The notes beneath the pieces were generated by a model. That model searched no databases. It had not been told where the DNA came from and saw only the letters and a list, made by a program, of their open reading frames with translations. A stretch of 9,656 nucleotides of DNA from a virus (Duplodnaviria > Heunggongvirae > Uroviricota > Caudoviricetes). The stretch lies in IMG/VR virus record IMGVR_UViG_2663762849_000015. One strand, written 5' to 3'. The stretch's first letter is position 1. Each line of letters begins with the position of its first letter. This document shows, in pieces, positions 1 to 9,656 of the stretch. Both the position numbers and the translations under genes were made by a program.

Positions 1-494
1 CCGGGAAACAGCGCACCGTCCGTCTCAGTCGGTGTCGCCAGCACAAACGAGGCCGTCATGGCTGTCAGCTCCGACATCTGCTCCACCACCCAGCGGTCAC
101 TCAGCTCCTGCTCCGGGTCCGCCTCCGGATTGCCCGCAACGAAATTCACCGCATCCAGAAAACGGGCATACACCCGGCGGCGGACCACCGTGGCCCCCAC
201 CAGGCTCTGCAAATCCTCCGCCATTCCGGTGACAAGACCAAACAGATTGGACACCGTCAGCAACGGTCTGGCACTGCTGCCCTTCCCGCTCATCTCAAAA
301 CCGCTACCGTCAATCGGGTATGCCTGATATTGCCGCCCCTGCCAGGTGACCGGCTCCCCTTTTTCATTCAGCTCATTGCAGAAAAAATACCGCTCACCGC
401 CCTGCACCGTCAGGTCGATTTCCCAGAGCACCACCCGCGGTGACTGCTCTGATTTAACCGACTCGTTCAGACTTTCTTCGTGAATATCCTGCAT
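1..494 (-). CDS. L: Minor tail protein L (lambda gpL-like), N-terminal ~164 codons; 3' end lies beyond the window start
   Basis: Not in the ORF track because it runs off the window edge. Hand translation of the minus strand from ATG at 494..492 gives MQDIHEESLNESVKSEQSPRVVLWEIDLTVQGGERYFFCNELNEKGEPVTWQGRQYQAYPIDGSGFEMSGKGSSARPLLTVSNLFGLVTGMAEDLQSLVGATVVRRRVYARFLDAVNFVAGNPEADPEQELSDRWVVEQMSELTAMTASFVLATPTETDGALFP with no stop, closely matching my recollection of lambda gpL (MQDIRQETLNE...VVLWEIDLT...GGERYFFCNE...). Sits downstream of M in lambda gene order. Confidence 0.85.
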   Translation of the reverse strand, partial: MQDIHEESLNESVKSEQSPRVVLWEIDLTVQGGERYFFCNELNEKGEPVTWQGRQYQAYPIDGSGFEMSGKGSSARPLLTVSNLFGLVTGMAEDLQSLVGATVVRRRVYARFLDAVNFVAGNPEADPEQELSDRWVVEQMSELTAMTASFVLATPTETDGALFP

Positions 495-504
495 ATATCC
501 GCCC

Positions 505-530
505 ATAAAAAAGGGGCGCAGACGCGCCCC
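505..530 (-). terminator. Rho-independent terminator ending the porin cassette, immediately upstream of L
   Basis: Plus 513-530 is GGGGCGC-agac-GCGCCCC, a perfect 7-bp GC stem with 4-nt loop. On the minus strand the hairpin is followed directly by TTTTTTAT (plus 505-512 ataaaaaa). About 175 nt downstream of the porin stop and ~12 nt upstream of the L start. Confidence 0.65.
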
Positions 531-625
531 GAACAATAAAAGTCCAATTTAAAATAAAACCAATAAAGGTAATAACAGAAAGTTAAATCAGCACATGCCA
601 GATGGCAATTGCTGATCGCAGTGAC

Positions 626-648
626 CAATGAAAACTGTGTTTTCATTG
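626..648. repeat. Perfect 10-bp inverted repeat with 3-nt spacer (caatgaaaac-tgt-gttttcattg) in the porin 3' region; function unknown
   Basis: Read directly from the sequence: arms 626-635 and 639-648 are exact reverse complements. Lies in the untranslated stretch between the porin stop (704) and the terminator (505-530). Could be an RNA hairpin or a dimeric protein-binding site. Confidence 0.6.
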
Positions 649-703
649 ATACAGGCCGCCTGTAAGGGCAGACGGCCCGTATTTATTAACTTATCAGCAA
701 TAA

Positions 704-1867
704 TCAGAACTGATAAGTCATACCCACAGCAACGATATTATCTGTCGCAACACCGGCTTTCCGGGTAAATTCACTTTCATCAATCAGGTTAATTTTATAA
801 TCAACATAGGTGGACATATTCTTGTTAAAGTAATAAGTCGCTCCGACATCAATATATTTAACCAGATCCTGATCGCCATGGTTCACACCACCAACCATAA
901 CATCCTGTCCGCGGGACTGAAGGTAGGCCAGGGACGGGCGCAGACCAAAATCAAACTGATACTGCAGTACCGCTTCAAAGTTTTGCGCTTTATCTGCAAC
1001 TCCTTTATCACCAAAGGTCGTCAGATTCTGAGTTTCGGAATATGTTGTAGCCAGGTAAAGGTTGTCAGCATCGTATTTTAGTCCGACTCCCCACATCTCA
1101 GCGTGTTTACCTTTTGCAACACTACCGGAATCAACAACGATCTGCTTTTCAGTCACTTTACCGGTTAAAGGATCAGTTTGTTCAATCGTCAGAGTACCAT
1201 TCAGACCTTTTTCCTGATTATTGGTTCGGTCCGCATTAATATATGCGGCAACGATACCAAAACCTTCATATTCATAACTGGCTGAGAAACCGTGACCATC
1301 ACCATTAGCTTTCCGGAGATCACCCCGATCATTTTTACCCTGGTACTGTGCCGCAAAATTCAGGCCATCGACAAGCCCAAAGAAATCTGTATTACGATAG
1401 GTTAATACCCCGGAAGTACGGGCTGTCATGAAGTTATCGGTCTGGGTCCAGCCATCACCGCCAAACTCTGGTAATACGTCAGTATAAGAACCAACATCGT
1501 ACGCAATACCATAGTTACGACCATAATCAATGGTGCCAAACTCACCAAACTTCAGACCTGCAAATGCAAGACGGGTTTTATTACCCGCAGCACCCTCTGA
1601 TTCAGCTTTATTACCAGAGAACTGATATTCCCACTGACCAAAACCAGTCAACTGGTCATTAATCTGAGTTTCACCTTTAAAGCCCAGACGTGCGTATGTC
1701 TTATCTCCATCATCCCCCTTATCACTGGAGAAATAATGGAGTGCAGTTGCACGCCCATACACATCAAGTTTATTGCCATCTTTATTGTATACTTCTGCAG
1801 CCTGCGCCCCCGCTGCAAAAATTACAGCTGCTGCCACAGCTGAAAGTGCCACTGTCATTTTTTTCAT
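704..1867 (-). CDS. Outer membrane general porin, OmpC/OmpF/PhoE family (phage-borne NmpC/Lc/OmpD-like), apparently intact
   Basis: 387-aa ORF with ATG start at 1867 and AAGGA Shine-Dalgarno ~8 nt upstream. N-terminal signal peptide [23 protein letters not shown] followed by [15 protein letters not shown]. Porin hallmarks: [63 protein letters not shown]-terminal ...VAVGMTYQF ending in Phe. Visibly lower GC than the flanking phage genes. Confidence 0.93.
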
Positions 1868-2073
1868 GATTTAATCCTTATTTAAACTGAACTATTCATG
1901 CATAGAGATGTCATGAACAAAACTCAAAATATTGTAAATTAAATTACGGGTTCAATTTTTATTTTGTTTCAAAATGTAAAAAAACAACTTTGATAGCACT
2001 TTATGTCAAGACAAAACAAAAATAACAAGCAAGCAAATTAATAAACGATGCTTTTAGGTTTTTTCTCAAAAAC
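1868..2073 (-). promoter_or_regulatory. AT-rich upstream regulatory region of the porin gene with candidate sigma70 promoter and an OmpR-box-like sequence
   Basis: 206-bp AT-rich non-coding gap between the M stop (2074) and the porin ATG (1867). Minus-strand TTTACATTTTGAAACAAAAT (plus 1961-1980) resembles the OmpR-binding C1 site I recall from ompC (TTTACATTTTGAAACATCTA). Candidate -35 TTGAAC (plus 1950-1955) and -10 TATTTT (plus 1926-1931) with 18-bp spacer; a consensus TTGACA hexamer also at plus 2004-2009. Exact promoter elements are not resolved. Confidence 0.5.
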
Positions 2074-2415
2074 TTATCTTATTACCTGTTCCATCATACA
2101 ACTGAAATCGCTGTACCGGGCGTTATCCGTAACACTCCACTCCCGGCACACCACCCTGACCGTCCGGTTATGTTTCGGGGGCTTCCACAAAAAAGCCCGG
2201 TAACCACCATGCCATGACAGAAACGCGGACAGTGCCTCCCGCTCAGCATCCGTTGTCACCCGAAAAACCACCTGAAAGGTCTTCAGTTGCGCATTCAGTC
2301 CTGCCGGACGACGTTGCTGATAACCGTCGCCAAACTTCACCGTCATCACCGACGGTTTCTCCGTCACCTGCATCCCTTCCCGGGGACACCAGTGAAGGGT
2401 CTTAATCTCATCCAC
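2074..2415 (-). CDS. M: Minor tail protein M (lambda gpM-like)
   Basis: 113 aa; ...IKTLHWCPREGMQVTEKPSVMTVKFGDGYQQRRPAGLNAQLKTFQV...FLWKPP... aligns with my recollection of lambda gpM (MKTFRWKVKPGMDV...VRFGDGYSQRAPAGLNANLKTY...FLWTPP). Start is GTG at 2415 preceded by GGAGG; it overlaps the 3' end of the tape measure gene. Confidence 0.9.
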   Translation of the reverse strand: MDEIKTLHWCPREGMQVTEKPSVMTVKFGDGYQQRRPAGLNAQLKTFQVVFRVTTDAEREALSAFLSWHGGYRAFLWKPPKHNRTVRVVCREWSVTDNARYSDFSCMMEQVIR

Positions 2416-5400
2416 TCAGCATTCCTCCGTCACGACGCATGGATAACATCACCGCCTGTACCCGCTGGTCAATCAGCTGCACAAGACTGCCTGCCGCCTC
2501 CGGCCCTATCTGTCCGTTAGCCCCGTCATTCTGAATGGCGATATGGTAGACCGGGGAATACACCAGACCGGCACTGCCGTTCATACTGCCCACCGCGCGT
2601 ACACCCAGCGAGCCATCCGCCGCCCGGGTCAGGGGCATTATGGCTTCAGGTCCTGCTTCCCCCATCAGCCCGGCCCCTTTTGCAAAGGCAAAGTACGTGG
2701 GCGTATCCACAATACTGTTGCTGTACGCGCTCAGGTTTGCCGAGGTATACACGCCGCCTTTTGCATTGGCCACCGCACCGCCCAGCCAGTCACCAATGCT
2801 GCCAATAAATCCTCCTGCACCGGACATACTGTTTGCCGCCGTCTTAATTCCGTTGACAATCGCGGCATTCATAAGAACTTTTGATATTTCCTGCAGCACT
2901 GATGAGGCCCAGTTGCGCCATTCCACTTTATTCCCGTTCAGCATCTCCGTGATGTTATTCACCATCCCTGAGATACCCTCCGTCGCAAGCTGTGCTGCCT
3001 GTGAGGCGTAATCGGACGCATTATCCACCCAGTTACTGAGCCCCTCCTGCAAGCCTTTCTGCCAGTCCGCACGCTGCACATCCGATTCGGCATAAAAGGC
3101 TGCCTGGTCCTTAAGGCGTTCGCTCAGATACTGCGCGTTCTGTGCCCGTGCCTGTCTGTAAAAATCCTCACTGATATCCCCGGCCTGATACTGAGACTGA
3201 AGGTCCGCATCCTTCTGGCGGAAGCTGTCGCGGATCTGCTGCAACTCCCGCATGCGTTCCCTGGCTCGTTCTCCCTGCCCGTACCCCAGCAGTTCGGCTT
3301 CATTTGATGCACGCGCAGCCACATTATCATTCTTCAGGGTCTCTTCCCGGGATCGCAACTGTTCCCGGATTTTTTGCTGGTCAATCAGGGCCGCGTTACG
3401 CAGCAGTTCCTGCTTCTGCATCTCCGTCAGGGTTTTCAGTTCGCCCTGCGCAGTCTGGTACTTCAGCTTCACCAGCTCTGTATTCTGACCCGCCAGTGCC
3501 AGTTGCTCTTTCTGCTGCTTCAGTAGCCGGGAAAAACTGTCTTCCGCTTTTTCCGTCTCTGATTTTCCACCCCGGGATTTGGGTTTGTTCGCCTCGTTAT
3601 TACGCCAGGCTTCCAGAGCATTACTGATATAACGCTGTCTCGCCTCCTGATACGAATCCCCCACAAAACCAAGGTCATCCGCCGCATACCCCAGCCGGGC
3701 ACGCTCTTTTTCCTCCCCCTTCAGTCGGGACAGGGCCAGCTCACGTTCTGTTTTTGTCAGGGCGCTCTGCTGTTTATCATCCAGGGTGGCCTGCGGCAGC
3801 CGTAACGGTACATTCACCAGTCCCTGACGCTGCTGAAGCAGTTCATTCCCCAGCCCCAGCAGACGGTTGAATTCCGTATGCTGGCCGTTCATGACCAGCA
3901 GTGACTGATACGCTTTATTCTGCTCTGCCGCCTGCTGACGAATTAACGCCACACGGCGATCTTCCAGTCCGGCAAGCACATCCTGAATGGACTGCGCCTT
4001 TTCCTGCATCTGTGCCAGACGGGACTGCTCAACAGCAAGCTGCTCTGTTGCCTGAGCAAGCCCTTCCGTTACAGTTTTCACCGAGGTCAGATGGTTTATC
4101 ATGAATCCGTCACCGGTCGTCCAGCCCGGGTTCGCCAGAACATACTGATATCCTGCGATTTTTTCCTGCAGGGATTTCACCCGACTGGCCTGTTCATCAA
4201 TCAGCCGGTTCTGCTCTGTCAGCGCCGCCCGTGTTCGTCCTTCATTATCTGAGGCTTCAGGCAAAGACATTGACGGCGTTTTATGCGCGATTTCATCTAT
4301 CGTCAGTGCATACTGGCGCGCTGACTCCCTGGCCTGCTCCTGATTCTGGTACAGCGTATACCATGCTGCTGCCCCCAGCATCACCAGTCCGGGTACGCCA
4401 CCAACCAGTCCCAACGCACCAGTCATCAGACGTGAGCCCACCGCCGTTGTACTGTTCAGCGCATTCTGGGCTGCGGTTCTGGCAGCAATATTTCTGTTCA
4501 GGCGTTCCTGTGTGGCCGCCAGACGGGCTTCTGCAGCAATCTGCATCTCCGTCCCGCGGGCTGCCGCCACAGCCTGCTGTGCACGGTACACGGCTGCCCT
4601 TGCCCGCGCCGTGGCAATCTGCGTCCCCCTGAGCTGTGCTTCCGCCAGTGCCACTTCATTACGTGCTGCCGTCACAAGTCCTGCCGTGGCAGACACCGCT
4701 CCGGAGGCCATATTGCCAAAGTACCGGGCAACCCCGACGGCAACCAGCGCCCCCGCTGCTGTTGCCACATTATCAATATTACCGGCAACACCGTTCAGCA
4801 CGCCGGAGAGCGTTTTCGTCGCTCCGCTGGCTTCATTCGCGCCACCCACCCAGGCCATAAAGGCGTTTTCCACCTTTGTGATCCCGTCAGAGACCGTTTC
4901 CGGCATGGCGGCATATTCATCACGCAATACCCCCAGCTGGCTGATTAACGCAGGAACGACTTTATCCGCCGTCAGTTTGCCGTCGTCCGCCATCGCCTTA
5001 AGGTCTTTACGGGCCACGCCCATACCCGCAGCCAGTGCACGTATGATCCGGTCTCCGCTTTCATTGACCGAATTAAATTCCTCACCCCGTAACACACCCT
5101 GTGCCAGCGCCTGGCTGAACTGGGTGATCACCGAGCCCGCCTCTGCCGTACTGGCACCGGAGATTTTCAGCCCCGTGGAAATGGCCTCCGTCACCTTCAG
5201 TACATCACCGGCACTGTAGCCATATTCACGCATTGAGGCTGCCGAGCGGGCAAACAGGGCCGCATTATCTGAAAATGCCGTGCCCGTCCGCTGGCTGATA
5301 TCCATCAGCACTTTCTGTGATGACGAAAATTCATCGGATGACTGCGACGCCTGTTTCAGTCGGGCATTCACGGAACTCCATTCATCGGCCAGAGAAATCA

Positions 5401-5650
5401 GGTGTCCGGTGGCAAAGGCACCTGCAAATGCCCCCGCCGTTCCGGCAGCTGAAGCGCGGATTTCCGTCAACTGGCTGTTCAGCTCAGCCAGGGCGCGTCG
5501 CTGCTCCCGGGCGACTGCGGCAGCCTGACGCCCGCCATTCTGCAGGGTCCGGTAATATTCACTGCCCATGCGGGCAGCCCGCTGGATCTCCGACTGGAAT
5601 GACTGCGAATTTGCCGAAATTTTGATAATCAGTTCACGTAACGTCGCCAT
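2408..5650 (-). CDS. H: Tail length tape measure protein (lambda gpH-like)
   Basis: 1080-aa ORF with ATG at 5650 preceded by GGAGAAAGG. Long Ala/Gln/Glu-rich, predicted coiled-coil sequence with a central hydrophobic Gly-rich segment (LMTGALGLVGGVPGLVMLGAAAWYTLY). Positioned between the G/GT chaperone and M as in lambda. Confidence 0.93.
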   Translation of the reverse strand: MATLRELIIKISANSQSFQSEIQRAARMGSEYYRTLQNGGRQAAAVAREQRRALAELNSQLTEIRASAAGTAGAFAGAFATGHLISLADEWSSVNARLKQASQSSDEFSSSQKVLMDISQRTGTAFSDNAALFARSAASMREYGYSAGDVLKVTEAISTGLKISGASTAEAGSVITQFSQALAQGVLRGEEFNSVNESGDRIIRALAAGMGVARKDLKAMADDGKLTADKVVPALISQLGVLRDEYAAMPETVSDGITKVENAFMAWVGGANEASGATKTLSGVLNGVAGNIDNVATAAGALVAVGVARYFGNMASGAVSATAGLVTAARNEVALAEAQLRGTQIATARARAAVYRAQQAVAAARGTEMQIAAEARLAATQERLNRNIAARTAAQNALNSTTAVGSRLMTGALGLVGGVPGLVMLGAAAWYTLYQNQEQARESARQYALTIDEIAHKTPSMSLPEASDNEGRTRAALTEQNRLIDEQASRVKSLQEKIAGYQYVLANPGWTTGDGFMINHLTSVKTVTEGLAQATEQLAVEQSRLAQMQEKAQSIQDVLAGLEDRRVALIRQQAAEQNKAYQSLLVMNGQHTEFNRLLGLGNELLQQRQGLVNVPLRLPQATLDDKQQSALTKTERELALSRLKGEEKERARLGYAADDLGFVGDSYQEARQRYISNALEAWRNNEANKPKSRGGKSETEKAEDSFSRLLKQQKEQLALAGQNTELVKLKYQTAQGELKTLTEMQKQELLRNAALIDQQKIREQLRSREETLKNDNVAARASNEAELLGYGQGERARERMRELQQIRDSFRQKDADLQSQYQAGDISEDFYRQARAQNAQYLSERLKDQAAFYAESDVQRADWQKGLQEGLSNWVDNASDYASQAAQLATEGISGMVNNITEMLNGNKVEWRNWASSVLQEISKVLMNAAIVNGIKTAANSMSGAGGFIGSIGDWLGGAVANAKGGVYTSANLSAYSNSIVDTPTYFAFAKGAGLMGEAGPEAIMPLTRAADGSLGVRAVGSMNGSAGLVYSPVYHIAIQNDGANGQIGPEAAGSLVQLIDQRVQAVMLSMRRDGGMLSG

Positions 5651-5668
5651 TCACCTTTCTCCGGGCGT

Positions 5669-5689
5669 AAAAAAACCGCCTCAGCGGTT
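5669..5689 (-). terminator. Terminator-like hairpin plus U-run between GT stop and tape measure start (possible attenuator)
   Basis: Minus strand reads AACCGC-UGAG-GCGGUU followed by a U-run (plus 5669-5675 is aaaaaaa): 6-bp stem, 4-nt loop. Lies between the T-frame stop (5698-5700) and the H Shine-Dalgarno. Confidence 0.4.
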
Positions 5690-5697
5690 CTCATCAT

Positions 5698-6377
5698 TCA
5701 TGACTGTGCTGCAAAGCTCAGCGCGTCTTCCAGCGCCGCAAACGGATCCACCTCCGGCTTATCCTCATCCTCGCCCCAGCAGAGCATGGCGTCCTTCAGT
5801 GCAACATTCATCCCCTGTGCCCCGAAAACCGCTTTCACGATCTGTGCATTACGGATATCCCCGCGCTCATCACCCAGCGGGGATACCCTGTCGAACTCCA
5901 TCCACATCATCGCCTCGCTCGCACTCAGGCTGTGCCGCAGTTCGGATAAGGTGCGCCCCAGACGGAGCGCAAGTCGCATCAGAAAGCGAATTTCCGGGCG
6001 GGCTACTTTTTTCTGGCCGACTCTGCATCAGCGATCAGTTCCAGTGCCTGACGCAGCAACCGGGCATGTACCGGACCATAGACGGCCAGCACCTGCTCAC
6101 GGTCGTCCGGAGTGAACACCCGTTGCAGGTCAGTATCACACAGGACATCGCAGAACAGCGTCACATCCGCTTCCAGGTTACGGCGGGTTTTCGCCACCAC
6201 CGACAGGGTATCGTCATCCTCTCCATCACCATTGAGCACTTCCTGCCACAGATACCAGGCCTCTGCCGAAGGCTCCCGCAGCACCACGCTGACATTTCTC
6301 CATTCCGGCACCTTCACCGTTTTATGACGGAACCCCGACAGTCTGGCCAGCGCCAGTGTTTTCAGATCCTTTTTCAT
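5698..6377 (-). CDS. Tail assembly chaperone GT fusion made by programmed -1 ribosomal frameshift (G frame 6377..~6009, then T frame to 5698)
   Basis: The T reading frame (ORF-track fragment 5698..5979) is open upstream to 6027 and overlaps the G 3' end in the -1 frame. The overlap contains the heptamer A AAA AAG (minus strand, plus coordinates 6012..6006) positioned as X XXY YYZ in the G frame. A slip gives ...ESARKK-VARPEIRFLMRLALRLG... This matches the conserved G/GT frameshift architecture of long-tailed phages. Confidence 0.75.
6003..6377 (-). CDS. G: Tail assembly chaperone G (zero-frame product)
   Basis: The ORF track gives 6003..6425, but the first 16 codons overlap the V gene 3' end. 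The likely start is the internal ATG at 6377 (MKKDLKTLALARLSGF...), preceded by AAGGGGA and lying 14 nt after the V stop. Ends ...ESARKK-TAG at the slippery site. Position between V and H matches lambda G. Confidence 0.75.
   Translation of the reverse strand: MKKDLKTLALARLSGFRHKTVKVPEWRNVSVVLREPSAEAWYLWQEVLNGDGEDDDTLSVVAKTRRNLEADVTLFCDVLCDTDLQRVFTPDDREQVLAVYGPVHARLLRQALELIADAESARKK
6006..6012 (-). other. -1 frameshift slippery heptamer A_AAA_AAG
   Basis: Plus 6006-6012 ctttttt is AAAAAAG on the minus strand; zero-frame codons are AAA AAG followed by TAG stop, and the -1 frame continues open for ~100 codons. Confidence 0.7.
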
Positions 6378-6391
6378 GATGACCCATCCCC

Positions 6392-7108
6392 TTATCCGGC
6401 GGCTGCGCTCACTGTCACGGTGCATTCAAAAGACGTCACACTCTGTGCTTTCTCTGCCGAATCGGTCACCACGCAGGTATATTTCCCCGCATCAGCGGAC
6501 TGCGCACCTGGCTTACTGAAGGTGTCTGTCGTCTGACCGTCAACCGGCTGACCATCCTTCTTCCAGGCGTATTTATACGGCGGCGTTCCCCCGTTGGCAC
6601 TGACTGACATTGTCAGCAGCGCACCGGTATTCACGGTAAGTGTCTTATCCAGATTTTTCCCAAACGCCAGCGGTACCACAAAGGACACCGGTTTGCCTTT
6701 CAGACGCAGTGAAAACGTTGCTGCCACCACGCCGTTGGTACCGGATGACCAGGTGTGCTGACGCACTTCCGCCAGGAACTTAAAGCCCTTACCGGACGGA
6801 AACAGCACCTTAAACGCATACAACGCGTCATTGTCATAGGCATCACGCAGGGCGTTCTGGGCCTGATTCAGATAAAAATTACCCGACATGGAAATCTCGG
6901 ACGACGCCCCCAGACCGTTGATGTTCTCCTGCTCTGTGGAGCAGAGCGTGGTCACATCAATATCCTGTTTCTGACCGGCGGTGAACTGGACTTCCTTGAT
7001 AGTGCAGTCCAGGCGCAGATATTCCGCCTTATCCATAGTTTCAGCAGTCGCCGGGGCAGATGAAATCATCACCTGCGTCAGCTGTGAGCGTTCATACAAA
7101 GCAGACAT
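6392..7108 (-). CDS. V: Major tail (tube) protein, gpV-equivalent, with C-terminal Ig-like domain
   Basis: 238 aa; ATG at 7108 with perfect AGGAGG Shine-Dalgarno (plus 7113-7118 cctcct). Located between the tail-terminator-like gene and G. C-terminal ~80 aa (GTPPYKYAWKKDGQPVDGQTTDTFSKPGAQSADAGKYTCVVTDSAEKAQSVTSFECTVTV) has the Ig I-set-like pattern seen on phage tail proteins. Confidence 0.85.
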   Translation of the reverse strand: MSALYERSQLTQVMISSAPATAETMDKAEYLRLDCTIKEVQFTAGQKQDIDVTTLCSTEQENINGLGASSEISMSGNFYLNQAQNALRDAYDNDALYAFKVLFPSGKGFKFLAEVRQHTWSSGTNGVVAATFSLRLKGKPVSFVVPLAFGKNLDKTLTVNTGALLTMSVSANGGTPPYKYAWKKDGQPVDGQTTDTFSKPGAQSADAGKYTCVVTDSAEKAQSVTSFECTVTVSAAAG

Positions 7109-7124
7109 TCTGCCTCCTGATAAT

Positions 7125-9656: not shown

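Follow-up and report, generated by a model that had tools for sequence, protein, structure and literature searches.

A phage porin gene with an IpeX-like 3'UTR at the M/L junction of an Escherichia coli prophage tail module

General porins carried by phages are known from lc of PA-2 and nmpC of DLP12 (qsr'), which fall in the OmpD/NmpC/Lc supergroup. They are self-contained units, preceded by an AT-rich region in which a CATGAATAG block is found, and they have a leader of ~150 nt. In PA-2, DLP12 and ev207 the lc/nmpC-type gene occupies the interval from Q to the lysis genes and is oriented against late transcription. IpeX, which is the 3'UTR of lc in the phage and of DLP12 nmpC, is laid out as three hairpins, a single-stranded TTCTGTTAT..TACC..TTTAT region that is nearly antisense to the ompC start, and a GGGGCG terminator. 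Papers that cite its original description say that IpeX represses OmpC and OmpF, and the RNA is reportedly processed from the mRNA. The same logic is found in the chromosomal ompC-micF locus, where a porin gene is coupled with an RNA repressing the other porin. A moron is said to be an extra transcription unit in a phage genome. Examples are lom, bor, cor and sodC, which have a foreign composition, lie between conserved late genes and supply envelope proteins from the prophage; they encode small proteins unrelated to porins at other junctions (after J; between I and J), and we know of none that carries an RNA directed against host porins.

Here we analyze a 9,656-nt stretch of DNA (the window; IMG/VR virus record IMGVR_UViG_2663762849_000015) in which a porin cassette occupies the M/L junction of the lambda/HK97-like tail module of an E. 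coli prophage. The cassette shares with lc and nmpC its self-contained organization, its AT-rich upstream region and the layout of its 3'UTR, and is best read as a new variant of the lc/nmpC-ipeX type of system in a new place. We consider it probable that the cassette is a lysogenic-conversion moron that swaps host porins for its own.

The insert between tail genes M and L

In the window, a 1579-bp AT-rich insert splits M and L. Its setting is a lambdoid (pro)phage, with H, M, L, K, I and J as the flanking tail genes. The following features, all on the minus strand, are referred to below.

2074-2415, minus: tail gene M, minor tail protein (Pfam Phage_min_tail, 7e-33)
1989..2017, minus: conserved distal block GTTTTGTCTTGACATAAAGTGCTATCAAA, 25/29 identical to the ompC-micF intergenic region (micF promoter / marbox area)
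1961..1980, minus: OmpR-box-like site, with TTTACATTTTGAAACA at 1980-1965, an exact 16-mer of the K-12 ompC upstream region
1875..1900, minus: conserved promoter-proximal block CATGAATAGTTCAGTTTAAAT, kept in 9 variants
1896-1891, minus: candidate -10 element AATAGT, which would imply a very short 5'UTR
1879-1875, minus: Shine-Dalgarno sequence AAGGA of the porin
704-1867, minus: porin gene, 387 aa (Pfam Porin_1, ~1e-140)
586..682, minus: 3'UTR stem-loops H1 (682-649), H2 (648-626) and H3 (617-586) of the consensus fold
531..585, minus: conserved 3'UTR region, unpaired in the consensus fold
585-555, minus: seed core UAACUUUCUGUUAUUACCUUUAUUGGUUUUA, nearly antisense to ompC mRNA positions -37..-5
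507..530, minus: Rho-independent terminator, stem GGGGCGC-GTCT-GCGCCCC (530-513) plus U6 (terminator scan)
498..504, minus: GGGCGGA, putative cassette-derived replacement Shine-Dalgarno sequence for L (read from the sequence)
1..494, minus: 5' part of tail gene L, minor tail protein L, ATG at 494, leaving the window (TIGR01600 phage_tail_L, 4e-74; Pfam Phage_tail_L, 2e-59)

A previous sequence-only reading had placed ~1.57 kb between the M stop (2074) and the L start (494), with an intact porin ORF bearing a signal peptide, a base composition richer in AT than that of the phage flanks, and a hairpin and T-run terminator before L. Each of these elements was recovered: the separation is 1579 bp, the ORF at 704-1867 matches Porin_1 at 1e-140 with a signal peptide at aa 1-23, the stem at 530-513 is followed by TTTTTT, and the GC content calculated over 450-2100 is 0.31-0.46 vs 0.55-0.63 in the flanks. 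At empty sites of the same tail type (loci L006 and L007) the M stop overlaps the L start (TGATG, ...GTGGTGAACTGATGCAGGAC), and the split is therefore a true insertion. The C-terminus of M reads EQVIR* in the window and EQVVN* at the empty sites; the change in the last two codons (VVN* to VIR*) puts the left junction within them, so that the insert extends from ~2079 to 495. L is 96-100% identical to the L of related loci. At the empty sites its ribosome-binding site sits within the 3' end of M, and in the window GGGCGGA may have taken over this role, a motif that is kept as GGGYGGA, AGGTGGA or GAGTGGA before L in 10 of 11 variants. None of the 160 phage records that match both M and L spans the insert, and among the phage records listed the two genes lie end to end over ~920 bp.

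The cassette porin belongs to a distinct clade, within which identity to the window porin is 78-96%; a gap follows, and the next relatives reach at most 70% (BLASTP). In a neighbor-joining tree this clade adjoins OmpD/NmpC/Lc, away from OmpC/OmpN, and it is 61-63% identical to OmpC, OmpF, PhoE and OmpN. With members 81-96% identical to the window porin, it was located at the M/L junction in every locus examined, including 32 of 32 IMG/VR loci and one Citrobacter, and on two different tail backbones, one of them TMP_2-type with a 109-aa M. Carriers make up 111 of 5426 complete E. coli genomes; many of those listed are Shiga-toxin-producing E. coli and several others are mouse isolates. The cassette is thus an old and widespread lineage fixed at the M-L junction. 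This modifies the previous suggestion of an insertion: the cassette is indeed absent from related junctions, and it is not a singular event. In a scan that took one genome from each species, the only porins recovered were chromosomal or of NmpC type (at most 69% identity); the clade is unsampled in that set, which has no bearing on its species range.

The M/L location had been called unusual for a phage porin, and the phage records bear this out: all 42 that carry a porin are of NmpC/Lc type (66-69% identical), none belongs to the cassette clade, and the three loci examined lie in the Q-lysis region. No report of a porin located among tail genes turned up in a literature search. The nearest relative outside M-L (P0087) belongs to a sulfatase island, which is not phage, and gives no clue to the origin of the cassette. 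The moron assignment also stands, given that the cassette is extra between genes adjacent in relatives, differs from them in base composition, has its own terminator and preserves an intact ORF with a dN/dS of 0.03-0.13. In relatives of the window prophage, this tail module also includes lom and sodC.

The porin and its control region

The porin matches Porin_1 (PF00267) over its full length (1.3e-140, profile positions 1-337 of 337). Its signal peptide comprises aa 1-23, mature OmpC chains in the PDB align from residue 24 (AEVYNK), and its C-terminus, MTYQF, is an aromatic beta-signal (..YQF). The L3 constriction loop contains LPEFGGD at aa 132-138, invariant in the alignment; L3 is a low-confidence part of the AF2 model, which as a whole is a beta-barrel (mean pLDDT 74, pTM 0.73). 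PDB matches to OmpC, PhoE and OmpK36 range from 1e-120 to 1e-128 and share a gap at aa 221-250, where loop L5 is extended by a beta-hairpin of ~30 aa (AF2 strands 224-231 and 238-246). The ORF is intact in 17 of 17 aligned variants, loops L5 and L6 are hypervariable among them, and dN/dS is 0.03-0.13 at a dS of 0.6-2.7. The gene is under purifying selection, and its product is best read, from these sequence features, as a functional general-diffusion porin. Compared to NmpC and Lc it forms a separate clade (66-69% identity by tblastn; over ungapped columns 70-75%, or 72.7-73.8% in the comparison with the NmpC/Lc clade), in which the L5 hairpin is long and variable and L4 is short.

Automatic annotation assigns relatives of this porin to OmpC (PGAP label 'porin OmpC'), and the NCBIfam OmpC model NF007841 scores the window protein marginally above its cut-off (496.3 vs 484 bits; PhoE 475, OmpF 469). 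We rejected orthology to OmpC on the grounds of 63% identity to K-12 OmpC, a position in the neighbor-joining tree apart from OmpC/OmpN and a locus between prophage M and L. In these genomes the 'ompC' label is a potential source of error for porin-based typing and for inferring resistance.

Upstream of the porin, a scan for sigma-70 sites found no consensus promoter. The region shares the CATGAATAG block with the upstream regions of lc and nmpC, and it lacks the long leader of those genes. It also contains an exact copy of a K-12 ompC 16-mer, TTTACATTTTGAAACA, which we take to be the beginning (16 nt) of C1, an OmpR site of E. coli ompC, and which occurs once in the window vs 0 expected (200 shuffles). 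The generalized motif TTTAC[AC][AT]TT[TC]T[GC]WWRC is present in all variants and, in the window, the site lies ~84 nt upstream of the candidate -10 element vs 88 in ompC. The core of the distal block, TCTTxxCAxAAAGTG, is likewise conserved. By analogy, the porin promoter looks like an OmpR-dependent promoter of the ompC type. The promoter that had been proposed for this region is therefore retained in part: a conserved OmpR box in an ompC-like geometry speaks for it and no recognizable sigma-70 consensus accompanies it, so that the notion of an own promoter leans on the OmpR-box analogy.

The resemblance to ompC-micF thus includes membership in the same Pfam family, the exact 16-nt C1 copy and the 25/29 match to the micF-promoter region. 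Unlike ompC-micF, the cassette is without a divergent micF; its RNA is encoded in cis in the 3'UTR, and the predicted target is ompC itself. A match at the stop codon of M, GGTAATAA, was considered as what is left of a micF gene facing away from the porin and was discarded: it straddles the insertion junction, its spacing is unlike that in K-12, and it is absent in other variants.

The 3'UTR RNA and its predicted targets

The porin stop codon and the terminator are separated by 199 nt. This 3'UTR folds with an MFE z-score of -8.4, and 98.3% of cells are paired compared to 35-46% in slid controls. Pairs changed on both sides number 11 vs 3.7 in shuffles (0/500 reach 11), and RNAalifold counts 12 compensatory pairs. 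The many G-U pairs in the stems indicate that the RNA corresponds to the porin-sense strand. The 3'UTR is 71-94% identical where 4-fold sites are 29-58% identical. The 3'UTR is a selected, structured RNA. It ends like an sRNA, with a U-rich UUUUAUUGUUC followed by GGGGCGC..GCGCCCC-UUUUUU, and the all-GC terminator stem (7 bp, GTCT loop) is invariant in 11 variants and has a homologue 3' of lc and nmpC. Judging from its sequence, the terminator is probably the Hfq-binding 3' module of the RNA.

A covariance model (R1) that we built from M-L cassettes only matched, at full length and with E values of 3e-8 to 4e-7, directly 3' of the stop codons of nmpC (DLP12), lc (PA-2), the ev207 porin gene, an E. 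albertii gene and a gene at one more locus. The cassette and the lc/nmpC 3'UTRs have in common the block TTCTGTTAT..TACC..TTTAT together with the terminator; the hairpin sequences are unrelated. From this sequence evidence we identify the cassette 3'UTR as a homologue of IpeX. The sequence-only reading had drawn a parallel to Lc, whose expression is associated with reduced OmpC, and the parallel appears to go deeper than it had assumed, since the RNA to which the cassette 3'UTR is related is itself described, in papers citing the original work, as lowering OmpC. An Rfam search of the window returned no family for the 3'UTR; this is uninformative, as the DLP12 ipeX region is also unmatched and Rfam is without an IpeX family. 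A weak match of R1 to micF (E 0.047) was treated as noise. In a search of the porin gene end for a separate 3'UTR promoter, only a weak TTATCA..TAAGTT was found, and it is not conserved. By analogy with IpeX, processing from the mRNA is more likely than a separate promoter.

Conservation of the single-stranded stretch equals that of the stems, and one 10-mer within it, UUAUUACCUU, is invariant. The seed is predicted to form a duplex of -27.6 kcal/mol with ompC mRNA -37..-5 (z -5.2; 0/200 shuffles reach this value; the z-scores derive from mononucleotide shuffles and are backed by a background scan of real sequence). Among 14,588 background windows ompC is the top non-self match, by a modest margin over the background tail (-27.6 vs -25). 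Pairing of the seed to its own start region is predicted at -5 to -15 kcal/mol (-11.5 in the window) and to ompF at -20.3 kcal/mol, and the control duplexes with ompA, lamB, phoE and ompN were not significant. Nearly all E. coli genomes (5360 of 5426) preserve the ompC target at an identity of 99% or more. A second seed allele (type B), which distinguishes the cassette from lc/nmpC, matches ompF/ompC; for this allele ompF falls outside the 14 best-scoring background windows. Base pairing may not be the whole mechanism. A second 3'UTR motif (about 556-543) may pair with a motif in the 5' leader of the cassette (1893-1880), with one compensatory change seen.

These properties bear on the likeliest alternative, which treats the cassette as simple cargo. 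It would supply an additional porin and thereby add to or alter permeability, antigenicity or adhesion, with 3' hairpins that act as mRNA stabilizers and terminators and leave the host porins unaffected. The intact porin under purifying selection would suit such cargo, and the hypervariable L5 and L6 suggest that the exposed surface is itself selected. Stacked 3' hairpins, moreover, often do nothing other than stabilize an mRNA. Cargo of this kind would not, however, account for a single-stranded stretch that is conserved like the stems and holds an invariant 10-mer, for two seed allele types that are nearly antisense to the start of ompC or ompF and not to their own, or for homology to IpeX, an OmpC/OmpF repressor according to papers citing its first description. 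We regard this explanation as unlikely.

Proposed porin replacement and its alternatives

In the porin replacement that we favor, the cassette would operate as a single transcription unit comprising an ompC-like control region, a very short leader, the porin, the 199-nt structured 3'UTR and a strong terminator. Its porin would be made in the lysogen, and in larger amounts when late transcription reads through, since Q-antiterminated transcription would pass the cassette terminator. With this read-through and the putative new L ribosome-binding site provided by the cassette, tail synthesis need not suffer. The 3'UTR, whole or processed and protected by its three hairpins, would pair with ompC/ompF mRNA and block translation, so that host porins would be replaced by a phage-encoded porin with different surface loops. 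The likely pay-offs would be protection from OmpC/OmpF-dependent phages and colicins, fewer progeny lost to cell debris, and a change in permeability or antigenicity. The window prophage is defective, with truncated head genes, and any benefit here consequently goes to the host and not to a viable phage. The C-terminus of the tail-tip protein J shares 99% identity with the J protein of some Stx2a phages and ~51% with lambda J; no phage receptor could be assigned from it, so that self-exclusion is conjecture.

A role in the lytic cycle strikes us as decidedly improbable. Here, expression would come mainly from late-operon read-through, and the cassette would spare progeny from being lost by stripping or covering the receptors of the dying cell and of its vesicles, or would aid release. 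The cassette is on the tail-gene strand within the late operon, unlike the antisense lc and nmpC, and the sigma-70 scan detected no consensus promoter, both of which fit such a role. Pure read-through would nonetheless make the OmpR-box control region unnecessary, and an ompC-type region with this box is conserved upstream in all variants. The cassette is also kept intact in defective prophages such as that of the window, and a lytic role would in any case overlap with porin replacement in the lysogen and not exclude it.

That the cassette is a decaying remnant of host DNA acquired by illegitimate recombination, as its AT-richness, its ompC-micF-like upstream region and the defective state of the prophage might suggest, is highly improbable and already largely refuted by the compensatory changes in the RNA stems, ORFs intact across lineages with saturated synonymous divergence (dN/dS at most 0.13), non-coding flanks conserved well above neutral sites, and an occurrence at the same junction throughout 111 genomes and 32 viral contigs.

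A more far-reaching form of porin replacement is possible, and we advance it tentatively. The cassette might be a programmable device with an exchangeable seed (anti-ompC or anti-ompF/ompC) that spares its own start, in which pairing of the 3'UTR with the 5' leader may link porin translation to whether the seed is released or masked. If this were true, IpeX-type RNAs would constitute a larger family of antisense regulators, acting directly, with which phages rewrite the host outer membrane, and the long-unclear mechanism of IpeX would be settled.

OmpC and OmpF are major entry points for phages, colicins and antibiotics, as well as major antigens. A cassette that is predicted to silence them and to install a substitute would change the phage susceptibility, drug permeability and serology of its carriers. 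The homology of the cassette 3'UTR suggests that the IpeX element extends beyond lc and nmpC and is part of a broader conserved RNA family, and the predicted complementarity to the ompC and ompF start regions makes the long-debated mechanism of IpeX directly testable.

Layout of the M/L insertion

The window holds the tail half of a lambda/HK97-like prophage, whose genes run on the minus strand from the head-tail connector through the tail completion proteins, the major tail protein, chaperones G and T, the HK97-type tape measure and M to the start of L. The sequence-only reading had placed an AT-rich porin cassette between M and L, and all the elements it described were found, with their coordinates unchanged.

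Features of the M-L interval
2074, minus strand: stop of tail gene M
704-1867, minus strand: porin ORF of 387 aa, the sole long ORF of the interval (Pfam Porin_1, full profile, 1e-140)
530-507, minus strand: terminator hairpin directly before L, a 7-bp all-GC stem followed by six T
494, minus strand: ATG of tail gene L

The interval spans 1579 bp, and its GC content (0.31-0.46, vs 0.55-0.63 in the flanks) bears out the AT-richness. Comparison of synteny revealed empty M-L junctions in related phages: M and L overlap (...GAGCAGGTGGTGAACTGATGCAGGAC; loci L006 and L007) in phages with ~90% identical M and L, none of the 160 phage records matching M and L spans the insert, and M plus L measure ~920 bp end to end among the phage matches listed. 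On the left, homology to the empty sites ends after ...GAACAGGT and the final two M codons before the stop are altered (VVN to VIR); on the right, homology restarts at the L start codon. A conserved GGGCGGA at 504-498, 3 nt 5' of the L ATG, plausibly substitutes for the L ribosome-binding site that normally lies within M.

This prophage is broken off in the portal gene, beside a core AraC-family gene; the cassette here can thus serve the host only. The ORF at 8642-9370 (minus strand) matches just the C-terminal part of the relatives' portal gene (annotated as a 753-915-aa portal-like protein) and contains a direct repeat of ~34 aa in two copies; an AraC-family gene fragment follows ~20 bp beyond it (whole span 8642-9644, minus strand). 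Sequence from position 8600 onward, up to the end of the window, has matches in 5416 of 5426 E. coli genomes. Since few genomes carry the prophage, these matches should stem from the AraC-side end, and the host is therefore E. coli or Shigella. Elsewhere, a short gap separates the end of tail gene T from the start of the tape-measure gene; it contains a weak Rfam match to isrK (5669-5736, minus strand; 27 bits vs a gathering score of 50, E 0.012), which ends with a terminator-like hairpin and U-run. isrK is an Hfq-binding sRNA of the Salmonella Gifsy prophage.

A separate porin clade

BLASTP and a neighbour-joining tree placed the 387-aa porin in a separate, monophyletic clade adjoining the OmpD/NmpC/Lc group. 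Its members, from E. coli and one Citrobacter farmeri in the protein search, are 78-96% identical to the window porin by BLASTP (81-96% over the columns aligned for the tree), and the next relatives, at no more than 70% identity, are NmpC, Lc, OmpD and Citrobacter porins. Identity of the clade to K-12 OmpC, OmpN, OmpF and PhoE is just 61-63%. The PGAP label 'porin OmpC' has a marginal score (496 vs a cut-off of 484), and an OmpC orthologue was ruled out despite this annotation. On the tree, the clade is nearest to P0087, a 378-aa E. coli porin that also has a long L5 (65-66% identical; 3501-4637 of locus L117) and is encoded in a genomic island, beside a sulfatase and an IS element and outside any phage.

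The cassette is a lineage and not a one-off. The exact window porin sequence occurs in 478 blocks of the assembly collection, and every clade member whose context was fetched lies between M and L, a placement also found in prophages with a TMP_2 tape measure and a 109-aa M. Of 5426 complete E. coli genomes, 111 have the 3' non-coding element, at up to 2 places per genome; STEC are numerous among these carriers, and several others are mouse isolates. The element is also present in 32 IMG/VR viral contigs, with the order M-porin-L in all where the contig allows. Three separate proviral contigs of genome 643348545 (L137, L166, L174) each carry porin and 3'UTR element, so a single strain can hold several cassette copies. 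Loci L008-L013, whose porin is identical to that of the window, have further insertions in this module downstream of L: genes for a ClpP-like protease, two Arc-like repressors and a P22-type antirepressor separate L from K, a Cu/Zn superoxide dismutase gene separates I from J, Lom comes after J, and a Hok toxin is encoded as well. In this phage group, the tail-tip region is a moron hotspot.

Judged from its sequence, the porin should be functional, with a variable surface. Among solved structures it matches OmpC, PhoE and OmpK36 (1e-120 to 1e-128); alignment with the mature chains begins at residue 24 (AEVYNK), so residues 1-23 form the signal peptide. With dN/dS of 0.03-0.13 and dS of 0.6-2.7 among cassette variants, the lineage is old and the porin is under purifying selection. 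Variant differences cluster in the external loops: the L5 insertion ranges from 0 to 30 residues (aa ~221-250 in the window, predicted as a beta-hairpin in an AF2 model), and some variants have L6 insertions. The window porin is a mosaic of two variant types, its first ~310 aa being identical to the L001/P0001 type and its last ~75 aa to the L109/L110 type. L109 has a 3'UTR identical to that of the window but a different porin, of 384 aa; recombination thus shuffles porin segments and UTRs among cassettes.

The 3'UTR and its complementarity to host porin mRNAs

The 3'UTR, 199 nt long between stop codon and U-run, folds much more stably than its shuffles (z -8.4). RNAalifold, applied to an alignment of eleven distinct variants, returned three consecutive hairpins, a long unpaired stretch and the terminator, with 12 compensatory pairs. 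In the four helices 98.3% of cells are paired (35-46% in the control with partner columns slid), and 11 pairs are changed on both sides vs 3.7 +/- 1.4 in shuffles, a value reached by 0/500. Because G-U pairs are frequent, the folded RNA is the porin-sense strand. Identity between variants is 71-94% in the 3'UTR and just 29-58% at four-fold degenerate sites of the same variants; the 3'UTR is therefore under selection. In two mouse E. coli strains (L112 and L113, 1801-2005 each), the upper stem and loop of hairpin 3 are exact reverse complements of one another, CAGCAATTGCCATGCATATGCTG vs CAGCATATGCATGGCAATTGCTG, a flip that keeps the hairpin. Furthermore, a conserved 5' leader motif, AGTTCAGTTTAAAT (1893-1880, minus strand), is complementary to a conserved 3'UTR motif, TTTTAAATTGGACT (~556-543, minus strand). 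The corresponding motifs of L100 and L114, AGTTCAATTAAAA and TTTTAATTGAACT, match perfectly, with one compensatory change (T:A to A:T). This points to pairing between the 5' and 3' parts of the porin mRNA, or to the 3'UTR RNA recognising itself.

By eye, the regions after nmpC (DLP12) and lc (PA-2) have the same 3'UTR layout, and the block TTCTGTTAT..TACC..TTTAT plus a GGGGCG terminator is common to both groups. Covariance model R1, built solely from M-L cassettes, matches at full length directly after the porin stop codon at five loci (DLP12, PA-2, ev207, E. albertii and one more; E 3e-8 to 4e-7, these E-values being rough). The region after the nmpC/lc stop codons is IpeX, the original work on which is reportedly that of Castillo-Keller et al. 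in 2006; by covariance-model homology, the cassette 3'UTR is an IpeX homologue. No IpeX family was found in Rfam.

The core of the unpaired stretch, the seed (585-555, UAACUUUCUGUUAUUACCUUUAUUGGUUUUA), is a near reverse complement of E. coli ompC mRNA from -37 to -5, Shine-Dalgarno included. The duplex (-27.6 kcal/mol, z -5.2) was reached by 0/200 shuffles, and ompC is the best non-self match of the seed among 14,588 E. coli and prophage windows, with a moderate margin over the next, at -25. Nearly all E. coli genomes (5360 of 5426) have an ompC leader of at least 99% identity. Pairing with ompF is weaker (-20.3, z ~ -3), and duplexes with ompA, lamB, phoE and ompN were not significant. DLP12 IpeX bears the same relation to ompC (-26.7, z -5.3). 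A second allele of the stretch, type B (L001, L099, L100, L114), is nearly antisense to ompF -24..+9 and ompC -14..+10; in the background scan, ompF was absent among the top matches of this type-B seed. Self-matches aside, that seed pairs best, and more strongly than with ompF, at the beginning of the phage's tail assembly chaperone gene G (-28 to -31 kcal/mol; L001 8146-8220 and L009 5521-5595, both plus strand), which could be coincidence or a target within the phage. With the start region of the cassette itself, seed duplexes reach just -5 to -15 kcal/mol, about background.

Control region and a porin-swap model

The scan upstream of the porin found no consensus sigma-70 promoter. The element TTTACATTTTGAAACA at 1980-1965 is identical to the first 16 nt of an ompC site that we take to be the OmpR C1 site, and occurs once in the window (0 expected). 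This OmpR-box-like motif is retained in all variants, ~84 nt 5' of a conserved candidate -10, AATAGT (1896-1891), compared with 88 nt in ompC. In addition, 25 of 29 positions in the block 2017-1989 match the micF-promoter area of the ompC-micF intergenic region, and conservation between variants in the proximal 150 nt (65-75%) exceeds the neutral level. The lc/nmpC upstream regions share the block CATGAATAG but continue into a ~150 nt leader, which the cassette lacks. We infer OmpR-dependent transcription with a very short leader. The cassette otherwise fits the moron definition, with a putative promoter that lacks a sigma-70 consensus.

A porin-swap conversion cassette is the best-supported model. 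An ompC-like, probably OmpR-dependent, promoter would drive the prophage porin, and, since the cassette sits in the late operon, read-through would express it during induction too; Q-modified late transcription should ignore the terminator, as is established for lambda. The 3'UTR of the porin transcript, either intact or after processing, would base-pair at the ompC/ompF starts and reduce host porins, as has been reported for lc-ipeX. The cassette would also supply the ribosome-binding site for L. Conjectured benefits are exclusion of OmpC/OmpF-dependent phages and colicins, progeny protection, and altered permeability or antigenicity; the J protein of related prophages offered no receptor clue.

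The closest known system is lc/nmpC with ipeX, which shares the IpeX-type 3'UTR and carriage by phage but differs in porin clade and genomic position. In all 42 phage records encoding a porin, that porin is of NmpC/Lc type, 66-69% identical to the window porin. In DLP12, PA-2 and ev207, the three loci examined, its gene sits between Q and the lysis genes and runs opposite to late transcription, in agreement with the position near the Q/lysis region that the sequence-only reading had given for nmpC and lc. Literature searches turned up no account of a porin at the M/L junction, and the cassette is best filed as new at this position and of an already known lc/nmpC-ipeX kind. The antisense relation of the IpeX-family single-stranded region to the ompC/ompF starts, direct and conserved, makes the IpeX mechanism readily testable, as do the two seed alleles.

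Follow-up and report, generated by a model that had tools for sequence, protein, structure and literature searches.

A structured 3'UTR in a prophage porin cassette of Escherichia coli as a candidate IpeX-like regulatory RNA complementary to the host ompC leader

Background

IpeX was reportedly described by Castillo-Keller, Vuong and Misra in 2006 as an RNA from the 3'UTR of nmpC (DLP12) and lc (PA-2), two porin genes carried by prophages, and the study is said to have found post-transcriptional repression of OmpC and OmpF, and not of OmpA. MicC (RF00121) is a chromosomal, Hfq-dependent sRNA that represses ompC, and MicF (RF00033) is an sRNA that represses ompF. Further sRNAs, including CpxQ and SroC, are processed from the 3'UTRs of mRNAs. 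Phage morons, for example lom and bor of lambda, are insertions in late operons with a usual layout of promoter, gene and terminator. On the action of IpeX, later papers state that OmpC and OmpF are repressed. Reviews state that IpeX acts without base pairing and without complementarity to ompC, and one paper describes it as Hfq-independent. NmpC is expressed from the prophage in a lysogen.

The porin cassette and its distribution

The window analysed here is the whole 9,656-nucleotide stretch of a Caudoviricetes record (IMG/VR IMGVR_UViG_2663762849_000015). The locus is the tail operon of a lambdoid prophage, encoded on the minus strand, and a porin cassette is inserted in it exactly between the tail genes M (2415..2074) and L (start 494). 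The order at 99-100% identical loci in RefSeq is tape measure, tail protein, porin OmpC and minor tail protein L. The cassette lies between M and L in 111 E. coli prophages, and many of the 111 genomes with the window-type element are those of Shiga-toxin-producing strains. In 150 phage records without the porin, the match begins only at the L start codon. The cassette is an additional transcription unit amid conserved phage genes that is missing from related phages. Like morons of the lambda lom and bor type, it lies precisely between two conserved tail genes and has its own upstream region and terminator; it differs from them in a second, putative RNA-level payload in the 3'UTR. The porin is 56% identical to OmpC and OmpF of K-12.

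A blastn search with a 221-nt query covering the 3'UTR region gave 129 places in 119 E. coli records, in the porin context. Outside this context, a few very weak partial matches of 34 nt were seen in E. coli genomes, at the terminator-proximal end of the query (E of approximately 0.2). A dispersed palindromic repeat (REP, BIME or MITE) was excluded, as the E. coli matches were otherwise confined to the porin context. No relevant plasmid matches to the 221-nt region were found, and no window-type homologues were found outside E. coli. The best porins of other genera were 65-69% identical, chromosomal and followed by short 3'UTRs; the chromosomal OmpD-like porins of other genera have just a terminator 20-40 nt past the stop codon.

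Structure of the porin 3'UTR

The inverted repeats and terminator that the first-pass annotation described on the porin sense strand were all found (Table 1). The imperfect 8-bp stem that it placed at 655-676 is present, as only the inner part of the 14-bp stem of HP2. The loop of HP1 contains the porin stop codon UGA (706..704), and its 5' arm is formed by the last porin codons. The terminator stem (530..513) has seven G-C pairs and a 4-nt loop and is followed by a T-run at 512..507; 13 nt separate the terminator end from the L start codon.

Table 1. Features of the porin gene and its 3'UTR in the window.
Feature	Position	Strand	Description
Porin gene	704..1867	-	387 aa, OmpC family; from the ORF list
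Porin 3'UTR	703..507	-	Four hairpins and intrinsic terminator
HP1	687..720	-	Arms 710-718 / 689-697; 9 bp, 12 bp in RNA fold
HP2	649..682	-	Stem 682..669 / 662..649; 14 bp, 6-nt loop, two G-U pairs
HP3	626..648	-	Perfect 10-bp stem, 3-nt loop
Motif GGUCACUGC	618..626	-	Between HP3 and HP4; identical in 12/12 distinct variants
HP4	586..617	-	Compound hairpin, 8 outer and 4 inner pairs
Seed	556..586	-	Single-stranded, 5'-UUAACUUUCUGUUAUUACCUUUAUUGGUUUU-3', between HP4 and terminator
Distal spacer	531..555	-	U-rich, single-stranded, contains AUUUUAAAUUGGAC (555..542)
Intrinsic terminator	507..530	-	GGGGCGC-GUCU-GCGCCCC, then U6

The expectation that the sense transcript would fold better than shuffled controls was borne out. 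The sense strand (720..495) had a folding energy of -94.1 kcal/mol, compared to -52.0 ± 4.2 kcal/mol for 200 dinucleotide shuffles (z = -10.1), none of which equalled it. The opposite strand reached -72.4 kcal/mol (z = -7.0), which is 21.7 kcal/mol weaker than the sense strand. In the minimum-free-energy fold, weak helices form locally in the seed region, and the predicted energy for opening the seed was 6.6 kcal/mol.

A scan of 505..720 identified no sigma-70-like promoter, with just poor hexamers visible by eye, and a separate sRNA would thus need to be processed. The U6 terminator, the AU-rich stretch upstream of it and the lack of any promoter-like site inside the 3'UTR would fit a processed, Hfq-dependent sRNA. 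The window 3'UTR resembles sRNAs of the CpxQ and SroC type in using the terminator and U-tail of the parent mRNA, with no promoter found inside by the scan, and in the conserved unpaired seed upstream of the terminator. It differs from them in its greater length and in a degree of structure far above the typical, and its processing to a discrete, Hfq-binding species would be putative. Rfam cmscan analysis of window positions 1-2400 (E ≤ 10) identified neither MicC nor MicF; the two matches, to C0299 (E = 3.7) and the S15 leader (E = 1.7), were at chance level. An Rfam scan of the IpeX region also gave chance-level matches, and IpeX was absent from them.

Conservation and covariation

The alignment of the region (A2) comprised 12 distinct variants that were 75-100% identical overall. 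Covariation refers to these window-type variants, as the available IpeX variants differ too little from one another for such an analysis. Over 52 base pairs, 98.8% of the cells were paired (7 of 591 unpaired), compared to 33-42% when the partners were slid. Double-sided compensatory changes were present in 8 pairs (26 cells); none of 500 shuffles matched the 26 cells and 5 of 500 matched the 8 pairs. All 37 of the single-sided changes that kept a pair were G-U wobbles. The compensatory changes, together with single-sided changes restricted to wobbles, show that the hairpins are an RNA structure under selection in the sense strand. The conservation and covariation that the first-pass annotation had put forward as a check were therefore observed.

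The compensatory changes were distributed over three helices. Four pairs of HP3 showed double-sided changes, as did three pairs of HP2 (G-C to A-U twice and U-A to A-U once; 98.8% of cells paired) and one pair of HP4 (A-U to G-C; 99.1% of cells paired), the tip of which is missing by deletion in the B-type variants. In HP1, 98.1% of the cells were paired. Its 5' arm, being coding, does not vary. In its 3' arm, A to G changes in five cells give U-G wobbles, two variants have another change that leaves one pair (A-A) unpaired, and one variant has lost 4 nt by deletion. The terminator stem was invariant in all of the variants.

The seed core UUAUUACCUU (575..566) was likewise invariant in the alignment. 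The sole change in the paired seed positions of the A-type variants was C to U, facing a G of ompC, and the pair was kept. The first-pass annotation was centred on the palindromes; the most informative part of the region is this single-stranded stretch between HP4 and the terminator, which it did not mention.

Comparison with IpeX

Like IpeX, the window 3'UTR separates the stop codon of a prophage porin gene (704) from a Rho-independent terminator (530..507). Both are 3'UTRs of prophage-borne genes of OmpC-family porins, the proteins of which are 69% identical (NmpC/Lc type). Several strong hairpins, an unpaired AU-rich stretch and a GGGGCG..CGCCCC terminator follow each other in the same order. 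In the nmpC/lc 3'UTR of DLP12, three hairpins unrelated to those of the window are followed by ACCUUCUGUUAUAUAUUACCCUUUAUUUUU and the terminator; the counterpart in the window is CUUUCUGUUAUUACCUUUAUUGG, followed by a terminator of the same type. The motif ..CUUCUGUUAU..UUACC(C)UUUAUU.. is common to both unpaired stretches, and both stretches are complementary to one site in the ompC leader and to the Shine-Dalgarno region of ompF.

The differences are also substantial. The hairpin sequences are unrelated and number three in IpeX compared to four in the window, and the window type has an extra pre-terminator spacer of approximately 25 nt and the invariant GGUCACUGC. The window cassette is on the operon strand between M and L; the IpeX cassette is on the opposite strand, flanked by Q and the lysis genes. 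Sensitive blastn analysis of the 221-nt region returned window-type loci only, and similarity to the 167-nt IpeX was not recovered. The similarity is limited to the seed motif of approximately 25 nt and the terminator, with a score reached by 35-68 of 2000 shuffles. The window type was present in 119 records and the IpeX type in 2504.

We regard the window 3'UTR as a diverged relative of IpeX, the nearest known RNA to it, and as a previously undescribed variant of the IpeX kind. This kinship and the conserved sense-strand structure support the proposal of the first-pass annotation that a candidate regulatory RNA or sRNA is embedded in the 3'UTR and ends at the porin terminator. More likely than not, this 3'UTR of a prophage-borne porin mRNA works as an IpeX-like regulatory RNA.

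Complementarity to host porin leaders

The pairing of the seed was analysed with RNAduplex on unpaired segments, as full-length RNAs gave meaningless end-to-end duplexes, and the MG1655 ompC leader sequence was read directly. The seed (586..556) is predicted to form 27 bp with positions -36 to -6 of the E. coli ompC leader, including the Shine-Dalgarno sequence (14 + 8 + 5 bp with three G-U pairs, -27.1 to -27.8 kcal/mol). None of 3000 seed shuffles and none of 3000 target shuffles were as good. Three of 93,762 genomic background windows equalled this duplex, and all three were the identical ompC leader. The complementarity to the ompC leader and ribosome-binding region is thus extended, accessible and above chance. 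The ompC leader is at least 99% identical in 5359 of 5372 E. coli genomes, one carrier strain of the element among them.

The energies of the duplexes with ompC were -27.8 kcal/mol for the window seed, -26.4 kcal/mol for the IpeX seed, -23.8 kcal/mol for the B-type seed and -22.5 kcal/mol for the control, the validated pair of MicC with ompC (z of -4.3 to -5.9 in each case, with 0-2 of 3000 shuffles as good). After subtraction of the opening costs, the net energy was about -15 kcal/mol for the window seed and IpeX, and similar for MicC. Among the 93,762 background windows, the best matches of the three seeds were Enterobacterales ompC start regions, apart from the matches of IpeX to its own antisense; those of MicC were also ompC start regions, the antisense of its own gene aside. 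The pairing registers differ among the A-type, B-type and IpeX seeds (-36 to -6 compared to -13 to +10). The two registers could reflect plasticity, or the match could be partly due to an AU-rich, anti-Shine-Dalgarno composition.

The complementarity of the seed to the ompF start region was only moderately above chance (-19 to -20 kcal/mol, z of -2.2 to -3.1), and that of MicC to ompF was at the background level. The ompA leader, the leader of the window porin itself and the nmpC leader were all at the background level with the seed. The order of strong ompC, moderate ompF and background ompA corresponds to the order of the effects that IpeX is reported to have.

The seed GUUAUUACCUUUAUUG resembles the 5' end of MicC, GUUAUAUGCCUUUAUUG, with a local alignment score of 37 compared to 22.1 ± 3.3 for shuffles (2 of 2000 as good). 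The target sites in the ompC leader overlap, and the hybridisation energy of the window seed is equal or better. The window seed differs from MicC in being part of an mRNA 3'UTR and not an independent gene, in a duplex that extends across the Shine-Dalgarno sequence and in the lack of a match to the Rfam model, the rest of the RNA being unrelated. With the MicF seed it shares UUAACUUU..UUAUUACC (16 of 2000 shuffles as good for the A type and 12 of 2000 for the B type) and the pairing with the AUGAGGGUAAUAA start region of ompF. The window differs from MicF in the lack of an Rfam match, in the genomic context and in the ompF pairing, which is shorter and only moderately significant. Taken by its sequence features, the window 3'UTR is probably an antisense silencer of the MicC and MicF kind.

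Proposed mechanism

The cassette can be read as a moron consisting of an upstream region with OmpR boxes, the porin gene, the structured 3'UTR and the terminator. In a lysogen, transcription from the cassette's own promoter would halt at the terminator, and the tail gene L would therefore be silent. The hairpins would most likely shield the porin mRNA, a processed 3' fragment or both from nucleases, and would keep the following 30 nt or so unpaired. By its computed complementarity, the unpaired stretch may act as an antisense seed on the translation initiation region of the host ompC, covering the Shine-Dalgarno sequence, and would pair less extensively with that of ompF. The pairing would repress the host porins by blocking ribosome binding, by triggering decay, or by both, as with MicC and MicF. 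The leader of the cassette's own porin has no target site, as shown by the energy values, and would thus escape. Overall, the general porins of the host would be turned off when the phage porin is expressed. The active form may be part of the full-length mRNA or a processed 3' fragment. The same antisense reading may apply to IpeX itself, against the published mechanism without complementarity.

On balance, we lean slightly towards the broader view that prophage porin cassettes carry a built-in host-porin silencer, a MicC/MicF mimic that pairs with ompC and more weakly with ompF, and to which the cassette's own leader is immune. If this is true, IpeX would gain a conventional antisense mechanism, against approximately twenty years of statements that there is no complementarity, and a concrete duplex with named nucleotides provides a testable form of it. 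The seeds of IpeX, the A type and the B type would be three alleles, at the least, that target one set of host mRNAs in differing registers; they form a natural comparison set, and a second contact of the seed alleles with the cassette's own leader would be possible. One mobile cassette would both bring a new major outer-membrane channel and silence the resident ones at the RNA level. Porin replacement bears on phage receptor availability (superinfection exclusion), antibiotic permeability and surface antigenicity, and the carriers of the element include pathogenic E. coli.

Alternative explanations

The region could instead be a passive 3' module, in which the hairpins are an exonuclease barrier that stabilises the porin mRNA, the terminator is a stop that insulates the tail genes, and the match to ompC is incidental. 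The retention of the stems with covariation, the invariant terminator and the ordinary moron layout would all be expected of such a module. However, the unpaired stretch equals the stems in conservation and has an invariant core, and three diverged seeds match the ompC start region (z of -4.4 to -5.9) and have it as their top genomic match. The related IpeX 3'UTR is also reported to repress OmpC and OmpF, and chromosomal relatives of the porin do with a terminator alone. We consider a purely passive module possible but unlikely.

A role mainly in cis is improbable. Here, AUUUUAAAUUGGAC (555..542) in the distal spacer would pair with the complementary box GUUCAGUUUAAAU (1892..1880) in the porin's own leader, and the mRNA would be circularised, or its translation or stability would be subject to feedback. 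The complementarity of 12-13 bp adjoins the porin's own Shine-Dalgarno sequence, several variants have compatible changes on both sides, and the energies of four variant pairs rank at 0.1-0.8% of the background. Those of two further variants rank at just 5% and 16%, however, the recombinant L003 has a mismatch, there are few independent changes and the duplex is AU-rich; no match of similar strength is seen for IpeX and nmpC (-8 to -12 kcal/mol). The pairing of the distal spacer with the leader is thus suggestive but not settled. A cis role could coexist with the antisense action in trans.

The similarity of the seed to those of MicC and MicF would also be seen if it were a decaying relic that has lost its function, such as a porin leader copied in inverted orientation or a micC- or micF-like fragment that had been captured. 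This is very improbable, as the seed exceeds the hairpin sequences around it in conservation, both among the variants and between the two porin cassette families, and the A-type change in the paired seed positions, C to U facing G, preserves pairing.

Several near-perfect inverted repeats are present in the DNA, and the first-pass annotation had offered protein binding to the palindromes as an alternative. Their role as DNA sites, whether operators or sites of cassette recombination, is barely credible, because the 37 single-sided G-U wobbles would correspond to A-C mismatches in a DNA cruciform or on the opposite strand. The better folding of the sense strand (by 21.7 kcal/mol) also argues against DNA sites, and the stems change freely in sequence as long as they still pair, which is contrary to the behaviour expected of a site recognised by a sequence-specific protein.

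The statement that no ORF lies 3' of the porin was too strict, as the list contains a mechanical ORF of 59 aa (646..467), but it is not conserved, and a small protein from it can be virtually discounted: the B-type variants lose its start (ATG to GTG) and gain an in-frame TAG, the region carries indels of 1, 2, 3 and 13 nt, and the ORF continues through the terminator into gene L.

The antisense silencer that we favour does not cover two features of the region, the need for four separate hairpins and the motif GGUCACUGC. The first G of this motif closes HP3 and its other eight bases are predicted to be single-stranded. By eye, the motif shows complementarity to the GCAGUGGC box in the leaders of ompC and ompF, at a site that is not colinear with the main seed.

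Conserved structure of the porin 3'UTR

The porin 3'UTR, from the stop codon to the terminator, carries a conserved sense-strand RNA structure and a conserved unpaired stretch in an IpeX-like design. The first-pass annotation had listed a series of inverted repeats and a terminator in this region, and all of them were found on the porin sense strand as four hairpins (HP1-HP4) and a terminator stem. The stem of HP2 was present; the 8 bp described earlier were only the inner part of it. The folding check proposed in that annotation gave −94.1 kcal/mol for the sense strand versus −52.0 ± 4.2 kcal/mol for shuffles (z = −10.1). The opposite strand reached only −72.4 kcal/mol, and was thus 21.7 kcal/mol weaker.

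Features of the window discussed in the text
Feature	Position	Strand	Remark
Tape-measure gene	5650..2408	minus	
Tail gene M	2415..2074	minus	
OmpR-box-like stretch	1965-1980	minus	TTTACATTTTGAAACA; ~100 nt upstream of porin start
Porin leader element	1892..1880	minus	GUUCAGUUUAAAU; just 5' of Shine-Dalgarno
Porin gene, OmpC family	1867..704	minus	387 aa
HP1	720..687	minus	stop codon within loop
HP2	682..649	minus	14 bp
HP3	648..626	minus	perfect 10-bp stem
Invariant stretch	618-626	minus	GGUCACUGC; between HP3 and HP4
HP4	617..586	minus	compound hairpin
Seed	586..556	minus	5'-UUAACUUUCUGUUAUUACCUUUAUUGGUUUU-3'
Distal 3'UTR element	555..542	minus	AUUUUAAAUUGGAC
Terminator stem	530..513	minus	then T-run 512..507
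Tail gene L	start at 494	minus	

IMG/VR, metagenomes and E. coli genomes yielded 14 distinct versions; two were distinguished from others solely by how long their terminal T-run was, so 12 variants were aligned. Standard pairs were present in 98.8% of the cells (five helices, 52 pairs, 12 variants), falling to 33-42% when the partners were slid by 1-3 columns. Double-sided changes were observed at 8 pairs and in 26 cells; none of 500 shuffles reached 26 cells, and 5 of 500 reached 8 pairs. The stems are therefore kept among variants through changes on both sides, the outcome on which the earlier proposal of a conservation and covariation analysis turned. The terminator stem was unchanged across all aligned variants. 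The single-sided changes that keep pairing all give G-U wobbles, with 7 of 591 cells unpaired. The alternative that the palindromes are protein-binding sites, also raised in the first-pass annotation, is contradicted by this wobble-only drift and by the strand asymmetry of 21.7 kcal/mol, which together show that selection acts on the porin sense-strand RNA and not on DNA palindromes.

No Rfam family was matched by the porin 3'UTR region. A weak match to C0299 (window 582-648, plus strand, opposite the porin; 17.8 bits, E = 3.7, gathering score 40) was regarded as chance. Nucleotide searches of genomes led us to reject a dispersed repeat as the identity of the hairpins, and a 59-aa mechanical ORF within the 3'UTR was rejected as a small gene, since it was not conserved in the variants.

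The stretch GGUCACUGC was invariant in 12/12 variants and is not found in IpeX. Visual inspection shows it to be complementary to the GCAGUGGC box common to the ompC and ompF leaders, in a contact that would not be colinear with that of the main seed.

Predicted pairing with host porin mRNAs

A single-stranded seed, absent from the first-pass annotation, lies between HP4 and the terminator. Its conservation equals that of the stems, and its core UUAUUACCUU is invariant in all aligned variants. The window carries the A type, which resembles in sequence the 5' end of MicC and the seed of MicF; the second allele, the B type (UUUAAUUUUCAUUUUAUUACCUUCAUUGC), is carried by loci L002, L003, L176 and L177.

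The window seed pairs with the MG1655 ompC leader (..GCAGUGGCAUAAAAAAGCAAAUAAAGGCAUAUAACAGAGGGUUAAUAACAUG) through 14 + 8 + 5 bp (3 G-U) at −36..−6, over the Shine-Dalgarno GAGGG, with a predicted −27.1 kcal/mol. The IpeX stretch pairs at the same site (15 + 9 bp, ~−31 to −7 from the AUG, −25.8 kcal/mol), and the B-type seed in a different register (−13..+10) that takes in the Shine-Dalgarno and start codon. The positive control, the MicC 5' end, gave −26.5 kcal/mol at an overlapping site. When opening energies (6.6, 4.5 and 5.5 kcal/mol) were included, the net energy came to ~−15 to −16 kcal/mol, on a par with MicC.

Pairing with ompC relative to 3000 dinucleotide shuffles of seed or of target
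Pairing	z	Shuffles as good
A-type seed x ompC	−5.6 / −5.9	0
B-type seed x ompC	−4.4 / −5.6	0-1
IpeX x ompC	−4.8	0-2
MicC x ompC	−4.3 / −4.7	1-2

Against a background of 93,762 windows of 55 nt from 80 enterobacterial chromosomal loci, the energy of the A seed with ompC was equalled in only three windows, each the identical ompC leader. For all three seeds (A, B and IpeX), the best matches were ompC start regions of various genera, IpeX own-antisense matches aside. MicC likewise matched ompC start regions best, own-gene antisense aside. For the B-type seed, the Enterobacter/Lelliottia-type ompC start region (..UAAUAAAAUGAAAGUUAA) is a better fit than its E. coli counterpart. Identity of the ompC leader is ≥99% in 5359/5372 E. 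coli genomes, among them a carrier of the element. For ompF, the predicted partner of the seeds is AUGAGGGUAAUAA, with energies of −19 to −20 kcal/mol (z between −2.2 and −3.1), and MicC showed no pairing with ompF above background. In the 93,762-window comparison, pairing of the seeds with ompA, with the nmpC leader and with the leader of the porin itself stayed at background. The complementarity is specific to the ompC start region, weaker to ompF, and the cassette's own leader is without a target site for the seed.

A second contact is possible between the distal 3'UTR element and the cassette's own leader, to which it is complementary. Compatible changes on both sides were seen in loci L002, L007, L008 and L177, and the energy ranks against background were only modest (0.1-16%).

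Comparison with IpeX

A second prophage porin group in IMG/VR, 69% identical, corresponds to nmpC/lc. In sequence, its 3' part is the DLP12 nmpC 3' region of MG1655 (locus L090, 3363-3529; fold z = −8.7), which is IpeX in the literature. Reviews of 2013, 2023 and 2025 describe IpeX as without complementarity to, or without base-pairing with, ompC; the 15 + 9 bp predicted here are at odds with this. IpeX shares the design of the window 3'UTR: its strong hairpins, three in number and unrelated in sequence to those of the window, are followed by ACCUUCUGUUAUAUAUUACCCUUUAUUUUU and a GGGGCG..CGCCCC terminator. The cassette site differs: in the window it lies between M and L, in DLP12 on the opposite strand between Q and the lysis genes. 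The window element is not IpeX by sequence, but its position, architecture and predicted targets are those of IpeX. Repression by IpeX is reported to be Hfq-independent for ompC but not for ompF, a difference that would be in keeping with a long duplex in the first case and a short one in the second.

The closest porins in other genera (Citrobacter, Enterobacter, Salmonella arizonae; OmpD-like loci L095-L107) are 65-69% identical and chromosomal. Their 3'UTR consists of a terminator only, 20-40 nt past the stop. What characterises the two prophage cassettes is therefore the long structured 3'UTR with its anti-porin seed. A conserved small gene (..AAGGAGTAxGCCxTGCA..) directly follows in 12 of these 13 loci.

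Proposed mechanism

The conserved structure, the likeness to IpeX and the predicted ompC/ompF pairing support the earlier reading, in which the region is a regulatory 3'UTR RNA. In a lysogen, the cassette would be transcribed from its own upstream region, with transcription stopping at the terminator. The seed would pair with the host ompC and ompF mRNAs and block their translation, such that the phage porin would replace the host porins, and the hairpins may leave the seed exposed while shielding the mRNA or a fragment processed from it. In lambda, Q-modified polymerase reads through terminators; by analogy, it would read through this one in lytic growth. Judged from sequence, we consider an antisense action of the porin 3'UTR against host porin mRNAs more probable than not. 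The proposed mechanism is concrete and testable, and would extend to IpeX as well.

The porin cassette and its locus

Every gene of the window is on the minus strand, and the gene order recurs in RefSeq-annotated E. coli prophage loci of 99-100% identity. In 150 phage records the match begins only at the L start codon; the porin unit is therefore an insertion (moron) exactly between M and L. The cassette was carried by 111/5426 complete E. coli genomes, many of them Shiga-toxin-producing strains.

The window porin shares 69% identity with the NmpC/Lc prophage porin and 56% with K-12 OmpC and OmpF. Relative to NmpC/Lc it has a 27-residue insertion (residues ~217-243, window ~1138-1218), and porin length ranges from 364 to 387 aa among variants; a surface loop therefore probably varies between them. 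The stretch TTTACATTTTGAAACA exactly matches 16 nt of the K-12 ompC promoter, in its OmpR-box region, and the phage porin may thus be under OmpR control, as is the host porin it would replace.

L004, from E. coli DETEC-P1056, is a decayed prophage: IS elements lie on either side of the locus, and both the tape-measure gene and gene L are pseudogenes. The porin and the 3'UTR are intact despite this decay, a sign that the cassette itself may be under selection.

Follow-up and report, generated by a model that had tools for sequence, protein, structure and literature searches.

An OmpR-type box upstream of the porin gene of a tail-module moron in an Escherichia coli prophage

The control region of a porin gene inserted among the tail genes of an E. 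coli prophage contains a 20-bp element with the appearance of an OmpR site. On balance, we favor the reading that this element, at 1980-1961 on the minus strand, would be a single site for a phosphorylated OmpR dimer that activates the weak sigma-70 promoter of a porin moron. OmpR binding, the start of transcription and the direction of control are what we infer here from a set of observed features: the motif and its statistics, its retention across diverged versions of the region, its spacing from the promoter-like hexamers and the anatomy of the cassette in which it is found.

All the genes in the window, by which we mean the whole stretch of 9,656 nucleotides that was analyzed, are on the minus strand and represent the tail genes of a lambdoid, HK97/Stx-like prophage whose host is E. 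coli. The porin gene (704..1867; 387 aa; Pfam Porin_1, E = 1e-140) has as its upstream neighbor a gene for a minor tail protein of the M type (2074..2415; Pfam Phage_min_tail, E = 7e-33), with the tape measure protein encoded at 2408-5650, and the minor tail protein L starts at 494 on its other side. The homology to the moron-less phage Lys8385Vzw, in which the stop of M and the start of L overlap, ends at 494 and restarts at 2084; likewise, the Stx phages match the window only outside 495-2083. Because both of these match the two flanks and lack the intervening segment, we identify the porin as the cargo of a moron, a cassette of 1,589 bp (495..2083, minus strand) delimited by homology breaks between the tail genes M and L. 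Other hallmarks of morons are also seen: presence or absence of the segment between adjacent phage genes; a deviant GC content, namely 24% in the upstream part of the porin (~216-217 nt) and 44% in its coding sequence as against 54% for the window; a terminator-like hairpin, GGGGCGC-GTCT-GCGCCCC followed by TTTTTT (513..530, minus strand), placed just before the start of L; and a weak but conserved, putative promoter-like pair. The 3' part of the cassette additionally shows a 59-aa open reading frame (467-646, minus strand), which spans the terminator-like hairpin into gene L, has no family match and is probably not a gene.

The porin barely passes the threshold of the NCBIfam OmpC subfamily (496 bits vs. 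a cut-off of 484), and the identical protein, variously labeled in the databases as 'porin OmpC' or 'outer membrane porin protein from phage origin', is found in 235 E. coli contigs. At a query coverage of at least 80%, the cassette is present in 92 of the 5,426 complete E. coli genomes; it is absent from the 50,697 records of isolated phages, where the only porins are of the nmpC/lc/OmpD type. Our literature search found no prophage-encoded porins in tail modules. The strains NCTC9112 and EC2 have the same upstream region as the window, without a difference. A comparison with L001, the closest copy from a complete genome, indicates that the 3' end of the porin gene is a recombination mosaic: the upstream regions of the two are identical, and all 48 nucleotide and 13 amino-acid differences between the genes are concentrated in the last 260 nt (704-970).

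The OmpR-type box itself (1961..1980) reads TTTACATTTTGAAACAAAAT on the minus strand from 1980 to 1961 and is made up of two 10-bp half-sites, TTTACATTTT-GAAACAAAAT. Relative to the porin ATG (1867-1865), it extends from 113 to 94 nt upstream, bearing out the distance of ~95-113 nt given in an earlier, sequence-only reading of this DNA. That reading had compared the box with the C1 site of ompC, TTTACATTTTGAAACATCTA; K-12 has exactly this sequence ahead of ompC, and the 16/20 match claimed for minus-strand 1961-1980 is exact. We likewise located F1-F4, C2 and C3 in K-12. Among these known sites, the agreement of the box with F2 of ompF is yet closer (17/20), and it matches 13/17 positions of GTTACATTTTGTTACAT, the repeat obtained for E. 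coli OmpR by ChIP-exo (PMC5438342). When the window is scanned with a position weight matrix (PWM) built from the seven K-12 sites (F1-F4 and C1-C3), the box ranks first among its 19,274 20-mers, whether C1 is included or left out, and its score of 13.6 falls within the range of F1, F2 and C1.

To control for chance, we shuffled the upstream region (217 nt, 24% GC) 3,000 times by dinucleotides and compared this score with the maximum of each shuffle. The observed score was reached by 0.03% of the shuffles with all seven sites in the matrix and by 0.7% without C1, and so the significance relative to shuffled AT-rich sequence, which the sequence-only reading had made a touchstone of its proposal, is borne out (P about 0.0003, or 0.007 without C1). 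However, this significance leans on the two strongest known sites: when C1 and F2 are both withdrawn, 23% of the shuffles score as well and it is lost (P = 0.23). Counting mismatches instead of scores, a 20-mer no more than four mismatches from C1 arose in 0.8% of the shuffles, and one equally close to any of the seven sites in 3.9%. Further, the first 16 bases of the box have one exact occurrence in the window and no match in shuffles of the whole window. The box exceeds chance in its AT-rich context at roughly the 1% level. By PWM, none of the upstream regions has a second or third OmpR site, the next-best score being about 4 as against 13.6 for the box. Elsewhere in the window, TTTACCTTTTGCAACA, a near-match to the C1 core with two mismatches, lies antisense within the porin coding sequence (1106-1121, plus strand); it has an expectation of zero in the window shuffles, codes for VAKGK, persists in most versions and is likely to reflect coding constraint together with chance.

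We then have the evidence from diverged versions of the cassette. These were drawn from E. coli genomes with upstream regions 72-78% identical to that of the window and from 30 IMG/VR prophage contigs coding for porins 80-100% identical to the window porin; together, these sources yielded 16 distinct upstream sequences, all in the same position between M and L, one of which (L114) lies behind a different, lambda-like M gene. The box has the top PWM score in 15 of the 16 versions, is 113-118 nt from the ATG in every case, and includes an invariant TTTACAT in all 16. Most versions read TTTACATTTTGTTACAT, which agrees with the ChIP-exo repeat GTTACATTTTGTTACAT at 16/17 positions; more generally, versions other than that of the window match the repeat at 14-16/17 positions, with 11 of the 16 doing so at 15/17 or better, and some of them attain 17/20 to F1. 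In L114, the box is TTTACATTCT-CTTACATTTT, i.e., two TTACAT half-sites 10 bp apart, and the variants seen in the second half-site (GAAACA, GTTACA, GTTGCA and CTTACA) are all within the range of known half-site forms. Most versions also contain TGTTACAT, an exact instance of TGTWACAW, the motif that emerged from OmpR ChIP-seq in Salmonella and that is found twice upstream of ompS1 (PMC3586657); the version in the window, TGAAACAA, has one mismatch to it. Taken over its full length, the box does not exceed the intergenic region in conservation (10/20 invariant columns vs. 42% overall across five lineages; Fisher P = 0.31). Conservation as such does not single out the box; the notable point is the identity of the retained positions, namely TTTACAT, CA in the second half-site, ATTGAA and AATATTTT.

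Between the box and the gene, the hexamers TTGAAC and TATTTT were recovered just as the sequence-only reading had described them, at 1955-1950 and 1931-1926 of the minus strand, with a spacing of exactly 18 bp. The putative -35 (1950..1955) and -10 (1926..1931) each match the respective consensus, TTGACA or TATAAT, at 4/6 positions, with ATTGAA and all six positions of TATTTT being invariant in five lineages; the L114 version has a 2-bp deletion downstream of TTGAA, so that its spacer to TATTTT is 16 bp rather than 18 bp. A gap of 5 bp separates the box from TTGAA(C/T) in each of the 16 versions. The same gap is found in K-12, where F3 ends 5 bp before the -35 of ompF (TAGCGA) and C3 ends 5 bp before that of ompC (TTGGAT), and the starts implied for these two genes are consistent with the distances in the ChIP-exo table. 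As a candidate promoter, the pair has in its favor the invariant -10 and a layout common to the nmpC/lc family, a 69%-identical group of prophage porins; on the other side, it is weak and falls below the threshold of a promoter consensus scan. In a simple sigma-70 model, TTGAAC-18-TATTTT scores ~6 bits and is one of the top two pairs in 9 of the 16 versions (the best in one), with other weak hexamer pairs scoring similarly. Weak hexamers are to be expected of an activator-dependent promoter, though they are not proof of one. The promoter is further supported by homology, as the TTGAA hexamers of nmpC/lc and of the moron are respectively 42 and 43 nt before a shared block, GACATC. The predicted start of transcription (1917..1919, minus strand) would be 7 nt after the -10 and 5 nt before GACATC, equivalent to the 'G' of nmpC/lc. 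With a start near 1919, the box would be at about -61 to -42, both promoter and start being predictions.

We considered and set aside several other arrangements of this region. If TTTACA were itself a -35, every version would be without a -10 at the required 16-18 bp. A triple array like C1-C2-C3 with a promoter further downstream has no acceptable core promoter, would leave a UTR of <20 nt and finds no second or third site by PWM. The consensus TTGACA that the sequence-only reading had placed further upstream is indeed present (2009-2004), but it is not conserved, other versions having TTGTCA or TTAACA, and it has no usable -10 partner, the one available being TGTTTT, which is without the A at position 2. 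This hexamer is included in a partly invariant upstream block, TCTTgacAtAAAGTG (1997..2011, minus strand), which when extended to about 1991 reads TCTTGACATAAAGTG. A second TTTACA (1933-1938, minus strand) follows the first after 42 bp, or four helical turns, and overlaps TACAAT, a good -10 candidate for which no -35 partner was found; it is restricted to the lineage of the window, and in other versions ATTAAA takes its place and TAAAAT that of TACAAT.

Closer to the gene, and 7 nt short of its ATG, lies a Shine-Dalgarno sequence AAGGA (1875..1879, minus strand) that every version shares unchanged. An inverted repeat, GTTCATG-N11-CATGAAT (1894..1918, minus strand), is found where the mRNA is predicted to begin; 8 distinct versions retain its stem, while the loop varies. 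The evidence for it is weak: changes in the stem are one-sided and wobble-compatible (including all four in L114), there are zero two-sided or compensatory changes by which an RNA hairpin might be recognized through covariation, and its folding energy is ordinary (z = -0.26). It could be a stabilizing 5' hairpin or a palindrome that binds a protein. Within the coding sequence, CAGUGGC in porin codons 5-7 (1848-1854, minus strand) complements the 5' seed of RybB, an sRNA that depends on sigma-E. At -20.7 kcal/mol, a value equaled by 0.3% of shuffled targets, the predicted duplex is comparable to those of K-12 nmpC (-21.1) and ompC (-24.4). Pairing of MicF with the 5' region of the porin is no better than with shuffles, and a search of 300-2600 for a micF-like RNA or any other Rfam family returned none at E = 0.1 or better, with no micF match even at E up to 10.

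We advance the following plausible mechanism. A dimer of the phosphorylated OmpR of the host would occupy 1980-1961 and, from about -61 to -42, activate TTGAAC-18-TATTTT, giving a transcript that starts near 1919-1917 with a 5' UTR of ~50 nt. This placement corresponds to that of the promoter-proximal sites F3 and C3, from which OmpR recruits RNA polymerase at the host genes. The osmotic switch of those genes arises from the graded filling of three sites, with a distal site also contributing in the case of ompF. Since the box of the moron is single and strong, no classical switch between low and high osmolarity is expected of it; rather, the porin of the lysogen would depend on OmpR across widely differing levels of OmpR~P. 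In addition, antiterminated late transcription of the kind seen in lambdoid late operons would read through the cassette. The earlier proposal that the porin is wired into EnvZ/OmpR osmoregulation is sustained in part: the strength of the motif, its retention in 16 versions, the 5-bp gap and the nmpC precedent speak for the EnvZ/OmpR connection, whereas osmoregulation over-reaches. Dependence on OmpR is the more defensible claim, as the F1-F3/C1-C3 type of array and the distal site are absent. Counting against the activation reading are the loose specificity of OmpR (PMC3586657), the presence of one site where ompF and ompC have several, and repression by OmpR in the one prophage porin that has been studied. 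Host OmpR probably controls this phage porin, as judged from the sequence features described above.

The nmpC precedent bears on the direction of control. For the K-12 nmpC promoter, CRP is described as the activator and OmpR, IHF and MprA as repressors, and 5'-RACE puts the start at a 'G' (PMC11677980). Seo et al. list nmpC as the one previously characterized OmpR-repressed gene; their ChIP-exo peak spans 576106-576166, and deletion of ompR raised nmpC 2.4-fold (PMC5438342). After shifting their coordinates by +777 (a correction checked on the ompF peak), the peak is at 576883-576943 of NC_000913.3 and covers CTTACATCTTGAAATAATCA, 91-72 nt before the nmpC ATG, which agrees with the window box at 14/20 positions. 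This nmpC/lc box contains TTGAAA, and 18 bp later comes GAATAT and then a G, which is 43 bp from the center of the ChIP-exo peak and 71-73 bp from the center of the CRP site annotated in PA-2. That G would be the mapped start, on the assumption that the printed distance of 43 is not strand-corrected; taken literally, it would place the OmpR peak downstream of the start. If this G is the start, then OmpR would cover the -35 of nmpC and thereby repress it.

Might OmpR bind the box of the moron likewise to repress, with the promoter overlapping the box or lying upstream of it? Besides nmpC being repressed by OmpR and its box CTTACATCTTGAAATAATCA containing the -35-like TTGAAA, the moron versions do offer an overlapping promoter candidate, with TTGAAA or TTGTTA in the second half-site as the -35 and CGTAAT, AAGAAT or CAGAAT as the -10, and TTGTT(G/A)-18-CAGAAT is among the four best pairs in L006, L007, L111, L112 and L113. 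However, the alternative -10 in the window is CGTAAT, which is without the essential A at position 2, and the arrangement is absent from L114; the upstream TTGACA has neither a -10 partner nor conservation; and the invariant 5-bp gap to TTGAA, together with the invariant TATTTT, fits the geometry of activation. We hence regard repression as unlikely. A further rival, which we regard as unlikely to a similar degree, sees in the box either an inherited relic or some generic AT-rich element, akin to an UP element or a stretch bound by H-NS, with no specific regulator, so that the porin would be constitutive or silenced. The 24% GC of the upstream region, the A-rich tract just upstream of the -35, the absence of box conservation above background and the weak similarity to the ompC-micF intergenic region and to 5' blocks of nmpC, which would accord with descent from an older porin control region, are all compatible with it. 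Against this stand the rarity of comparable matches in shuffles that preserve the AT-richness, the fact that diverged versions shift towards the OmpR consensus rather than away from it, and the identity of the kept positions, TTTACA and ACA, which are those that confer specificity.

The other rival retains a specific regulator but exchanges its identity: the box would mainly be a CpxR site and the porin would respond to envelope stress, in place of EnvZ/OmpR or alongside it. The motif of CpxR has the form GTAAA-N5-6-GTAAA (PMC9600279), to which the plus strand offers GTTTC-N5-GTAAA in the window and GTAAC-N5-GTAAA in most versions, amounting to 7/10 matches in the window, 8/10 in the L006 type and 9/10 in the L004 type and L114, with the invariant TTTAC being a perfect half-site. 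Moreover, ompF and ompC are both listed as co-regulated by CpxR (PMC5438342, supplementary table 3). Yet genuine OmpR sites are equally similar to this motif (F1 at 9/10 and C1 at 7/10, on reading in reverse), and both the orientation of the box and its 5-bp gap copy the proximal OmpR sites. Because C1 and F1 resemble the CpxR motif to the same degree, the sequence does not of itself discriminate between the two regulators; we consider a mainly CpxR-bound box quite improbable, while dual control by OmpR and CpxR, as at ompF and ompC, is possible. We continue here with activation by OmpR as our preferred reading.

The provenance of this control region can be partly traced. A chromosomal donor was not recovered: with one genome per species, the nearest porins are 63-69% identical and of the OmpD/NmpC type (63-67% for the OmpD-type porins), with upstream regions of the OmpD type that have no such box within 400 nt, boxes of this kind being found only upstream of true ompC orthologs, at -162 to -197. 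Over a 29-nt block that takes in 1997-2011 and continues past it, identity to part of the K-12 ompC-micF intergenic region is 86% (E about 0.001, the database being small), and on the plus strand 1997-2011 resembles the MarA/SoxS/Rob box upstream of micF. Direct derivation from ompC-micF was set aside, as the similarity is weak and local (E 0.001-0.01 in a 40-kb database). The region looks like a compacted and diverged porin control region of the ompC/nmpC kind, from which it may descend. As a separate observation, the chromosomal OmpD-type porins of Citrobacter, Enterobacter and Salmonella (L009-L019 and L021) have a conserved TGAAACTTATTATTGAA(A/C) ~100-120 nt upstream, which comprises two OmpR-like half-sites ~10 bp apart and lies downstream of a CRP-like GATCACAC.

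A broader reading, which we offer tentatively and hold at less than an even chance, would see the moron as a complete host-style cassette: a single activating OmpR site of consensus strength, a 5'-terminal stem-loop and a RybB target in codons 5-7, such that the porin would be made with OmpR~P and removed under sigma-E stress, the OmpR logic being opposite to that of nmpC. Were this the case, prophage porins would have become wired to one and the same host regulator in different ways, and a possible gain would be the displacement of OmpC and OmpF as phage receptors under the very conditions in which those are made. More narrowly, a functional site would mean that the main porin regulator of the host governs one more general porin, supplied by a widespread E. 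coli prophage, and the outer-membrane permeability, antibiotic uptake and phage-receptor display of the lysogen would change in a condition-dependent manner. It would also provide, beside nmpC, a second and differently wired example of acquired envelope genes joining a resident two-component system. This would be no new class of mechanism, since OmpR-controlled porin promoters, including one on a prophage, are already known.

Placed beside known systems, the control region recalls ompF and ompC in its 20-bp tandem half-sites, a site ending 5 bp before a poor -35 and a general porin downstream. It differs in having one site, with no distal F4-type site found, where those genes have three contiguous sites; in that its proximal site is strong, whereas the proximal F3 and C3 are the weakest matches; in the shorter 5' UTR (~50 nt vs. 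81-110 nt); and in the absence of a divergent partner such as the micF of ompC-micF. With the OmpR-dependent quiescent porins of Salmonella, ompS1 and ompS2, most of the moron versions share an exact TGTWACAW, from which the window version departs by one mismatch; unlike the moron, these genes are chromosomal and have several OmpR sites. The morons of the lambdoid phages, a concept that comes from HK97 and HK022 and is exemplified by bor and lom of lambda, similarly feature a supernumerary gene that brings promoter-like and terminator-like signals of its own, a deviant base composition and a precise insertion between genes that abut in related phages; the distinction here is in the cargo, a full-size general porin with a putative operator for a host two-component system.

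The closest relatives in kind are nmpC of the cryptic prophage DLP12 and lc of phage PA-2, which are also porins on lambdoid prophages and which share with the moron the 5' blocks GACATC and AATAGTTCA and the promoter layout TTGAA(A/C)-18-hexamer, to which nmpC adds the RybB seed complement CAGUGGC in codons 5-7. Their proteins are only 69% identical to the moron porin, their genes are lodged between Q and the lysis genes (quuD-essD for nmpC) rather than between the tail genes M and L, and they have an annotated CRP site, of which none is evident upstream of the moron porin. As to the direction of control, the nmpC box overlaps the -35 and OmpR represses, whereas that of the moron is 17 bp further upstream and ends 5 bp before TTGAAC, in what would be an activating register. 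Thus, OmpR control of a prophage porin is already known for nmpC, and the porin moron would be a second, differently wired candidate.

Follow-up and report, generated by a model that had tools for sequence, protein, structure and literature searches.

The tail assembly chaperone frames G and T of an HK97-like, Stx-type lambdoid prophage of Escherichia coli: a known lambda/HK97-type programmed −1 frameshift

The tail module and its two chaperone frames

The window, by which we mean the whole 9,656-nt stretch of viral DNA analyzed here, carries on its minus strand a major tail protein gene (6392..7108), followed by the tail assembly chaperone gene G (6003..6377), a second chaperone frame, T (5698..6027), and the tail tape measure gene (2408..5650). 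The G/T pair is therefore placed between the major tail and tape-measure genes, as the G/GT paradigm demands (GT being the fusion of the two frames). The product of the upstream neighbor is annotated as 'major tail subunit'; its matches to Phage_TTP_11 and Phage_tail_2 fall below the Pfam curated cut-offs and those to Ig domains lie above them. Its C-terminal Ig-like domain (Ig_3, Ig_2 and I-set matches, residues ~150-225) is like that of many lambdoid tail tube proteins. The downstream neighbor codes for a tape measure protein of 1080 aa (PF06120, PF20155, PF09718), which is the expected binding partner of G and GT. The region is 98–99% identical to Stx1a-, Stx2a- and Stx2c-converting phages, JLK-2012, YYZ-2008 and 2851, and of 5426 complete E. 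coli genomes 1246 have the tail module. The prophage whose tail module the window carries is a lambdoid one of E. coli, HK97-like and of the Stx type.

Inside this tail operon an OmpC-family porin gene (704..1867, minus strand, 387 aa; PF00267, E=1.3e-140) is flanked by the minor tail gene M (2074..2415) on one side and by L on the other, all in one orientation, and looks like a phage-borne porin moron. The same M-porin-L-K-I-J order, with the porin annotated 'ompC' in E. coli S1-CAM-02-A, was recovered in 92 complete genomes of E. coli, where the identity to the window copy does not exceed 92.6%. In the gap between the T stop and the tape-measure start, a separate folding run gave a 9-bp hairpin followed by a U-run (~5665..5692, minus strand; GAGAACCGC-UGAG-GCGGUUUUUUU; z=−1.66), for which the terminator scan made no call. 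The same scan placed a terminator-like hairpin at 7131..7145 (minus strand), just upstream of the major tail gene. Putative terminators are annotated at the equivalent positions in the HK97 record, and these terminator-like hairpins are presumably read through by Q-modified polymerase.

As the 0-frame product, G is a tail assembly chaperone of the HK97 gp13 type with 124 aa and a mass of ~14.1 kDa. It matches PF06222 (Phage_TAC_1) with E=1.5e-61 and 206.2 bits against a gathering cut-off of 25, covering positions 1–124 of 124; it further matches PDB 2ob9, 'Tail assembly chaperone' (E=2.3e-46), and is ~63% identical to HK97 gp13. The open reading frame list gives G as 6003..6425 (140 aa), extended at the N-terminus by 16 codons from an ATG within the major tail gene, and T as an independent frame of 93 aa (5698..5979); the first-pass annotation had called the extension spurious and noted that the fusion was missed, and we find both remarks to be correct. 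The start of G at 6377 is supported by the RefSeq coding sequence, which is 375 nt long and lies in the same place, and by the end-to-end coverage of PF06222. The 90% cluster to which the G protein belongs is represented by a 238-aa major tail subunit and has such subunits among its members too, apparently an artefact of clustering that may stem from read-through or from the merging of gene calls.

The −1 frame relative to G is open from 6027 down to a TGA at 5700..5698 (minus strand) and is bounded upstream by a TGA at 6030..6028, limits that had been proposed at first pass and that we recovered by direct reading and translation. The segment that it encodes had been described as T-like, and this holds: it matches PF06223 (Phage_tail_T) with E=6.1e-19 and 68.7 bits against a gathering cut-off of 25.9, and lambda T falls in the same family (54.1 bits, E=2.1e-14). 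The same annotation had put forward an alignment with the G/GT pairs of lambda and HK97. The identity to HK97 G is given above; for T, a pairwise BLASTP of the window T against lambda T returned no alignment, so the homology to lambda T is visible at the profile level only. In PHROG 14766 (224 positions), G matches 2–122 and T matches 125–224; since both halves match it, PHROG 14766 is a family of fused GT proteins. A scan of G and T against NCBIfam recovered no families.

The frameshift site, its measurement and its conservation

Direct reading of the 3′ end of G gives GCC (6017-6015) AGA AAA AAG TAG, just as the first-pass annotation had it. In the X_XXY_YYZ register with the G frame this contains the slippery heptamer A_AAA_AAG at 6006..6012 on the minus strand (A at 6012, AAA at 6011-6009, AAG at 6008-6006), and the 0-frame TAG stop of G (6003..6005) follows directly 3′ of it. 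The −1-frame TGA at 6028..6030 sets the upstream limit of the overlap between the two frames, which spans only 25 nt (8 codons); any shift from G to T must therefore occur inside these 25 nt. On a −1 slip base 6006 is read twice and the new frame continues as GTA GCC CGC..., giving a T segment of 102 aa (5698..6006, minus strand; VARPEIRFLMRLALRLGRT...AAQS) before the TGA. The predicted GT fusion accordingly amounts to 124 + 102 = 226 aa with a computed mass of 25.5 kDa, against the ~25 kDa anticipated, and its junction, ...ARKK-VARPEIR, is the one that had been foreseen.

The first-pass annotation had called for a frameshift reporter carrying this site, and a suitable assay turns out to be already in print. 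Antonov et al. 2013 (NAR 41:6514, PMC3711429) described a GeneTack cluster, 'phage tail assembly chaperone' (Phage_TAC), of 41 genes similar to HK97 and assayed two Phage_TAC cassettes in a GST-MBP reporter in E. coli. The 75-nt insert of one of them, fs-gene 15618692, matches window positions 5958..6032 (minus strand) base for base and gave 7% ± 0.79 −1 frameshifting in E. coli (their Table S2), a figure that belongs to a short insert in a heterologous reporter fusion, so that native efficiency could differ. Between this cassette and the window there is no relevant difference beyond its being a reporter construct and not the native operon. The second cassette, from a relative with G_GGA_AAG_CCG_TAA, gave 6% (PMC3711429). 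The frameshift signal was hence already known, including an experimental measurement on the same bases.

Several counts bear on the possibility that the heptamer arose by chance. In all 9.6 kb of the window the coding strand has the string AAAAAAG a single time, and among the 7 in-frame X_XXY_YYZ heptamers of any kind in the ~2680 codons of the window genes the G/T site is the only one of the form X_XXA_AAG. Codon shuffling of G yielded any in-frame X_XXY_YYZ within the last 8 codons at P = 0.012, and A_AAA_AAG in that interval at P = 0.001. The first A of the heptamer is contributed by AGA, which accounts for 10 of the 165 Arg codons in the window's phage genes; such low use agrees with selection having acted on the heptamer and not on the codon as such. 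Across 78 near-identical IMG/VR loci the heptamer and the TAG do not change, whereas substitutions are seen in the flanking codons (GCC to GTC or GCA, GAG to GGG, TCG to GCG); this viral contig scan recovered almost only near-identical E. coli prophages, and it shows site invariance with little diversity.

Deeper divergence was covered with a comparison set of 10 reference phages and 63 loci, the latter from different bacterial species in GTDB species-representative genomes, found with an alignment of 6 enterobacterial sequences and showing 44–64% identity to G. In 60 of these 63 loci the −1 frame contains the T motif LALR(L/M)G(R/K)T, and the same 60 have exactly one in-frame A_AAG in the overlap, which precedes the motif by a constant 11–12 codons. 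The shift site is the canonical A_AAA_AAG in 37 of the 60, the equally canonical lambda heptamer G_GGA_AAG in 5, and the HK97-type G_GAA_AAG in 7 (HK97 itself and 6 others); the other 11 have N_GCA_AAG, G_GTA_AAG or A_GAA_AAG, in which the P-site codon cannot re-pair. A strict X_XXY_YYZ is absent, and A_AAG alone is kept, in 18 of the 60 species-level relatives. Among tetramer motifs, A_AAG has been described as the one with the highest efficiency (PMC4066793). Phages of Enterobacterales and of Burkholderia alike preserve the −1 arrangement and a slippery A_AAG at the homologous site, and the records of HK97 and Burkholderia phage Bcep176 annotate the frameshift fusion explicitly.

These data also decide on the reading in which the heptamer is accidental, or in which the split between G and T is a frameshift mutation that turned a once-continuous gene into a pseudogene. 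Decay of the locus does occur in some genomes, as seen in the 3 of 63 loci (L112, L138 and L148) that are disrupted or differently framed; however, the codon-shuffle probabilities (P 0.001–0.012), the invariance of the site in the 78 close relatives, and the presence of the same −1 arrangement in 60 of 63 species-level loci and in the ~1246 of 5426 complete E. coli genomes carrying the module all stand against it. We regard this reading as vanishingly improbable, and indeed refuted by the conservation data. As for the three exceptional loci themselves, most of G in L148 (Candidatus Symbiopectobacterium endolongispinus) lies in the T frame (...DAEIAKKKVTQPGMQFLM...) with its N-terminal part out of frame, and the frame relations of L112 and L138 are also altered; they are probably decaying prophage copies or assembly indels.

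From G to GT: ribosomal slippage and its alternatives

The protein families, gene order, conservation and published reporter all agree with the G/GT strategy of long-tailed phages that the first-pass annotation had proposed for this pair. The anatomy of the site, the homology of both frames, their conservation and the identity to a frameshifting cassette are all direct observations, and G and GT of the window represent the known lambda/HK97-type programmed −1 frameshift, a real but ordinary instance of it. Conservation of the G-T frameshift is wide among long-tailed phages, in which G and GT stand at a ratio near 30:1, and A_AAA_AAG, the dnaX site, is among the most shift-prone sequences in E. 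coli (PMC5009743). We hold with high confidence that a ribosomal −1 slip on A_AAA_AAG yields a minor GT beside the main G in this HK97-like prophage tail module. Under such a mechanism most ribosomes translating G, roughly 93% of them, would terminate at the TAG (6005..6003) and release the 124-aa chaperone. With AAA and AAG in the P and A sites, a few percent would slip back by one base, as is possible because both tRNA-Lys re-pair with AAA in the −1 frame; these shifted ribosomes would then pass the TAG and append the 102-aa T domain, producing the 226-aa GT.

The identical protein would result if GT came mainly from transcriptional slippage, with RNA polymerase adding one A within the A6 run. 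The window does have a run of six A, some relatives carry 7–8 A in theirs, and the published GST-MBP assay does not separate the ribosomal from the transcriptional route; moreover, in another gene family of the same study efficiency rose with the length of the A run, from 10% with 7 A to 40% with 9 A and 63% with 11 A (PMC3711429). Yet the loci with G_GGA_AAG, G_GAA_AAG or GCA_AAG keep the architecture without a long enough homopolymer, the G_GGA_AAG cassette still shifts at 6%, and what is conserved is the in-frame A_AAG register and not the run length. For E. coli RNA polymerase to slip productively, a run of about 9 or more is usually required, and A_AAA_AAG is well established in E. coli as a site of ribosomal shifting. 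Since the G_GGA_AAG and GCA_AAG relatives preserve the architecture, and the G_GGA_AAG cassette preserves the efficiency, the conserved mechanism is ribosomal, and we judge a mainly transcriptional origin of GT to be very improbable.

A different objection is that G and T are simply two independent genes, with T initiated at the ATG at 5977..5979 (minus strand) and the fusion biologically irrelevant. Public annotations do start a separate T at this ATG: RefSeq and phage records list a 93-aa 'tail assembly protein T', and that exact protein is found on at least 1000 contigs, the fusion on none. Direct reading, however, finds no SD-like tetramer upstream of the ATG, and the nine T-frame codons preceding it are conserved across species as V-x-x-P-x-x-x-F-L, so that the ATG at 5979 is probably an internal Met of a conserved F-L-M motif. 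Two loci (L117 and L128) have no ATG at all before the LALR motif. Further points against independent initiation are the 7% frameshifting of the identical sequence, the fusions annotated in HK97 and Bcep176, and the fused PHROG 14766 that matches both halves. Lambda itself reportedly makes no free T (Levin et al. 1993). From the conserved upstream codons, the loci without an ATG and the lack of an SD-like sequence it follows that T is entered by frameshift and not by initiation, and we consider an independent T extremely improbable. The combination against which the first-pass annotation had staked its claim, namely a T frame without any likeness to T segments together with an independently initiated T protein, is hence not what we find at this locus.

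If GT is made by the ribosomal route, its role may be pictured after the better-known phages. By analogy with lambda, many copies of G and few of GT would coat the tape-measure protein, and, as in lambda and HK97, the T domain of GT would recruit the major tail protein; it is this coating and recruitment for which tail assembly would need a fixed G:GT ratio, set by the frameshift. In lambda, tail assembly depends on both G and GT at a fixed ratio, and virions contain neither (PMC5009743); going by lambda, neither protein of the window would end up in the virion. What GT does in assembly, that T does not occur free, and exactly how efficient the shift is on the native full-length mRNA are points that we infer from lambda and HK97.

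Relatives of the signal, candidate stimulators and the adjacent stop codon

Of the known systems, HK97 gp13/gp14 (NC_002167, PDB 2ob9) resembles the window in the PF06222 family of its G (E=1.2e-60 for HK97 vs 1.5e-61 for the window), in gene order, and in having T in the −1 frame with the shift site 11 codons before LALR(L/M)GRT. Unlike the window, with its canonical A_AAA_AAG and TAG directly after, HK97 has CGG_GAA_AAG (G_GAA_AAG), which is not a strict X_XXY_YYZ, and its G frame stops five codons later; moreover, T and the tape-measure gene are separated in HK97 by a moron (gp15), and the window has none there. Lambda G/GT (Levin, Hendrix & Casjens 1993; Xu, Hendrix & Duda 2004, 2013, 2014) shares the strategy, the position, a T in PF06223 and a low-efficiency −1 event near the end of G, the window site being one without a detected flanking stimulator. 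It differs in that its G belongs to PF06894, its overlap is 64 nt against 25 nt in the window, and its heptamer is G_GGA_AAG, which the first-pass annotation had cited and which is indeed present in the lambda G/T overlap. Burkholderia phage Bcep176 gp69/gp69′ has A_AAA_AAG at the homologous site, a joined coding sequence labeled 'lambda T equivalent' and a G in PF06222; in contrast to the window, to which it is ~35% identical and where the stop comes at once, its G frame runs 12 codons past the heptamer.

The heptamer had also been described as dnaX-type, and A_AAA_AAG is identical to the site of E. coli dnaX gamma/tau, with the same tRNA-Lys slippage chemistry. However, in dnaX the heptamer is preceded by an SD-like stimulator and followed by a stem-loop, and shifting amounts to ~50%, whereas the window has neither and stands at ~7%; furthermore, the shifted product is the shorter one in dnaX and the longer one in the window. 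Of the composite dnaX-type signal, the window thus has the heptamer and lacks both the upstream SD-like element and the downstream stem-loop. A 113-nt stretch beginning with the heptamer is no more stable when folded than its shuffled versions (z=−0.16), and RNAalifold returned 0 consensus pairs across 39 distinct homologous junctions. In the interval 6–17 nt upstream, where an SD-like stimulator would lie, the sequence 6029..6018 is GATGCAGAGTCG, which by direct reading contains no GGAG, GAGG, AGGA or AAGG. With neither a structure nor an SD-like element found in these searches, the frameshift signal appears to be a bare heptamer, which fits a low-efficiency shift such as that of lambda. A local GCGCUCC...GGGGCGC hairpin was weighed as a stimulator and rejected; it lies ~35 nt downstream, within the conserved LALRLGR codons.

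The remaining candidate is the stop codon itself, and a role for the adjacent TAG as a pausing or stimulatory element is possible, if speculative and unproven. A 0-frame stop directly follows AAG in 35 of the 60 homologous loci and lies 1–8 codons further in the remainder; it adjoins AAG in 24 of the 37 A_AAA_AAG loci and in all 11 loci whose P-site codon is unable to re-pair, counts that are not phylogenetically independent across loci. With a gap of one codon, the G_GGA_AAG_CCG_TAA cassette reached an efficiency similar to that of the one without (6% vs 7%). If the stop does stimulate, it would most plausibly do so in the non-canonical relatives; the 11 loci without P-site re-pairing, all with an adjacent stop, suggest single-tRNA slippage helped by the stop. 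We accordingly entertain, as a tentative and on balance unlikely proposal, that the stop right after A_AAG is a functional '-1 shifty stop', at which slow decoding by release factor would give the Lys-tRNA(s) time to slip and would offset the missing half-heptamer in the N_GCA_AAG, G_GTA_AAG and A_GAA_AAG relatives. If true, the chaperone family would be a natural series for stop-codon-assisted single-tRNA −1 slippage.

With the signal known and measured, the only remaining gap is one of annotation. A collection of 15 billion proteins contains the exact G and T proteins and, when searched for the 226-aa GT fusion, lacked it; in RefSeq and in Stx-type phage records, G and T stand as two genes. 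It is textbook biology that the G/GT frameshift fixes the proportion of the two chaperones which the building of a long phage tail requires. About one in four complete E. coli genomes carries the tail module in question, and Stx-converting EHEC prophages are among those that have it. Annotating the pair as a join with ribosomal_slippage would put right the proteome of these prophages, which are of medical importance.
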